Of a stretch of DNA of 64,000 bases, positions 1 to 64,000 are shown one piece after another (the first letter of the stretch is position 1; every line of letters starts with the position of its first letter). The stretch is from positions 248,001 to 312,000 of the IMG/VR virus record IMGVR_UViG_3300023174_000040, one strand, 5' to 3'. The notes below the pieces were generated by a model. The model saw only the letters and a list, made by a program, of their open reading frames with translations, had not been told where the DNA came from and ran no database searches. A program made the position numbers and the translations under genes.

Positions 1-3
1 TAT

Positions 4-912
4 GTGGACGGAGTTTCCTGGAATAAGGTGGACTATTTTACAGATAGCCAACCTAGAAGAGAATACAGAGTAGAGTTTGACTCCAATTACTCAGCTTTCG
101 TTATATTTGGCAACAACAGAGCAGGTTTGGTGCCCTCTGGCGGCTCTGTGATTGAGGTAGTTTACAGAACAGGTGGCGGAACCATCGGAAATATAGTTGC
201 AGGATCTGTTGAGACTCAAACTATTATTAATCCAACCGGTTATGAGCTTAGCGTTCCGGTTACATTTAATAATTACACAAAAGGAGAATACGGATATAAC
301 GGAGATACAATAGAAGATATAAGAAGAAAACTCCCTCAATACTTAAGAACACAAAACAGAGCCGTAACTGGCACCGATTACAAGACAATTGCTGAACAAT
401 TCGCTAGTCCATATCAAGGCCAGATTGGAAAGGCTACGGCGGTCTTAAGAAATTATGGGTGCTCTGCAAACATAGTAGATTTATATATACTGGCTAGGCA
501 GGATGAGAGTAATTTGGAGCTAGCTAGCGACCAACTAAAATCTGAACTCAGGGGTCACATAGATCAAATAAAGATGATAACAGATTATGTATGCGTAAGA
601 GATGGAACTGTATTGAACGCCGCTGTTAGTATAGATATCTTTATGGACAGATTGTATAGAAAATTTGAAGACGAGGTAAGAGAAAAAGTAAACAGAAGAA
701 TGAATAGCTTTTTCCTTATTTCAAATTGGGATTATGGTAAAATATTAAGAGATATAGATATAATAAAACAACTATCTGATATCAAAGACCCAAGTAGATA
801 CGAAGTATCTTTCACCACAGACGATGGGAATAGCAGTATAATTACACCAAAATTCAATGAAATTATACGCCCAGAATCAATACAAATCAATTTTACATAT
901 GAGAACAATTAG
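4..912 (+). CDS. Baseplate wedge protein (T4 gp6/baseplate J-like), probably 5'-truncated by the window edge
   Basis: IFGNNRAGLVP, YRTGGGTIGN, IEDIRRKLPQYLRTQNRAVTGTDY match the baseplate wedge pattern. Confidence 0.8.
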   Translation: MDGVSWNKVDYFTDSQPRREYRVEFDSNYSAFVIFGNNRAGLVPSGGSVIEVVYRTGGGTIGNIVAGSVETQTIINPTGYELSVPVTFNNYTKGEYGYNGDTIEDIRRKLPQYLRTQNRAVTGTDYKTIAEQFASPYQGQIGKATAVLRNYGCSANIVDLYILARQDESNLELASDQLKSELRGHIDQIKMITDYVCVRDGTVLNAAVSIDIFMDRLYRKFEDEVREKVNRRMNSFFLISNWDYGKILRDIDIIKQLSDIKDPSRYEVSFTTDDGNSSIITPKFNEIIRPESIQINFTYENN

Positions 913-914
913 TT

Positions 915-3900
915 ATGATATTAACAATAGATCAAAATCCCTCTGTGACGGACGAAATATTATTTACATTTAACACAAAAGATGTCAATAATAAAACAAT
1001 AGATCCTTATAAAGTAGATGCACTAAAAATATATTTTATTGAAAGAGATTTTGCCAGCACAGATAATAAAGAATACTCTGCCGAGAGCTATTATAACCAT
1101 GATTATATTCAAGGAGAAATTCACAAAGCAATAACATCTGGTGGTGGGTCGGGCGAAAAAGTCATTAAGTTTATGACAGAGCACTCCCCGATTATAAACG
1201 GAACTCTAAGTGGAACTATTTTCAAAGATCTAAATATAGTAAACACCTTTACTCTAGACAAGAAAAACAGATTTATATTAACAGATATAAGAACGGGCGG
1301 AATTTCTCCTGAATTTAAAGTTAATTGCGGAAGCGTTAACTTAGAAACAGGAGAAATTAGTTTAACTTGGAATAAGGATCCAGGCTCATATAAGATAATA
1401 ATTAACTATGAATACAAAATGCCTAACGGTAACGACTTTTTTTATTACAAAGAAGCAACTCCAGTCGAGATAGTTGGAAGTGAAATTTTTCCTGCTTGGT
1501 TGTCAACAGATCAAGAAAAATCTTTAATTGTAAAAGATAATTGCTCAGAGGGACTTTTTAATTATACATGGAACCCTTCTGGAAGAAGGGAAGGTGACTA
1601 TTTCATATGTTATACTTGGACCCCTTATGCTGGAGCATCTTCCTTATCTAGTCATGAAAGATTTTACTTAAACGGATCAACGATATTAAACACAAGCATA
1701 CCTAGCCATCAAACAGTTCCAGGGAAGTATGAGGAATTACTAGATAGATACCTACCCGAAATGTTTAAAGCACTAATAGCGGACGAAGATAGAACACCAG
1801 ACGTTTTAGATAATTTTAATAAATCAGTGGCCAAGGGTTTTACGTTTCTCGAGGACTTGACCAATCAGATAGTAGATTTATTTGATGCAAATGTAATAAG
1901 TGAATCACTCTTGAGTTATCTCGGAAACACCCTAGACCTTAAACTAAAGAGTTCGGATCCAACTTTGTGGAGAAGGCAAATAAAGGAAGCGGTACCCCTT
2001 TTTAAGAAAAAAGGATCCATACAAGCTATGAGAGAATCATTCTCTCAAGCCGGGATGAAACTATTAAGATTAGTAAATTTTTGGCAGATAAAATCGCCTT
2101 ATTTCCATATAGACTCTTTTTTTTACACACCAGAGATGAAAGAATCGTTTGTTCTTTCAAAAAAAATTCTATTAAATCCAGTGGGTCAAAACTATTTGCC
2201 CGATTTATTTTTAATTAAATCAACATCTAAAGTTGAAATATCTTTAAATTTTAATGAAAGTGTAGAAATATCTACCGATAATCCATTGCAATTAAATTGG
2301 ATATCAACTCAACACAAACTAGAAGTAGATGACATAATAAGGTTTGAATATTATCATAAAGAGCCAATAAATGAAAAAGAGAGAAATTTAGAAAGATATA
2401 TAAAATCGCTTCCTCTTGCAGACGATAGGGAAGAATATAATATACTAAAAGATTCACAAGTCTTCAGGCAATATCCGCTTAAAAATTGGAATGTTCGTTT
2501 AATAAGAGAAGATGACCCATTAATAGATTCTATATTAATTGAACGACATCCATTTCATGAAGATTTAGTTTTTGGAAAAGTAAGAACAGAATTCCCGTAT
2601 TCTGAAAATGTTTATAACATGGAAGAGTACAACGGAAGCATAAGGGACTCTTCAAATCCCTGTGACATAGATAAAGACTTCATTGACCCGTGCTCTTATT
2701 GTAGGTCGGGTAAATTCGATGTTGATCTAGAAATAGAGAACCTATCCTCAGACAGATTATTAGAAGTAAAGGATATAGTCACAGAAAATGCACCTTTCCA
2801 TTCGGTTCTTAAAACAATAAATATATTTGGAAACAATAGTGAATTTGTTACACCTCCCTTAGAAGAATACGAGATATTAATAACACACAATTACCTGGAG
2901 TCTTCAGTTGCAGGAGGGGCAACTTTATTTAATAGAAATAAATTTTTAGAGAATGTTGTAGGAAGAAGCGATCTAACAACTAAAAGTTTTGTAAAAACAG
3001 AATTAATTAATTTTTATAATAAAGATAAGGTTTTGTTTTGTCCTGATGTTAATTTTAGCTCTCTGTCAGTGGGAGAAGATTGTTACATTGAAGTCTTCTC
3101 TTCTATAAACTCTGGGGTGTATGGGGTTGTTGACGGAAATAAAAATCAAATCAACGTAGATGATCGAAGAGACTTATTAATGGAACCAATAAATAATTCT
3201 CCATTTATTTTCGATATCTATAATGAGATATTTAGCTCTAACGCTTCTTTGGAGCGGAGCGATGTGATTGAACTCGAAGATACATCGGTTAATTTTAATA
3301 ACTTAGAAGATATACATAAAATAAAATTAACTATAAATAATCAAGATTATTATTTTGACTTAATCAAAATAATGAATCAAAATAAATTATTATTAAATAA
3401 TAATAATTTAATAATTAACGGCAATCTCTCATCTAATTATCGAATAGTAAATTCATTAAATCAAGAGATAATAATAAAGGGAACATCAAAAATCTCAAGA
3501 TGCAACATAAAATATACCAATAATTCAAAGGTTGTTTTCGATGAAAATATACCAAATAAAACAATATTAAAGAATTACAATAACTTCTTAAGTTTTAATA
3601 GTGGATCAACAGAGAATTTATGTAAAGTTACGTCTATAGAAGAAAATTATGTTTATATTACTGGGTTTTATGGGGCTAATTTGGGTGGCATACAAGTAAA
3701 ATTCCGTCAAAATTTAGCAGAAAAGAAATCGGGCTATTTTGGTTACAATGGAATAGTTGCAAAAATTAGCGGAGATTTAAAGGGAGAGTTGAACATAAAG
3801 AATGAAGACGAAGAAGCAACATCCGAAGATTCTTTTAAAGAAGATTATGCCCTATACTTAAATTCCAATGGAAACTACTACTTTATATCTGAAATAAACT

Positions 3901-4226
3901 ATTATGAAGGTATAGACACAACAGTAATGAGTCTATCTGGCGTCTTTGATAATTTTGGAACTCAGGACACAAGCGGAATACAGAATAATGTTAGTATATA
4001 CAAGTACACAAAAAACAGCTCCACAATAGTAGATGACTATACCATGAAAGAAGTAGAACTAAAAATAAATAGAACAAGCAATGAGATAATAGAAAAGTTT
4101 GATAAGCAGAACTTAAGTGCCCAAGCTAATTCAAAAAATGGCCCAGCAGATTTCTCGGAACAAAGTGAAGACATTCAAATAATTATAACAAATCTAGACG
4201 GAACAAAAGAAAGAAAAGAATTATGA
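915..4226 (+). CDS. Large baseplate/tail protein (gp7/P2 gpI-like wedge partner)
   Basis: LLDRYLPEMF...LSYLGNTL...WRRQIKEAVPLFKKKGS segment; directly follows wedge gene. Confidence 0.6.
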   Translation: MILTIDQNPSVTDEILFTFNTKDVNNKTIDPYKVDALKIYFIERDFASTDNKEYSAESYYNHDYIQGEIHKAITSGGGSGEKVIKFMTEHSPIINGTLSGTIFKDLNIVNTFTLDKKNRFILTDIRTGGISPEFKVNCGSVNLETGEISLTWNKDPGSYKIIINYEYKMPNGNDFFYYKEATPVEIVGSEIFPAWLSTDQEKSLIVKDNCSEGLFNYTWNPSGRREGDYFICYTWTPYAGASSLSSHERFYLNGSTILNTSIPSHQTVPGKYEELLDRYLPEMFKALIADEDRTPDVLDNFNKSVAKGFTFLEDLTNQIVDLFDANVISESLLSYLGNTLDLKLKSSDPTLWRRQIKEAVPLFKKKGSIQAMRESFSQAGMKLLRLVNFWQIKSPYFHIDSFFYTPEMKESFVLSKKILLNPVGQNYLPDLFLIKSTSKVEISLNFNESVEISTDNPLQLNWISTQHKLEVDDIIRFEYYHKEPINEKERNLERYIKSLPLADDREEYNILKDSQVFRQYPLKNWNVRLIREDDPLIDSILIERHPFHEDLVFGKVRTEFPYSENVYNMEEYNGSIRDSSNPCDIDKDFIDPCSYCRSGKFDVDLEIENLSSDRLLEVKDIVTENAPFHSVLKTINIFGNNSEFVTPPLEEYEILITHNYLESSVAGGATLFNRNKFLENVVGRSDLTTKSFVKTELINFYNKDKVLFCPDVNFSSLSVGEDCYIEVFSSINSGVYGVVDGNKNQINVDDRRDLLMEPINNSPFIFDIYNEIFSSNASLERSDVIELEDTSVNFNNLEDIHKIKLTINNQDYYFDLIKIMNQNKLLLNNNNLIINGNLSSNYRIVNSLNQEIIIKGTSKISRCNIKYTNNSKVVFDENIPNKTILKNYNNFLSFNSGSTENLCKVTSIEENYVYITGFYGANLGGIQVKFRQNLAEKKSGYFGYNGIVAKISGDLKGELNIKNEDEEATSEDSFKEDYALYLNSNGNYYFISEINYYEGIDTTVMSLSGVFDNFGTQDTSGIQNNVSIYKYTKNSSTIVDDYTMKEVELKINRTSNEIIEKFDKQNLSAQANSKNGPADFSEQSEDIQIIITNLDGTKERKEL

Positions 4227-4699
4227 TTAACAATGAACAAAAAGTAAAAGGCTTTATAGATGTTTCTATAGAAGATAGGAAGAAAAATAAAGTCTTATAC
4301 AGAATAAACAATACAATATTAAGGTCTGGGAAATCTGCCCTTGCTATGAGTTTAGCAAACGAGATTAGTGGACAATATTATCCTTTTTATATAAATAAAA
4401 TAATATTTGGCAATGGCGGTATGATTGAAGGTAAATTAAGAACTGTTAATGCAGAACGATCGTCGTTGTTTGGATCCGAGGTAATATCAAAGCCAATAAT
4501 ATCCAGTATCGATCCAAATATACCGACACAAGCAACCTTCACATCTGTACTGACTTTTGATGATGCAATAGGACAAACCATAAATGAAATGGCACTAGAA
4601 ATGGCCAATGAGAGTTTATACAGCATGGTGGCATTTCCAGATTTAATGAAAACAAAAGACATTCAAATAACATGGAATTGGCGCATTAATTTCATCTAA
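4223..4699 (+). CDS. Small baseplate/tail-fibre attachment protein
   Basis: NTILRSGK...IFGNGG...INEMAL...ITWNWRINF pattern typical of phage fibre-anchor proteins; overlaps upstream stop. Confidence 0.55.
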   Translation: MINNEQKVKGFIDVSIEDRKKNKVLYRINNTILRSGKSALAMSLANEISGQYYPFYINKIIFGNGGMIEGKLRTVNAERSSLFGSEVISKPIISSIDPNIPTQATFTSVLTFDDAIGQTINEMALEMANESLYSMVAFPDLMKTKDIQITWNWRINFI

Positions 4700-4717
4700 C
4701 TAATTCTATATAATTTT

Positions 4718-6997
4718 ATGCCAACTACAACAATAGCACCAATAGCAAGACCACCTGTGCCTCCTTCTTTGGAAGCCTATGGAGTTCCATTATATCAACC
4801 GAATGATCCATATCATTACGACTTTGACAACAAGCCAATTAAAACTCTAGTGATGAGGGACCAGATAATGTCTGGTCAGATCAACCAGAATTCACAAATA
4901 CTAAGAGAAGGTGCCGGTGATTCAGGTAGTCTCCCTTTGAGACTAGATCGATCTTTGGAAAAGGACGGAAACTTAAAACCAGGAGCAATAGATCAAGCCA
5001 ATCACAGTATAGCGCACCACTCAAATGGAAGTAAGCAAATAACACAAGAAGAAATGGATGAATATAATTCTTTAGGTTATACTTTAAATTCATCACCAGA
5101 TTTCGTGGTTATGTTAAGAGCAGAGAGAGATAAGCTTTCGCAAATAACTGCCGATGCCAATAATATAACATTCCAATTTCCAGGTATGAGCACCCCGGTG
5201 GATGGGGGAACGATAGAATTCCAAGACTCGTATGGAATTTATTGGGAAATTAGCAATCCCTCCGATGAAAACATAGTAATTAAACCCATACTCAATAATG
5301 CCACTGATCACAAACATTTTTATGAAGTTACTCCTGTTTTTGCAAACGGAGAATATCAAATATCTGGTATTCAAGAATTCAAAAAAGATACCTTGAGGGT
5401 ATATGTTAACGGAGTCAGAATACCATCGTGCTCACAGAATTGTTCAGCTTCAGACGGAATATATTATCCTGCATTTAGCTCCACGGTAACAACTCAGCCA
5501 CCACAATTAAAAGCTCCAAATACGCAATGGAATAACTTGTATTTCACAGAGATGAATGATGAAGCAAAATTCACGCTTTCCTCAACCTTATCAAGTTATG
5601 ATAAAATTTTTGTAGACTATGAAATAGAAATAATGCAGTCGGCAACAACCACAACAGCTCGGCCTGTGACCACCACAACTTTGACGCCGACCACAACAAC
5701 TTTATCGCCATTTAATTTAAATTCAATATCTGTCTCGGATGTTACCGGCAATTATCCGAGCATAACAGATATAATAACAGCGGGAAATAGGATACAAATA
5801 ATTAGTGATGGGGATCCTTATCCAGCATTGGCCGGGAATCCATTATTCAATGATGGTTTAATTTCTAGAACCTTCTCGAATTCAAACAGCATAGCTGATC
5901 AAACACACAATTTCTTGTTTACTTATAGGGGAGGTTTGAATAACTCGGAAAATCCCCAAGATACAAGCTTGGGCGCAATAGGAGTCACAGTAAACGGAGT
6001 TGTTTTATTAAATCCATCTGCAGGGTATGGATCACTGCCCGGGGGGACCGACCTACCAGGAACGGGATACCAATTTAATGCTGTTCTCAACAGCTCTTTA
6101 TTTGGTGTTGATGAATGTGGTGGTAGTCCAAATGAAGAAGGAATGTATAGTTATCGTGATGGATCATTCTTGAAAAATTGTTGGAGTGTCAATAAGTTTT
6201 ACGGAAAAAATACCTATTATAGTGGAAGCACCTACCAGGGAGATCATTTTAGACACGGAAACGGACATTCAAAAATAGTAGGATTCTGCTTTGATGGATA
6301 TCCTATTTATGGTCCATACGGCTATTCTAATTCAATGTCCGCCTCCAGCAATGTAGTGCAAATGTTATCCTCCTATAGAACATCTACGACCGAGAAATCT
6401 GGACGTGGTTACTCTTACGACGAATATCCTGCGGGCTCTTTTATAGAAGATTATAATTATATCCAAGCAGACTACATGCCAAATCCATACCTAGATGAGT
6501 ATAATGGAAGATACTGTGTGACGCCAGAATATCCAAATGGCACATATGCTTACTTCTTAACATTTGTAAGCGAAGACTTAAATACACCCGCATATCCCTA
6601 CATATTTGGCCCAAAAACAAGACAGATAAGAGAAACAGGCGGGGATCCACAAAATCAAGGACCAGGACCACACGCATTCTATGTAAACATTACCTCCATC
6701 CCCGGCACAGCTTATGTGCTAAATGGTAAAGATAATAATGGGGTATTATCTGGGAATAATTTATCAATAAATGTCTTGGTTGGTGATGCAATAATACTAA
6801 ATATTTCAACTTCTGGACACCCAGTATGGTTGAAAAAGTATGATGTTACTGGTTCTGGTTCGGATTTAATGGGCATCAATAATAACGGAACAGATGATGG
6901 AACCATAACCTGGGTGCCATCCGAACCAGGGACTTATTACTATATATCAGAAAATAGTTTTGATATGCACGGCAGCATAATAGTAACTTCTTCTTGA
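4718..6997 (+). CDS. Virion-associated protein with Thr-rich linker, YHYH domain and C-terminal cupredoxin-like domain
   Basis: GAIGVTVNGVVLLNP, DECGG, GFCFDGYPIYGPYG, LDEYNGRYCVTPEYPNGTYAYF (YHYH family); GHPVWL...PGTYYY...M at C-terminus. Confidence 0.75.
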   Translation: MPTTTIAPIARPPVPPSLEAYGVPLYQPNDPYHYDFDNKPIKTLVMRDQIMSGQINQNSQILREGAGDSGSLPLRLDRSLEKDGNLKPGAIDQANHSIAHHSNGSKQITQEEMDEYNSLGYTLNSSPDFVVMLRAERDKLSQITADANNITFQFPGMSTPVDGGTIEFQDSYGIYWEISNPSDENIVIKPILNNATDHKHFYEVTPVFANGEYQISGIQEFKKDTLRVYVNGVRIPSCSQNCSASDGIYYPAFSSTVTTQPPQLKAPNTQWNNLYFTEMNDEAKFTLSSTLSSYDKIFVDYEIEIMQSATTTTARPVTTTTLTPTTTTLSPFNLNSISVSDVTGNYPSITDIITAGNRIQIISDGDPYPALAGNPLFNDGLISRTFSNSNSIADQTHNFLFTYRGGLNNSENPQDTSLGAIGVTVNGVVLLNPSAGYGSLPGGTDLPGTGYQFNAVLNSSLFGVDECGGSPNEEGMYSYRDGSFLKNCWSVNKFYGKNTYYSGSTYQGDHFRHGNGHSKIVGFCFDGYPIYGPYGYSNSMSASSNVVQMLSSYRTSTTEKSGRGYSYDEYPAGSFIEDYNYIQADYMPNPYLDEYNGRYCVTPEYPNGTYAYFLTFVSEDLNTPAYPYIFGPKTRQIRETGGDPQNQGPGPHAFYVNITSIPGTAYVLNGKDNNGVLSGNNLSINVLVGDAIILNISTSGHPVWLKKYDVTGSGSDLMGINNNGTDDGTITWVPSEPGTYYYISENSFDMHGSIIVTSS

Positions 6998-7053
6998 AAT
7001 GCAATGTTCTAGCATTTTTACTATAATAGAATACCTATTAGGAGTAAATAAAA

Positions 7054-7722
7054 ATGCCAGAAATAAAAGAAAAAGTATCTGAACTCTTGAAAAATGATGT
7101 AGTCTCTCGGCACAGTTATTTTCAATTGAAATATTTTCTAATTGGAAAAGAGCCCACAAATCAAGCTAAAATGTGGCAGTGTCTGCGGGAATTAAAGGCT
7201 AGACAAGAGATTTTAAATAGCGTAGATCTCCAGTTGGAGGAGGAAAAAGATAATCTGGAGATATACAATATTAGTTTATTAAGAATAGATAGTAAAGAAA
7301 AAGAAATAAAAGATGAACTTGATTTACGAGAATTAGAAATCAAGAAAAGACAAATCAAGAGAAATATATCAAATGTTTCAAATAATGTACAATCACTATT
7401 GAGCAAGAAAAAGGATACCGAGGAGGAGTGTGAGTTCTTTATTCAAACGTTTGAGAATATAGAAAAAACAGAACCTTTAAAATACTTTGACGACTTAGAT
7501 TCACAAAAAGAATATTGGGGTACTAAACTTTTAGAAAAAATTAATTTGAAAATATTGCTTCAAAATAATGTAGATATAGATCTTGTTGAAACAGCACTAT
7601 CTCTACCGGATGATGTCCCAATTAAACAACAAGTTTTAAACAAACTTAACTATCTACAGAGTAACATGTTAAAAATAAAAGAAGGGTTTCAAGAAAAGAT
7701 AGGTAATAATGGCGAGAATTGA
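7054..7722 (+). CDS. Coiled-coil hypothetical protein
   Basis: 222 aa helical, E/K/L-rich ORF within the structural operon. Confidence 0.6.
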   Translation: MPEIKEKVSELLKNDVVSRHSYFQLKYFLIGKEPTNQAKMWQCLRELKARQEILNSVDLQLEEEKDNLEIYNISLLRIDSKEKEIKDELDLRELEIKKRQIKRNISNVSNNVQSLLSKKKDTEEECEFFIQTFENIEKTEPLKYFDDLDSQKEYWGTKLLEKINLKILLQNNVDIDLVETALSLPDDVPIKQQVLNKLNYLQSNMLKIKEGFQEKIGNNGEN

Positions 7723-9142
7723 TAGCTTAAGAGACGGTTACCAGACAGGAGATCTATCACTATATCCAGAAGCACTGGATGGCAGGGAGAGTCTGTACGA
7801 GGTTAGGAATAACGCCGAGACAAAGTTAACTCAAAGTCTAAGTTATTCCGGCACTCGAGTAATTGTTGGTGATACATCCAGCTTTCCGAGCAAGGGAATA
7901 ATTAAAATAAGCGGAGACAGTGATAAACAAGGTGAATTAATTTATTATGGATCAAAAACTGTAAACACCTTTAAAGACTTAGTTCGTGGTTTTGCAGGAT
8001 CAAGACAGAATCAGTGGGACATAAACGCCAAAGTTGGAAATACTGTTAGTGCTGAGCATCATAACGCAGTAAAAGATGCAATAATGAAGATAGAGACAAA
8101 TTTGGGATTAATAGAAAGTCCAGATCCAATATCTCTTAATGGAATACTAAAAACTCAAGAAAATAGATTTTTAACACCAAAACCATTATTCAGAGCATAT
8201 CCAACAAGTGGCGCTCCTCCATTATCTGTGACATTCCAAAATTTTAGCACGGGGCCACTAGTTAGATATTTTTGGGATTTTGGAGATGGCACAACATCTA
8301 CAGAGAAAAACCCAATACATCATTATGTAACAGAGGGTTCTTATAGTGTAGAATTGACTGTTGTGAGTGTGTTGGGTGGCCAAGCGATAATGACCAAGAG
8401 CAACTATGTTTTGGTTTCAAATGAAGAGAAACAACCATTTTTCTACATATCTTTAATAAACAATCCTAGACCAGACAACCTATCAGGCGGTATAATAGCA
8501 AATTATTTAAACACCAACACTGGGTATGGTCCTACAATTTTTGAGTTCATAGATCAAACAGACGGAGACATACAAGAGAGATATTGGAACTTTAACTCAC
8601 CTGGTAGGCTAATCAAAAGAATGCATAAATGTTCTGGTTCTTTATCTTCTGGGGGTAATTATAAAATCGTCGTAAACGGAAAAAATGTTAAAAATAATTT
8701 TGAAGGTAAGAAGTTGGCATTAGTTGTTAATAATAGCGACCCTGCGAAGCCGACCAATTGTTACACAATGAATATTAATAGTATTAAGTATGGCATACTT
8801 TACACAGATACAGCTACAAATACTGAGCAGGTTGATGAAAAAATTTCAACACATTGTGATCTAAACGGAGCCACTCCAATATACAGAACAGAAATTATAG
8901 CTACTATAGCCGGAGGCTCCAGTGCAAATCTATCAGGCTTCAATGTTAGTAATGCAAAAATAGGTGCGATTGAAAATGATTCCGTTCTTAATTACAGAGA
9001 AATTGATCCAAACATACATGTTGCATACTTTATTTACGAAAAACAATACTCTCAACCACAACCCAGCGTTTTCGTTTTGTATAAAAATCAAGTAATTAAA
9101 AAGGCCTTTCTCAAAAAAGAAAATACAATAGAAATAATATAA
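7709..9142 (+). CDS. PKD-domain virion structural protein
   Basis: GAPPLSVTFQNFSTG...YFWDFGDGTTSTEKNPIHHYVTEGSYSVELTV is a PKD repeat. Confidence 0.75.
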   Translation: MARIDSLRDGYQTGDLSLYPEALDGRESLYEVRNNAETKLTQSLSYSGTRVIVGDTSSFPSKGIIKISGDSDKQGELIYYGSKTVNTFKDLVRGFAGSRQNQWDINAKVGNTVSAEHHNAVKDAIMKIETNLGLIESPDPISLNGILKTQENRFLTPKPLFRAYPTSGAPPLSVTFQNFSTGPLVRYFWDFGDGTTSTEKNPIHHYVTEGSYSVELTVVSVLGGQAIMTKSNYVLVSNEEKQPFFYISLINNPRPDNLSGGIIANYLNTNTGYGPTIFEFIDQTDGDIQERYWNFNSPGRLIKRMHKCSGSLSSGGNYKIVVNGKNVKNNFEGKKLALVVNNSDPAKPTNCYTMNINSIKYGILYTDTATNTEQVDEKISTHCDLNGATPIYRTEIIATIAGGSSANLSGFNVSNAKIGAIENDSVLNYREIDPNIHVAYFIYEKQYSQPQPSVFVLYKNQVIKKAFLKKENTIEII

Positions 9143-11491
9143 ATGACTCTAAGCAATTACCCATATGATTTTGACAACAATCAAAACCTTTATGTTGTCC
9201 ACGACTATTTGAGGTTAAAACTCGCTGAGGACTATAACCCAGGAGATACAACTATCACTGTGTATGAGAACGCCAGCGTAATGTCTAAATTCCCTGGGTC
9301 TGCAGAAGGCGGTGGCACAATAACATTAACAGATCAATGCTCTAATCCAGAAGAAAGAGCAATATCTTTTACATACACGTCTAAAACCACAACCACATTC
9401 GAAGGAATAAAAATAATCCCAGGATTCAAGAGTGTAGCAAAATACAAAGATTTAACTAATGTAACACAAAATGTGATGGCACAGCACCACAATACGTTAA
9501 AAGATTCTATTATAGCAATAGAAAAATTTGCTGGGTTGCGGGGATCCAAGGCGGAAATGCCGTTAACAGGCACTATAGAGGAAAGAATTAATTATCTAAG
9601 AAGCATAGTTTTAATTCCAAAAGCATGGTTTAGCGTAGATAAAAGACTCGGAGTTTTATCCCCAATTTCAAGTGATAAATGTCAGAACAAAAAAGGCTTG
9701 ATTGTAAATTTTACCGATCTTAGTTTCAGACTAGGGACGGACGGATCTAGCGAGAGACTAAAGCACACTTGGTATTTTAATTTAAAACCCACAGTGAATG
9801 ACTACGGAGCTCCAATAAACAAAGCAAGTGATGACAAAGATGTAACATTAAATAATATGGATTTTTATTATGATTCAGAAGAAACCTTATCCTACGAAAC
9901 CATAATCGATGGACTTGCGGTCGCTGATAATCAAGTAAAACAATACATTTATTGCAATCCTGGAATTTACACAGTCGCTCTTAAAGTTGAAAATGATTTT
10001 GGTGAGGACACAGTAGTTTTTGATAAATTAATCAATGTAAAAGAAGCTTGTCCAGATGAAGCCGAAATTATCTTTGTTCCAAAATTAACACAATTTATTT
10101 TTAACAATAACCTTAGAACCCCTGTCAACGTTCCAATTGATGTCCAAGTCACAAACGCTGGGGCCAAGGCAAATGATGAGATAACAAATTATACTTGGTC
10201 AATAGCAGATGATCTCAACCACTTCAATTCAAATGTTACAAGAGCAGTATTTAGTGTGGGCGGATTGTATGACGTAATATTAAGAGTAGACACAAAGTTC
10301 GGAAACTACAGAATAACAACTCTTGAGAATCAAGTAGATGTTGTAGAAAAATTAAATATGTGGTTATGGACTATAAATAATGGATCAAACTCAATAACAC
10401 CTCATGAATTTGGATTAATTAGCGAAACTTTTAAAACTTTATCGACTAAGAGTATAGAAAAAATAGATGATAGTTTTATAAGAAATAATAATTATATAAC
10501 CTGCACCGATCCCGATTACTATCGATCAGAGAAATGTAGAAAGATAAGAGAATTTAATAGAAATAATGGTTTTTCAAAATCTGATGCGGTGTTGTCGGGC
10601 GATGGATCATCTGGCATAGTTTATTGGTCTACAGGCCGAGGTGCAGCAGAACCAATTAGCAAAGAAAAAATTAAACTTCAAAATTATTCAGGTTTTACAG
10701 ATTGTTATTCATCTTTATCTGTTTTGGGGTCTGCTAATTCGGAGATAAACAGACAATGGAATTGGGTTGGTTTATCTTCAAAAACTTCTTTGTATTTCCT
10801 GTTTGGTTTGTCTGATCCTAAATCGGTTCAAACAAACACGACTGTTCAAAAGTTGTCTTTAGCAAACAAATCACTGAGCAGTTACACGGATTTAACATAT
10901 TCAAATGGAGCCGAGGAACTTAAGGCCAACTCAATATTTGATTTGTGGAATACTGGGGCCACCACAACCACCTTAAATCCAGCATCAAAAGAATACTATA
11001 GTTGTTATAGGTCTGTTTGGAAGGATGGGGCTGGGTATATCTTAAGAAATCAAGATCAAGGAACATTTTTTAGATTCAGAGGATTTTATAAAACATCCGG
11101 CACGACGGTCAATGAAGTAACAGGAATCAAGAAAATAAATGACCTATCTGGCCCCACCAAGGCTGAGGGAGAATTATTAAATATGACTAACGGGATATTC
11201 CTTTTTAATAACTCCGGTAGTGTGGGAGTATTTAATTCCAACACAAATGTTTGGATAACAGGCGGCCCCGGAACTAATTCTAATCAATTTAGAAGTATGC
11301 AAGATGTGAATGTCTCTGGCTTTGATGACCAAAAACAAACCTTATTAGCTTCGAGCGATGAGGATCATAATGCATATATAAGTTATGACTATAGCGAAAA
11401 TTCATTCATTAAATTCAACGATATAGACTTAACTTTCAAATATATAGGTAATAGACCAAGTGGAAAACAATGGCTTTCTACCATATATTAA
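9143..11491 (+). CDS. PKD-domain virion structural protein (paralog)
   Basis: PKD-like segments (YCNPGIYTVALKVEN; GGLYDVILRV); shares HHN motif with neighbours. Confidence 0.65.
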   Translation: MTLSNYPYDFDNNQNLYVVHDYLRLKLAEDYNPGDTTITVYENASVMSKFPGSAEGGGTITLTDQCSNPEERAISFTYTSKTTTTFEGIKIIPGFKSVAKYKDLTNVTQNVMAQHHNTLKDSIIAIEKFAGLRGSKAEMPLTGTIEERINYLRSIVLIPKAWFSVDKRLGVLSPISSDKCQNKKGLIVNFTDLSFRLGTDGSSERLKHTWYFNLKPTVNDYGAPINKASDDKDVTLNNMDFYYDSEETLSYETIIDGLAVADNQVKQYIYCNPGIYTVALKVENDFGEDTVVFDKLINVKEACPDEAEIIFVPKLTQFIFNNNLRTPVNVPIDVQVTNAGAKANDEITNYTWSIADDLNHFNSNVTRAVFSVGGLYDVILRVDTKFGNYRITTLENQVDVVEKLNMWLWTINNGSNSITPHEFGLISETFKTLSTKSIEKIDDSFIRNNNYITCTDPDYYRSEKCRKIREFNRNNGFSKSDAVLSGDGSSGIVYWSTGRGAAEPISKEKIKLQNYSGFTDCYSSLSVLGSANSEINRQWNWVGLSSKTSLYFLFGLSDPKSVQTNTTVQKLSLANKSLSSYTDLTYSNGAEELKANSIFDLWNTGATTTTLNPASKEYYSCYRSVWKDGAGYILRNQDQGTFFRFRGFYKTSGTTVNEVTGIKKINDLSGPTKAEGELLNMTNGIFLFNNSGSVGVFNSNTNVWITGGPGTNSNQFRSMQDVNVSGFDDQKQTLLASSDEDHNAYISYDYSENSFIKFNDIDLTFKYIGNRPSGKQWLSTIY

Positions 11492-11509
11492 TTTATAGGA
11501 AAAAATAAA

Positions 11510-13849
11510 TTGAGTAAACCACCACCAAATATACTGTATCCTAGAAAATATGACTCAGATGAGACTCTTTTTTTAGTTTATAATACATCTGAATCTATAC
11601 TAATCAAGGACAATCCTCCTTGGTCAGAAACCATAGAAATAAAACCATCTCCTCAAGAGTTATGGGCTAACAATGGATTCGCAAACATAAACGGAGAATT
11701 GTTTTATTACAACTCAGTAGAATTAAATTTCAATCCAGAAGTAAATGTATCAAATATTTTACTGAATTCTTCTGGGGTGTTTGTTAAAGAAAATCACGGA
11801 TTGATAGATGGTTCTATAGTTAATTTTCAAACAGCAACTAGCTCGTTTTTAGTAGGCACAAATTATTATGTTGTAGAAGCGACTCAGAATAATTTTAAAC
11901 TTTCGATCAAAAAGAATGGGTCCGCACTGTCTCCCATAGGCTCATTAAACACCAGCGGAATCGTTCTGGTCGTGGGTAGAGTTTGCAAGTTTAAGGAATG
12001 TGTCAGGAACATGGGAGGAAAGCAAACTAAATTAAATTATGCAGGAGCAAAGGTCAGAGGATTTGTAGTGGCAGAACACCACAATCAAATTGTAGATGCA
12101 ATAATAAGTTTAGAAAACTTTATAGGTTATAATTTTACAGATAATCAATCCACTTTAGATTGGAAAATAAGAAATTTAAACTCATTGCCCACAATATTTG
12201 ATGATCATTCTTGCCCAAGCGTCAACTTTACGTTCGATATTATAGATAACAATTTAACCACAGGAATAACAGCTCAATATTCTATAACAATAGATAACAG
12301 TACGGCAAGTACCAATTTCAGATTAGACTTCGGAGATGGACAATACACCACAACGGAATATCAGGGAACACACACTTATTCAATCGGATCTAATTACGAT
12401 CCCACACTGAGTGTATTTAATAATAATTGCTCACTTACATTGACTCCTACTGAGAGATTAACTCCTCTAGAGCCGGTGAAGCAGACAATAACAGATGGCT
12501 TGGATATACCAGTGCCTCCTCCTCCGCAAATTCCTCCTATACTTATCACTCCATTTCAAGTTGTTCCAAACAAATATAACATACCTCCAATTGTTTTCCC
12601 GTGTTTAGATATAGCTCAGAATACCCCCGGCACCAGTATCCCCAGCAAAATAGAGATAGTACCTCCGCTGAAGGTTCCATCTTTAATAACCATAACACCA
12701 ATCAACATACCAGGAAAAATATCAATAACACCAATTAATATACCTGGAAAGGTAGAGATTGTTGTTCCTACTCCATTTAATATACCAAGTAAAATTGAAA
12801 TTAGCCCAATTAATATACCGGGAAGAATAAGCATAGATCCAGTTCAAGTGGACATAACATCGAGTGGAATACCAATACCAAGCACGATAACAATATCTCC
12901 TATTAATATACCAAGTCATATAACTGTAGATCCTATATCAATTGATATAAATACAGCCGGAGCGGCTATACCTAGTGTGATAAATATAAATCCAATAACT
13001 GTAAATGTAGATGTTCAGGACAGCATACCTTCAGTGATAACGGTAAATTCTCCGCTAATATATTTGCCTGATGTGGTTAACATTAATTACAACGGACCAA
13101 CTATACCAAGTTCTATAAATATTAATGGAACTTCTTTGCCACCCATAGAAATAGATCCAACTGGTTTGAACGGAGTCTATATTCCAGTGAGTTGGGGACC
13201 GGTGCCAGAACTAAACTGCACCGTTACTGTTCAATGTCCCACAAGTGGCGGCGGATATGGAATGGTAAAGCCAAATGGCCTAGACGGCATGGATGATAAC
13301 ACAATGGAAATTCAAGTCAGTGACATAGGGATACCGAGTGTCATTAATGTGGTTGCCCCTAAATTCCCAGACATAAAAATAGACGCATCAGAAATTCCAA
13401 GTTCAATAAAAGTTGAAAGAATAGAAGGAATATCGGAAATTAAGATTATTCCTCCTATAATGCCCATACCTTCTGAGATAAAGATAATAAGTGAGGCCAA
13501 GATCCCATCTAGCATCCTTTTGGATGCGTCGGAATTACCTAAATCAATTCCAATTGTCAATATGGATATTCCAGAAAGTATAGGATTAAAATTAATTGGG
13601 GACTTCCCGTCCGAAATTAAATTGAATGCGGAAGGAATACCTGATACCATTCAGGTCGTAGGAATACCTCCGGTAATAGAATTAAAGGGAACAATACCTG
13701 ATACTATTCAACTTGTAATGCCTGAGAAACCAGAAATAGAAATGGTTTATAAGGGTGCACCAATTGATGTTAAAATACAACTTGATATCAGCAAGGTAAC
13801 TGGCGAAGGTGATAAATTAAATTGCGTCAGCATAGTCCCCTGCAAGTGA
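11510..13849 (+). CDS. PKD-domain structural protein with long IPxxI-repeat C-terminal shaft
   Basis: LDFGDGQYTT...HTYSIGSNY PKD; about 20 IP-x-x-I-x-I repeats. Confidence 0.65.
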   Translation: MSKPPPNILYPRKYDSDETLFLVYNTSESILIKDNPPWSETIEIKPSPQELWANNGFANINGELFYYNSVELNFNPEVNVSNILLNSSGVFVKENHGLIDGSIVNFQTATSSFLVGTNYYVVEATQNNFKLSIKKNGSALSPIGSLNTSGIVLVVGRVCKFKECVRNMGGKQTKLNYAGAKVRGFVVAEHHNQIVDAIISLENFIGYNFTDNQSTLDWKIRNLNSLPTIFDDHSCPSVNFTFDIIDNNLTTGITAQYSITIDNSTASTNFRLDFGDGQYTTTEYQGTHTYSIGSNYDPTLSVFNNNCSLTLTPTERLTPLEPVKQTITDGLDIPVPPPPQIPPILITPFQVVPNKYNIPPIVFPCLDIAQNTPGTSIPSKIEIVPPLKVPSLITITPINIPGKISITPINIPGKVEIVVPTPFNIPSKIEISPINIPGRISIDPVQVDITSSGIPIPSTITISPINIPSHITVDPISIDINTAGAAIPSVININPITVNVDVQDSIPSVITVNSPLIYLPDVVNINYNGPTIPSSININGTSLPPIEIDPTGLNGVYIPVSWGPVPELNCTVTVQCPTSGGGYGMVKPNGLDGMDDNTMEIQVSDIGIPSVINVVAPKFPDIKIDASEIPSSIKVERIEGISEIKIIPPIMPIPSEIKIISEAKIPSSILLDASELPKSIPIVNMDIPESIGLKLIGDFPSEIKLNAEGIPDTIQVVGIPPVIELKGTIPDTIQLVMPEKPEIEMVYKGAPIDVKIQLDISKVTGEGDKLNCVSIVPCK

Positions 13850-13852
13850 AAT

Positions 13853-14695
13853 ATGCAAACTAGAACTAAAAAAATAAAAAACAACGAGTTTATAAAGACT
13901 CCAAGTTATAACTTTTGGGTTAGAAACTTTTGTAATTATTCTTGTCCTTACGTTGATATAAATTCCACGACATCTGAAAAAGAATACTTTCTTTTTCTTG
14001 AGAACGAATTCTACAATAATAAAAACAGATATTCATGGATAGATTCAGAAAATATCTATCACCCAACAGTAGCAATAGTATCGGACGGTTATGATTTTGA
14101 AAACTCTCATAAAGTCTTAGAAGATCAAAACGTATGCGTGCTTGCAGTAAATGGAACTCTAAAGAAATGGAAAAACAATAAATCTCCAAATTATTATGTT
14201 GTTAACAATCCATATGATGAATGTTTAAATTATTTGCCAAGAACAAATAGAACTCTCCCCAGATGCATAGCTTCAAGCAAGACTAATCATACTTTTTTAG
14301 AAAGATACAATGGAATAAAATATAAATACTATGCAGTAAATGAAGAGAGGGTAAACTATAGTGGATCAAAAGAAAATATGTATCAAATAGATGATTATAG
14401 AAATGTAATATGCGCTGCCATTAATCTTGCATATAGATTTCAGTGCAAGAAATTACTGTTGTTATCTTGTGATGATTCCTTTATTGAAAATAAGCCGGGT
14501 AGCGTTAAATTAGAAAGCGGCCTATATTCTTATCCTCAACAAAATTTAATATCAGAAATAATAGATTGCTGTCTTCACTGGTTAAAGGGTAAAATGGATA
14601 TAAAATATTATGGGCATTCTAAAAAATTAGATAATGCTGGATACATACAACTTAGTGACGTGAAAGAATTTATAACTGATGAAAACACCATTTGA
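13853..14695 (+). CDS. MptE/DUF115- or sialyltransferase-like fold protein
   Basis: VAIVSDG, VLAVNG, YYVVNNP, ICAAINLAYRFQCKKLLLLSCDDSF. Confidence 0.5.
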   Translation: MQTRTKKIKNNEFIKTPSYNFWVRNFCNYSCPYVDINSTTSEKEYFLFLENEFYNNKNRYSWIDSENIYHPTVAIVSDGYDFENSHKVLEDQNVCVLAVNGTLKKWKNNKSPNYYVVNNPYDECLNYLPRTNRTLPRCIASSKTNHTFLERYNGIKYKYYAVNEERVNYSGSKENMYQIDDYRNVICAAINLAYRFQCKKLLLLSCDDSFIENKPGSVKLESGLYSYPQQNLISEIIDCCLHWLKGKMDIKYYGHSKKLDNAGYIQLSDVKEFITDENTI

Positions 14696-14957
14696 CGACA
14701 ACTTTTCATTTTTGAATGAATTTAATAAGTGGATAAAACAGGACAAAGTTCCCTCTATGCCAAAGCTCCAAGAAAGAGTCTATCCAAAAAATACAAAAAA
14801 TCTTGGCACTAAAATAACAATAGACGAGGGAAATCACAAAGAAATAAAAAAAGATTTCATAAGAAGTGGCGGGACAGTCATAGGTAGTGAGGAAGATCTC
14901 CTGAGACTAGAGGTTAACGCAGGAACTTTTTACATAAACAAAAAATACGTTTATTGA
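14679..14957 (+). CDS. Hypothetical protein
   Basis: 92 aa ORF overlapping upstream stop. Confidence 0.5.
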   Translation: MKTPFDDNFSFLNEFNKWIKQDKVPSMPKLQERVYPKNTKNLGTKITIDEGNHKEIKKDFIRSGGTVIGSEEDLLRLEVNAGTFYINKKYVY

Positions 14958-15325
14958 ATCGTCCCCTTCTGGACCATGTTTTTTTGTTTTGGGAAATTGT
15001 TTATATTAACAACAACCTGAGGGGTTATAAGTATCATAGGGTTACCATTGACTGGGATATTGGAGTATCCTCTGGCTTTTAGATTTAGTTTTATTTCATC
15101 AAAAGTTTCGGCAGTCTGGACCCATGGTTCCCAATATATTTTGTTTTGTTCGATGGTATCGGCTATCTTGCCTTCCCAGCTTGGAGGAAGCCCAAGTATT
15201 TTAATACTAGACAAAGCAATTGGATTAATTTCTCTACATAATAATTTGGCTAGTATCTGTACACCTTTTTTATCTCTCTTTGCCAAATAAAGCCATAAAA
15301 TTTTAAGATCTTTTTGTTTGTTCAT
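14951..15325 (-). CDS. Hypothetical protein (start moved to MNKQKD)
   Basis: ATG at 15325 avoids overlap with the divergent gene. Confidence 0.55.
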   Translation of the reverse strand: MNKQKDLKILWLYLAKRDKKGVQILAKLLCREINPIALSSIKILGLPPSWEGKIADTIEQNKIYWEPWVQTAETFDEIKLNLKARGYSNIPVNGNPMILITPQVVVNINNFPKQKNMVQKGTIQ

Positions 15326-15359
15326 ATAATTTTTTATTTTATTAATATATATAACATAT

Positions 15360-15902
15360 ATGAGTAAATTCAAGGTAAAACTAAAGAACGCAGTCCAAGG
15401 ATTGCTAGATATATATAACGAAGACATAAGCATTCAAAGAAGTATTTATGTTACAGGCCCTCTTGGAAAGCACAGAGAATTAAAGGATGGTCAAATATTC
15501 ACAGATTCCAATTACTGGAAAAGATATGCTTATCCACAAGCCAAATTAGAAGATGCGTTCATAGAGGTGCTAGAGGATGACGGGTCTGTTTATGTTGATA
15601 AAACAAATAATAACGCCCCCAGAGTTTACATATTATCAGTAGAGGGAGATTTTGAAAACAATGTAGTAGACTTGGGTGTTAGTGAATTTGCCGAGTTCGT
15701 ACAAATATCAAACAGAGGGTCAGATACTGTCAGCGTTAGAATAAATTCATCGAATGATGCAATTTTTGGACTTTTAGGAAGTGAAACACAAGTCTTTAAT
15801 ACAGGTGATCTAAACATCCAAAAAATAGAATTTTCAAACGATAACCAAGAAACAGTCCCCGTTCAAGTAATAGCATCGGTGAATGTAGTATCAGGGAGTT
15901 AA
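15360..15902 (+). CDS. Hypothetical protein, beta-rich C-terminus
   Basis: 180 aa ORF preceded by TATATA element. Confidence 0.6.
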   Translation: MSKFKVKLKNAVQGLLDIYNEDISIQRSIYVTGPLGKHRELKDGQIFTDSNYWKRYAYPQAKLEDAFIEVLEDDGSVYVDKTNNNAPRVYILSVEGDFENNVVDLGVSEFAEFVQISNRGSDTVSVRINSSNDAIFGLLGSETQVFNTGDLNIQKIEFSNDNQETVPVQVIASVNVVSGS

Positions 15903-15904
15903 TA

Positions 15905-16135
15905 ATGCCTCAACTCATTAAACCAGGTGATGTAAAAATAATAACAAAGGATGGAGAGGTTAAAATATCTATCTCTTTGGATTTGAATATAAATATGGGA
16001 GAAATCTCTAGTGGGGTTGGAATATTAAAGAGTAATATTGAAGAAAAAATAAACAAAAAAGAAGAAGACAAAGTCCAGTGGGCAATCCCGGATTTTGCAC
16101 CAACAGAAAAAATTAACTTTGGAAAGGGTGGCTGA
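15905..16135 (+). CDS. Hypothetical protein
   Basis: 76 aa ORF, 2 nt after previous stop. Confidence 0.5.
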   Translation: MPQLIKPGDVKIITKDGEVKISISLDLNINMGEISSGVGILKSNIEEKINKKEEDKVQWAIPDFAPTEKINFGKGG

Positions 16136-16826
16136 TTCAGTGGTTGGGATATATGGAATTAAAAATAAAATAAACGGAAATATTTATATCGGACAAAGTA
16201 TAAAAATTGAAAGAAGATGGTCTAAACATAAAACGGAACTAAAGAAAAATAAACATCCAAACCAATACCTACTTAATTCATATAACAAATACGGAAAAGA
16301 TAATTTTGAGTTTTTAATATTAGAAGAATGCGAAAAAGAAAAATTAAATTCCATGGAAGAAAAATGGATCAATGTCTTCTCTAGGGAGAAAATATATAAT
16401 ATTAACTTAAATGTAATTGATCTTAATGGAGAGAAAAACCCATTTTTTGGTAAAAAACACAGTATAAAAACAAAGAAAAAAATGTCAATTTTGAAAAAAA
16501 ATAATTATAAAGGAGATCTTAATCCAAATTTTGGAAAAAAACAATCAAAAGAATCAAGATTGAAAATGACTCTAGGGAGAGCTAAAAGCGGTCTAACAAT
16601 AGAAAACGTTTTAGAAATAAAACAACTACTGCTATATGGTATAGAACATAAAGTAATAGCAGAAAAATTTAAAGTTGGACGAACAGTAATAACTAGAATA
16701 TCCAACGGTACTAGGTGGACGAATGTTACCGGTGGTCCAGTTGTACCTGTAGTTTATGACACTGATGGAAGAAGAAGAATTTCTGAGAACCATCGTAAAA
16801 ACAAAAAAAGAAAAAAGGAGAAATAA
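16128..16826 (+). mobile_element. Free-standing GIY-YIG homing endonuclease with NUMOD3 repeats and C-terminal HTH
   Basis: GIYGIKNKINGNIYIGQS...R..KH...L...H.N..L..SYNKYG; NPFFGKKHS and NPNFGKKQS; probable GTG start at 16128. Confidence 0.9.
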
Positions 16827-16827
16827 A

Positions 16828-17832
16828 ATGGGTATTGGCGCAGATGTTGGAACTTATAATTTAATCAATTGCAAAAGGGATGATGCAGGTAATTTTTCTT
16901 ACAAAAAAGAAGTGAATGCATTCATAGAACTCCCACTAGAGAACCGATTTGTTTTCAATATGATGAAACAAGCTGGTGTTCCGTTGATAGAGAGAGCCAA
17001 TGTAGCCTATGCACTTGGTGAGGCAGCGGTCAACATGGCCTATACCATGAACAGCCTCGAATTAAAAAGACCGATGGTGGCGGGGTGTGTTAATCCAAAG
17101 GAAAAAGATGCTTTTCAAATAATGAGTATTATGATTCATAGTCTAATAGGAGAGGTTTCACAAGATAAAGAATTACTTTATTACAGTGTTCCTGCGAACG
17201 CAATCAATGAAGAGACTGACGCCGATTATCACGGCAAAATCTTAGAAGCCATATTCAAGTCATATAGATCAGAGAAGGGCTTCTCAGTCGATCCTAGGCC
17301 CATTAATGAGGCATTGGCTATAATATATGCTGAACTGGCTCATAAATCATATACGGGCATAGCAGCATCTTTTGGCGGTGGTATGGTAAATGTTTGTTAT
17401 GCAATGTTTGGCAATCCAATATTTAGCTTCTCGATAGTGAATAGTGGTGACTGGATTGATAAGATGGCCGGGAAAGCCGTTGGTGAAAGTCCAACTTTTA
17501 TTAATAAAGAAAAAACAAAAATAGACTTAACAAAACCAGCCACTACTCTTGTTGAGAGAGCAATACAAACCCAGTACAGATTAATGATAGAACACACTGT
17601 AACTGAGATCAAAAAAGGTTTCGCTAATGTTCAGAAAAACGTAAGAACAGAAGACGAAGTAGACTTTGTCGTTGCCGGTGGAACTGCCACTCCAAACGGA
17701 TTCAAAGAAATGCTTGGAGAGTGCTTGAAACAAGCAGAAATACCAGTTAAAATAGGACAGATCATTAAACCAGAAGATAATTTATATTCTGTTGCGAAGG
17801 GTTGCTTGTTAGCGGCAGAAAACGCAAAATGA
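16828..17832 (+). CDS. Actin-fold ATPase (MreB/ParM/FtsA superfamily)
   Basis: ADVGT (phosphate 1), INEALA (connect 1), SFGGGMVN (phosphate 2), VAGGT (adenosine), VAKGCLLAA (connect 2); AGGAG RBS before ATG 16828. Confidence 0.85.
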   Translation: MGIGADVGTYNLINCKRDDAGNFSYKKEVNAFIELPLENRFVFNMMKQAGVPLIERANVAYALGEAAVNMAYTMNSLELKRPMVAGCVNPKEKDAFQIMSIMIHSLIGEVSQDKELLYYSVPANAINEETDADYHGKILEAIFKSYRSEKGFSVDPRPINEALAIIYAELAHKSYTGIAASFGGGMVNVCYAMFGNPIFSFSIVNSGDWIDKMAGKAVGESPTFINKEKTKIDLTKPATTLVERAIQTQYRLMIEHTVTEIKKGFANVQKNVRTEDEVDFVVAGGTATPNGFKEMLGECLKQAEIPVKIGQIIKPEDNLYSVAKGCLLAAENAK

Positions 17833-17939
17833 TTCATCCGCCATGTGTGGAAGGAAATCTTTCATCGTCCGCAAGGGCGATGATTGCATTTTTAGGCATA
17901 AAAAGCACAAAATAAATTTCTTTATAACTATATTATTAC

Positions 17940-18389
17940 ATGGAAAAAAATAAAAGTGTTAGCGACCTAGGCTCAGCAGCCTATATATTAATGCACAACT
18001 ATCGTGTTGTTGGGCGCAAAGGCAAAGAAATAATCTTCGAAGTAGAGAATGAAGAGAAATTCGACGAGCTTTGTTTGGATTATCTTTCTAGCGAATTCCA
18101 TAGATTTGATAGCTGCATAATGTCGCTCAAAAAGATAAAAGAATATAATTTTGATTCTAGAAATACCAGATTTGCAACAGATCTGGGTGTTGCTGCTTAT
18201 ATTCTAATGCACAAGTATAAAGTTCTTGGAAAACGTGGAAAATCAATATACTTTGAAGTAGAAAATGAAGAAGTCAATAGTAAATTTCAAGGTTTGGCCC
18301 TAGAGTATCTTTCTAGCGATTTCCACCGATTTGATAGTTGCCTCATGTCTTTAAAGAAAATCGGGGAATATATTTCCGAGTCTAATTAA
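17940..18389 (+). CDS. Tandem-duplicated small domain protein (DUF5659-like)
   Basis: Two near-identical halves: DLGxAAYILMHxYxVxGxxGKxIxFEVE...DYLSSxFHRFDSCxMSLKK. Confidence 0.65.
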   Translation: MEKNKSVSDLGSAAYILMHNYRVVGRKGKEIIFEVENEEKFDELCLDYLSSEFHRFDSCIMSLKKIKEYNFDSRNTRFATDLGVAAYILMHKYKVLGKRGKSIYFEVENEEVNSKFQGLALEYLSSDFHRFDSCLMSLKKIGEYISESN

Positions 18390-18402
18390 TATATAAGTTA
18401 TT

Positions 18403-19146
18403 ATGATAACTGATATTGAAAAGAAAAAATTAGAATTATCCCTTAAAATAGATGAACTAATAAAAGAACTCAAAAATAAATTCTTGACATCGGCATCGCC
18501 TGTAGCATCAGGCCCCGATGGAAAGATGGGTGTATGGGACCACGTTAAGAATTGGTGGAATAAATTTAGATATGGTAAATTTGGCAACCTAGCCCAGGTT
18601 GAACAGGACCCAGAGGCAAAAAAAGACACAGCAAAGGCTGGGGATGAGCCAAAATCAGAGTGTTATCAATTTTCTTTTCAAGAATATAGAGCTATTAAAG
18701 ATAGTTGTGATATCTTAGAGACAATTATAGAAAAAAATCAAGATAGTCTAAATGAGGAAGAGTCGGAAAATCTCAAGAATCTAAGATTATTCAGAATAAT
18801 AGATGATTGGGGAAAGAAATTTAAACAAGTAATATTAGATTTGGTTTATTCTGCTGAGTCGACTCCGGTAGCTCCGGTTGAGGGAGAAGGTGTTAGAAAA
18901 TCTGAGCCTACGGTGGGCCCATCGGATCCAAAAGAAAAAGAAAAGTCAACAGCATTGGCCCCAGAAGTTAAGCCCAAGGAGAAAAAGCAAAGAAAACCAA
19001 GAGTAAAGAAGTCTAAGGTAAAAGAAAAAGCAGACACTGCGGACTCAACCACAGAAGAAAAAGTTGACTCTCCCGAGGCAGTTAAAAAAGCACTAGCTAA
19101 ATTAAAATCAGAAAATCCAGATCTTGATTTTGATTGGCGTTCGTAG
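18403..19146 (+). CDS. Hypothetical protein with charged, disordered C-terminus
   Basis: 247 aa ORF preceded by TATATA. Confidence 0.55.
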   Translation: MITDIEKKKLELSLKIDELIKELKNKFLTSASPVASGPDGKMGVWDHVKNWWNKFRYGKFGNLAQVEQDPEAKKDTAKAGDEPKSECYQFSFQEYRAIKDSCDILETIIEKNQDSLNEEESENLKNLRLFRIIDDWGKKFKQVILDLVYSAESTPVAPVEGEGVRKSEPTVGPSDPKEKEKSTALAPEVKPKEKKQRKPRVKKSKVKEKADTADSTTEEKVDSPEAVKKALAKLKSENPDLDFDWRS

Positions 19147-19155
19147 CCGGTCTAA

Positions 19156-19527
19156 TTACCCCTGTGGCTTTAAAAGCATATTTAAATTATTAATATCTAT
19201 ATTATCTCCGTTGTTGAAGACTATGTTTTTATCAACTGGCTTTTCAGATTTATTATTATTGAATTCACTTATTATTTCCTGATGCTCAGGATTATCTGGG
19301 TCTAGTTGCTGCTCTTCGCAGATCCCAACAATATTACTAAAAAAGAAAAAGTTTTTACAACCTGTTATTGGGTGCAAGGTTTCTATTCCATCAATATGAA
19401 CCGATTGACATATGCCAGTAAAATAATCATTGAATTGATTTTCTGTAAACTTCCTTCCTATATGAACAGTGAATACAGTTATTGGCTTACCTATAAAATA
19501 CCTAAATTTTTCCAAGTCCATAATCAA
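19156..19527 (-). CDS. Hypothetical protein, possibly Sm-like fold
   Basis: 123 aa ORF in operon with primase. Confidence 0.5.
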   Translation of the reverse strand: MIMDLEKFRYFIGKPITVFTVHIGRKFTENQFNDYFTGICQSVHIDGIETLHPITGCKNFFFFSNIVGICEEQQLDPDNPEHQEIISEFNNNKSEKPVDKNIVFNNGDNIDINNLNMLLKPQG

Positions 19528-19532
19528 TTCCT

Positions 19533-20591
19533 TTATATTGTTTTGATCTTAAAATAGTCTCCGCCCGTCCCGAATGGTGCCTGGAAATCTAAATTTTTCC
19601 TAGAGGCCAAAATATAATTTTTAAGTATCCTTGGCCCCTCTTTAACATACATTTCATTCCAGTCTTTATACAGCTTATGCGGGCTGACAAACATCAGTCT
19701 TTGGTCGGATCCATTTGTTTGCATATTCTGGCTAGCCATCATACTCATTGATGTACTGCCCTGGAGACCCGCTTTATCATTATCTAAGCAGATTACAATT
19801 TTATAGTCTTTTATCAAAGACATTTGTTTTTCGCTAAGGTTTTTTCCACCACATGCAATTGAGTTTAACCCAGAGTGGAAAATACTCAAAGCATCAAACT
19901 CTCCCTCACACACATAGACGAAATTATCTTTATCGGGCCAACTTCCACCGGCCATAAATAAAACATCACCTTTACCAATACCTATACTCTTATCTGGCCC
20001 CAGGTATCTGAGGCTAGACTTACCAATATGTCTAGCATTAAAATAGAATAAGTCTCCATCTCTATCATAGTAAGGAATAACTATTCTAGCTTTATATGGT
20101 GCGGTTCTGCAGATGTATAGGCCATCAGGGGGTATCTTTCTTTTCTCTAGATACTCAACGGCTAAATTTCTCCAAAAATTATTTTTTGGCAAACTATTTA
20201 TTAAGCTACTTCCCTCTGGGAGGGATATTGTCTTTTTTTCTTGAACTTTACTAGGAGATTCCTTGTCATCATCCAAATTATCAAAGAAGTCGTAAAGTTT
20301 ATCCTCCAGCTCTCTTATACTGCTTCTGCCATTTAATGTGAGATAAGCATCTTCATAAGAACACTTATCTACTATCTTTATTAATTTTACCAGGCTCCCC
20401 TTCTTATCGGTTTTGAAACAATGGAATACCCCATTCTTTCTTTTAGTTTTACCGCCAGAGGGAGAGCACCACAAATGGTGCTTTGAATCTTCTGCGAAAA
20501 CAGAATTAACTCTGATCTCAGATCCGTGAACAACTATATCGCCCAGTGCTTTTTCAGCCCACTTCTTAAAGTTATCAAAAATATCACTCAT
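19533..20591 (-). CDS. DNA primase (Zn-binding plus Toprim; T4 gp61/DnaG-like)
   Basis: HLWC...FHCFK; VCEGEFDALS; ICLDNDKAG; KDWNEM. Confidence 0.88.
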   Translation of the reverse strand: MSDIFDNFKKWAEKALGDIVVHGSEIRVNSVFAEDSKHHLWCSPSGGKTKRKNGVFHCFKTDKKGSLVKLIKIVDKCSYEDAYLTLNGRSSIRELEDKLYDFFDNLDDDKESPSKVQEKKTISLPEGSSLINSLPKNNFWRNLAVEYLEKRKIPPDGLYICRTAPYKARIVIPYYDRDGDLFYFNARHIGKSSLRYLGPDKSIGIGKGDVLFMAGGSWPDKDNFVYVCEGEFDALSIFHSGLNSIACGGKNLSEKQMSLIKDYKIVICLDNDKAGLQGSTSMSMMASQNMQTNGSDQRLMFVSPHKLYKDWNEMYVKEGPRILKNYILASRKNLDFQAPFGTGGDYFKIKTI

Positions 20592-20616
20592 GTTTAGACT
20601 ATACTATAATATATTT

Positions 20617-21372
20617 ATGAAAATACAACACATATCAGTTAGCAGAAAACAACTTTGGGATCAATGCGAACAAGCATACAAATATAAATACCACCTTGAA
20701 ATCAAGTCACCCGAACCAGAACCAGAGTACTTTTTATACGGAAAACTTGTCCATAAGATAGCAGAAGAATACGTGAAAAACAAGGGAGAAGTGGAGATAG
20801 AGAGTTTTTTACACCCATATTTAAAGGGAGAATTGCTCCTTGAAAATAAGAAAGTAGAACTAACAAAAGATTATAAAAATAAATTAAAAGAACATCTAGC
20901 AAATATTAAAAAATTAAATGACAGAATTGGATTCGATGGAGAAACAGAATACTTTTTTAAGTATGATCTCGAGCCACCAAAAGAAAAATTTGTCACAGGT
21001 GTCATAGACCGAATCTTAATAAAAGATGAAAAATGTTTTATTATAGATTATAAAACAACAAAAAAAGGATTTTGGAGAAAGAATTCAGACACCATAAGAA
21101 AAGACATCCAGCTTCTTTGTTACGCTAGGGTGGTTCAAAAGAATTTTGGAATAAAACCAGAAAATATAAGGGCGGCCCTTTATTATTTGGATGGAGGAGA
21201 TATAGTTCCAACTAAATTCAATGAAAACATGCTAATAAATGCAGAAAGTTTATTGTTGGATACTTACAACAATATAGTGGAGAAAGACCCAGAATTAGTA
21301 AGAGGAAGAGTTGGAAATCATTGCAATAGATGCGACTTTAGAAAAATGTGCACTTGGTATAGATCAAGCTAA
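20617..21372 (+). CDS. PD-(D/E)XK RecB/Cas4-like exonuclease
   Basis: DQCEQAY, GKLVH, GVIDRI, IIDYKT, QLLCYA, CNRCDFRKMC. Confidence 0.85.
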   Translation: MKIQHISVSRKQLWDQCEQAYKYKYHLEIKSPEPEPEYFLYGKLVHKIAEEYVKNKGEVEIESFLHPYLKGELLLENKKVELTKDYKNKLKEHLANIKKLNDRIGFDGETEYFFKYDLEPPKEKFVTGVIDRILIKDEKCFIIDYKTTKKGFWRKNSDTIRKDIQLLCYARVVQKNFGIKPENIRAALYYLDGGDIVPTKFNENMLINAESLLLDTYNNIVEKDPELVRGRVGNHCNRCDFRKMCTWYRSS

Positions 21373-22244
21373 AACGCCAACTTTGGCACTAATACCAAAT
21401 CTTCATTAATTGTTTTTCTATTAAATCCATCTACTATTTTAATCTTCTTTGCATCAGCTCCTACAAGCAACCAAGAGTACCCATTTTTAGACCAAAAGTC
21501 ATGTATTACAGATAATGGGGTAAAAAATCCTTGTCCACTTCCATCTATGTCTGTTGTTCCCCAACAAGTTCCAATGTAATAATCATTATTGTCCATTAAT
21601 CCACCGCCACTTCTGCCTGGTCTTGGTGAATTCCTAATTGTTACCAAATCTTGGTCTTCAAGCCTTACTATTTCAACATTATAGTGAGCAACTTCTTTTG
21701 CAGCATCGCAACCAAGAGAGTGAACCATATCGCCCTCTTTATAAACATAATCTTTTGGAGCTATTGGAAAATATTCAGGCTCCCAATCAGGATGAAAGCT
21801 AATAAGCGAAGTATCGCAACCATTCACAAAACTATAAAAGAGTAATTCTGATTCATAGCTTCTTGGAGATTCTAATTTAGTATCATTGTGATACCAGGTA
21901 ATAACTTTGCAAGTTATTTTTTTTTCTTTGGCTTTATCAGAGCTTAAAACACCGGGTTGCCACAAATGACCACAACTTGCAACATATGCTGTATTATTAT
22001 TTTTGTCATAAAATATAATGGTACCCGAACCAGCACCATCATTTACACTTATCTTTAAAGAAGCGGATAAATATTTCCTATACTCTATTCCTCTTTGTTC
22101 TACTGGCGCACCATAGAGTTCTATGGTCCTATTCAAAGGAATAGGCTTGACCAATTGCATGTTGTCAATATTGCCTAATTCACGAGCGGCAGCAATATTA
22201 AATATATTTAAAATTAAAAATAAGGTTAAAAAGTATTTTTCCAT
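21369..22244 (-). CDS. Trypsin-like serine protease with signal peptide
   Basis: GSGTII, SCGHLW (His), CDTSLI (Asp), PGRSGGGL (Ser); hydrophobic N-terminus. Confidence 0.85.
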   Translation of the reverse strand: MEKYFLTLFLILNIFNIAAARELGNIDNMQLVKPIPLNRTIELYGAPVEQRGIEYRKYLSASLKISVNDGAGSGTIIFYDKNNNTAYVASCGHLWQPGVLSSDKAKEKKITCKVITWYHNDTKLESPRSYESELLFYSFVNGCDTSLISFHPDWEPEYFPIAPKDYVYKEGDMVHSLGCDAAKEVAHYNVEIVRLEDQDLVTIRNSPRPGRSGGGLMDNNDYYIGTCWGTTDIDGSGQGFFTPLSVIHDFWSKNGYSWLLVGADAKKIKIVDGFNRKTINEDLVLVPKLAF

Positions 22245-22259
22245 AATATATTATATATT

Positions 22260-22706
22260 ATGTCACAAATACTTTCTATTAGCCACAATATATTTCTAGA
22301 CCGAAATCAAAGATATGACCTTAATAATAAAAAGGCAATAGAAGTAATTGGAAGTAATTTTCCAATTTGGTTTTCAGGGGAAAAGACGTCGGAACCTGGT
22401 AGAGAGATATTTTGCCGGTATCGTATACATCCATATAAAAGTGTTTTTAGAAATATAAAAGTAAATGGAGATGGTTACGATATCTTTTTATTACAGGAAA
22501 AAGAAGATGTTGGGACAATGCCGGCAAAAATTAAAAAGTTTTTTAATAAAACAAGTAATCCCCCAAGTGTAATATCACTTTTAGACATAAAAGATGGAGG
22601 AGCAGAATGGCTATATTTTAGATCATATGATCGAAAATACATAAACCTAATCCATAGTGTAGAAATACAAAAAATTGAAAATTTGATGGAATCTTTAATA
22701 ACATAA
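22260..22706 (+). CDS. Hypothetical protein
   Basis: 148 aa ORF. Confidence 0.55.
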   Translation: MSQILSISHNIFLDRNQRYDLNNKKAIEVIGSNFPIWFSGEKTSEPGREIFCRYRIHPYKSVFRNIKVNGDGYDIFLLQEKEDVGTMPAKIKKFFNKTSNPPSVISLLDIKDGGAEWLYFRSYDRKYINLIHSVEIQKIENLMESLIT

Positions 22707-22726
22707 AAGTCTATATATGTTATATT

Positions 22727-23476
22727 ATGCGTGCAATAATACCAACAAAAAGCGTTACTCTAAAAGAGCTGTTGTCTTCGGGAGAATATAAAGCCAAACT
22801 TTTCACAAACGATCTCGGAGATTGTGAGGACCTGCCTTTGGATTTTGAATTCCAGGAACCAGTTTTTAATGGATATTCTTCTAAATTATTAAATTCAAAT
22901 TTATGGAAATTGAATATTGCAGCTAATAATTATTCACAATGCGATTACCAAGAATCTTTAATTTGGGGAAACACAAATATTGCCCAAAGCGAAGTCATTA
23001 ATGGATATTTTGTAACCAATGGTAAAAACGAAGTGCTTTGGTTTGGAAAATTTGATAACTCAATAGAACTACAACAAAATCAAAAAGTCCTGGTGGATAT
23101 CAGGGTTTATTTAAATAATTATGATTATCCGAAAAATACAATAACAATAGTGGTCAAAGGAGATATAGATAAACCACAAAATACTAATATATTTATAGAT
23201 AATATTAAATGGGGAAGTGTAAGTTATCCTTATGCTTTAATGGATTTGATGGAAAGTGATTGGACCCCCAATCAAAATATCTTGTGCATAGGTGTTGATA
23301 ATACAATAAATATTTGCCACGGAGATCCATTGAGTTTTGATATAACTGTGACAGCCATCGGTTATAGCGAATATAAAGAAAACATAATAATAGAAGAAGT
23401 TGGAAATAAATTTATAGAAATTAATCTAACAACCACAACAGAGGAACCAACCACAACAACTCAAGAACCTGGCTAA
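22727..23476 (+). CDS. Hypothetical, likely structural, protein; paralog of N-terminus of next gene
   Basis: AKLFTNDL.DCED...F.E..F.GYS.K.LN..LW shared with 23479; ends in TTTTEEPTTTT. Confidence 0.6.
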   Translation: MRAIIPTKSVTLKELLSSGEYKAKLFTNDLGDCEDLPLDFEFQEPVFNGYSSKLLNSNLWKLNIAANNYSQCDYQESLIWGNTNIAQSEVINGYFVTNGKNEVLWFGKFDNSIELQQNQKVLVDIRVYLNNYDYPKNTITIVVKGDIDKPQNTNIFIDNIKWGSVSYPYALMDLMESDWTPNQNILCIGVDNTINICHGDPLSFDITVTAIGYSEYKENIIIEEVGNKFIEINLTTTTEEPTTTTQEPG

Positions 23477-23478
23477 AA

Positions 23479-25635
23479 ATGAGCACAATACCATTAAATT
23501 CAAAATTATTAAAAGAATTATTAAATTCAACCAACTTAACCGCAAAATTATTCATAAATGATCTTTTGGATTGTGAGGATATTCCATCTTCTATTGAATT
23601 TGAAGAAGCATCGTTCATTGGTTATTCTCCAAAATTTTTAAATCCACTATTATGGGAACCAACGAATCAAACCCCAGCAAATTATATAAAATATAAATAT
23701 AAAAATAGAATAATATGGAAAAATTTAGGACAAACAGTTAATATCAAAGGATATTATGTAACAAATAAAGAAAATCAAGTATTATGGTTTGAAAAATTTG
23801 ATAATGAAATTATATTAGATCAAAACCAAGGTACACTAATAAACATAGAAGTAGAAATGAATAATTATGATTTCCCAAAAACAACCATAACACTAGTGGT
23901 CAGGAATGACAATAATATCATACCAGAAAATATTTCCGTAGATATACAAAATATAAAATGGGGAGGAGTAGATTATCCTGATTCATTTTTAGATTTATTA
24001 AATAATAATTTTATTCCTCATAACAACATGGTATGCATAGGAGTAAGAGATAGTATAAAACCATGTTTAGAAGAACCTCTTCAATTTGATTTAATAATAT
24101 CTGCCGATGGGTTTGAAACATATCAAGAAAACATATCGGTAACCAATCCTGGAAACAATATATTAGAAATTTATTTAGATCAAGTTATAGTAACAACAAC
24201 AGTTGGACCACCAATTGTCATAGACACATTCAGAGGATTATTGAGTATCAAGATTCTTGATGATATTTATGATATAAACACTTCTTCAACATCAGACAAA
24301 ATATCAATAAAAGTTTACAAGCCAGCATCAGATCAACTACAGAATCTTATGATAAATGATATTAGTTTTAATTTAACTGGTGACGCAGACTTGCTTACTA
24401 ATGATTTCCTGCCGAGTCAATTAAAAAATTCAGAAAATTTCACAAAAATGAACGGGAGTTTCTCTTTCTTTGGAGGAAGCTCGGGTTCATTCACAACAAC
24501 AAGCATCATAACAATTCCATCCCAAAATGGAAACACAACCTTTTTCAGCGGAACCATGAATGAAGATTCAATATTAGGAAGATGGGCTGCTGGAGACGTG
24601 TTTTCTGCAGATCTTACTTTTAGTAATTCAGATTTATTAGGTGATATTAATGAAATAATAACTCAAGCAGATAATTCATTAAATGCTTTAGGCCCATCAG
24701 GAGTCACACACTATTTGCTTTTAAATAGTTTTAATTTTATTGTTTCTGGTATCACCTATAGCAGCGATAATCAAAATCTCCCTCTTCCGCCGTGCCCAGA
24801 CGGAGGCCCCAGAAGACCATTGAATATACCGCCAGAATGGGCCGAACCTGGTCAAGAAGGAGAGTGTTGTCCTCCAGCAGGTGGTTGGGGAGATTGGCAA
24901 CCGGGCGATCCATGGCCAGACCCTAGTGAAGGTAAAATTCCTGGATATGGGGATTTTCGGCCGGGCGAGGTAAGTGTTAAAGGTTTCGGATATTCTGAGT
25001 GTATGGGCAGGTGTGTCTATTGCAATTATGTCAATGAACTTGGTTCTGCTGTATGGGATGAGTCTGAGTGTAAGTGTAAGTGTGTATCAAATCCGGATTC
25101 TCCAGATTGCAAAAAAATTCTAAATAAAAACTATAAAAAAGATGATTATTGTATGTGCGTGTGTCCCAAAGATGAAATTAAAGAAAAATGTGAATCTAAA
25201 GGATTTAAGTTTGACATAGGAAACTGCGCTTGTGATTGTGATAGCACGGTTTATGCTCCCGGGGCATCCAATGCGGTAAGAAAAGAAGACTGTCCGAATG
25301 TGGGAGGAAAACCTTTATGGGACGACCTTGATTGTTATTGTCCTTGCGATGAAGCAAAAGACGCATCTGGGAAGCCCAGATTCCCACCTTGTAAAGAAAA
25401 TGAAAAACGAGGCAAAGATTGTAAATGTGAAGCCCTCCCACCAGAGTGTCCAGATATGTGCGAATGGATATGGAGAATACCTTATATTGGATTCGCACAT
25501 TGGGAAAGTACTGCTGGCAGTTTGGGTACCGACCGAATGACTTGCTTCTTGGCAGGGTGCGATTGCGAACCCCCTAGTTATAGTGGAACAGCAAATCTTG
25601 AGGTGGGGTTATCTAATTGTTATCAAAGAAGATAA
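23479..25635 (+). CDS. Likely structural protein with Cys-rich CxCxC-repeat C-terminus
   Basis: Repeated CKCKC, CMCVC, CACDC, CYCPC. Confidence 0.6.
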   Translation: MSTIPLNSKLLKELLNSTNLTAKLFINDLLDCEDIPSSIEFEEASFIGYSPKFLNPLLWEPTNQTPANYIKYKYKNRIIWKNLGQTVNIKGYYVTNKENQVLWFEKFDNEIILDQNQGTLINIEVEMNNYDFPKTTITLVVRNDNNIIPENISVDIQNIKWGGVDYPDSFLDLLNNNFIPHNNMVCIGVRDSIKPCLEEPLQFDLIISADGFETYQENISVTNPGNNILEIYLDQVIVTTTVGPPIVIDTFRGLLSIKILDDIYDINTSSTSDKISIKVYKPASDQLQNLMINDISFNLTGDADLLTNDFLPSQLKNSENFTKMNGSFSFFGGSSGSFTTTSIITIPSQNGNTTFFSGTMNEDSILGRWAAGDVFSADLTFSNSDLLGDINEIITQADNSLNALGPSGVTHYLLLNSFNFIVSGITYSSDNQNLPLPPCPDGGPRRPLNIPPEWAEPGQEGECCPPAGGWGDWQPGDPWPDPSEGKIPGYGDFRPGEVSVKGFGYSECMGRCVYCNYVNELGSAVWDESECKCKCVSNPDSPDCKKILNKNYKKDDYCMCVCPKDEIKEKCESKGFKFDIGNCACDCDSTVYAPGASNAVRKEDCPNVGGKPLWDDLDCYCPCDEAKDASGKPRFPPCKENEKRGKDCKCEALPPECPDMCEWIWRIPYIGFAHWESTAGSLGTDRMTCFLAGCDCEPPSYSGTANLEVGLSNCYQRR

Positions 25636-25678
25636 TAATCAATTTTTCGGCCTCAATCGATTTAAACATTGAGTTGGC

Positions 25679-26215
25679 CTAGTAATCATACAGACTAATG
25701 CTCATCTCCATAACAACGCTCTCACCAATAGCAACAGAAACTGTTGTTCCCAAAGTAGCAGATGAAATCAACTTGCCTCCGCTACCAATAGTTGTTGCTA
25801 GAAATATGTTAGTTACAGAGTTCCATCCAGAATTTAGAGATGAAAAAATAACGGGGCCACTTTTTGCATAATAAGGAGTAAGAGTCGGTGACGCAGTGGT
25901 GGTTGCAGAAGTATTAGGGTTGATTATTTGCCAATTCAAAAAAGAAACGTTCTGTCGCTGATAGTTGTTTCCTTGAACCAGTGGTTCGCCAATTATATTG
26001 CTGAGAGTATCTGTTCTATTTAAGGTGGGTCTGGCGTCCAACCCAATATAATAACCGTTAGTAACCAGATTCTCTGAACCCTTGAATAAAGCATTGAGGA
26101 TGTATTCTTCCCCTTGTTGGTGAAAAGTGTTTTTGATATCTCTTTGCTGATATCTAACTTTATTATTTTTGTCTAAAATTAAAAAATTATCTATCTTCAT
26201 TAAGTGGAAACTCAT
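25679..26215 (-). CDS. Small phage tail/structural protein
   Basis: YIGLD...YQRQNV...VIFSS..SGW..VTNIFLAT..G.GGKLI pattern. Confidence 0.5.
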   Translation of the reverse strand: MSFHLMKIDNFLILDKNNKVRYQQRDIKNTFHQQGEEYILNALFKGSENLVTNGYYIGLDARPTLNRTDTLSNIIGEPLVQGNNYQRQNVSFLNWQIINPNTSATTTASPTLTPYYAKSGPVIFSSLNSGWNSVTNIFLATTIGSGGKLISSATLGTTVSVAIGESVVMEMSISLYDY

Positions 26216-26481
26216 AAATTTTCTCTCTTTTCTTTTTCTATCATTTCATCTATTACTTGAATAGATTCTACAGGATATTTATATTTATTACCAGGCTTAT
26301 TTACTTCCTGTTGTTGTTTTTTTATCTTATTTTTGTTTTTAATATCCAGTTGATTAACATTAGATATTAATAATTTAATAGAATGTTTAATATCTTCTGC
26401 TTTAAATGAATCTCCGCAATTAGCATAAGCTAAATTTAAATAATAAATAATTTTTTCATAATTAGGAGTCATATTTACCAT
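26212..26481 (-). CDS. Hypothetical protein
   Basis: 89 aa, overlaps neighbours by a few nt. Confidence 0.5.
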   Translation of the reverse strand: MVNMTPNYEKIIYYLNLAYANCGDSFKAEDIKHSIKLLISNVNQLDIKNKNKIKKQQQEVNKPGNKYKYPVESIQVIDEMIEKEKRENL

Positions 26482-28247
26482 CCAAATTCATCAAGTAGTT
26501 TTGAATTTTTTCTATAAATATTAATAAGAGTTTCTTCGTCAGCCGAACTTAGACTGTCGTTTGAGGTGAAACTTATTTCTTCTTCTACAAAATCTTCATA
26601 AGAACTATTGAATAGCTCTCTTTTAATTTCTTGATACACATCATCCTGTATTTTATTAAGCATTTCCTTAGGTGCATCAGCACCAATTGGCACATCGTTT
26701 ATTAGTTTGTCTCTTACATAAATAGCAGCACAAAGAGCAGTTATGGCATCATCGTGCTTCCCTTTTTGGGCCTCGGCCTTCTTGGTCACTGGATTGTATT
26801 GAAATGTTTGTAATTCTGCAGTGAATCTCGAACTATTTATTTTAATGGCTTTGTTTAAGATTCTGTTCTGCATAGCCTCAAGCAATAATGGCCTATTAAC
26901 TCTGTTTACTTTTAAACCAGGAGTTTGAGTGCCACTTTTTTTAGTTTCATAAAATATATTCTCGTAATATAAAGTGTTTTCAAGCGAACTTAATACCGCT
27001 CCCCCAGGAGACATTGCTTCGACAATAACAAGTGCGGTATTATAATACACACCCACCTCTTTTAATATTTGTGCGAATATGTGAGGGGGGACTAAATTAC
27101 TATAAAACTCAGCAACTTGTTCCAAAGTATCCATCTCAAGAACATGGAAGCAACTACTATCTGCGTTTTCTCCCATTCCCTCAGCACAGTCTGCTCCTAT
27201 GATATATTCTTTTCCATCAATAGGCTCTTTCCACACCCAGAGCGCTCCTTTATTATTATCTGCTCCATCTAGCTGTGCGGCTCTTCCTGTTTTATTGACC
27301 CATTTTGGAAATAACTTTTTAATAGGATTATTGTGAATTGTAAACTCAGACATTTCTCTGATTAGAGCAGAAGGGATATATGTTTCTCCGGATCCTAAAA
27401 ATTCTCTAAGAACTTCTTGTAGAAAACCTTTTTCGCCCAATTGAGCTTTTTGCTCTTCAACCCACTTAGGATCATTATACTCAGGGTGCTCCCAGTAATC
27501 CAAATCTATTACATGGAACATATTTCGGCCTTCTCGAGCGTCGTTGTAGGTTTGTTCATACCAATTTCCAACGCCATTAACAGTAGAAACCAGAGTGCAA
27601 CTACCACCCGTACTTAATACAGGCCACATAGCCTTCCAATGCTTTTCCATCTCAGGAATAAACGCCGCTTCGTCTATAATTAAAAATGTTACGCTTTTAC
27701 CACGAGCAGCTTCCGGAGAATAGAACTTTAAAGCTCCGCCTGTGTCAACAAACATTTTTAAATGATCATTCCATTTACTTGTTTTTTTAGGGATCAACCA
27801 AACCGGAAGATTTTCTACTGCTCTATCTACTATCATGCCAGTTTCTGTGGCTTCACGATCAGTTTTAGAAAGAAGCATAACCTGCTGATCGAGTTTAAAC
27901 ATACATCTCCACAAGCCCCACAAGAGAGTGACAGTGGTCAATCCTCCCTGTCTGAACTTAGAGATTATATTAAATCTATTATTCTCGTAATCTTTAATTA
28001 CTTTTCTTTGGTAATTAAACAAAACAAAAGGAACAAGTCCTTTTGTTGGATGTAATATTCTAATATATTTGTGACAAAAATATTCAAAACTATCGACACA
28101 TTTTAAGAGTTCTTTTTTTTGTGTCTCAAGATCATAAAGATTTGTTTCTTCGATTGTCTCTTCAGGATTAATTGCTAATTCATAAGGATGAAGAGTGTAA
28201 TATCTTTTATCGTAAAGCTTATAATAGTATTCGCTATAATCGGCCAT
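26475..28247 (-). CDS. terL: Terminase large subunit (T4 gp17-like)
   Basis: SKFRQGGLTT (Walker A variant), LIIDEAAF (Walker B), IGADCAEG and HDDAIT (RNase H nuclease). Confidence 0.95.
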   Translation of the reverse strand: MADYSEYYYKLYDKRYYTLHPYELAINPEETIEETNLYDLETQKKELLKCVDSFEYFCHKYIRILHPTKGLVPFVLFNYQRKVIKDYENNRFNIISKFRQGGLTTVTLLWGLWRCMFKLDQQVMLLSKTDREATETGMIVDRAVENLPVWLIPKKTSKWNDHLKMFVDTGGALKFYSPEAARGKSVTFLIIDEAAFIPEMEKHWKAMWPVLSTGGSCTLVSTVNGVGNWYEQTYNDAREGRNMFHVIDLDYWEHPEYNDPKWVEEQKAQLGEKGFLQEVLREFLGSGETYIPSALIREMSEFTIHNNPIKKLFPKWVNKTGRAAQLDGADNNKGALWVWKEPIDGKEYIIGADCAEGMGENADSSCFHVLEMDTLEQVAEFYSNLVPPHIFAQILKEVGVYYNTALVIVEAMSPGGAVLSSLENTLYYENIFYETKKSGTQTPGLKVNRVNRPLLLEAMQNRILNKAIKINSSRFTAELQTFQYNPVTKKAEAQKGKHDDAITALCAAIYVRDKLINDVPIGADAPKEMLNKIQDDVYQEIKRELFNSSYEDFVEEEISFTSNDSLSSADEETLINIYRKNSKLLDEFGW

Positions 28248-28263
28248 AGAATTATCTATTCAT

Positions 28264-28680
28264 TTAGTATTCATAATCATCGTCTTCATCTTCATAGTCT
28301 TCATCTTCATAGTCCTCTTCGTCTTCATCGTCTTCATCGTCTTCATCGTCTTCATCGTCTTCATCGTCTTCATCGTCTTCATCGTCTTCATCGTCTTCAT
28401 CGTCTTTGTACCATTCTTCATCTTCATCTTCATCTTCATCTTCATCTTCATCTAAATATTCGTATTCATGATCATCGTCCTCATCCTCATCTTCATCATC
28501 CTCTCCTTTATACCACTCGTAATCATATTCCTTATCATCTTCATCATTATCATAATTATCGTCTTCATCTTCTTTATACCATTCATCATTATCATCGTAA
28601 TCATCGTAATCGTCAGAGGCTTCCAAGAAATAACAAAAATTCACAATTTCCATTGTTTCAAAGTCGATAACTCTTGCCAT
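28264..28680 (-). CDS. Extremely acidic Asp/Glu/Tyr low-complexity protein
   Basis: GGAG/AAGGCAG-like purine tract upstream on minus strand; ends 16 nt before terL start; most residues D/E. Confidence 0.6.
   Translation of the reverse strand: MARVIDFETMEIVNFCYFLEASDDYDDYDDNDEWYKEDEDDNYDNDEDDKEYDYEWYKGEDDEDEDEDDDHEYEYLDEDEDEDEDEDEEWYKDDEDDEDDEDDEDDEDDEDDEDDEDDEDEEDYEDEDYEDEDDDYEY
28321..28401. repeat. Perfect 9-nt tandem repeat (GTCTTCATC) x9 encoding (DDE)n on minus strand
   Basis: Read directly from sequence. Confidence 0.95.
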
Positions 28681-28856
28681 TTCTGCCTTTCTCTTTAATG
28701 ATTATTAAATTAAAATTAAGTACGATGTCATTTTAACAACTTATTTCTAAAATTCAATATCAAAACACTAAGATTAAACTATGTGAATAACTATAAACCC
28801 ATAGGAATAAAGTAGTTTTGACACAAAATTATATATAGTATGTTTATTTTAAAAAA

Positions 28857-30224
28857 TTAATTTATGAATTTCTGGCGGATTAGCTTATTATTTTCAATAA
28901 CAAACAAGTTATCTATTAGATTTCCCGCACTTAGAGTGTTGAGGCACATAATTGCAATATTGGCATTCTCTTGAAAATCGTTCCTAACACACAGGGAAAC
29001 AATGCCATCCTTATTAAATTCTACCCTATTTTCAGAGGGAATCTCGATTTCTAAATCATATAGTTTTTGATTTAATACCATAGATCTTTCAAAATAATCT
29101 GAAATTCTTATTTTCTTTATAGGGTCGGTGGAACTCTGGGCTGATATGTCGCTTAGGGACAAAGATTTAACATTATTGGATAATATATTTCTTTTTGTAA
29201 AAACTCGGGTTAAAATTGATGATAACTTTGATCCGTTATCGGCATCTATAGCTATCATTTTTTGTGCCAAAGCATCAAACAATCTGTTTGTGATGGGGGT
29301 TTGGGATACCGCAGTTACGAAATAATGAAAAGTTATGTTCCTTGCAAATATTAAAGCTTGAATAGGAGAGGATCCATTTTTGACACTATCGTTATAAATC
29401 TCAACTAAACATTCATACCAGGCGCCCGTCCAAACTCTACTAAAACTATGACACTCTCTGCTGAGAATGTTATCCGGGGTCTCATTCCTTAAATTTTCAG
29501 GGGCAACATAATAAAATTCATTAGCAGCGTCTCTCAATGAATGAGGATTATATCCGCCTTTCCCTTTTGTTAAATTAAATAAAATCTTTGCAAATTGCTC
29601 GGCAAGCTTTGACACTGAGTTGCTTTTAGATAAGTCTCCTTTAGTTTCCTTTATTATATATTTAATAACATCTTCATTTTCTAATATGCTTGTTATAGCA
29701 ACTATATCTCCAAAACTTTCATGTAAAGCCCATATTTCATAAGATTGAACGTTCCAAAAATCTGGGCGGATAGAGTCTAGTAGAGCGTGACCCAATTCAT
29801 GAGAAACTATGTCAGCAGAGTCTGCGGAATAGATGTTCTTCTTTGCAACCGGATCAAATTCATAAAAAAACTTTAAACTTCTTCTATCGTAGAATGCATT
29901 TAATTCCTTGCCGGCCACAGGGTAGACAGTTAATTGTTTTGTTGCGGCCCACTTTTGTGGAAATTTTTTAATCTTTGGAATAATATTGTCCATGGTATTG
30001 ACTAAAATTCCATAACAACTGGCGGCTCTCCACTCGGGGGTGCCTACTTTATGACCCGAACCCTTATACCCATCGACCTTCATGGGCAAAGAAGGAGTTG
30101 AATTAGCCGGTATTTCTTTTACTAGCTCAGGTAAAGTTGGATCATTTACCCAAAATTGAATGGGAGCGGAAGGATTATCAGAGATTAATTTCTTACCAAA
30201 TACTTTTTTAAATAAGCCCCACAT
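28857..30224 (-). CDS. Zinc metallopeptidase (M4/M36 thermolysin/fungalysin-like)
   Basis: NAFY, IVSHELGHALLD (HExxH), ALHESFGD (third ligand). Confidence 0.85.
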   Translation of the reverse strand: MWGLFKKVFGKKLISDNPSAPIQFWVNDPTLPELVKEIPANSTPSLPMKVDGYKGSGHKVGTPEWRAASCYGILVNTMDNIIPKIKKFPQKWAATKQLTVYPVAGKELNAFYDRRSLKFFYEFDPVAKKNIYSADSADIVSHELGHALLDSIRPDFWNVQSYEIWALHESFGDIVAITSILENEDVIKYIIKETKGDLSKSNSVSKLAEQFAKILFNLTKGKGGYNPHSLRDAANEFYYVAPENLRNETPDNILSRECHSFSRVWTGAWYECLVEIYNDSVKNGSSPIQALIFARNITFHYFVTAVSQTPITNRLFDALAQKMIAIDADNGSKLSSILTRVFTKRNILSNNVKSLSLSDISAQSSTDPIKKIRISDYFERSMVLNQKLYDLEIEIPSENRVEFNKDGIVSLCVRNDFQENANIAIMCLNTLSAGNLIDNLFVIENNKLIRQKFIN

Positions 30225-30295
30225 AGAAAACTCCTTTTTCTAAAGTTGTATATACTTCTATAAATATATAGTTCATATAAATAGAAAAAATTAAA

Positions 30296-30811
30296 ATGAA
30301 ATTCAATGAACAGGTAATAAAAGAAAAAAGAACAATAGAAGCTGTGAAAAAACAGTTTATGGGAGTCAATGGAAAGCTATATTTGATAGCCAAAAATGTA
30401 GGTGAACCAATTATAAGACATAATGAAGAAAGCAATTATATAATTTATGACAATTTCTGGAACACCAATGAAAACGATATAAGAACAATGGACGAAAACG
30501 AATACTCAGAATGTATTGGCCACGCTTTTGATGGACTCAGAAATGGATATAATTTAGAAATATTGGCTTTTAGTGATGATAAATTGATAAAGGTCTTTTA
30601 TAATTCAAGAAAAGTTTATGAAGAAATCGCAGGTGAACTGGAGAGCTACTACCCAGATGAGGAATGGGAATCAAAAGTAGAAAAATTATATCTAATAGCA
30701 GAGAAGAGAGAAAAAGAATACGAAAAACAGAAAAAAGATATTAGAAAAGAAAAATTTGAAGAAAAGAAATCAAGTTTAATTAATTATTTGAAAGAAAAAT
30801 GGAACCTGTGA
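30296..30811 (+). CDS. Hypothetical protein
   Basis: 171 aa ORF. Confidence 0.55.
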   Translation: MKFNEQVIKEKRTIEAVKKQFMGVNGKLYLIAKNVGEPIIRHNEESNYIIYDNFWNTNENDIRTMDENEYSECIGHAFDGLRNGYNLEILAFSDDKLIKVFYNSRKVYEEIAGELESYYPDEEWESKVEKLYLIAEKREKEYEKQKKDIRKEKFEEKKSSLINYLKEKWNL

Positions 30812-30855
30812 TTTTTGATAATTATTACTCTATATATTATAAGAAAAGGAAACAC

Positions 30856-31086
30856 ATGAACGAAAAAAACAAACCACAAAGAAATTCAAAACCAAAAAAG
30901 AACACCGTAGTAAAAGCCCAATCTCTAGAACCAGCAACCAAAAAAGTAGATATGATCAAAAAATTAGAAGCAAAGGTTGCAGACAAGAAGAAAAGTAAAG
31001 ATTCATACCCATCGGTAACAGATAAGGTTTTACTTGGCGTGATAGCAGCCCAGATATTGGTCTTAATCTACATGCTTATTAAATGA
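30856..31086 (+). CDS. Small protein with C-terminal transmembrane helix
   Basis: AAGGA RBS before ATG 30856; VLLGVIAAQILVLIYMLI. Confidence 0.55.
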   Translation: MNEKNKPQRNSKPKKNTVVKAQSLEPATKKVDMIKKLEAKVADKKKSKDSYPSVTDKVLLGVIAAQILVLIYMLIK

Positions 31087-31115
31087 ATTTAATATAGACG
31101 CTGCATATATACTGC

Positions 31116-31772
31116 ATGAAACTTTTCTCAGAGTGGATAGTAGATAACCACCCAGAGTTTTATGAAAACTTTGAGTTCATGCCCCTGGATAGTGGTTTAT
31201 CCAGGGAAAAAACTAGTCTGTCGAGGAGATCGTCAGCATATCAAAGAACGGATATATCAGACGAAGATGCAAAAAGAATGGCCATCTCAATAGGTGATAT
31301 AGTAGATTTAGGTCCGGAAGTATCGAAGAATCAAATCGCAAAAATAGTAGAAGTAAGAAATTCTACTGTTAAGGTTCTAAATCTATATAATCAAAGATTA
31401 ACAATTATATCCATAGATGAACTATACCTAAAAAAAGATCTAATGGGCAGGGAGCTAATACCAAGAGATCAACAGCAACTGGATGCAATGGGCGCCAAAA
31501 ACCTTTGGATTAAATTATCTGAAAGACAATATAAAAAATTTGCAAGTCAATATAAAGAAAAAGAGATAGAGGATGTGATTTCAAAACAAAAAGAGATAGA
31601 TCAAAAACAAATAGATAAATTAAGATCTTGGTTTGCTGCCGCAAGTAAAGAAAAATTAGATACTCGGGCAGAAGAAGAAGATAGTAGATTAAAAGATATA
31701 TTTAAATCAGAACAACCAAGTTCAAGTCCGGCACCATTATCGAGATATGTTAAAAAGAAAGAACTACCTTGA
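31116..31772 (+). CDS. Hypothetical protein with MKLFSEW leader (putative internal head protein)
   Basis: N-terminal motif resembles T4 capsid-targeting sequence. Confidence 0.55.
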   Translation: MKLFSEWIVDNHPEFYENFEFMPLDSGLSREKTSLSRRSSAYQRTDISDEDAKRMAISIGDIVDLGPEVSKNQIAKIVEVRNSTVKVLNLYNQRLTIISIDELYLKKDLMGRELIPRDQQQLDAMGAKNLWIKLSERQYKKFASQYKEKEIEDVISKQKEIDQKQIDKLRSWFAAASKEKLDTRAEEEDSRLKDIFKSEQPSSSPAPLSRYVKKKELP

Positions 31773-32581
31773 AAAGAACTGCTTTTTGTTTTACGGGAGA
31801 AGGAGCTAGAGGAAGTATACAAGCGGGAATAGCTTTATCTCTATATGAGAGTAATATAAAACCAGAATTAACAATAGGGATCAGTTCTGGGAGTATATGC
31901 GCAGCTAGTTATGCTTATTTGGGGCCACAAGGTGTTGCAGATATGTGGTCTAATATAAAAAACATATTTGATGTTTTTGGGATTAATTACTTTCCCTGGA
32001 GAAAAACAGGGATGTTAAATCAAAAACCAATGGAAAAAATAGTTTCCAACGCATTAAAGAATACCCCAGTATGTGAAAGTATAGTTTCTAAGTTAAATAT
32101 TCATTCTGGGGAGATGATGTATGTTTCCAATAAAGGAATAACAGCAGATGAGTTTAAGGAAAATGTGCTTTCAAGCGTTGCAATTACAGGACTAGTAGAA
32201 GATAGAAACGGCTGGGTTGATGCCGGCAGTCGCCAATTAGCGCCATTAAAACAATGCATAGATTTAGGATATAACGAAATATATGTGATAATGGGCAGAC
32301 CTTTAACTCTTTCTTATTGGGAAGGCGCAAAGGGAATTTTAAAGCCATTAGAAATGGCCTTTAGAGCACTCGATATTAGTTTGTATGAGATAATGATAAG
32401 AGATATAAATCAACATTTAAATAATAATGATATAGAAATTTATTTAGTAGAACCAGATAAACTATTCTTTGATTCAGTATATTTTAATCAGTGCAAAAAT
32501 GGTGTACAGTATGGAAGAAAAGAATACACGATACATGACAAAAAATCTTTAAGAAATATTTTGCCCAAGATAGTCAATTAA
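31769..32581 (+). CDS. Patatin-like phospholipase
   Basis: GEGARG oxyanion loop, GISSG nucleophile, DAG catalytic Asp. Confidence 0.85.
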   Translation: MKRTAFCFTGEGARGSIQAGIALSLYESNIKPELTIGISSGSICAASYAYLGPQGVADMWSNIKNIFDVFGINYFPWRKTGMLNQKPMEKIVSNALKNTPVCESIVSKLNIHSGEMMYVSNKGITADEFKENVLSSVAITGLVEDRNGWVDAGSRQLAPLKQCIDLGYNEIYVIMGRPLTLSYWEGAKGILKPLEMAFRALDISLYEIMIRDINQHLNNNDIEIYLVEPDKLFFDSVYFNQCKNGVQYGRKEYTIHDKKSLRNILPKIVN

Positions 32582-33301
32582 ATCTTTAGAATCTGACAGA
32601 CCTTTATATTTTTTTTGCTCTTCTGTCATATTATTTATTGTTTTAATCAAGCTTTCTTTGTCTATATCCTCTTCATCAATCAGGTACTGTCTTAAAATAA
32701 AAAGACAAAAACCCTTATCTGGGAATCCTACGGTGACTTGTCTTTCTATTTTTATAAAAACCTTAGGTTCATTCTTGTCAAAATTTATGAATGGAAACCT
32801 TGGATGATAGTTATATTTCCTCTCATGAACCACACTCCAAAGATATCTTTCAAATATCCCAGAGTTTATTATTGCGTTAACTATTTTAGTGCTATTTTTT
32901 AAACTCATTGGAACTGGAGAATGCAACTCATCAAAAGACATGCCTATTTTTTCAGCCGGATTCCAACTACTGGGGAAGCAGACATGTCCACTAGCCATCC
33001 AATCTTTATTATTTTTTATCCTATGAATTATTAGATCTTCATCTATTTCTCTGGCTATATCGATATATTTTCTACTCTGTAGACTTATGGGGTAATTATC
33101 CAGTATGAACCTTTCGCAGGACTCATATATATCTTCAGATATGTGGTTTTCAAAAAAGAATTCTTGCTGAGATAGAGCAATTCTTTTTTCTTTTTGTATA
33201 AATTCAGAATCTTTTCTGTCTTTTTCAAAGACCTGTTCTGGGTTTATCTTCTTTAAATCAGGTAAAGTGCTAAACCCCTTAATATAAGCATGATTTACCA
33301 T
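32549..33301 (-). CDS. DUF3445 / heme-dependent oxidative N-demethylase alpha-subunit-like protein
   Basis: EDLII, HVCFPSSWNPAEKIGMSFDELHSPVP, ERYLWSV, IERQV...LFILR. Confidence 0.7.
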   Translation of the reverse strand: MVNHAYIKGFSTLPDLKKINPEQVFEKDRKDSEFIQKEKRIALSQQEFFFENHISEDIYESCERFILDNYPISLQSRKYIDIAREIDEDLIIHRIKNNKDWMASGHVCFPSSWNPAEKIGMSFDELHSPVPMSLKNSTKIVNAIINSGIFERYLWSVVHERKYNYHPRFPFINFDKNEPKVFIKIERQVTVGFPDKGFCLFILRQYLIDEEDIDKESLIKTINNMTEEQKKYKGLSDSKDLIDYLGQNIS

Positions 33302-33774
33302 GCAACTTTGGTTATCCTGTGAGGCCTCTTTAATAATTTACCATCAATTAATTTTTCTTCAGCCATCCAAATATGACAATAGCCAGAATTCTTTTCTATT
33401 CCATAGGCGACTATTCCGTTTTGATCTAATCTAAAAACTTTGAACTTTCCACGATAACCCATTAAAATTTTGTCACGTGTTTTATTTTTTAGGTTCGAAG
33501 AACCATCTTCATCTTCGTTGTCATCATCGTCTTCATCATCATATTCCTCCACCTCTGTTTTAGAAGAAGGGCTGTCAGATGTTTTCCATATTGGGCCACC
33601 ACCCAAAACTTTTATAATGTCTCCGCTTTGGAGCTCCTTCCAGTCTATTCTAGTTGCCTTGGGCTTATCTTTTTTTATTTTAAATGCAAAGCCGGCATCA
33701 CAAAATTTACATCTTCTGGCTCTTACACCATTTTCTTTTTTGCATTTATCACAAATCTTTTTTGGCATTTTCAA
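33295..33774 (-). CDS. Zinc-ribbon protein
   Basis: CDKC...RCKFC; acidic insert. Confidence 0.6.
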   Translation of the reverse strand: MKMPKKICDKCKKENGVRARRCKFCDAGFAFKIKKDKPKATRIDWKELQSGDIIKVLGGGPIWKTSDSPSSKTEVEEYDDEDDDDNEDEDGSSNLKNKTRDKILMGYRGKFKVFRLDQNGIVAYGIEKNSGYCHIWMAEEKLIDGKLLKRPHRITKVAW

Positions 33775-34052
33775 CCCTTTATTATACTATTTTTTGCGAT
33801 TACAACGCCTGTACCGTGCTCTGAGTTATAGACGTTTTTGATATCATCATCTGGCTCGCATGTCAATATCACATGGCTCTTGTGAATCAAATACTTTTCA
33901 TCTTTCGAGTATGGAATCAAGGGCATACTTGCGATTCCATTCTGGGTCATAAGGAACTTTTGGGGCTTGATGGCTACATAGAAATCATCTTTTGCCTCCA
34001 ATGCACATATGAATTCTTCTCCACTCACGAGCTTCAAAACTTTGATCTCCAT
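33771..34052 (-). CDS. Small Sm-like-fold protein common in T4-like phages
   Basis: IKVLKLVSGEEFIC...MPLIPYS...EP...NVYNSEHGTG. Confidence 0.6.
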   Translation of the reverse strand: MEIKVLKLVSGEEFICALEAKDDFYVAIKPQKFLMTQNGIASMPLIPYSKDEKYLIHKSHVILTCEPDDDIKNVYNSEHGTGVVIAKNSIIKG

Positions 34053-34276
34053 TTAATTTCTTTCTATTTAAAGTATAAATTATTCAATTCACAAATTAGA
34101 ATACACCACAATTCAATGCTTTTCAATAGCAATTGTTTTTTGTCGTAAGTCCTTATTTTAAAAGCACTTACGACAAAAAAATTATTTAATTATATTTAAA
34201 CATTAAAGTTAATCCCAATAAATCTAAATACAATAGTGTTTTATTCCAGGCTCGATTAAGATATAATAGGGAGATC

Positions 34277-34711
34277 ATGAAAATGAAAAATAAATTTACA
34301 GATTACAAAGATGTAGTTAAAATTCTTAAAAAGCATTGCCCTTTAGCGTATGAAATCAGCGTTAGAAGAGTGGCAATGGGAAGATGTCTTGATGGAGATT
34401 GTGTAAAATATAAAAAGAAATTCTTTATAAGAATTAACAGAGATCTGCCAGAAGATTCTGCTATAGACACTCTTTTACATGAATGGGCACATGCCCGTGC
34501 TTGGAATCATCTACTAGATAACTTGGATAGTCAAGACAAATTCGATGATTTTTCCCACGATGCATCATGGGGAGTTGCATATAGCGAAGTCTATAGACTA
34601 TATCAGAGATACTTTCTATTAAGCACAGATGGAATGAGTAACGTAGATGAATCAACCATGTGCAGTAAAAAAAGATATTGTAGCAGAGGAACAGATCAAG
34701 AAATAATATGA
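34277..34711 (+). CDS. Small SprT-like HExxH metalloprotease-domain protein
   Basis: DGDC...IRIN...DTLLHEWAH...HDASW. Confidence 0.65.
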   Translation: MKMKNKFTDYKDVVKILKKHCPLAYEISVRRVAMGRCLDGDCVKYKKKFFIRINRDLPEDSAIDTLLHEWAHARAWNHLLDNLDSQDKFDDFSHDASWGVAYSEVYRLYQRYFLLSTDGMSNVDESTMCSKKRYCSRGTDQEII

Positions 34712-35511
34712 ATTATTTTGTCTCGGTAGAAGATTCTTACTACCATAATTGGCAACTCGAATTATTGATAGAAAGCTTCAAGGTATTGGGTCTAGAGGAC
34801 AATCTATATATATCGGTGGCTCAGGCAGACAAAGAGTATCTTAAAAATAATAAAAATCTTTCAACACATGCCAATAAATATATTCATAAAAATATAGGCA
34901 GAGAAACAGGTATACTCAAATTAAATAAATGGGGTTCTCTTTACACTCTTATGGAGAACAACATACTAAGTTTACCCGTGACCGTACTAGATCCCGATAC
35001 AGTCATACAAAAAGATATAAAAATACAAGATAAACAATTTATATTTTCTATTGATCCTGACTTTGTTTATAATAAAAGATATGCCAAATTAATTAGACTA
35101 TCAAAAAATGAAATGGATAAATGGCTTAATCTGGGTGAAGTGTTTGTTTTTAATGAATTATCATTAAATTTCTTTAAGGATATGGCAATATTATGTCAAA
35201 TGGTGGGATTGGATCCAAACAAATATCAAGTTGATAAAGCGGCATTATTTGCAACTTTGTGCAAACATAAAGTCAGTAAAATATTAGCCAGTAATGATAT
35301 CGAAGGAAATCTAATAGAGAGTCAATTAAAAGATATAATAAGCTATAGGCATGGAGTTAATCCCATGTTTAATAAAAAACTATATAAAAGTAATGATATG
35401 AATTTCTCCATGGCATCCGATAATCCAATAAATCTTTTATCTAAAATGGACCACACCCCTTCTTTAGAGTATGTGTCCAAGATTGCAAAGAGAATTATAA
35501 ACCGAATATAA
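34708..35511 (+). CDS. Putative GT-A glycosyltransferase resembling peptidyl O-glycosyltransferases
   Basis: SVEDSYYHNWQLELLIESF, LNKWGSL, VLDPDTVI (DxD). Confidence 0.5.
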   Translation: MNYFVSVEDSYYHNWQLELLIESFKVLGLEDNLYISVAQADKEYLKNNKNLSTHANKYIHKNIGRETGILKLNKWGSLYTLMENNILSLPVTVLDPDTVIQKDIKIQDKQFIFSIDPDFVYNKRYAKLIRLSKNEMDKWLNLGEVFVFNELSLNFFKDMAILCQMVGLDPNKYQVDKAALFATLCKHKVSKILASNDIEGNLIESQLKDIISYRHGVNPMFNKKLYKSNDMNFSMASDNPINLLSKMDHTPSLEYVSKIAKRIINRI

Positions 35512-35785
35512 TTGTTTCTGGCTTGTCGTCTATCCAGACATCAATATTCACACCAAGTTTATCGACAACATCTTTTTTAGGAAGATGATTGCAGAATATC
35601 ACATCTTCTATTAATTCCAAAGAAGACCCAAAGCTACCCTGCACTTCATCTATATTTTTTTGTTCTTCTGTCCGGGCAGTTACACAAAAAACTCGGTGGC
35701 CTCTAGAGGTTGCCTTAAGAATAAACCACTTCCAAAATATTGGATCTTCTGTGAAAGTGTTGTCAAAATCTAAAGAAAAAACCAT
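35495..35785 (-). CDS. Small HAD-family hydrolase
   Basis: SLDFDNT, VTAR, WIDDKP. Confidence 0.8.
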   Translation of the reverse strand: MVFSLDFDNTFTEDPIFWKWFILKATSRGHRVFCVTARTEEQKNIDEVQGSFGSSLELIEDVIFCNHLPKKDVVDKLGVNIDVWIDDKPETIIFGL

Positions 35786-36210
35786 TATATTCCTTTTAGC
35801 ATCTGTCTTATCTCATCCAAATCTTTCCTGCTATCTTCCATCTGTTTTTCCAAAAATATAACTACCCAATAACTATTAAGATCGTTTATTTTTTCAGCAT
35901 CAGCTATTCTCTGATAATAGTTATTTATAACCTCTTCTTCCATTTTTGCTGCGTATTCTAGAATTTCTCTTGGATCGCTCAAGGATGGAAAATCATTCGG
36001 CACCTTTGCAGGAGAGCCCCCAAGCCCAGTAATAAGATCAGAGAATTGCACGATGTGTTGCATTTCACTGGCCGCCTGTTCCAGCAGCCATTCTTTGTAT
36101 TCTTTTGCGTGCAAACCAACTATGTTGCTTGCATTATGAAGATAAAAACAATGATGTTTCCACTCATTTTTAAGGTCTTGATTTATTCTTTCAACCAAAG
36201 CATTAATCAT
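35785..36210 (-). CDS. Ferritin-like (bacterioferritin/Dps-fold) protein
   Basis: DLKNEW, EMQH, MEEEVI..Y, EDS..DL di-iron helix pattern. Confidence 0.75.
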   Translation of the reverse strand: MINALVERINQDLKNEWKHHCFYLHNASNIVGLHAKEYKEWLLEQAASEMQHIVQFSDLITGLGGSPAKVPNDFPSLSDPREILEYAAKMEEEVINNYYQRIADAEKINDLNSYWVVIFLEKQMEDSRKDLDEIRQMLKGI

Positions 36211-36294
36211 AAAATTTTGTTTCTTTCAAAAAATGGATAAAAATTTAGACTAGAGTAGTATATAATCTATAATCTTTTAATCAAGAGGAATACT

Positions 36295-36813
36295 ATGAAA
36301 ACATTTAATGAGTTTATTGAACAAAAAAATATCAACACACTAGTTGAGAGTATTGCGGGTCTTATGGTTGAGATGGACATCAATCCCGCTGAATATATTT
36401 TAGAAAATGCTCCTGAGACGGAACTTGATGAAGGTTTCATGGATAGTCTGAAGGCATTTGGTAAAAACGCCTGGAGTGCGGCCAAACAATTTGGCAAAAA
36501 TGTTTGGGACGGTGGCGGTATCAGAGGTGGTGCTGCTCAAGCAGCCGATACATTAGCCGGCCCTGCTTCGAAGTTTGATTCTGCTGCAAGAGTTTTAACT
36601 GATCTTGTGAATCAACTTCAAAAAAATCCACAAACTGCAAGTATGCCATCTTCGACCAATCCAAGACAAACAGTCGCTTCTTATCTTGGCGGAATTCTAA
36701 AGGGACTAATGAAGGAGAAAGAGAACATTCCAAAAATGCAGGATGCCCAAGTTTCTATGCCAATGGCTCCAAGAGGTCCAGGTGCTCCCGCTCCTGCCCC
36801 TGCAACTCCTTGA
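36295..36813 (+). CDS. Putative internal head protein (MKTFNEFIE leader)
   Basis: Leader close to T4 MKTYQEFIAE; GAGG RBS. Confidence 0.6.
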   Translation: MKTFNEFIEQKNINTLVESIAGLMVEMDINPAEYILENAPETELDEGFMDSLKAFGKNAWSAAKQFGKNVWDGGGIRGGAAQAADTLAGPASKFDSAARVLTDLVNQLQKNPQTASMPSSTNPRQTVASYLGGILKGLMKEKENIPKMQDAQVSMPMAPRGPGAPAPAPATP

Positions 36814-37375
36814 TTTTAAACCTATATTTTTCATAACACTCATTTGCTTTTTCAAGAATAGTGTTGCTGATGTTGAAGTCAGCAACACTATTTTCTTTTC
36901 TGATATTGAATTCTTCTTTTAAACCCAAGAACTCTTGAATTTTCTTGTAAGTTTCAGGCAGGGTAAACTCCTCGTCAAAATAGACTTTAAAGTTTTGCTT
37001 GGGAGTTTTTCTTATCATTTCATAGATCTTGCGAAGCCTAAAACAATAATAGTTTAAACACGACTCTGAGCTGTACATTTTATTCCCGATTAGATTTGGC
37101 ATCACTAATCTTGGCTTATTTACAAGATAAATAAATTTACAAAAATTTAATAAAGGAGCAAAACAGAATTGATGATTATAATAAAGAGGATCCATATAGA
37201 TATGAGGATTTTTTCTATATCCGCTTCTAATAGATCCTAGAGAAAAAAGATTATTTATATCTTTGTATAACTGCAAGTCTATTTTTTGTATTCTCTTATT
37301 AGTGTTCAACGTATCAACTAAAACATTATTTTCTCTATAGTGCGTAATCACCAATAATAGTTCTTTTTTCTGCAT
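36755..37375 (-). CDS. Degenerate sulfotransferase-fold protein
   Basis: KFIYLVNKPR and YKKIQEFLGL resemble sulfotransferase elements; PAPS loop not canonical. Confidence 0.35.
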   Translation of the reverse strand: MQKKELLLVITHYRENNVLVDTLNTNKRIQKIDLQLYKDINNLFSLGSIRSGYRKNPHIYMDPLYYNHQFCFAPLLNFCKFIYLVNKPRLVMPNLIGNKMYSSESCLNYYCFRLRKIYEMIRKTPKQNFKVYFDEEFTLPETYKKIQEFLGLKEEFNIRKENSVADFNISNTILEKANECYEKYRFKIKELQGQEREHLDLLEPLA

Positions 37376-37406
37376 AAAATAATAGAGAGAAAACAATAGA
37401 TAAAAT

Positions 37407-37967
37407 ATGCTTAACTTCAAAACATTCTTAGAAAATCTTGAACATTCAAAAAATGATATTCACAAGATCGTTCAATACAGCGAAAAATTATTAGGTATGG
37501 TCAAACCCAAAGAGGAACTCGAAGATTGGGTTAAAGCAAAACTAACTCATACCGAGGATTATCTCAATACAGTTCTTGATTATTTAAAATACTACAAACA
37601 ACAAAATGAAGACAATAACAGAATGGCCATGGGAGATCTAAGAAGCATTCATGAAAAAGCAAAAGAAATAGAAAAAATACTTAGCAAAGAAAAAGAACTA
37701 AAAGACTGGATTAAATCAAAACTAAATTTAGCGGGTGAGTATATGGATGATGTGTTTCATCACCTGGATTATAATAAAAAAGAAGGATTCGTAAACCAGA
37801 GTATGCCAGATCCAGAAAATGAGCGTGCTCCAAAAGCAAGTGAGTATTCTGCCGATCCCTACATGAGCATAGATGACCTACCGCCCACACCATTTTCCCG
37901 ACATCGGGAAAATCTAAAATACAAGAATAAAATGAAGAAAAAAGCCGATCAACTAAAAAATAATTGA
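37407..37967 (+). CDS. Internally duplicated helical protein (MLNFKTFLE leader)
   Basis: ELEDWVKAKLTHTEDYL and ELKDWIKSKLNLAGEYM repeats. Confidence 0.6.
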   Translation: MLNFKTFLENLEHSKNDIHKIVQYSEKLLGMVKPKEELEDWVKAKLTHTEDYLNTVLDYLKYYKQQNEDNNRMAMGDLRSIHEKAKEIEKILSKEKELKDWIKSKLNLAGEYMDDVFHHLDYNKKEGFVNQSMPDPENERAPKASEYSADPYMSIDDLPPTPFSRHRENLKYKNKMKKKADQLKNN

Positions 37968-37980
37968 TCGGCCCTGTTCG

Positions 37981-38655
37981 TTATCTTGGCATTAAAATAT
38001 AGTCTTTGCTATATTCTCTTTGCGACACATTCCTGTCGATTATTGGCAATTCTAATACCCTGTATTTATTAGGTATTATGTCTTCTTTTGCATAGATGAT
38101 AGCTGCCCAGCCATCCCACCTTTTGTTGAACTCGTTCATATTCCAAGTTCTAATCTTAAGTTGTGGATCGCTATTATTGATATATTTCACTACTCCGGCC
38201 TTTTCATCATAATGAACCATTGTCATCATGTGGCCAGGAACAGCAAAAACAGCGCCTCTACGTTCAATTTGGCAGCCTTTTATCAATAAATTCCTATCAC
38301 CCTTCGTTGTCATTTCATACTTAACGCTAAATCTTTCAAGCATGGCTCTAGCAGCACTAGGGCCTGCATAGCTTTGGTATTCTTTCATTCTTGTTAAATC
38401 ATACAACCGTGTTTCCTTCGCATACCTTGCAATTGTTTCGAAGCTGCACCAAACGCACTGGATACCAGTTCTGTTTGGCACACGATCTTCGAATGGTATA
38501 GGGACCTGAACATTCGAAAGATCTTCATCTTCCTCCCCTTCATAACTAGCAACAGGGTTAATGTTGCTAGCAAAAAGGGGATTTGGATAAAGACAGTCAA
38601 ACTGCCCGAGAGACCCTAAAAACAGAATTAATAAAACCCATGAAATCCTTTTCAT
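37981..38655 (-). CDS. Papain-fold (C39-like) cysteine peptidase with signal peptide
   Basis: QCVWCS, GHMM, YINNSD, F.KRWDGW; hydrophobic N-terminus. Confidence 0.65.
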   Translation of the reverse strand: MKRISWVLLILFLGSLGQFDCLYPNPLFASNINPVASYEGEEDEDLSNVQVPIPFEDRVPNRTGIQCVWCSFETIARYAKETRLYDLTRMKEYQSYAGPSAARAMLERFSVKYEMTTKGDRNLLIKGCQIERRGAVFAVPGHMMTMVHYDEKAGVVKYINNSDPQLKIRTWNMNEFNKRWDGWAAIIYAKEDIIPNKYRVLELPIIDRNVSQREYSKDYILMPR

Positions 38656-38714
38656 AGATCCTCCTTGATCTATAATTATTTAGGGTTCTGGGCTTCAAAA
38701 AATAATTTTAAGCC

Positions 38715-38996
38715 TTATTTTCCTTGATTTCCTTGATTGGATAGCTTTTTAAAAGCATTTAAGGATCTGGCCGGGTTCTTGATGAGTTCATCAATAGCCT
38801 CATCACCCTTCTTTGTGTTAAGTTTATTCCAGGCGGCCCGCCTTGTTATTAAGCTATATTTCTTAAAAACACTCTGGAGCTTCTCTGCTAACTCCATTAT
38901 GGCAGAGTTTTGACTCGTATCATCTTTATCTTTAGACCTCTTGTCAGAATCTTTCTTGGAGCTTTCTGACAAGAGGTATTCCTTATAACTTTTCAA
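38715..38996 (-). CDS. Putative internal head protein (MKSYKEYLLSE)
   Basis: Capsid-targeting-like leader. Confidence 0.55.
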   Translation of the reverse strand: MKSYKEYLLSESSKKDSDKRSKDKDDTSQNSAIMELAEKLQSVFKKYSLITRRAAWNKLNTKKGDEAIDELIKNPARSLNAFKKLSNQGNQGK

Positions 38997-39350
38997 TTAC
39001 ATGCCTTTTGGTAGATATTTTGACTCTTCTTCACCATGCATGGAATCATTCTTGTTCTCTGATTCGCTGTCTTCGACATGCTTCTTAGCAGCCATCTTGA
39101 GTTTTGGAAGATTAATATTTGAGATCAATAGTTCCATTTCTGGGTTGTTTGAAGCAATGCCTCTTAGAGCATTCATAAATCTCTGTGGGTTCTCAGCGAT
39201 TGCCATATCAACAACCTTCATCATGTGAGTGAGCTGCTCTGCTTCGCTGTTGCTGAAACTAGCGGTGCCATAGGCTGTTTTTCCAACATTCATACCTGTG
39301 ACTTCAGAAACACTATTATTATCTTTTAAATATTCTTGAAAACTTTTCAT
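38997..39350 (-). CDS. Putative internal head protein (MKSFQEYL)
   Basis: Capsid-targeting-like leader; AAGGA RBS. Confidence 0.55.
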   Translation of the reverse strand: MKSFQEYLKDNNSVSEVTGMNVGKTAYGTASFSNSEAEQLTHMMKVVDMAIAENPQRFMNALRGIASNNPEMELLISNINLPKLKMAAKKHVEDSESENKNDSMHGEEESKYLPKGM

Positions 39351-39516
39351 ATTTTTCCTTTAATTTTGTTTGTTTAACTAACACTAAAATGTATATATGT
39401 TTTTTTGAAAAATTTTTAAAGGCAAAAGTGTATATACATTTAAGGTTTTATTCAACAATATACTAAACTAGTATCGAACCTTTTTGCAAAAACAAAATTA
39501 TCTTAGGGAGAAACTA

Positions 39517-41304
39517 ATGAAGCGTAAATTAATCAATTATGATGAATTCAAGAAAATGGAGAATGAGTCAGTATCCAGAGTTGAGAAGGAGCTAATCGAA
39601 GCTGAGGAGCTTCTTGCAACAATTCTTGAAACAGAAAAACTTGAACTCATGTTCTTTAATGAGTCAGAAGTTGTTTACAAGACAGTAAACGAAGATATCG
39701 TTCGTGCCAACTATAAACTAACCAACGATAATCTTGCTCTAGAAAACATCGAAGAACTAGTAATCGATGAAGAGACAGAAAAGAATGAGTCAAAGAAACT
39801 CATCTCTGACATGATTGATAATCTTCTTGAGAATAAAGAAGAAGTCGCTTCAGAAGTTCTTAGCGAGTATCTCAATATGCCATCAGTAAGAAGAAACCTA
39901 ATTTCAGAAGGTTTCAAAGTTAAGTTAAGCAAGCCAACAGGTGCAAGAAGCAAGCTATTCCACAAGAAGCAGCCAAGAAGCCTTGTTGCCAAACGTATTC
40001 GCTCAATGATGAAAACAAAGAGAAAGCGTGCTAGCCTCAAGAACTATCTCAAGATGAAGACAGCCAGTGCCAAGCGTCGTCTCAAGAACATCACCAATCC
40101 AAGAGCCAGAATTTATGTTGTTAAGACTATGAAGGAATGGACAAGCCTAACAGAGAACGTTCTTGGTTATGTAAATCACAAAGAAATGGGCCATGTTTAC
40201 AAAGAATGCATCGTTGAACAAAACGATAAAGGTGATATCGTTGGAATCAAAGTTCCAACAGTAAGCAAAGTAAATGAAGGCAAAGTATTAAGTTTCGATT
40301 GGAAGACTCTCGACACCGAAGTCAAGGTTCTCAGAAGCAAAGGCAAATGCCTTGTAAAGAATGAAAACTTCGTCAAGAGTGTTGCTCAAATCAAGAAGTA
40401 CAACAATATTTCTGATAACAACATGCTTGAGACAAGTTTAGAGAATGCTGTTAAGAATTTTCCAGAATTAGTTTATGTCACTCAAGAAGAACTATCTTCA
40501 ATGGTTAAAGAAGCTCTTGAGACAGTTGGAGCCAGAAATTTTGATGATAATACCTGCAATTTCATTGCTGAGGGTCTACTAAGAACCGCTCACAATGCTT
40601 ATTCAGATCGTGTTAACAAAATCACAAATTTAGCTGGTGCCACAGTTTGTGAAGAGTGCGAAGACAAGTATCCAGGATTCAAAGAAGTTGCCGACAAGTT
40701 CTACAAGTATCTTGATGAATCAGCCAGTGCTGATCTCAAGGTTTTCGAAGATCTAGTTGAGGCTCTAGAGAACCTCAAAGTATTAGCCGAAAAACTTGGC
40801 GACAAAGAAGTTGTTGCTGAAGCTTCGGAACTACTCGATGAGTGCATCCTAGTTGTCAACCAAGAAGAAGAACCAGATGTTCAACTTGCTGAGTTTGTTG
40901 CCAACTACCTCAAGGATATCTATGAGAGTAATCTCGGATGCGAAGATTGGGCTGACAGTATGCCAACAATGAGTGTTAATGGGGATCACCCATCGCTTAG
41001 TGAAAAGGCAAGAAAAAGTTACAGCCCAGCTGCTGATCTTGAGGACAAGAGTGTAGTCGATAGCCCAGCTCCAGTTAGCGATGGCAAGACTATTGTAAAC
41101 GATTTAGATGATGAGATGAAAGATAATGGTTGGGGCAACGTTGGTGGTGACCACGTCTATCCATCATTAACTAATCCTTATATTCCAAATGCAATGGAAT
41201 TCACGATGAAGGGCGAAAAAGGAGTTGATAAGGATGGTGAAGATCTCGGAACAAACCAAGGTAAAGATACTTGGCCAGGTCTTCAGAATCCTTTTGCCAA
41301 ATAA
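39517..41304 (+). CDS. Prohead core/scaffold-like protein
   Basis: Glu-rich with a basic patch, highly-expressed-type codon usage, directly upstream of the prohead protease. Confidence 0.55.
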   Translation: MKRKLINYDEFKKMENESVSRVEKELIEAEELLATILETEKLELMFFNESEVVYKTVNEDIVRANYKLTNDNLALENIEELVIDEETEKNESKKLISDMIDNLLENKEEVASEVLSEYLNMPSVRRNLISEGFKVKLSKPTGARSKLFHKKQPRSLVAKRIRSMMKTKRKRASLKNYLKMKTASAKRRLKNITNPRARIYVVKTMKEWTSLTENVLGYVNHKEMGHVYKECIVEQNDKGDIVGIKVPTVSKVNEGKVLSFDWKTLDTEVKVLRSKGKCLVKNENFVKSVAQIKKYNNISDNNMLETSLENAVKNFPELVYVTQEELSSMVKEALETVGARNFDDNTCNFIAEGLLRTAHNAYSDRVNKITNLAGATVCEECEDKYPGFKEVADKFYKYLDESASADLKVFEDLVEALENLKVLAEKLGDKEVVAEASELLDECILVVNQEEEPDVQLAEFVANYLKDIYESNLGCEDWADSMPTMSVNGDHPSLSEKARKSYSPAADLEDKSVVDSPAPVSDGKTIVNDLDDEMKDNGWGNVGGDHVYPSLTNPYIPNAMEFTMKGEKGVDKDGEDLGTNQGKDTWPGLQNPFAK

Positions 41305-41322
41305 ATATAAAGGAGAAAAACA

Positions 41323-42012
41323 ATGTCAAAAGATCAAATGCTATTCGTAGATAGCTGCATGGGTGGTGGGTTCAACATGGACCTAAACGAAAGTGTCACA
41401 GATAAAGGGTTAACCAGATTCCGTGGCAAGTTCCAAGAAGCTGAAGCTATTAATAAAAACAAAAGAATATATCCTTTTGAAGTTCTCAGTGAGAACGTCA
41501 AAAAACTTAACGAATGTGTAAAGCACAGAGGTTTAATTGGTGAGTTAGATCACCCAACCGACAGCATTATACATTTTGAAAAGGCTAGCCATGTCATCAC
41601 CAAGCTTTGGTGGGACGGCAATGTCCTCATGGGCGAAGGCGAAATACTCAACACACCTCACGGAAAAATACTGAGAAGTCTTTTGAACGACGGTGTTAGA
41701 GTTGGCATTAGCAGCAGAGGCGTTGGTAATGGAAAAGTAAATGAAAATGGAGTATTAGTTATCGGTGAAAGTTATAAACTTATAACATTCGACGCAGTAG
41801 CTGATCCTAGCACTTTCGCAGCTTTTCAAGAGAAGGTTACTGATAAGAAGGATAAGAAAGAAAGTGTAGAAATTTCTTCTGCGGTGGAAGAAATTCCTGC
41901 AAAAAATGAAAGCAGCAGCATATATACTGTTAATAAAGAAGCGTTAATTGCTTGTTTAGGAACAATAATCGAAAATTCAACCAATTCATTAAAGCGAGGT
42001 TTAGGCTCATGA
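41323..42012 (+). CDS. gp21: Prohead core protease (T4 gp21-like)
   Basis: NKNKRIYP, IGELDHP, VGISSRGVG, ITFDAVADPS. Confidence 0.92.
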   Translation: MSKDQMLFVDSCMGGGFNMDLNESVTDKGLTRFRGKFQEAEAINKNKRIYPFEVLSENVKKLNECVKHRGLIGELDHPTDSIIHFEKASHVITKLWWDGNVLMGEGEILNTPHGKILRSLLNDGVRVGISSRGVGNGKVNENGVLVIGESYKLITFDAVADPSTFAAFQEKVTDKKDKKESVEISSAVEEIPAKNESSSIYTVNKEALIACLGTIIENSTNSLKRGLGS

Positions 42013-42905
42013 ACAAAATTAAAGAAGCACTAGAAAAACTCTTACCTGCTGATCAGATTCAAGAGGTAAGCTCAGCAGTCGAAGAAATGTTAAAGGATGC
42101 AAAGTCAGAACTAGAGACTGAATTTAATTCCAAATTGGAGGAGGCCTACGCCGAAGTTTCCAATGAACTAAAGTCAGCTGAAAAGACAGCAGAAGAAGGT
42201 TATACCGAAGCTTATGCTATCATCTCTGAACTCAGAAATCGTCTTGAAGTTCAAGGTGAAGAGTATGAAGCAGCTCTCGAAGAGGGCTACGAAGAAGCTT
42301 ATGAAATGCTCAAAGAGGAGAGAAGCAAGAATGGTAGTCTTGAAGTTTCCCTCTATGAAGAATACGACAAGAAGCTTGCCGAGATGAAAGAGTACATCGT
42401 TGACAAAGTAGATCAATTTCTACAGTTCAAGGGTGCCGAAATCTATGAACAAGCCAAGAAGGATGTCCTTGCTGATCCAAGAACTGTCGAGCACAGGAAT
42501 GCTTTCGACAAGATTGTTGATATCACAAGTGAATATCTAAGTGACGAAGATTATGCAAGTGTCAGTTCTGCTAAGGTTGATGAAGCCAAGAAGCAGATTG
42601 ATGATCTCAAGGGCCAAATCAAGCTATTAGAGGCCAGAAGCATAAGACTATCGACAGAGAACACAAAACTAACCGAGGCTGTTCGCCACGCACAAACAGT
42701 TGTGACCGAACAAGTCAAGGCTGTAGAGAATGAAAAACAGGTAAAAACTGTTAATGAAATGAAAGAAAGAGCTGAAAAGAGCAAGAATGTAATGGGGAGA
42801 GGACAAGTAGTCGCTGGTGAAGCTGTTATTGCGGAAAATAACGGTACTCAACACGACTTTAACGATTTGCACATTTTAGCTGGTATTAAAAAGATCGAAG
42901 ACTGA
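42009..42905 (+). CDS. Prohead scaffolding protein (gp22-like)
   Basis: Long acidic coiled coil between protease and capsid; ends LAGIK. Confidence 0.75.
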   Translation: MNKIKEALEKLLPADQIQEVSSAVEEMLKDAKSELETEFNSKLEEAYAEVSNELKSAEKTAEEGYTEAYAIISELRNRLEVQGEEYEAALEEGYEEAYEMLKEERSKNGSLEVSLYEEYDKKLAEMKEYIVDKVDQFLQFKGAEIYEQAKKDVLADPRTVEHRNAFDKIVDITSEYLSDEDYASVSSAKVDEAKKQIDDLKGQIKLLEARSIRLSTENTKLTEAVRHAQTVVTEQVKAVENEKQVKTVNEMKERAEKSKNVMGRGQVVAGEAVIAENNGTQHDFNDLHILAGIKKIED

Positions 42906-42949
42906 ACGGATTCTACTGGCTAATCAATTTTTAAAAGAAAGTAAGAAAA

Positions 42950-44374
42950 ATGAATATTAATGCTAAATTTCTCAACGAAGCGAAGGAGTTAGAAGGTCGT
43001 TGGAAGAAAACCGGCTTGTTGGAGGGCATCGAAGATCGTTACGTCCGATCCACCACAGCTGTTCTTCTCGAGAACCAGAGACTCATCAATGAAGTTTCAA
43101 CCGACACAGGTGATGTTGCTCAATTCAAAAGAATCAGCATCCCACTTGTTCGCAGAGTTTACCCACAGTTGATTGCAAACAAGATCGTCTCGGTCCAGCC
43201 ATTGCTCGGACCAACCGGTCTAGTTTACTATCTCCGTTTTAGATATGGCAGCAACAAGGGTGCTGTCCGTGGAGCCGCTAAGGGCGGATTCCCAGGTGAT
43301 GACGTTAACTCACTACAGCAGTTAGCCGATGGTACAGCCAATCTCGACGTTTTCTACTCTCATCAGTTCGTTCAGAACGAGAGCCATGCTGACGCCGGTG
43401 GCACAACCACAAGTTTCACTGTTGAGCACATTCCAGTTATCGCTGGCACAATGACCGGTACAGTTTATGACGGCAACACAGTTGTCAATACTTTCGTTGT
43501 TTCAGCTGGCGGCACAATGAGTGTCACCGACGTTGGATCACCAAATCCAAAGGTAACAAGTGGTACACTTGATCCTTCAACTGGTGTCGTTAGTCTAACC
43601 TGGAACAGTGATCCAAGTGCCAACACCGTAGTTGTATCATATGAGTACAACATGGAAGGCAACAAGGATATGCCCGAGATCAATCTAGCCATCGAGAGCG
43701 AAGAGATTGCAGCCAAGACTCGTAAACTGAAGGCAGTTTGGAGCTATGAGGCTCAGCAAGATCTACGTTCACAGCACAACCTCGACGCCGAGGCTGAGCT
43801 AACTGCCGTTCTTGCTCAGGAAATCAATCTAGAAATCGACCGTGAAGTTCTAGGTGACCTCCGCAATAACGCCGGTACCGTCAGTGCTTGGGACTATAGC
43901 ACCGCCCTCGGTGATACAGTCAAGGAACGCTACGAGAGTCTATACGTTAAGGTTGTTGAAGTCAGCAACGTAATTCATCGTAAGACACTACGTGGTGGTG
44001 CCAATTGGTTAGTAACAAGTCCAGAAGTTGCTTCAGTATTCGAAACAGCCACAGCCGGTTTCGCTCCAGCTCCTTCAGAGACTTTCACTAGCTCACTCGG
44101 CATCCAGTATGTCGGAACTGTGAACAATCGTTGGAGACTCTACAAGGACCCACTGTTCCCAACAGGTCAAATCCTAATGGGATATAAGGGCGACAGCTAC
44201 ATGGACAGCGGATACTTCTACTGCCCATACGTGCCACTCACCCAGACTCCAGTAGTCCTTGATCCAGATTCCTTCACACCACGTAAGGGTCTGTTAACAA
44301 GGTATGGGAAGAAGTTGCTTAGAGAGGGAGCAAAGTTTTATGCCCGCCTCAACATAGCCAATTTTATCGTGTAA
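42950..44374 (+). CDS. gp23: Major capsid protein (T4 gp23-like)
   Basis: IPLVRRVYPQLIA...VQP, KTRKLKAVWSYEAQQDL, EINLEIDREV, YCPYVPL, TRYG. Confidence 0.97.
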   Translation: MNINAKFLNEAKELEGRWKKTGLLEGIEDRYVRSTTAVLLENQRLINEVSTDTGDVAQFKRISIPLVRRVYPQLIANKIVSVQPLLGPTGLVYYLRFRYGSNKGAVRGAAKGGFPGDDVNSLQQLADGTANLDVFYSHQFVQNESHADAGGTTTSFTVEHIPVIAGTMTGTVYDGNTVVNTFVVSAGGTMSVTDVGSPNPKVTSGTLDPSTGVVSLTWNSDPSANTVVVSYEYNMEGNKDMPEINLAIESEEIAAKTRKLKAVWSYEAQQDLRSQHNLDAEAELTAVLAQEINLEIDREVLGDLRNNAGTVSAWDYSTALGDTVKERYESLYVKVVEVSNVIHRKTLRGGANWLVTSPEVASVFETATAGFAPAPSETFTSSLGIQYVGTVNNRWRLYKDPLFPTGQILMGYKGDSYMDSGYFYCPYVPLTQTPVVLDPDSFTPRKGLLTRYGKKLLREGAKFYARLNIANFIV

Positions 44375-44400
44375 TTTTACACCATAATTTGCAAAACAAG

Positions 44401-44433
44401 AACCCTGTGGTCGAAAGATCACAGGGTTTTTTT
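44401..44433 (+). terminator. Intrinsic terminator after capsid gene
   Basis: AACCCTGTGGTC-GAAA-GATCACAGGGTT followed by T run. Confidence 0.9.
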
Positions 44434-44460
44434 ATTTTTAGAGACTAGAGCAAAATTCTA

Positions 44461-44489
44461 TTGCGTGTAATTTTATTTAATGATACTAT
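44461..44489 (+). promoter_or_regulatory. Sigma70-like promoter for the endonuclease cassette
   Basis: TTGCGT-17 nt-TACTAT with TGn extension; AGGAG RBS downstream. Confidence 0.55.
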
Positions 44490-44508
44490 ACTGATATAGG
44501 AGAACAGC

Positions 44509-44874
44509 ATGTATCAAATTAAATGTCCTGACTGTGGCGAGGAAAGAACTGTGAAGGCTAAAAAGAAATGGATGAAGAATGAGCCTCCATTTTTAAAGAT
44601 ATGTAAAAGTTGTTGCCAGATAGGTAAAGAAAAAACTCCAGAGTGTCGTGCAAAACTTTCTGAGGCTGTAAAAGCCATTCAAACAGAAGATGTCATTAAT
44701 AAAAAGAGTCAATTTATGAGAGATCATCCTGAAATCTGGGAGAATAATCTTATTTTTGGATACTCAGCAGGATGGAATAAAGGCCTAAAGATGCCGAAAT
44801 CATCAGAAGACAAAAAACAAAAAATATCAGAGTCGATGAAAAACACACTCGAAGAGAAAAAGAAAAACAAATGA
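44509..44874 (+). CDS. Zn-ribbon/NUMOD3-like DNA-binding protein
   Basis: CPDC, CKSC, GWNKG...KQKISESMK. Confidence 0.65.
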   Translation: MYQIKCPDCGEERTVKAKKKWMKNEPPFLKICKSCCQIGKEKTPECRAKLSEAVKAIQTEDVINKKSQFMRDHPEIWENNLIFGYSAGWNKGLKMPKSSEDKKQKISESMKNTLEEKKKNK

Positions 44875-46004
44875 ATATCGAAGAATTTGAAATTAAATAC
44901 GGAGAATATGGCTTTAGAGACAAAATCTCTATATTTTGCAGCACTGAAGGCTGTGAAAATCATATGTTAACAAATAAAGACTCGGCTGTCAGAAATATAA
45001 AAAAGCATGGAACATTCAAGTGCAGAACTTGTTGTTACACAGAGGACGGAAAAAAAAGAATATCAGAGTCTACATCTTATAAACGTTCGCCAGAAACATG
45101 CAGAAAAATGGCAGAAGCAAAAATAGCTTTTTATCTTACCGAGGAAGGAAAGAAACTTAAGAAGAAACTCTCTGTGCTGACGGCGGAAAACCATTCAGTA
45201 CATAAATATGATAAGTCCAAAAGAAGAGGAGTGTTTGAATCTAAAAAAACGGGCAGGAAACTTTCCTATGATTCTTCATATGAGCTCAGGCTTTGCTGGC
45301 TCTTGGACTCCGATGAGACAGTATTAGATTTTGAAACTCAACTAGGATTTCAAATAAACGGAAGAGGTAGATGTTTAGATTGTCTCGTGACTTACAAAAG
45401 TGGTAGGAAAAAAGTAATTGAAATGAAGCCTAAACAAAGAATAGATGAGTTTAAAAATCAAATAGAAGATACCAAAGAATATGCTAATCAAAATAATTGG
45501 GACTTTCAATTAATGACAGAAGACGATTTAGGAATGAACTATAAGCAGATTAGATTATGGGCAGATGATTATAGAACAGAGAATACCGGAATTGATTATC
45601 ATGAATATAGAAAAGAAAATAATAGAAAAAAAGCCAAAAAACACTATCACGAAAAAATAGCTTTAGATAAAGTTAATGTTTATTGTGAATATTGTAAAGA
45701 AAATCATTCTGTTTTAAAGAAAAGCCATGATAGTAATATAAAAAGAAACGGAAAATACATCTGCGAAAAAGAAGGTGGGCACATATCAGGAAGTAAGCCT
45801 AAACCACATTTGATTAAAGAAAATCCTTATGCAAAGGAAGGCAAAAAGCAATGTAAAAAGTGCAACGAAATTAAATTTTTTGAACTTTTTAATAAAGATA
45901 AGTCGAGAAGAGATGGATATAGAGAGTATTGCAAAGATTGCGAATCAATTAAACAAAAAGAAAAGTATAAGAAATCTAGGTCAGAGAAACCTACCGCTGA
46001 TTAA
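44871..46004 (+). mobile_element. TnsA-N-type PD-(D/E)XK endonuclease with Zn fingers; probable free-standing homing endonuclease
   Basis: YDSSYE, DCLVTY, VIEMKPK, W.FQLMTEDDL; C-terminal CKKC...CKDC. Confidence 0.75.
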
Positions 46005-46103
46005 AAATCAAAAAACGGAATCGAAACCATCAAGTACATCGGACAAAATTGGTAGAAAAATAGTTTTCAAGCATATATAAATTATCTTATTTTAGGAGTT
46101 ATT

Positions 46104-46571
46104 ATGAAGAGTTTTAATGAATGGCTAAACGAGAACTATCCACAACAACAAGGTTTTGTAGCCACCAAACAACCAGCTCAAGGTGGATCCAATACTGATC
46201 CCCGATTAAAAGATGCATTTGTAAAGGCTATAGGCGAAAGCAGACAAAGATTAAAAGAACTGGAAAGAGTTGTAGGTTCAAGTCAAAATCAAGCTAAACC
46301 AGATGTTCTTTTAGATCATATAAAAAGAAACTTTAAAATGGTAGCAGAAGATTTAATGCCTTTTGATAGAAAGATTACTTTTGCAAATAACGTTGAATTT
46401 AGAATAATGAACTCTGCTCTTGGTACTATAGTTGGTGATTTAAGAAGCAATGTTGCACCACAGTGGGTAGTTAATGACGTTAAACAAGGCGCCTACAATA
46501 AAATTGTAGAATACATCACTGGCCTAGAGAGCGAATTAGCAAATTATTATAAATTATCTCAACAATCTTAA
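46104..46571 (+). CDS. Putative internal head protein (MKSFNEWLNE)
   Basis: Leader motif; AGGAG RBS; TATATA upstream. Confidence 0.6.
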   Translation: MKSFNEWLNENYPQQQGFVATKQPAQGGSNTDPRLKDAFVKAIGESRQRLKELERVVGSSQNQAKPDVLLDHIKRNFKMVAEDLMPFDRKITFANNVEFRIMNSALGTIVGDLRSNVAPQWVVNDVKQGAYNKIVEYITGLESELANYYKLSQQS

Positions 46572-46685
46572 GTTTATTGAAGGCATCCGGCGTAGCAAAA
46601 AATAGGGGATGGTGTCGAGATTGCCTTCTTCATCTGCGTTGGTGAAGAGTGGCGGCGATAGATCCACAGTGTAAATTATAATATT

Positions 46686-47087
46686 ATGAGCAAACAACCA
46701 ATGAATCTTGAGAATCTGCCTGGGTACCTGGACTCTCTTAGAAAAAGTGGAGGGACAGACGAAGATCTTGTTGTTGACATGGGAAGAATAGTGGACTCAC
46801 CAAAGTCTTCAGTAAATTGGTTTAATCCTCTCTTATTTGCACTCACTTTTTGTTTATTTTTAATTGTTGGCGTTTCATATAATAGTTCTTCAGAGAGTGT
46901 TATGGTTGTTTTAGACAACCCAGATAGTATCTCAGAAATGGTATCGGCCAGTGGAGGAACTGTTGTTAGTGTTAAACAAAACCCTGCTGGAGGCTATGAA
47001 GTTAAGATAGAAAAACTAAAGAATGTTAAGTCTTTTATTGAGAGTTTACGCAAAAACAAAGACGTTAAAAAGGTAGAGAAAATTTAA
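46686..47087 (+). CDS. Single-pass membrane protein with anti-sigma-like topology
   Basis: Central hydrophobic helix LLFALTFCLFLIVGV. Confidence 0.5.
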   Translation: MSKQPMNLENLPGYLDSLRKSGGTDEDLVVDMGRIVDSPKSSVNWFNPLLFALTFCLFLIVGVSYNSSSESVMVVLDNPDSISEMVSASGGTVVSVKQNPAGGYEVKIEKLKNVKSFIESLRKNKDVKKVEKI

Positions 47088-47108
47088 TTATCTACTAATT
47101 TAGTTCGT

Positions 47109-47179
47109 GCGGGATTGACATAACGGCCGTGTGCAAGCCTTCCAAGCTTGAAAAACGAGTTCGACTCTCGTATCCCGCT
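47109..47179 (+). tRNA. trnG: tRNA-Gly(TCC), CCA not encoded
   Basis: Acceptor GCGGGAT/ATCCCGC, D arm ACAT/GTGT, anticodon arm CAAGC-CTTCCAA-GCTTG, T arm ACGAG-TTCGACT-CTCGT. Confidence 0.93.
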
Positions 47180-47373
47180 TTTCACTTTTAGGAATTTCCA
47201 TATAAATCAAAGCAGCAAGGAATGCGGTGGCTTTCATGACCTTATAAGCCTTATACAAAACAGCGACTATAGATAAAATCTTTATTTTAGCACCTTTGTT
47301 TCTGGCACGCTCTTCGTTTAAAAAATCTAAAAAATCTCTCATATTTGCTTTGTTAAATTACACTTCTAGCCAT

Positions 47374-47838
47374 TTACGCATGAGTTGGAGTTGGTGTTGG
47401 AGTACTACGAGTTGGAGTTGGAGTAACTGTGCGAGTTGGAGTTGGAGTAACTGTGCGAGTTGGTGTTGGTGTTGGTGTTGGTGCCATGCAAACCCCGCTT
47501 ACGCAGGTATATCCTGCTGGACAAGCGTTTCCACAACTTCCGCAATTACTTTCATCGTTTGTTAAATTAACGCAAACACTATCACAGAGGGTTTCCGAGT
47601 TAGAACAATCTCCTCTTGCTTCAACAAATTCACTTGGAATAATTTGGGCTAAGTATTCTCCTCCATCAGATACCGTTATTACTTCTCCATCTTTTTTGGA
47701 AACAATCTTTTTTCCATCATAATCAACCATATTTAAAGTTCTCTGAATACTGTTTCCGTTTAATATAGCTGTATCTAATCCGCCTTCCGAGGCTAGGTTT
47801 TTGAGTAATGGGCTGAGTTCTAAATTTGAGTCTGACAT
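47374..47838 (-). CDS. Protein with STIG1/myxobacterial-type Cys-rich motif and Pro/Thr tail
   Basis: CDSVCVNLTNDESNCGSCGNACPAGYTCVSGVC then PTPT repeats. Confidence 0.7.
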   Translation of the reverse strand: MSDSNLELSPLLKNLASEGGLDTAILNGNSIQRTLNMVDYDGKKIVSKKDGEVITVSDGGEYLAQIIPSEFVEARGDCSNSETLCDSVCVNLTNDESNCGSCGNACPAGYTCVSGVCMAPTPTPTPTRTVTPTPTRTVTPTPTRSTPTPTPTHA

Positions 47839-47899
47839 GTTTGTTATTCCTTTATGTTTGTTGGTATGACTTATATAGTATTGTTTATAAAATAATTGA

Positions 47900-50233
47900 T
47901 CAGGGAGCCACTGTTGTGGTTGTGGGAGCCACTGTTGTTGTTGGGGCCGTCGTGGTGGTTGTCACCGGTGCAGCAGACACAACCTTTGAAGGATACGAAT
48001 AAAGCATCTGTGAACAGACCGTTGATGCAGGAATCCATGCTCCCTTCTTTGATGATCCGCTTAGTACTCCTGCTTTTAACTTAGTACCTGGATCAATGAA
48101 CTTCCAAGTCGAACATCCACAAGAATTTAAAGTGGATCCTATTTTTAAATCTTTATTATGCTTCAAACATCTTATATTAGTGTTACAAATAGTGCTACCA
48201 CAAGATTTAGGTTCTTCCGCTACAATAATAAAAGGCTCAGTTATGGTATCTAAGAATTTTTGTGCTACATCCCCCATTTCAGATGTCATCATCTGACTTC
48301 CGTCGAGTTTAGACATTATTATAGAATATATTTCTTTTCTGTCGCCTATTCCATCAATTGCATGATCGTCATAATTTGTTGATTCGTCATAAAGATGAGT
48401 AATTCCATCGCTGTTGCCTGGAACGATTATTAAATGAGTGGGCGCTACTTCCTCTTGTGCTGCTTCTACGGTCTTAGCAAACACAGTGTAATCATTCGAT
48501 CCAGATATTATTGATAAAACAGCCACTGAATAACTAGTTCCTCCGTCTGCGCCAATATCTCCAGTTATACTAAATTGAGTAATGTCTATATTTGTAGCCA
48601 CTAAAACAAACATACCAGGATACATGGAAGTGAAATATTGACTTCCTTCTCCGAAATAATCTGTTCCGTCTTCTATTGTGCTGTCGAAATATATTGGTGA
48701 ATAAATATTCTTTGAAGCACCTCCTGCTGCCCATTGAGGACCAAAAGAAACTTCATTGGGCATCTGGGTGTGGGTGGAAGGAATGGAAAGATCATAATCT
48801 ACTTCATCTTCTTTAATATCATCATAGATTTGAGTTAGATTGGTATTAAAGAAATTACCGCCATCATACATATCAAATCCGCCATCATCAATACCGGTTA
48901 CTAATGGCATATATTCGGATCCAAAGGATCCTGGGGCTCCTGATGAATTTAATTTAACATAGTATCTTTTTGGTTTAATAAAATATCCACCAATCCATAT
49001 ATCGCCAGAAGATACTTGATATATATCATTTACTGATGGGTAGTATGAATTATTATCTATTTGATTACTAGATCGATTATTTCCATAGAAATCATTTGCT
49101 CCACCAAAAGAACTGTCTAGTGATCCATCTGAATTAATTTTACAGATGTTATTTCTAACTGATGGTGTGTCTCCGGGATATCCGAAAGCATTGAAATTAC
49201 CACCAACAATCATTTTTCCATCATCTAAAAGTTCAATCTTTGTTATATAGGGAGGATAGAAATTTTCCTCACCATAATATCCAGCTGGGATGTAGTAAGC
49301 AATTCCAGGATTTTGTGCTCCTTGTGCGTCTAAACCAAAAGATGTATCTATATAGCCATTTTCATTTATTCTACATATGCTATATAGTGTTGTGGTTATT
49401 CCAGTATCTGAGATTACACTAAAATTTCCGCCCACTATTATCTTATTATCATCTTGAACCGCAACTGTTTTCAAGAAACTCTCGTTATTGAAAGCGGGGG
49501 GAATAAACGTATCATCTTCAATCCATGTTGAAGTTCCACTATCATATACATATCTGATAATATGTTTATCTTCTAAATTATATCCTACTGCAATTAATCT
49601 TTCCTCAGAGTCTATTGCAACATCATATACTGCGTCAAAGTTAGAGTTTGCTTCTATCGGGACTTGAGTTCCATCATCATTTAGGATCATAATTCTAGAA
49701 GTGAACCGGCCAGCCACTACCGAAGTATTGTCACTTAAGGCTAGAATTTTATTCACAACTCCATCTATTGCGCCATTTAATGTAGAATCAAAACTGGCGT
49801 CAAAGACACCATTTGAATCAAATTTGGCAATATAGTGTGAAGTTTGTGTTGTAATAGATCCGTCTACAGAATGATTGTAGAACCAACCACCTAATAATAT
49901 TTTTCCATTAGGTTGGACGGCAACAGTGTAGATAGAATCACTAAATCTTATGGCGGGAAATGTTTCATCTCGGACACCGTTTTGGCTTATTTTCAATACC
50001 TCTGAGTAGCAACATTCCCAGTTAGCATCTGGTATTCCGTCTACAAACCCTTCTCCGGCCAAAAGCATATCTCCATCATCATGCTGGGTAATGCTATTCA
50101 CTCTACTAGTGTTACATTGACAACTTATGTAGTTTTCAACTTCATCTGTGAAATAATTCAGATCCGGTGCCATTGCAGTTATTTCTGCGTGATCAGAATT
50201 TAGCCTATCTAGTGCGTTCTGTATGTTCAACAT
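47900..50233 (-). CDS. Delta-60-repeat beta-propeller protein with Thr-rich tail
   Basis: IYTVAVQPNGKILLGGWF, VAVQDDNKIIVGGNF, INSDGSLDSSF repeats. Confidence 0.75.
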   Translation of the reverse strand: MLNIQNALDRLNSDHAEITAMAPDLNYFTDEVENYISCQCNTSRVNSITQHDDGDMLLAGEGFVDGIPDANWECCYSEVLKISQNGVRDETFPAIRFSDSIYTVAVQPNGKILLGGWFYNHSVDGSITTQTSHYIAKFDSNGVFDASFDSTLNGAIDGVVNKILALSDNTSVVAGRFTSRIMILNDDGTQVPIEANSNFDAVYDVAIDSEERLIAVGYNLEDKHIIRYVYDSGTSTWIEDDTFIPPAFNNESFLKTVAVQDDNKIIVGGNFSVISDTGITTTLYSICRINENGYIDTSFGLDAQGAQNPGIAYYIPAGYYGEENFYPPYITKIELLDDGKMIVGGNFNAFGYPGDTPSVRNNICKINSDGSLDSSFGGANDFYGNNRSSNQIDNNSYYPSVNDIYQVSSGDIWIGGYFIKPKRYYVKLNSSGAPGSFGSEYMPLVTGIDDGGFDMYDGGNFFNTNLTQIYDDIKEDEVDYDLSIPSTHTQMPNEVSFGPQWAAGGASKNIYSPIYFDSTIEDGTDYFGEGSQYFTSMYPGMFVLVATNIDITQFSITGDIGADGGTSYSVAVLSIISGSNDYTVFAKTVEAAQEEVAPTHLIIVPGNSDGITHLYDESTNYDDHAIDGIGDRKEIYSIIMSKLDGSQMMTSEMGDVAQKFLDTITEPFIIVAEEPKSCGSTICNTNIRCLKHNKDLKIGSTLNSCGCSTWKFIDPGTKLKAGVLSGSSKKGAWIPASTVCSQMLYSYPSKVVSAAPVTTTTTAPTTTVAPTTTTVAP

Positions 50234-50287
50234 ATTGCTCCTTTGTGTATAAATTTATATATTATACAATATGTTGAATTTTAAGTT

Positions 50288-50500
50288 TTATTCATCTTTT
50301 TTAAGGGTAAGACTTCCCGAAGAAAAGAACATCTCATATATTCTTGAACAACACCTTTGTGGTGTCCATTTTAAACTATAGCAATTTTTTATTAATGATT
50401 TTATATCTTTATTGATATCTAATACATCGCCCATTGGAGTATATGGATATTCCAAGTTCCAATATTTTAAAACACTTCTTATGTAAAAATACTCTTCCAC
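50288..50500 (-). CDS. Small hypothetical protein
   Basis: 70 aa ORF between the RNA terminator and the delta-60 gene. Confidence 0.4.
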   Translation of the reverse strand: MEEYFYIRSVLKYWNLEYPYTPMGDVLDINKDIKSLIKNCYSLKWTPQRCCSRIYEMFFSSGSLTLKKDE

Positions 50501-50523
50501 AAACTAAAATAGTAAAATTAAAT

Positions 50524-50565
50524 AAAAAAAGCCGGTTGAAACCATTTCTAGTTTCAACCGGCTTT
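50524..50565 (-). terminator. Strong intrinsic terminator closing the large RNA
   Basis: 15-bp stem AAAGCCGGTTGAAAC/GTTTCAACCGGCTTT with U-run on minus strand. Confidence 0.9.
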
Positions 50566-51434
50566 AGTAGATAGAAGAAGTTTACGATCCACTCATATAC
50601 AGAGGAATGAATCGTATAAAATAGTCCGTCACTTTAACAGCAGTTCCTATAGGTCTCCTCTACCATTGGATGTTTTTCATCCACCGTTTTACCTATATGT
50701 GACAGTCGTAGTCCGTTCGCCACTCATATTTCTTTTAAAGCTAAACTACCCACAAAATATCACCTGTTACCAGTGACCCCTTTGGTGGTTGATCTAACAA
50801 TATCTGGATTTACTCGTACCGAACATTCACCACAACACTCTCATTTGTTTAACGTGTTTGAGCCAACACGTCGTTTCTAGGGTTGTTTTTGCTTTTCAGC
50901 ACCCAGACTCAATATCACTATTCACCGTCGCCACGGTTGCTCCATAATAAAATAGAGGGGTTGTTAAAGACACTGCCAGTCTCCTTAACTTATCCCGTGA
51001 TACTAAGAGGACCGCTACATTTGATTTCAGTGGGATAGTCTTTCTCAAGACTAATGCGTTCCCAAATTCCTCAACGTCGTTAGTTCTGACTTCTTGTCTT
51101 TAAAAATTATTTCTAATTTTTAAATTTATACAAGTCAAACATCCTCTTACCGAAGCCCACCACAAAGTTCCGACAAAAAATCCCCCTTGATTTTTTAGTT
51201 CAAGGTTTCTTCTTTATCGTATACTACCTCTTTTTGCCTCTCAGCAAACTAGTAATATCCCAACCCTTCTTTTCACGGATTAGGCTTTTGAGATCGTGGA
51301 AGCATTTCTGTTTCCATCGATTGTCCTTGTGGCTTAATTTTTTCGCCAACACATTTCAGTGCTAGCAAGGACTTTGTTTCAAATTGTCAAAGAGCAAGTT
51401 TTTTCTTCAACTCATCATTTCCGACGTCGTTGAT
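50528..51434 (-). ncRNA. Large (~0.9 kb) highly structured non-coding RNA; GOLLD/ROOL-class or a new class
   Basis: No ORF of 60 aa or more; promoter and terminator bracket it; many GNRA/UUCG hairpins and G-U pairs valid only on minus strand. Confidence 0.8.
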
Positions 51435-51440
51435 GGGCTC

Positions 51441-51468
51441 AGTATAGCGACTCCTTGAACCCTCGCAA
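51441..51468 (-). promoter_or_regulatory. Sigma70-like promoter of the large RNA
   Basis: TTGCGA-16 nt-TATACT on minus strand. Confidence 0.7.
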
Positions 51469-51742
51469 GCCCCTATCCAAAAATTTTTTTGAGCCTATTT
51501 TTACGGGTAATTTTGCACTTTTCTTTTTTTTATTTAAAGTTTTTAAAATTTTTTCTTTGGCAAAAGAAGATAATTTTTTTTTTAAAAAAAATCAGCGGTT
51601 CTAGGGCAAATCACAGTCTTCACCGTAGTTGTTAACGTTGAAGCTGGGTCTCCATCGCCGTGGGTTCTAATTTTAGATTACTGAACATATTTTTCCTTAA
51701 TTATGTATAGATATATATGTTATTTAATAAAAAGGAATTAAA

Positions 51743-52198
51743 ATGGCAGATATAAAAATATCAGAATTACCATTGGGCTCAGCAAATAAAGATGCAGTTG
51801 TACCAGCAACAAATGCCGCAGGAACACTAACAGAAAAAATAAAATTAGGAGATATTGCATCTCTCTATAAGCCTACAGTGGTAGACCTAGGCGCCGACAC
51901 ATCCATATCAATAAACGCCAGTTCCGGTGACATATTCGACGTAGATGTGGACAACAACGTGACAATAAGCAACCCGACCTGGACGGGCAGTGCCGTCGAC
52001 GGAAAAACCATCAAGATAAGAATGAATTGGATAGATGCGGGATATACACTAATATTAGGCAATAAATTCGCACTACCAGACGGAGCAACAGATCCTCTTC
52101 CGGTTAGCGAAGTCACAGGAAAGACCGATCTGTTTGCGGCCACTTATCATGCCGGCAGAGACAAGTGGGACGTTGTGGCCTTTATCCCGGGATACTAA
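51743..52198 (+). CDS. Tail-fibre-associated protein
   Basis: MADIKISELP N-terminus typical of fibre proteins; AAGGA RBS. Confidence 0.55.
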   Translation: MADIKISELPLGSANKDAVVPATNAAGTLTEKIKLGDIASLYKPTVVDLGADTSISINASSGDIFDVDVDNNVTISNPTWTGSAVDGKTIKIRMNWIDAGYTLILGNKFALPDGATDPLPVSEVTGKTDLFAATYHAGRDKWDVVAFIPGY

Positions 52199-52205
52199 TT
52201 ATTTT

Positions 52206-54983
52206 ATGGCAACTCTTTATTATAACAACGCCGTTGGAAACGAAGACTGGTCGACGCTGGGAAACTGGTGGCTTGATGATTCTTTCTCTACCCCCGCAAC
52301 CCAGCTTCCAACAAGCAGTGATGATGTGGAGATATACGAATCGCTGACAAGTAATTCAGGAAGCGTGCCCACTGTCAACAATCTGACAAACAACTCGGAA
52401 AACTATAAAGGTCTTCAAACGTCGGTGATTGTTCTTGGAACTGCGACCTTCAATGGTCATAGCTTTGGTGGGTATGTCGCTGGCCTTCTCCCCACCATAA
52501 CCGGGAATGCAGTCTTCAACGATTATTCTATGGCAAGCGATTTTCGTATTCATGGAAAAGTCACATTCAATGACTATTCAGTCGCAGAAGCAAACTTAAA
52601 TGATGGAGACGACTGGGATCTAGAGGTCGTATTCAATGATTATAGCAGAAAAACGGCGGCTATCCACTCGTCGGGCGTTGTCACATTCAATGATTATAGT
52701 CGTAATATTAATGGAACTATTAATGGTGGTTTGATTATATTCAATGATAACTCAACCAATGCACAAGATTTAACAGCAGAACAATCAACAGTAAATGCGA
52801 TTTTCAACGACTATTCGTATAACACGGGAACAATATCAGAAAACACAGTTTTCAATGATTATTCAAAAAATTATGATGGAGTGATATACGTAGACTCAAA
52901 TAGTGGAGATAATAATAACGACATATCCACACCACAAAGTCCATATAACACAATTCAAAAAGGATTTGTGACTGCGTATCACTTGGTTCCAAAATTAACA
53001 ACCGTAGACGGGGTAAAATGTGCTAGTTTCAATGGATCAACAGATTACTTAAATGTTCTTCCTGTGCAAGGAGCAAACATACAGGAAACTTTTACTGTGG
53101 AATTTTGGTTCTATATGAAAAGCGAAACAAGTGGAATCTACACCCTTCTGAGCAACTTGTTTAATCAAGGATCTAATTCACAAACTCATCCATTATGGAA
53201 GGTAAATATCTGCACAAGGACTTATTTGGGCTTTGCAGACGCTCCCGGCGGCAATGTAATTTCTGTTTCTGGGAAGGTCGTCGCTTCGGATCCCTCAGTT
53301 GTAGGAAATACCTTCTCCAACATAGAGTTAAATGAATGGACTCATTTTGCAATGGTTGCAGATGGAGGAGTGTTTAAGATATACTTAAATGGAAATTTAG
53401 AATCAACACATAATTTTACTGGGGGCTATTCTTTTGGAATTGATGAGGGTGATGATCTTAGAAGCGGATTAGATATAGGCTACGATTATGATAATGGCGA
53501 TTTTTTTGACGGATACATAAGCGGAATAAGAATATTCAACGACGCCGCAGTCTACACAAGTACGTTCACGCCCAGTTCCCCGGATGATTTTGGATCCACG
53601 GTAGGATTACACACAGCCAGCTTTCTGTGGAATTTTGACACTCCCAAGAATTATCTGATAGATGTTAAGGCCTTGGATCCCCAAGACGATGTCTGGAGCG
53701 CAGACGCTGGACCAGGCAGAAATCACGGGGAAGCCACAGAGTGGCCAAACAATATAGCGTTAAGAGGCAATAATACCAACGCAGATGGATCACCATGGAA
53801 AGAAGTAATAATATCAGAAGAAGATCTTCAATATGCCACCGAAGCGGCAGGCGCAAATTTGCTCTCGGATGGATTCACAACAGATGGAACTTCGAATGGA
53901 AAAATTAATTTTATTGGAGCAACCAATCTAGAAAATAAATTTTTACTTAACAATTCGAATACATTCTCAAATAATAGTTTGCAAGGAGTTTACATTGTAG
54001 AGTGGGCCGAAGGGAGCACATCCAAAAAAAGTCGGGCGTATTTGAGTTTTACATCGGGGCCAAATAATATAAGCGTGCGTCCTACAAATGACCAATACGG
54101 CATCATTAACTTGGCAGGGACATGGAAACTGCCGGCCAAATTTAAACCGGCTTCATCCATGGGCAATATAAATTTCAGTGGACGGGACGCAGTGTGGGAT
54201 TACGCCGAAGATGTGGCAATAACAACATCAACCAATGGAAGAAAAATAGACATACTAACGTACGGAGAAGTTATCATAGGCGATATTTCTTCCAACGGGG
54301 GCGGGAGGGACGGAGGCGCAGGCCCGGGGAGTGGCGGAGAAGTAAGGATCAACAACGTGATGGCGGACAACATCAACGTCAACGGAGGGGACGGAGCTAA
54401 CTTCGACCCATTCTTTTTGACACAAGGAGGCGGGGGAAATTTCACAGGAATAAATTCAAACGTCAAGGACATACATTTGAATCCCGGAACAGGGGGCTAT
54501 GCACAAGATGGAGGAGACATAATCCTCATAGGATCCAAGGCCAAAAACATCTATTCGCACGGAGGACTGAGCGCCGACTGCGGCGGCGGCGGAAGTGGCG
54601 GCGACCTTTTCATGCTGAACAGCACGGTGGGTGAGGTAGCATGCTACGGCTACCCAGGCGACGGGTGCGGGTCGGGTGGAAGTAATGGAGGATACGCAAC
54701 AATAATAAACAGCACGGTGGATTGGCTAAGACTAAACGGAGCGAGCGACGGCACTTCTTACGGGCAAGGCGGAAATGCGGTGGTCATAGACAGCAGCATC
54801 ATGCTTGCGGACGTAACCAACTTCGGGCTTCCAAGTGAAATGTGTAATGACATATATGGCCACCCATGTGAATCTGAGCAAATTCCGGGCTATGTCGTGG
54901 CTCCCAACCATGATTACGACGGCTCAATAAAGACACACACGACAAAGAAGCAGGCAATAAACGGACCAGGATTCCTCGGATAA
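52206..54983 (+). CDS. Fibre/receptor-binding-like protein: FNDYS beta-helix repeats, LamG-like domain, Gly-rich C-terminus
   Basis: About 7 (V/A)xFNDxS repeats; FTVEFWF...EWTHFAMV...IYLNG...GYISGIRI. Confidence 0.65.
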   Translation: MATLYYNNAVGNEDWSTLGNWWLDDSFSTPATQLPTSSDDVEIYESLTSNSGSVPTVNNLTNNSENYKGLQTSVIVLGTATFNGHSFGGYVAGLLPTITGNAVFNDYSMASDFRIHGKVTFNDYSVAEANLNDGDDWDLEVVFNDYSRKTAAIHSSGVVTFNDYSRNINGTINGGLIIFNDNSTNAQDLTAEQSTVNAIFNDYSYNTGTISENTVFNDYSKNYDGVIYVDSNSGDNNNDISTPQSPYNTIQKGFVTAYHLVPKLTTVDGVKCASFNGSTDYLNVLPVQGANIQETFTVEFWFYMKSETSGIYTLLSNLFNQGSNSQTHPLWKVNICTRTYLGFADAPGGNVISVSGKVVASDPSVVGNTFSNIELNEWTHFAMVADGGVFKIYLNGNLESTHNFTGGYSFGIDEGDDLRSGLDIGYDYDNGDFFDGYISGIRIFNDAAVYTSTFTPSSPDDFGSTVGLHTASFLWNFDTPKNYLIDVKALDPQDDVWSADAGPGRNHGEATEWPNNIALRGNNTNADGSPWKEVIISEEDLQYATEAAGANLLSDGFTTDGTSNGKINFIGATNLENKFLLNNSNTFSNNSLQGVYIVEWAEGSTSKKSRAYLSFTSGPNNISVRPTNDQYGIINLAGTWKLPAKFKPASSMGNINFSGRDAVWDYAEDVAITTSTNGRKIDILTYGEVIIGDISSNGGGRDGGAGPGSGGEVRINNVMADNINVNGGDGANFDPFFLTQGGGGNFTGINSNVKDIHLNPGTGGYAQDGGDIILIGSKAKNIYSHGGLSADCGGGGSGGDLFMLNSTVGEVACYGYPGDGCGSGGSNGGYATIINSTVDWLRLNGASDGTSYGQGGNAVVIDSSIMLADVTNFGLPSEMCNDIYGHPCESEQIPGYVVAPNHDYDGSIKTHTTKKQAINGPGFLG

Positions 54984-54995
54984 AAAGGACAAAAC

Positions 54996-55268
54996 ATGAT
55001 CAAATTCGACCCGCCACTAGAAGTGCAAGTAAAAGGAAAGAAAATAAATGTGAGCGAGCTGCCCCTTGTGGTAATTGACATTCAAAAAACCAAAGTATGC
55101 AAGGCGCAATCCTCCCGTTTCTACAAGACATTGACCTTGTGGGAAGGGGCGTCTTACGACGCCATAGGAAACTACACACAGGAGCAAGCGGAGGCCAGAT
55201 ACCTAGAACTGCTCGGTAGCAAACCAGCAAAAGAACTCGCAAAACTATACGTAGAACCAACCAAATAA
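54996..55268 (+). CDS. Small protein, possible fibre chaperone (paralog of 59255)
   Basis: LWEGASYDAIGNYTQEQAEARYLELLG. Confidence 0.55.
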   Translation: MIKFDPPLEVQVKGKKINVSELPLVVIDIQKTKVCKAQSSRFYKTLTLWEGASYDAIGNYTQEQAEARYLELLGSKPAKELAKLYVEPTK

Positions 55269-55278
55269 AGTAAAAAAA

Positions 55279-58200
55279 ATGGCAAACCTAGAGCAATACA
55301 CACCGATATACATAAAATCAAGCGGCAACGACTCCACAGGGGATGGAAGTAGTGGCAATCCATACCTAACGGCCCAGAAGGCGTTTGAAGTCGCCTATGC
55401 GGGAACGGGACTCAAAGTCCTTGATTTCACGGAGGGAAATTTCGGAGGCGTTAATCTAAATGGATTCAGCGATTGGCCCTCAAGGATTGCTGTTCGTGGG
55501 GTAGACAGTCAATCAAGCGTTTTGGGAGGTATAATAGGGGCTTCAAAAAAAATAAGCATAATAAGCGACAAAACCGTTGAAATCGGAGAAATAAGTGGCG
55601 GATCGACCGTGCTAACGGACTGCAAGGCCGGCAAAGTAAATTCGGCATCAATAAGTTTGATAGACTCTGATGTGGTGGGATTAAACTCATCAAGAACCTC
55701 CTGCTCCGGAAAGGCCAAGGGGCTCGGCGGAGGAAACATACTTGGCCCGAGCAGGACGGAAAAGGTCTCCTTGCTCCTGCACATGGGTGGCAGCAGGGAA
55801 AACATTGCAACATTCACCGATTATTCCATTGACACCAAGAATATAAAAGTCAAGGGAAATACAAGGATCATAACTGGAGTTTATACATGTAACGGATCCA
55901 GCTGGCCACATTGCGGATATTTCCCGCCGCCGGCTCAGCAGTCCTGCTTCTTCGACGGGAATGGAAGCTACCTTGAGACGAAGGAAGAAAAGGACTTCGG
56001 ATTCGGAAGGGGAGACTTCACAATAGAGTCTAAAATATACATCCCATACGACAGCTGGGGCACCACGGGAACAATATTCAACCTGGGCGGGGGAATAAAA
56101 CTCAGGACCTATGGCGCAGAAAGCCTGGTGATAGACGGAGAAACATACAACTGGTATCCAGGGGATAACATTCCCATCGACCAGGAAGTCCATGTCGCAA
56201 TGACAAGGAAGGGCGGAGAATTCAACATATTCGTTAACGGAGAAAGGGTCTTCCAGCTCACCGGGGTCTCGGTGGACCTTGGAAGATCCAACATTCTGAG
56301 GATAGGGGCCGGGGAAGAGGACGGAATGGAAGCCTTTTATTTGTACGGATACCTCAGGGAGTTCAGGGTCGTAAAGGGAAGGGCGGTATACAGTGGTGAA
56401 TTCCTCCCGCCAACTGAAGCACTTTCCGTGATCGTTGAAGACCACCCATCCTTGGATTCAAGGACGCTCTACTTCAACAACATCGCCAACGACAACAGTT
56501 GGACCAACCTTAATAACTGGTGGTCGGACGAGGCTTGTACCGTGCACAGCAGTTCCTTGCCGGGGGAGCACGACAAGGTGGTGGTCAGGGGTGCGGCATT
56601 CGACGGCATAAACGTAACCGTTCGCAAATTGACCATGTTTGCTGACGGGAATATCCCATCGCACACATCATTCAAAAACTCAACCATAAACGCACGTAAC
56701 GGAATATTTGCAATCACGACAGGTGCGGGATATGTTGAGTCTGGGGGGTCGGGGTTTGCGAGCACATGCGCATTGAACGGGAACGTGTTCTTCTTTGAGA
56801 GTGATGCAACCCAAGGCACGATGAGCGCACAGGTCGACGGAAACCTTACGGTGGGAGGTTGCGATGTCGGGGTAAACGTATATGTAAGCGGAAGCGTGAT
56901 AGTCAAGGGCGACTGTACGAACTTTGGACATGTGGGAAAAAATCTTATAGTTGAACTGGGAGGGTTCGGAAACGGAAACGGTGCGGTACATCCCACAATT
57001 GAAGGCAACGCAATTTTCATTGGCGGCAGGGGACTCGTGGCCACGGCCGATGGGTCGCCCAGCCCTGGCAATTGGGGGGCGATCAATGGGAATGCCGAAT
57101 TTTATCTGGGGGCTGTGAACGCAGGAAACGTATATGGAAAAGCATATTTTCACGACAGTTCGAACGGAGGAACATTGCACAATGGTGCGACCTTCGTAAG
57201 CACCGTAGGTGGGGCTGCGATGAATTGGCTTCGTGATGAAAACGGCGAAGGAAGCGGCGCCTTTGGACTCATAAACGGAACCACAAAAATATACGGCGCC
57301 GGCTACGTTGGGGGCTCCGGAAGTTTCTTTGATGACGTCCACCTGTACGACGGCGTGATCCTAACAAATACATTCAAGCCTCCACTCATAGAAGGCAACA
57401 TATATTGCCACGACAATTCAACGCTGGGAAGCGTAGCATGCCCTAGCGATGTGTATTTCTACGACAACTCCCACGGCAACATGAGCTACAGCCCGGGGCT
57501 TAATTCAGACTGGCTGCTCGCCACTTACGGAACACCAGACTGGGAGGGATGGAGCGAAGGCCAGTATCGTCCGATCAACGGATATGATCCACCCAACCTG
57601 AGGTCGGACTTCTACGTTGGTAGCTGCGCCCTCTACGGGAATTCAACCCTTGGAGACTTCCTCGTCCTTAACGACCTGACGCTCAACGGCGAAAGCGGAA
57701 TGACCCAGTACAACGTGACTGCCACAACAGGCGGAGATCAAGGTCTACGCCACGGGGTTCTCGAAAGCGGAACGAGGGTCGAGGGAAGGATAATATGCAA
57801 CACCACCGGGGACTGCTACCCAGACATACTGAGCCTCACGGTGAACGCAGGCCATACGGGGTACAAGACGTTCATAGTGGGTGGATGCTCATATGTAAAT
57901 GTAAAAATTAATGGAAACATATCAACCATAGAAGGCAGCTCGGTAGATTTGAGCTACATAATAAATCAATTTGAACTGACGGGTTTTCTAAACATAACCA
58001 TTCAACCATGTAGTATGGATGGGAATCCTACTTGGGAACGAATAACATCGTTCATTACCTACCAAGCCCTGAACTTCATCACGGGAGTGGGAAGCCTTAG
58101 GGGCATGAACAGAATCGGCACATTAGATCTTATCAACATTCAAAACCCAGAACTGGATGTGTTGAGCCTGAAGTCGCTTCAAACACTGAATCTGTCGGGG

Positions 58201-58563
58201 CCAAACATAGCAAGCGTGAACGTAAGCGGACTAAGGAACCTGAGCTACATAGACATTTCAAACAATGGCGGGACCCCGTCCCTAGAGTCGGTTTTGGCCT
58301 ATGGCTTCGGAACATGGGCGGGATACAATGGAAAGGCAAATTTCCGCATAATATACGGTTATGACAACAATATGGATATGACTGCGTGGGTGGAATTCTT
58401 TGAGTCTCTGGGCGATGGCACCGCCGGCGGAAGTAAGAATTACATCAATGCGTTGACAAGCGGATGCACGGTACAAGATGCAATCAACTATATGATAAAC
58501 AACCACGTCTCCTGGGAGATGGGCGACGTGGGATGGTATATAGAAACGGGGAGCGACTGCTAA
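55279..58563 (+). CDS. Large fibre/receptor-binding-like protein with LamG-like, beta-helix and LRR-like segments
   Basis: GDFTIE...HVAMTR...IFVNG...LREFRV; LQTLNLS/LSYIDIS LRR-like. Confidence 0.65.
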   Translation: MANLEQYTPIYIKSSGNDSTGDGSSGNPYLTAQKAFEVAYAGTGLKVLDFTEGNFGGVNLNGFSDWPSRIAVRGVDSQSSVLGGIIGASKKISIISDKTVEIGEISGGSTVLTDCKAGKVNSASISLIDSDVVGLNSSRTSCSGKAKGLGGGNILGPSRTEKVSLLLHMGGSRENIATFTDYSIDTKNIKVKGNTRIITGVYTCNGSSWPHCGYFPPPAQQSCFFDGNGSYLETKEEKDFGFGRGDFTIESKIYIPYDSWGTTGTIFNLGGGIKLRTYGAESLVIDGETYNWYPGDNIPIDQEVHVAMTRKGGEFNIFVNGERVFQLTGVSVDLGRSNILRIGAGEEDGMEAFYLYGYLREFRVVKGRAVYSGEFLPPTEALSVIVEDHPSLDSRTLYFNNIANDNSWTNLNNWWSDEACTVHSSSLPGEHDKVVVRGAAFDGINVTVRKLTMFADGNIPSHTSFKNSTINARNGIFAITTGAGYVESGGSGFASTCALNGNVFFFESDATQGTMSAQVDGNLTVGGCDVGVNVYVSGSVIVKGDCTNFGHVGKNLIVELGGFGNGNGAVHPTIEGNAIFIGGRGLVATADGSPSPGNWGAINGNAEFYLGAVNAGNVYGKAYFHDSSNGGTLHNGATFVSTVGGAAMNWLRDENGEGSGAFGLINGTTKIYGAGYVGGSGSFFDDVHLYDGVILTNTFKPPLIEGNIYCHDNSTLGSVACPSDVYFYDNSHGNMSYSPGLNSDWLLATYGTPDWEGWSEGQYRPINGYDPPNLRSDFYVGSCALYGNSTLGDFLVLNDLTLNGESGMTQYNVTATTGGDQGLRHGVLESGTRVEGRIICNTTGDCYPDILSLTVNAGHTGYKTFIVGGCSYVNVKINGNISTIEGSSVDLSYIINQFELTGFLNITIQPCSMDGNPTWERITSFITYQALNFITGVGSLRGMNRIGTLDLINIQNPELDVLSLKSLQTLNLSGPNIASVNVSGLRNLSYIDISNNGGTPSLESVLAYGFGTWAGYNGKANFRIIYGYDNNMDMTAWVEFFESLGDGTAGGSKNYINALTSGCTVQDAINYMINNHVSWEMGDVGWYIETGSDC

Positions 58564-59252
58564 TGAACTACTTCAAGACACCAAGCAACAAATACCTCGC
58601 CTTTATCCCTAGGTCGGGAAGCACAAGTTTCGCAAGGGCCATAGTAACCCAATTCTATCCGGAACTCCTTCCGAGGCTCGAGAAAAAACATCCTAACAAA
58701 ACGGATCCAAAGCCCCAGTTCATCTGCCCGTCCAGCAGCTTTCCTGACGGGGACGCCTATGCCCTCATAAGGGACCCGGTGGAAAGGTTCAGGAGCGGAT
58801 TTTCAAGGGCAAATTTCGGAAGGACCGTGGACGAGGTGATAGAAGACCTTTTCAAGGGCGAATGCATAATGAACGTTCACATCGAACCGCAGAGCAACAG
58901 GATAAAACACCAAAAGGACATAAAGTGCTTCAAGTTCCCAGAGGGAATAAACGCACTTTCGGAGGCACTTGGGATGACGCCACCCGAGCAGGAAAATGAA
59001 AGCGAGGACGGCGAGAAGCCGAATCTCACGCAGAAGCAAATAGACAATTTAAGAAAATACTATTTTAAGGACGTGGAACTGTATGAGAATGCGAGTGTAG
59101 AATACACACCAACCACAACAGAACCAACCACAACAGAACCAACCACAACAGAACCAACCACAACAGAACCAACCACAACAGAACCAACCACAACAGAACC
59201 AACAAACATTAATGATGAAGTGGATATGCCCAGATTATTTAAAGGAAAATAA
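58563..59252 (+). CDS. Sulfotransferase (Sulfotransfer_2-like) with PTTTE tail
   Basis: IPRSGSTS (5'-PSB), IRDPVERFRSG (3'-PB), HIEPQS, YYFKDVELY. Confidence 0.75.
   Translation: MNYFKTPSNKYLAFIPRSGSTSFARAIVTQFYPELLPRLEKKHPNKTDPKPQFICPSSSFPDGDAYALIRDPVERFRSGFSRANFGRTVDEVIEDLFKGECIMNVHIEPQSNRIKHQKDIKCFKFPEGINALSEALGMTPPEQENESEDGEKPNLTQKQIDNLRKYYFKDVELYENASVEYTPTTTEPTTTEPTTTEPTTTEPTTTEPTTTEPTNINDEVDMPRLFKGK
59109..59198 (+). repeat. Perfect 15-nt tandem repeat CCAACCACAACAGAA x6 (PTTTE)
   Basis: Read directly from sequence. Confidence 0.95.
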
Positions 59253-59254
59253 AA

Positions 59255-59545
59255 ATGAAACTACAAAATCCAATCACAATAAACATGCCCGACGTAGTGT
59301 TAAAAAATGGAAGAAAAAGAAGTATTCCTCCTTTAGTTTTAAAAGAATTAAATATTACAATAATTGATAATGAAAATCAAAAAATAGCTAAGGCATCAAT
59401 ACCTCCACTTAAAAAACAAATAGTGTTATGGGAAAATGATTCCTATACTACTGCTGGTGATTATACTCAAGCACAAGTTGAAGCAAGATTATTGGAAATA
59501 TTGGGCGATAACCCAACAGTAGTTTTAGAGAATTATTTTAAATAA
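59255..59545 (+). CDS. Small protein, paralog of 54996
   Basis: LWENDSYTTAGDYTQAQVEARLLEILG. Confidence 0.6.
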   Translation: MKLQNPITINMPDVVLKNGRKRSIPPLVLKELNITIIDNENQKIAKASIPPLKKQIVLWENDSYTTAGDYTQAQVEARLLEILGDNPTVVLENYFK

Positions 59546-59547
59546 TA

Positions 59548-60222
59548 TTAAAAATAATTATAGAGATTTATAACACCATTTTTAACAGTCAAATAATTGC
59601 AAGGTAATTCCGTCCAACTTCCGCTATTATAATAACCTGTGTGGGGTTTAGAGTTTGCATAATGCACATGTCCGCAACAAACAACATTGCAGCCTATTTT
59701 CTTCATATGTTCAATAGACTTTTTTTCTATGATCTCAGCATTTCTCATAAAAGTTTTACTACTTTTTTTTGCAAGCTTTGCAAGATAAAAACTTTTATCT
59801 ATTTTTTGTATCAATTTATAAATTTTATCAGCAAAGTAAACTAACATTGGTTGATTGGATATCACGCTATCGAATCGGTCTCCATGGAGAACAAGTATCT
59901 TTTTATCTCCACTATAAAGAATATATTCTTCTAAAAATTCCACTCCTAATAAATGAGATATAACTTCTGCTGGCCCGTCATGATTTCCTGCTACCCAAAT
60001 TATATTAACTTTTTTTGAAAGTTTTCTTATGTAAGATAAAACCCTCCAGTGACTTTTCTTTAATTTTCTAAAGTCCCAACTATCGAATAAATCTCCATTT
60101 AAAATAATAGATTTTGTAGGATTCGTTCCATCCTCAATCGTAGCAAAAAAACTTATCAATTTTTTAGCTTGACAGACATCACTGCCTAAATGAATATCGC
60201 TTATTATAATCGCATCATTCAT
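59548..60222 (-). CDS. LpxH-like (UDP-2,3-diacylglucosamine hydrolase family) metallophosphoesterase
   Basis: SDIHLG, LNGDLFD, GNHD, LHGDRFD, CGHVH, NSGSW. Confidence 0.8.
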   Translation of the reverse strand: MNDAIIISDIHLGSDVCQAKKLISFFATIEDGTNPTKSIILNGDLFDSWDFRKLKKSHWRVLSYIRKLSKKVNIIWVAGNHDGPAEVISHLLGVEFLEEYILYSGDKKILVLHGDRFDSVISNQPMLVYFADKIYKLIQKIDKSFYLAKLAKKSSKTFMRNAEIIEKKSIEHMKKIGCNVVCCGHVHYANSKPHTGYYNSGSWTELPCNYLTVKNGVINLYNYF

Positions 60223-60283
60223 ATAAGTAGATATTAATAATTTTGTTATTTTTTATGTTTGAATTTTTAATATATAAAGTACT

Positions 60284-60691
60284 ATGAAAAATTTTAAAGA
60301 ATGGCTAATAAACGAAGAAAAAGACGCTTGTTATTATAAGGTTAAAAGTAGATATTCAGTTTTTCCATCTGCATATTCGTCAGGCGCATTGGTCCAGTGT
60401 AGAAAAAAAGGAGCCAAAAATTGGGGCAACTCAAAAAATGAAAATCTTGAAGAATCAATTTTCAATAAAGAAAAAGAACAGGGACTTCATGGTTGGTTCA
60501 GCAGAAAAACAGGTGGATGGATAGATTGTAAGGCTAGTAAAAAAGGAAAATTAGTACCTTGTGGAAGAAAAAAAACAGGCAAAGGAACAGAAAGAGAATA
60601 TCCTGCGTGCCGACCTGTTTTATCAGCCTGTAATAAAAATAAAAATAAAAAAAAATCAAGTAAAAGAATTTCATGGAAAGGCGAGAAATAG
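60284..60691 (+). CDS. Basic Cys-containing phage protein with MKNFKEWL leader
   Basis: KDACYYKVKSRYSVFPSAYSSGALVQCRKKG motif recurrent in T4-like aquatic phages. Confidence 0.6.
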   Translation: MKNFKEWLINEEKDACYYKVKSRYSVFPSAYSSGALVQCRKKGAKNWGNSKNENLEESIFNKEKEQGLHGWFSRKTGGWIDCKASKKGKLVPCGRKKTGKGTEREYPACRPVLSACNKNKNKKKSSKRISWKGEK

Positions 60692-60700
60692 GTTTTTTAA

Positions 60701-61921
60701 ATGGCGAACATTGTTTTTAGTGATCCTTTTAATTTAAGAGCGAGATACGGTGCACCCAATTCTTTATCCTGGGATCAGAGAAATTTAGATTACATAGCAA
60801 AAATTGAATCAGCGAGAAACTACAAAGTATCATCGGCATCTCAAACCGCACCAGGAACACAAAACAGATCAAACTACACCAGTTGCGTAGACAATTATCA
60901 TTGTTTCTGGAATGGGGTAGGATGGACAGTAATACCAGCATGCTCATCCAGTTGGATAGGAGGTATGACCTTAATGCAAGTCACTCCCACTCCCACAGTG
61001 ACAAAAACAAGTACTCCAACTTTAACTCCAACTAAAACGCCTACTCCTACTTTAACAAATACTCCTACACCAACCAATACTAAAACATTAACTCCAACTA
61101 AAACTTCCACCCCCACTTTAACACCAACCAGAACTTCCACTCCCACCCCAACATCAACCCCAACATTAACTCCTACCAAAACAAGCACACCCACATTAAC
61201 CAGCACTCCTACTCTAACAATAGCTCCTCCAGCAATAGTGGAAGCATCCTTGCCATTCTATGATGATTTCAACAGACAAAATAACCCTTACATATCAGGT
61301 TATTGGCGTGAACGCATAGGAAATTTTATAATATCTAATAATTCTGCGGTGGGCGTGGATCCATCCATCTCTTTAATGACACTTAATGGAATAAGAGAAA
61401 AAGATTCTTTTATTAGTTGTTATGTGGATTTAATAAATTCATCGATACCTACGGGAGCAGCAAGATCATATATGCCTGTGGGTTCAGGAGGAGGAATTAT
61501 AACTAGATATACAGCCGATCCATATGGAGTATTTGGTGATGGGTATATGTATTTGGGAATGATTGCAAAAAATGGAACTACATATTACGGTCAAATATGG
61601 TCCAACAATGGATCATGGTCATTACTAAGTTCATCACCAATAAATTCTACAAACACCGTAGGCGTACTAGCTTTTAAAACATTGGGAAGTTCTTTAACAC
61701 TGTATTTTAATAATACACAAATAGTTTCTGTCATTAATACAAGCATCCCAGGATATGGTGGTATAGGCATAAGGGCTTTGGGCGCCAATTGTATTTTCGA
61801 CAACATGCAGGTTAGTTCAATATCAAATTATAATAGATCTAGAGATATTGATCAAAATTATATTAATTGGGGATTATTAAGAATGATAAATCAAAATAAT
61901 ATTTCAGGATGGGGTGAATAA
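60701..61921 (+). CDS. Protein with long TPTPT linker and beta-sandwich (lectin/GH-like) domain
   Basis: About 80 aa Thr/Pro repeat followed by DDFNR...FDN beta domain. Confidence 0.6.
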   Translation: MANIVFSDPFNLRARYGAPNSLSWDQRNLDYIAKIESARNYKVSSASQTAPGTQNRSNYTSCVDNYHCFWNGVGWTVIPACSSSWIGGMTLMQVTPTPTVTKTSTPTLTPTKTPTPTLTNTPTPTNTKTLTPTKTSTPTLTPTRTSTPTPTSTPTLTPTKTSTPTLTSTPTLTIAPPAIVEASLPFYDDFNRQNNPYISGYWRERIGNFIISNNSAVGVDPSISLMTLNGIREKDSFISCYVDLINSSIPTGAARSYMPVGSGGGIITRYTADPYGVFGDGYMYLGMIAKNGTTYYGQIWSNNGSWSLLSSSPINSTNTVGVLAFKTLGSSLTLYFNNTQIVSVINTSIPGYGGIGIRALGANCIFDNMQVSSISNYNRSRDIDQNYINWGLLRMINQNNISGWGE

Positions 61922-61922
61922 C

Positions 61923-64000
61923 ATGAAAGAAAAAATATATAATTTAGTATTAAAAGACATAAAAGATAAGACTTCATTCTTAGATGACATGAAAAAAGAC
62001 TCGGGAGATGAATATATTCCGGAAAAAAAATGTTTAGCTTTAAATAACACAAATTTACAAAGAAGAGTTTTATCTTTTAGATTAACAGAAGAAGAAGCAG
62101 AAAAACTTGAAAAAGATCCAAGAGTGGAAGCAATTCAACAGAAAATCCCTTATAAAATAAAACCCCTGATTCTAGATCCTGGTCGTGATTATGGTGAAGA
62201 AAAAAATATAAGAATGCAAGCTGCGCCGTCAGATGCAGTAGCAGCAATCTACAGAATACCAACAGGAGAAGATGTAGATGTTGTTGTAGTAGATGGACAC
62301 ATAGACCCAAATAATCCAGAGTTTGCATTAAGAAAAGATGGAACAGGCGGAAGCAGAGTAAACCAAATAGATTGGTTCAATGTTTTATATCCATATGGGG
62401 TTCCGGATAATTTCCGGCCATATGAAAAATACAATTATGAACCATATGTAAATCCAGACAATTATCTAGAAACAGAAGATAACAATCACGGTGCTCATGT
62501 AGGAGGAACAATAGCTGGAAATACTCAGGGTTGGGCACCAAAAGCAAATATATATAACATATCACCATATCACGCAGAGATGGTCGACGGCCGAGATTGG
62601 AGGTCAGATGGTCCGCATGATCTATATTTACATGCTATTAAAGTCTGGCACGAAAATAAACCAGTAAATATTAAAAAAGGAACAAAAAATCCCACTATAA
62701 CAAATCATAGCTACGGGGTTGGCATTGGTGGAATTGATGTCAGAAATATTATAGACGTAACATACAGAGGCGTAAAATATACTTCTACAAGAAATTATTC
62801 TGGGGCCAAGGCAACAACAACTGTTAATTCTGGTAAAGTTATTTCTGGGACCATTACAAATCAGGGAACAAATTACACAAATGAACCAACAGTGTCATTT
62901 TATGGGGGAGGACAAGCCAGAGCAAAAGCACCAGTCGGAAATGGAACAATATATGAAATAACAATAACCGATCCTGGGGAGGGGTATCCTTGCGCTCGCT
63001 GCGAGCGATATCCAACTTCATGGGTTGAGTGGGTTCCGATAACATTCAGCCCTGCTCCTGCGGGAGGTCAAACGGCAATAGGTAGAGGATCGATTAGGAT
63101 GGTTGAGGGGTCGGGAATTTATTATATAGAGATGCAAAACAGGGGAAGTGGTTATACTACTCCTCCTACTATAACTTTCCCTCCTCCTCCAAATGGAGGA
63201 AGAACAGCAAAGGCAACATGTAAAATAAAGTCTGGGGTTTTGAATGAACCCATTGTCAATAACGGAGGATCGGGGTATTTAAATTTTCCAGAAGTTATAT
63301 TAAGCGGAGGAAATCCTTCCACCCCAGCTCAAATAAGCATACTAGCCTTTGAGGATAATCATAAAGATGGTGATTTGAGCACAATTAAAAACGGTGATGT
63401 TTTTATAGAATATTACGGTGAACCAACTTATAAAATAGTTCAAGATAATATAAATGGAACAATATATGAAAGATATGTTGTTGAAAGTATAAAATACACC
63501 TGGTCGTGCGGAGAAGGCTACACCTCCGATCCAATTGTTAGCTTTTATGGCGGAAATTCTGTGGTGGATGGAGTTAAAACCGGGAATAAGGTAGAGGCAA
63601 GAGCGATTCTGGGTACCGGGGCTAATCAAGGAAAAATTATAGGATTAAATATAACATATCAAGGTTCAGGCTATACCTCACCACCAAATGTGGTATTTAC
63701 AAATGGAGGAGGGTTTTCAAAAGAACAATTAAATAATTTTGGATTAATATCTTATGCTTACTCGGATCCATTGATGCAAGGTAAAAGATTCATAGACATA
63801 GGAATAAGAACTATTACTATGGAAGCAGATTTAACAGACCTGATGAATTCTGGAGTAGTTGTTGTAGGGGCGGCGGGCAATAATTCCACCAAAATAGATG
63901 TGCCAGGAGGACCGGATTATGACAATAAACTAAATGTGGTAGTCCCAGGATTTGGTTGGTATCTACCAGAAGGAGTGGACCCAATATATTTTACTGAATT
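61923..64000 (+). CDS. S8 subtilisin-like protease with internal GSGYT repeats; 3'-truncated by window and absent from ORF track
   Basis: Own translation: VDVVVVDG (Asp), HGAHVGGTIAG (His), NHSYG, VVVGAAGNN (oxyanion Asn); frame open to window end. Confidence 0.85.
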   Translation, partial: MKEKIYNLVLKDIKDKTSFLDDMKKDSGDEYIPEKKCLALNNTNLQRRVLSFRLTEEEAEKLEKDPRVEAIQQKIPYKIKPLILDPGRDYGEEKNIRMQAAPSDAVAAIYRIPTGEDVDVVVVDGHIDPNNPEFALRKDGTGGSRVNQIDWFNVLYPYGVPDNFRPYEKYNYEPYVNPDNYLETEDNNHGAHVGGTIAGNTQGWAPKANIYNISPYHAEMVDGRDWRSDGPHDLYLHAIKVWHENKPVNIKKGTKNPTITNHSYGVGIGGIDVRNIIDVTYRGVKYTSTRNYSGAKATTTVNSGKVISGTITNQGTNYTNEPTVSFYGGGQARAKAPVGNGTIYEITITDPGEGYPCARCERYPTSWVEWVPITFSPAPAGGQTAIGRGSIRMVEGSGIYYIEMQNRGSGYTTPPTITFPPPPNGGRTAKATCKIKSGVLNEPIVNNGGSGYLNFPEVILSGGNPSTPAQISILAFEDNHKDGDLSTIKNGDVFIEYYGEPTYKIVQDNINGTIYERYVVESIKYTWSCGEGYTSDPIVSFYGGNSVVDGVKTGNKVEARAILGTGANQGKIIGLNITYQGSGYTSPPNVVFTNGGGFSKEQLNNFGLISYAYSDPLMQGKRFIDIGIRTITMEADLTDLMNSGVVVVGAAGNNSTKIDVPGGPDYDNKLNVVVPGFGWYLPEGVDPIYFTE

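Follow-up and report, generated by a model that had tools for sequence, protein, structure and literature searches.

Only a handful of natural non-ribosomal RNAs longer than 500 nt with intricate conserved folds are known, among them GOLLD, ROOL, OLE and the large ribozymes. GOLLD RNA (Rfam RF01998) is phage-encoded, about 800-900 nt long and a stand-alone gene, highly branched, rich in tetraloops and A-minor donors, known from lake metagenomes, and of unknown function. It forms a 14-mer cage and is reported to pull down ribosomes (PMC12286853). ROOL RNA (RF03087) is a large ornate RNA of phages and prophages of about 580 nt, with no known protein partner; it is abundant where measured, forms an octameric cage and is often located near tRNA islands. 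Both phage RNAs were recently shown to build protein-free cages whose purpose is still unknown.

In the present analysis, a locus from an uncultured T4-like giant phage of lake metagenomes was examined. The DNA analysed, referred to as the window, was a stretch of 64,000 nt (positions 248,001 to 312,000 of IMG/VR record IMGVR_UViG_3300023174_000040). The contig carries a T4-type major capsid protein, prohead protease, terminase and tail genes; the locus is thus phage-encoded, as is GOLLD. An initial annotation, made from sequence alone, had proposed a stand-alone non-coding RNA of about 0.9 kb at 50528-51434, with its own promoter and terminator, and had read it as either a divergent member of GOLLD/ROOL or a new class. 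The observation was confirmed: most of the listed elements were found in the sequence at the stated coordinates, and they exceeded chance. The interpretation was only partly supported, as explained below.

Comparison with described families

Rfam 15 covariance models yielded no GOLLD, ROOL, OLE, HEARO or intron match at the gathering score on the whole window, and none at E <= 10 on 50200-51800 with permissive filters. The only weak hit, 25 bits to Bacillus ncr982, covered just the terminator hairpin. No match was obtained in GenBank phages by blastn. The reading as a divergent member of GOLLD or ROOL was therefore not supported, although this negative result was obtained without a positive control of the GOLLD model on a known GOLLD; of the two proposed alternatives, a new class is the one favoured by the evidence.

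A GOLLD or ROOL too far diverged for the Rfam models remains very unlikely. In its favour are the same size class, the phage-borne and lake-derived origin, the many GNRA loops, and the longest invariant blocks in the 3' half, reminiscent of the conserved 3' region of GOLLD; however, the variants compared here differ by 12% or less, and the most divergent one lacks the 5' half. No variable internal linker is evident. The initial annotation had also pointed to a tRNA 3.3 kb away, as GOLLD is often located beside tRNA genes or interrupted by them. This argument is weak: the only tRNA in the 64 kb is a tRNA-Gly(UCC) at 47109-47179, 3.35 kb away on the other strand with four genes in between, which is not a tRNA island, and no tRNA lies inside the RNA. 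The host is a T4-like jumbo phage rather than a Lactobacillales or mycobacterial prophage. Compared with ROOL, this RNA is about 330 nt longer.

OLE RNA and raiA motif RNA are likewise large (200-600 nt), highly structured bacterial non-coding RNAs with conserved junctions and debated functions. Both are chromosomal RNAs of Bacillota and Actinomycetota, and OLE (RF01071) has dedicated protein partners (OapA-C) encoded nearby. No model match and no such genes were found here, the neighbouring genes being DUF5122, Stig1-like, Laminin_G_3 and Metallophos.

HEARO and the omega RNAs of IscB and TnpB are structured RNAs linked to mobile elements, about 150-300 nt long and fused to the end of their nuclease gene. 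An IS605 TnpA-TnpB pair lies beside the RNA in one variant locus of a related phage (L093), but as an insertion after the terminator; in the other variants examined, no TnpB or IscB was found next to the RNA. As for group I and group II introns, besides the lack of a model hit, the element has its own predicted promoter and terminator and no split ORF around it.

Unclassified long non-coding RNAs without ORFs are also abundant transcripts in large myoviruses, for instance the two lncRNAs of Staphylococcus phage K (PMC9241854) and T4 stable RNAs C and D, of unknown role. The T4 RNAs are about 120-140 nt long and lie in the tRNA cluster. These RNAs are defined by transcription, not by a conserved ornate fold.

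Sequence features and predicted fold

The features of the locus, all on the minus strand, are as follows (window coordinates, with RNA positions where given).

51469-51575, minus: conserved A/T-rich upstream region, including an A7T5 tract directly upstream of the -35 hexamer (UP-element-like; this role is inferred).
51441-51468, minus: predicted sigma-70-type promoter TTGCGA-16-TATACT.
50521-51434, minus: predicted transcript, a structured non-coding RNA of about 910 nt (5' end inferred 7 nt after the -10, 3' end in the T-tract).
51153-51374, minus: predicted 5' domain (RNA nt 61-282), closed by two long-range helices and holding five hairpin arms, three of them GNRA-capped.
51085-51139, minus: long A/U-rich hairpin with GAAA loop, with an 11-bp all-A/U tip at 51124-51099.
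51031-51064, minus: hairpin TAGTCTT-GAGA-AAGACTA on a 5-bp base helix.
50638-51017, minus: predicted large central/3' domain (RNA nt 418-797) of multi-way junctions, including a 45-nt block invariant in all variants (RNA 483-527, window 50908-50952).
50697-50844, minus: extended irregular arm (RNA nt 591-738) tipped by the GUAA hairpin.
50583-50616, minus: 12-bp hairpin (RNA nt 819-852) with several G-U pairs.
50521-50565, minus: predicted intrinsic terminator, with a 17-bp stem, GAAA loop and T7 tract.

The promoter was found by a promoter scan and is unique in the window; its exact pattern is expected 0.00 times in shuffles of the window. The -10 hexamer is invariant among the variants and the -35 varies only to TTGTGA or TTGCGG, while 7 of the 16 spacer bases differ in variant L085. 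The upstream region stays alignable between the window and L085 for about 100-110 nt upstream of the -35, although the upstream genes differ, and the CAAAAAAATTTTTGG tract is invariant in 4 variants. A T4-type late promoter TATAAATA was not found upstream; only TTTAAATA lies in the conserved upstream region. The conserved piece further upstream (51575-51665) was not notably structured (z = -1.3). The terminator stem (50565-50528) has 17 bp, not the 15 bp given in the initial annotation. As no transcript has been observed, promoter, 5' end and expression level are all predictions.

No coding potential was detected. No ORF of 100 aa or more lies between 50234 and 51742, and public gene calls on the identical ENA and Logan contigs leave the RNA span empty. 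All six frames contain 11-21 stops, and recoding any one stop codon does not open a frame. Variable sites are spread 37/43/35 over the three codon phases, and single-base indels occur between variants.

The hairpins listed in the initial annotation were mostly present. Besides the 11-bp A/U stem with a GAAA loop and TAGTCTT-GAGA-AAGACTA, these were TGCT-GAAA-AGCA, TTTGCT-GAGA-GGCAAA, GGAAACA-GAAA-TGCTTCC (one A.C mismatch), CTG-GTAA-CAG, ACGTGTT/AACACGT, GGATG/CATCC and CCTTGA/TCAAGG. In contrast, the gc-UUCG-gt hairpin has only 2-3 bp and is not used in the predicted fold, so it is weak. G-U pairs, which had been cited as strand-specific, account for 40 of the 293 predicted pairs. The claim of higher GC than the flanks is true only locally: the RNA is 38.9% GC against 25-30% in the two immediate intergenic flanks, while the whole window is 36.5% and neighbouring genes are 35-47%.

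The sense strand folds at -295 kcal/mol (z = -13.5), against -206 kcal/mol (z = -4.5) for the antisense strand. Of 118 windows of 914 nt sampled across the 64 kb on both strands, this region had the lowest MFE, 4.0 sd below the GC trend. Of the 293 predicted pairs, 198 had a probability above 0.9. Eight GNRA-capped hairpins with stems of at least 4 bp were counted, against 0 on the antisense strand and a mean of 1.1 (sd 1.07, maximum 6) in 1000 dinucleotide shuffles. That the many GNRA loops mean tertiary or intermolecular docking, as had been suggested, is a reasonable inference, but only their enrichment is shown.

Conservation among variants and genomic context

Six variants at 88-99% identity were found in related uncultured T4-like phages. 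The structure was predicted from the window sequence alone and then scored on these variants, covariation having been named beforehand as a test of the RNA reading. Ten pairs changed on both sides and all stayed paired, with 0 broken, whereas slid controls gave 0.7 kept and 2.2 broken. One-sided changes were 33 compatible and 24 broken, compared with 23.2 and 41.7 in slid controls (Fisher p = 5e-6). The same test on the antisense strand's own fold was not significant (p = 0.15), and reading the same helices on the antisense strand gave 13 compatible and 29 broken.

The family is narrow, however: the variants come from one phage clade and the most divergent covers only the 3' 530 nt. Covariation is therefore thin, with 10 double changes in 8 helices, and most long-range helices are invariant and untested. 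The 24 pair-breaking changes indicate that parts of the predicted fold are wrong. The helices 418-427/787-797 (4 pair-breaking changes, closing the central/3' domain) and 534-537/542-545 look doubtful.

The 5' domain, also predicted by RNAalifold, shows an A-U to U-A change in the GGAAACA-GAAA hairpin and a GAGA to GCAA change that keeps the loop GNRA. In the central/3' domain, two compensatory pairs were found in hairpin 446-472 and one in 563-584. The irregular arm (RNA nt 591-738) shows three double compensatory pairs and 12 one-sided compatible changes, against 2 broken. The 12-bp hairpin (RNA nt 819-852) carries two adjacent double compensatory pairs (A-U to G-C and C-G to U-A) in the lineage of variants L092 and L100. 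The terminator is 100% identical in all six variants.

It was evident that the RNA is far more conserved than adjacent genes. Between the window and L085, the RNA is 94.2% identical, while the adjacent Metallophos gene is 85.6% at the nucleotide level, with four-fold sites at 52.6%, and the adjacent DUF5122 gene is 63.9%. Comparable results were obtained for the window and L093 (RNA 97.6%, DUF5122 77.9%) and for the window and L092 (RNA 87.9%, Stig1-like gene 72.5%). High conservation relative to neighbours could partly reflect recent exchange of the cassette between phages rather than selection alone.

As the initial annotation had stated, the RNA sits between the head module (gp23 at 42950-44374) and the large Laminin_G_3 fibre-like genes (52134-58563). 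Homology ends at the terminator in three downstream contexts: a same-strand 70-aa ORF plus DUF5122, a convergent DUF5122, and a convergent methyltransferase; in L093, the IS605 element sits just after the terminator. This rules out a leader of the downstream gene.

These contexts bear on the possibility of a cis-acting leader of the downstream 70-aa and DUF5122 genes, or of an antisense regulator pairing with another phage mRNA. In the window, the RNA lies upstream of the DUF5122 gene on the same strand, and a 15-nt identity with the plus strand at 29874-29888 would be complementary to the minus-strand gene there. However, the 17-bp terminator with T7 separates the RNA from the downstream genes, and in L085 and L092/L100 the downstream gene is convergent. 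The 15-mer has E = 0.05 in the window and its last four bases differ in L085 and L100, and 900 nt of conserved structure is far beyond what a leader or an antisense RNA needs. This possibility is very unlikely.

The view that the region has no function of its own, being a decayed gene, a mobile-element remnant or spacer DNA that happens to fold, is strongly disfavoured to a similar degree. The region does lie in a rearranging, hypervariable part of the genome and the family is very narrow. Nevertheless, it is the best-conserved stretch of its neighbourhood, its substitutions preserve pairing on one strand only, its fold stability and GNRA count are extreme outliers, and its promoter and terminator are conserved.

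Searches for distant homologues confirmed the narrow distribution. An nhmmer search with filters off on 80 loci around gp23 of related phages (80-97% capsid identity) found none outside the close clade. Seven scans of viral contigs (two by protein, five by DNA pattern), one of metagenome contigs and one of genome contigs gave only the family itself plus chance matches (loci L088, L089, L103 and L104-L106). A covariance model (R1) built on the irregular arm found only family members in 1.13 Mb of related-phage DNA. Homologues of the neighbouring genes in ENA, JGI and Logan yielded variants L093, L100 and L107, whereas the more distant phages L094, L095 and L113-L116 have no RNA and no gap. An analogous RNA was also sought in the same slot of relatives: ORF-free gaps of at least 450 nt in those loci were unstructured, and in locus L038 the gap is just long palindromic terminators, with no Rfam hit. 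Within the window, no paralogue was found by nhmmer or by R1, and no diversity-generating retroelement template or any repeat of the region beyond 15-mers was detected.

Possible roles of the predicted RNA

The locus is best explained as an independent gene for a non-coding RNA of about 910 nt. It fits the description of a large ornate structured non-coding RNA (more than 500 nt, non-coding, with a strand-specific, unusually stable multi-domain predicted fold, and with covariation at the limited depth of six close variants) and represents a new family of that kind. What the computation supports are the transcription signals, predicted but conserved across variants (a host-type promoter with an A/T-rich upstream tract and a strong intrinsic terminator), the absence of coding, an exceptionally stable, multi-domain and GNRA-rich predicted fold of the sense strand, strong purifying selection that preserves base pairing, exact boundaries kept while the flanking genes change, and the lack of a match to any described RNA family. 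What is inferred is that the RNA acts in trans as an architectural RNA, that its domains pack through GNRA-loop/helix (A-minor-type) contacts into a compact particle, and that its function lies in its shape, most likely as a homo-oligomeric assembly or a scaffold made in quantity during infection, in the manner of GOLLD and ROOL but evolved independently. That this is a real, selected, structured RNA gene is highly likely, while the architectural or self-assembly mechanism is only tentative; for the explanation as a whole, confidence lies between the two. No palindromic loop or covarying loop-loop pair that would speak for oligomerisation was identified.

A less likely alternative is a scaffold or decoy for a protein or the ribosome, working as a ribonucleoprotein, for example by binding a phage protein such as the neighbouring delta-60/DUF5122 beta-propeller or by sequestering a host RNA-binding factor or defence protein. 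A DUF5122 (delta-60 repeat) gene lies next to the RNA in 5 of 6 variants, even though its orientation differs between the window and L085, and a protein partner cannot be excluded; OLE works with protein partners, and the reported ribosome pull-down by GOLLD points the same way. In contrast, DUF5122 is only 57-61% identical at the protein level where the RNA is 94% identical, a methyltransferase takes its place in the L092/L100 lineage, and more distant phages keep the DUF5122 gene without any RNA or gap beside it. GGA motifs of the CsrA-sponge type were not enriched (18 observed against 20.3 in shuffles).

A large ribozyme of a new class, with conserved junctions forming an active site for instance for RNA processing or ligation, is also improbable. 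Historically, most bacterial RNAs of this size and complexity are catalytic (group I and II introns, RNase P, rRNA), and long invariant blocks are present, including the 45-nt block in a multi-way junction. However, with 12% divergence or less, invariant blocks say little, no similarity to any ribozyme family in Rfam was found, the RNA is not inside a gene and thus not an intron, and the recent structures of GOLLD, ROOL and OLE show assemblies, not active sites.

A more far-reaching reading, unlikely but not excluded, is that this is a third, evolutionarily independent class of giant phage RNA assembling without protein into a closed or symmetric multimer or, alternatively, a new large ribozyme, in either case made early by a T4-like jumbo phage to act on the host, for example by enclosing or sequestering a host macromolecule.

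With its clear boundaries (predicted promoter and terminator, and no partner gene identified), the RNA would be a fresh, compact subject for cryo-EM and for working out what such RNAs do, and it could be synthesised and tested directly even though the phage is uncultured. An unrelated 910-nt ornate RNA in a different phage lineage, that of T4-like freshwater jumbo phages, would show that giant structural RNAs are a recurrent phage invention rather than two curiosities.

Genomic context and predicted transcription signals

The window belongs to IMG/VR contig 3300023174_000040 (323 kb). A T4-type major capsid protein (Pfam Gp23, E = 1.5e-89), a prohead protease, a T4-type large terminase, and tail and PKD-domain proteins were identified in it, and the window therefore represents the structural region of an uncultured T4-like giant myovirus. 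The RNA lies within the largest ORF-free stretch of the window. The features of the region are as follows.

42950-44374, T4-type major capsid protein (gp23)
44871-46004 (+), 377-aa protein next to the capsid gene, combining a TnsA-like endonuclease N-terminal domain with an endonuclease VII/HNH-type C-terminus; probably a free-standing homing endonuclease
47109-47179 (+), tRNA-Gly (anticodon UCC), the only tRNA in the 64 kb, between the head genes and the Stig1-like/DUF5122 pair
47900-50233 (-), 777-aa delta-60/DUF5122 beta-propeller gene
50234-51742, largest ORF-free stretch
50288-50500 (-), 70-aa ORF with no family match, between the RNA terminator and the DUF5122 gene
50565-50528 (-), predicted terminator, a 17-bp hairpin followed by T7
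51468-51441 (-), predicted promoter TTGCGA-16-TATACT
51743-59252 (+), ~7.5-kb block with genes for a 151-aa protein and two ~1000-aa Laminin_G_3 proteins, which are probably fibres

In related phages, a plain Endonuclease_7 gene was found near gp23 (locus L094), and the 70-aa ORF was also called as a gene in the relatives L096, L097 and L108. In the close relative L107, the T4-type portal protein gene (L107:3249-5759) carries an intein, with Intein_splicing and Portal_T4 on one 836-aa product, while the related loci L114-L116 contain a Hom_end/Hint-containing AAA protein.

The promoter pattern occurs only once in the window, with 0.00 occurrences expected in shuffled sequences. Between promoter and terminator, every reading frame contained 11-21 stop codons of all three kinds, and reassignment of any single stop opened no frame longer than 137 codons. 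Gene callers applied to identical ENA and Logan contigs annotated nothing in the RNA span.

The observation made in the initial annotation was confirmed. The hairpins listed there are present, although the one with the UUCG loop is marginal, and the terminator stem has 17 bp rather than the 15 bp originally stated. The GC content of the RNA (38.9%) is above that of the two A/T-rich intergenic flanks (25-30%), as had been claimed, but is ordinary for the window as a whole (36.5%).

Predicted fold and its conservation among variants

The sense (minus) strand was predicted to fold at -294.9 kcal/mol, with z = -13.5 against dinucleotide shuffles, while the antisense strand yielded -205.6 kcal/mol and z = -4.5. 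Among 118 windows of 914 nt sampled across the 64 kb on both strands, this one had the lowest energy, even below regions of 47-52% GC, and it was located 4.0 sd below the GC trend. Of the 293 predicted pairs, 198 had a pairing probability above 0.9. Eight hairpins with at least 4 contiguous pairs were capped by GNRA tetraloops, compared with none on the antisense strand and 1.1 +/- 1.07 (maximum 6) in 1000 shuffles, and no other stretch of the window exceeded five. Three more GNRA hairpins contained a mismatch or bulge near the loop.

The predicted architecture, from the 5' to the 3' end, is as follows.

5' end, a GAAA hairpin and an A-rich single-stranded linker
nt 61-282, 5' domain closed by two long-range helices, with five arms
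next, a long A/U hairpin and a GAGA hairpin
nt 418-797, large central/3' domain with several multi-way junctions, holding a 45-nt block invariant in all variants and an extended irregular arm tipped by a GUAA loop
3' part, two hairpins
3' end, the terminator, identical in all six variants

The sense strand is purine-rich (A 34%, G 24%, U 27%, C 15%).

No match to the RNA was found in GenBank phages, and it was absent from the 10-kb flanks of gp23 in 78 other related contigs. Pattern scans and look-ups of neighbouring proteins recovered six distinct variants, all from metagenomes (handles beginning with L denote related loci).

Variants of the RNA, loci with the same sequence, and identity to the window
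Window type; L001, L083, L084; reference
L082; L096; 97.9%
L093; none; 97.6%
L107; L108; 97.5%
L085; L098, L099; 94.2%
L092/L100 lineage; none; 87.9% (last ~530 nt only, as all three contigs end inside the RNA)

The three contigs of this most divergent lineage (L092, L100 and L102) are independent assemblies from JGI, ENA and Logan, and all break at about nt 384-440 of the transcript, which may reflect strain heterogeneity or low coverage there. Further scans yielded only chance matches, and a covariance model of nt 590-745 found nothing else in 1.13 Mb of related-phage DNA. The family is therefore real but narrow.

At the 3' end, homology between contexts stopped at the terminator T-tract. 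Downstream, the window carries the same-strand 70-aa ORF and the DUF5122 gene, while L085 carries a convergent DUF5122 gene (57% identical protein) whose stop abuts the terminator, and L092/L100 a convergent methyltransferase gene. In L093, an IS200/IS605 element (L093:1251-2516; a TnpB/OrfB_IS605 gene and a Y1 TnpA gene) is inserted directly after the terminator, between it and the delta-60 gene. Another TnpB fragment was observed at the edge of L114. The DUF5122 gene lies beside the RNA in 5 of 6 variants, in opposite orientation in L085 (L085:3978-6479). It encodes a protein of 777-833 aa with a cysteine-rich C-terminal part, whose closest cellular relatives are T9SS-sorted surface proteins of Bacteroidota, which may hint at the host or at a receptor-binding role.

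Upstream, the window carries the fibre genes, whereas in L085 a Metallophos gene directly precedes the RNA. The same gene in the window lies 8 kb away, with the ~7.5-kb Laminin_G_3 block between it and the RNA. Comparison of window 51743-59252 with L085:2242-3062 showed that this block is missing from that position in L085, and this fibre-like island has been rearranged between close relatives. About 100-110 nt of A/T-rich sequence upstream of the -35 are nevertheless shared, including an invariant A7T5 tract. The -10 is invariant and the -35 nearly so, while 7 of the 16 spacer bases differ in L085. A 41-nt A/T-rich stretch upstream of the RNA promoter (51536-51576, minus strand) is deleted in L082. 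The piece beyond it (51575-51665) is shared by the window, L082 and L093 and ends in a T8 run, but it is not unusually structured (z = -1.3). The conserved promoter elements and terminator boundary in changing gene contexts are the pattern expected of a functional promoter and of an autonomous gene, and this pattern excludes a leader of the downstream gene. A cis or antisense regulator in general was considered very unlikely.

The RNA was the most conserved element of its neighbourhood.

Nucleotide identity of the RNA and of neighbouring genes
Window vs L085; RNA 94.2%; Metallophos 85.6% (four-fold sites 52.6%), DUF5122 63.9%
Window vs L093; RNA 97.6%; DUF5122 77.9%
Window vs L092; RNA 87.9%; Stig1-like 72.5%

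Part of this contrast could come from recent exchange of the cassette between phages, which would still imply that the unit is kept intact. Variable sites showed no three-base periodicity (37/43/35) and single-base indels occurred, indicating that the constraint is not on a protein.

To avoid circularity, the structure was predicted from the window sequence alone, and the other five variants were then examined at the predicted pairs. Ten pairs had changed on both sides; all ten remained canonical and none was broken. In ten controls with the 3' partner slid by 1-5 positions, an average of 0.7 were kept and 2.2 broken. One-sided changes were compatible 33 times and disruptive 24 times, compared with 23.2 and 41.7 in the controls (Fisher p = 5e-6 for all changes). 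At least two predicted helices (418-427/787-797 and 534-537/542-545) collected only disruptive changes and are probably wrong, while the long-range helices that close the domains were invariant and thus provided no test of pairing. The antisense strand's own best fold showed no such enrichment (p = 0.15), and reading the sense helices on the antisense strand turned most one-sided changes into mismatches (13 compatible, 29 broken). The double changes fell in eight helices, namely nt 114-142, 446-472 (two), 563-584, 622-709, 647-685, 658-676, 739-786 and 819-852 (two). In individual cases, GGAAACA-GAAA-TGCTTCC became GGAAACT-GAAA-AGTTTCC, and the GAGA loop became GCAA, which is still GNRA. The reading of the region as non-functional DNA was regarded as very unlikely.

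Comparison with known RNA families

A search of the window against Rfam 15 (4227 families) returned only the tRNA-Gly at the gathering score. On the 1.6-kb region at E <= 10, five chance-level hits were obtained, the best of which (25 bits, to a Bacillus sRNA) covered only the terminator. GOLLD, ROOL, OLE, HEARO, introns, RNase P, tmRNA and rRNA were all absent, with the caveat that this result was not calibrated by a positive control on a known GOLLD. A very divergent GOLLD or ROOL was left as an improbable reading.

The region is not repeated elsewhere in the window, so it is not a retroelement template, and it is not enriched in GGA motifs, so it is not a CsrA-type sponge. No such RNA was described in the literature examined. 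In more distant relatives that keep the DUF5122 or Metallophos genes, neither the RNA nor an analogous structured gap was found. The related phage L038 has a 460-nt ORF-free stretch (L038:17494-17953) at a similar distance from gp23, which folds strongly on both strands (z about -10 and -8.5) because it carries long perfect palindromes of terminator type, but it gave no Rfam hit and has no similarity to the RNA studied here.

Inferred mode of action

The computational evidence shows an autonomous, conserved, strand-specific and exceptionally structured non-coding gene. What lies beyond this is inference. Transcription would be carried out by host RNA polymerase from a strong sigma-70-type promoter with an UP-like tract, and would thus probably be early and abundant. 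The RNA would fold into a compact multi-domain body held by GNRA-loop docking, and would act in trans through its shape.

By analogy with GOLLD and ROOL, the only other giant phage RNAs whose structures are known (PMC12286853), the leading guess is a homo-oligomeric RNA assembly or scaffold, although this can be proposed only tentatively. An RNP scaffold or decoy was judged less likely, a new ribozyme was considered improbable, and appreciable room remains for an explanation of another kind.

The interpretation offered in the initial annotation was partly supported: it correctly described a stand-alone ornate RNA and probably a new class, whereas membership in GOLLD or ROOL was not supported. 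The assessment is tempered by the narrow distribution and the thin covariation, and rests on sequence alone, without expression or functional data. On this evidence, the RNA represents a new, unrelated family within the small group of large ornate phage RNAs, and it is of high interest to RNA structural biology.
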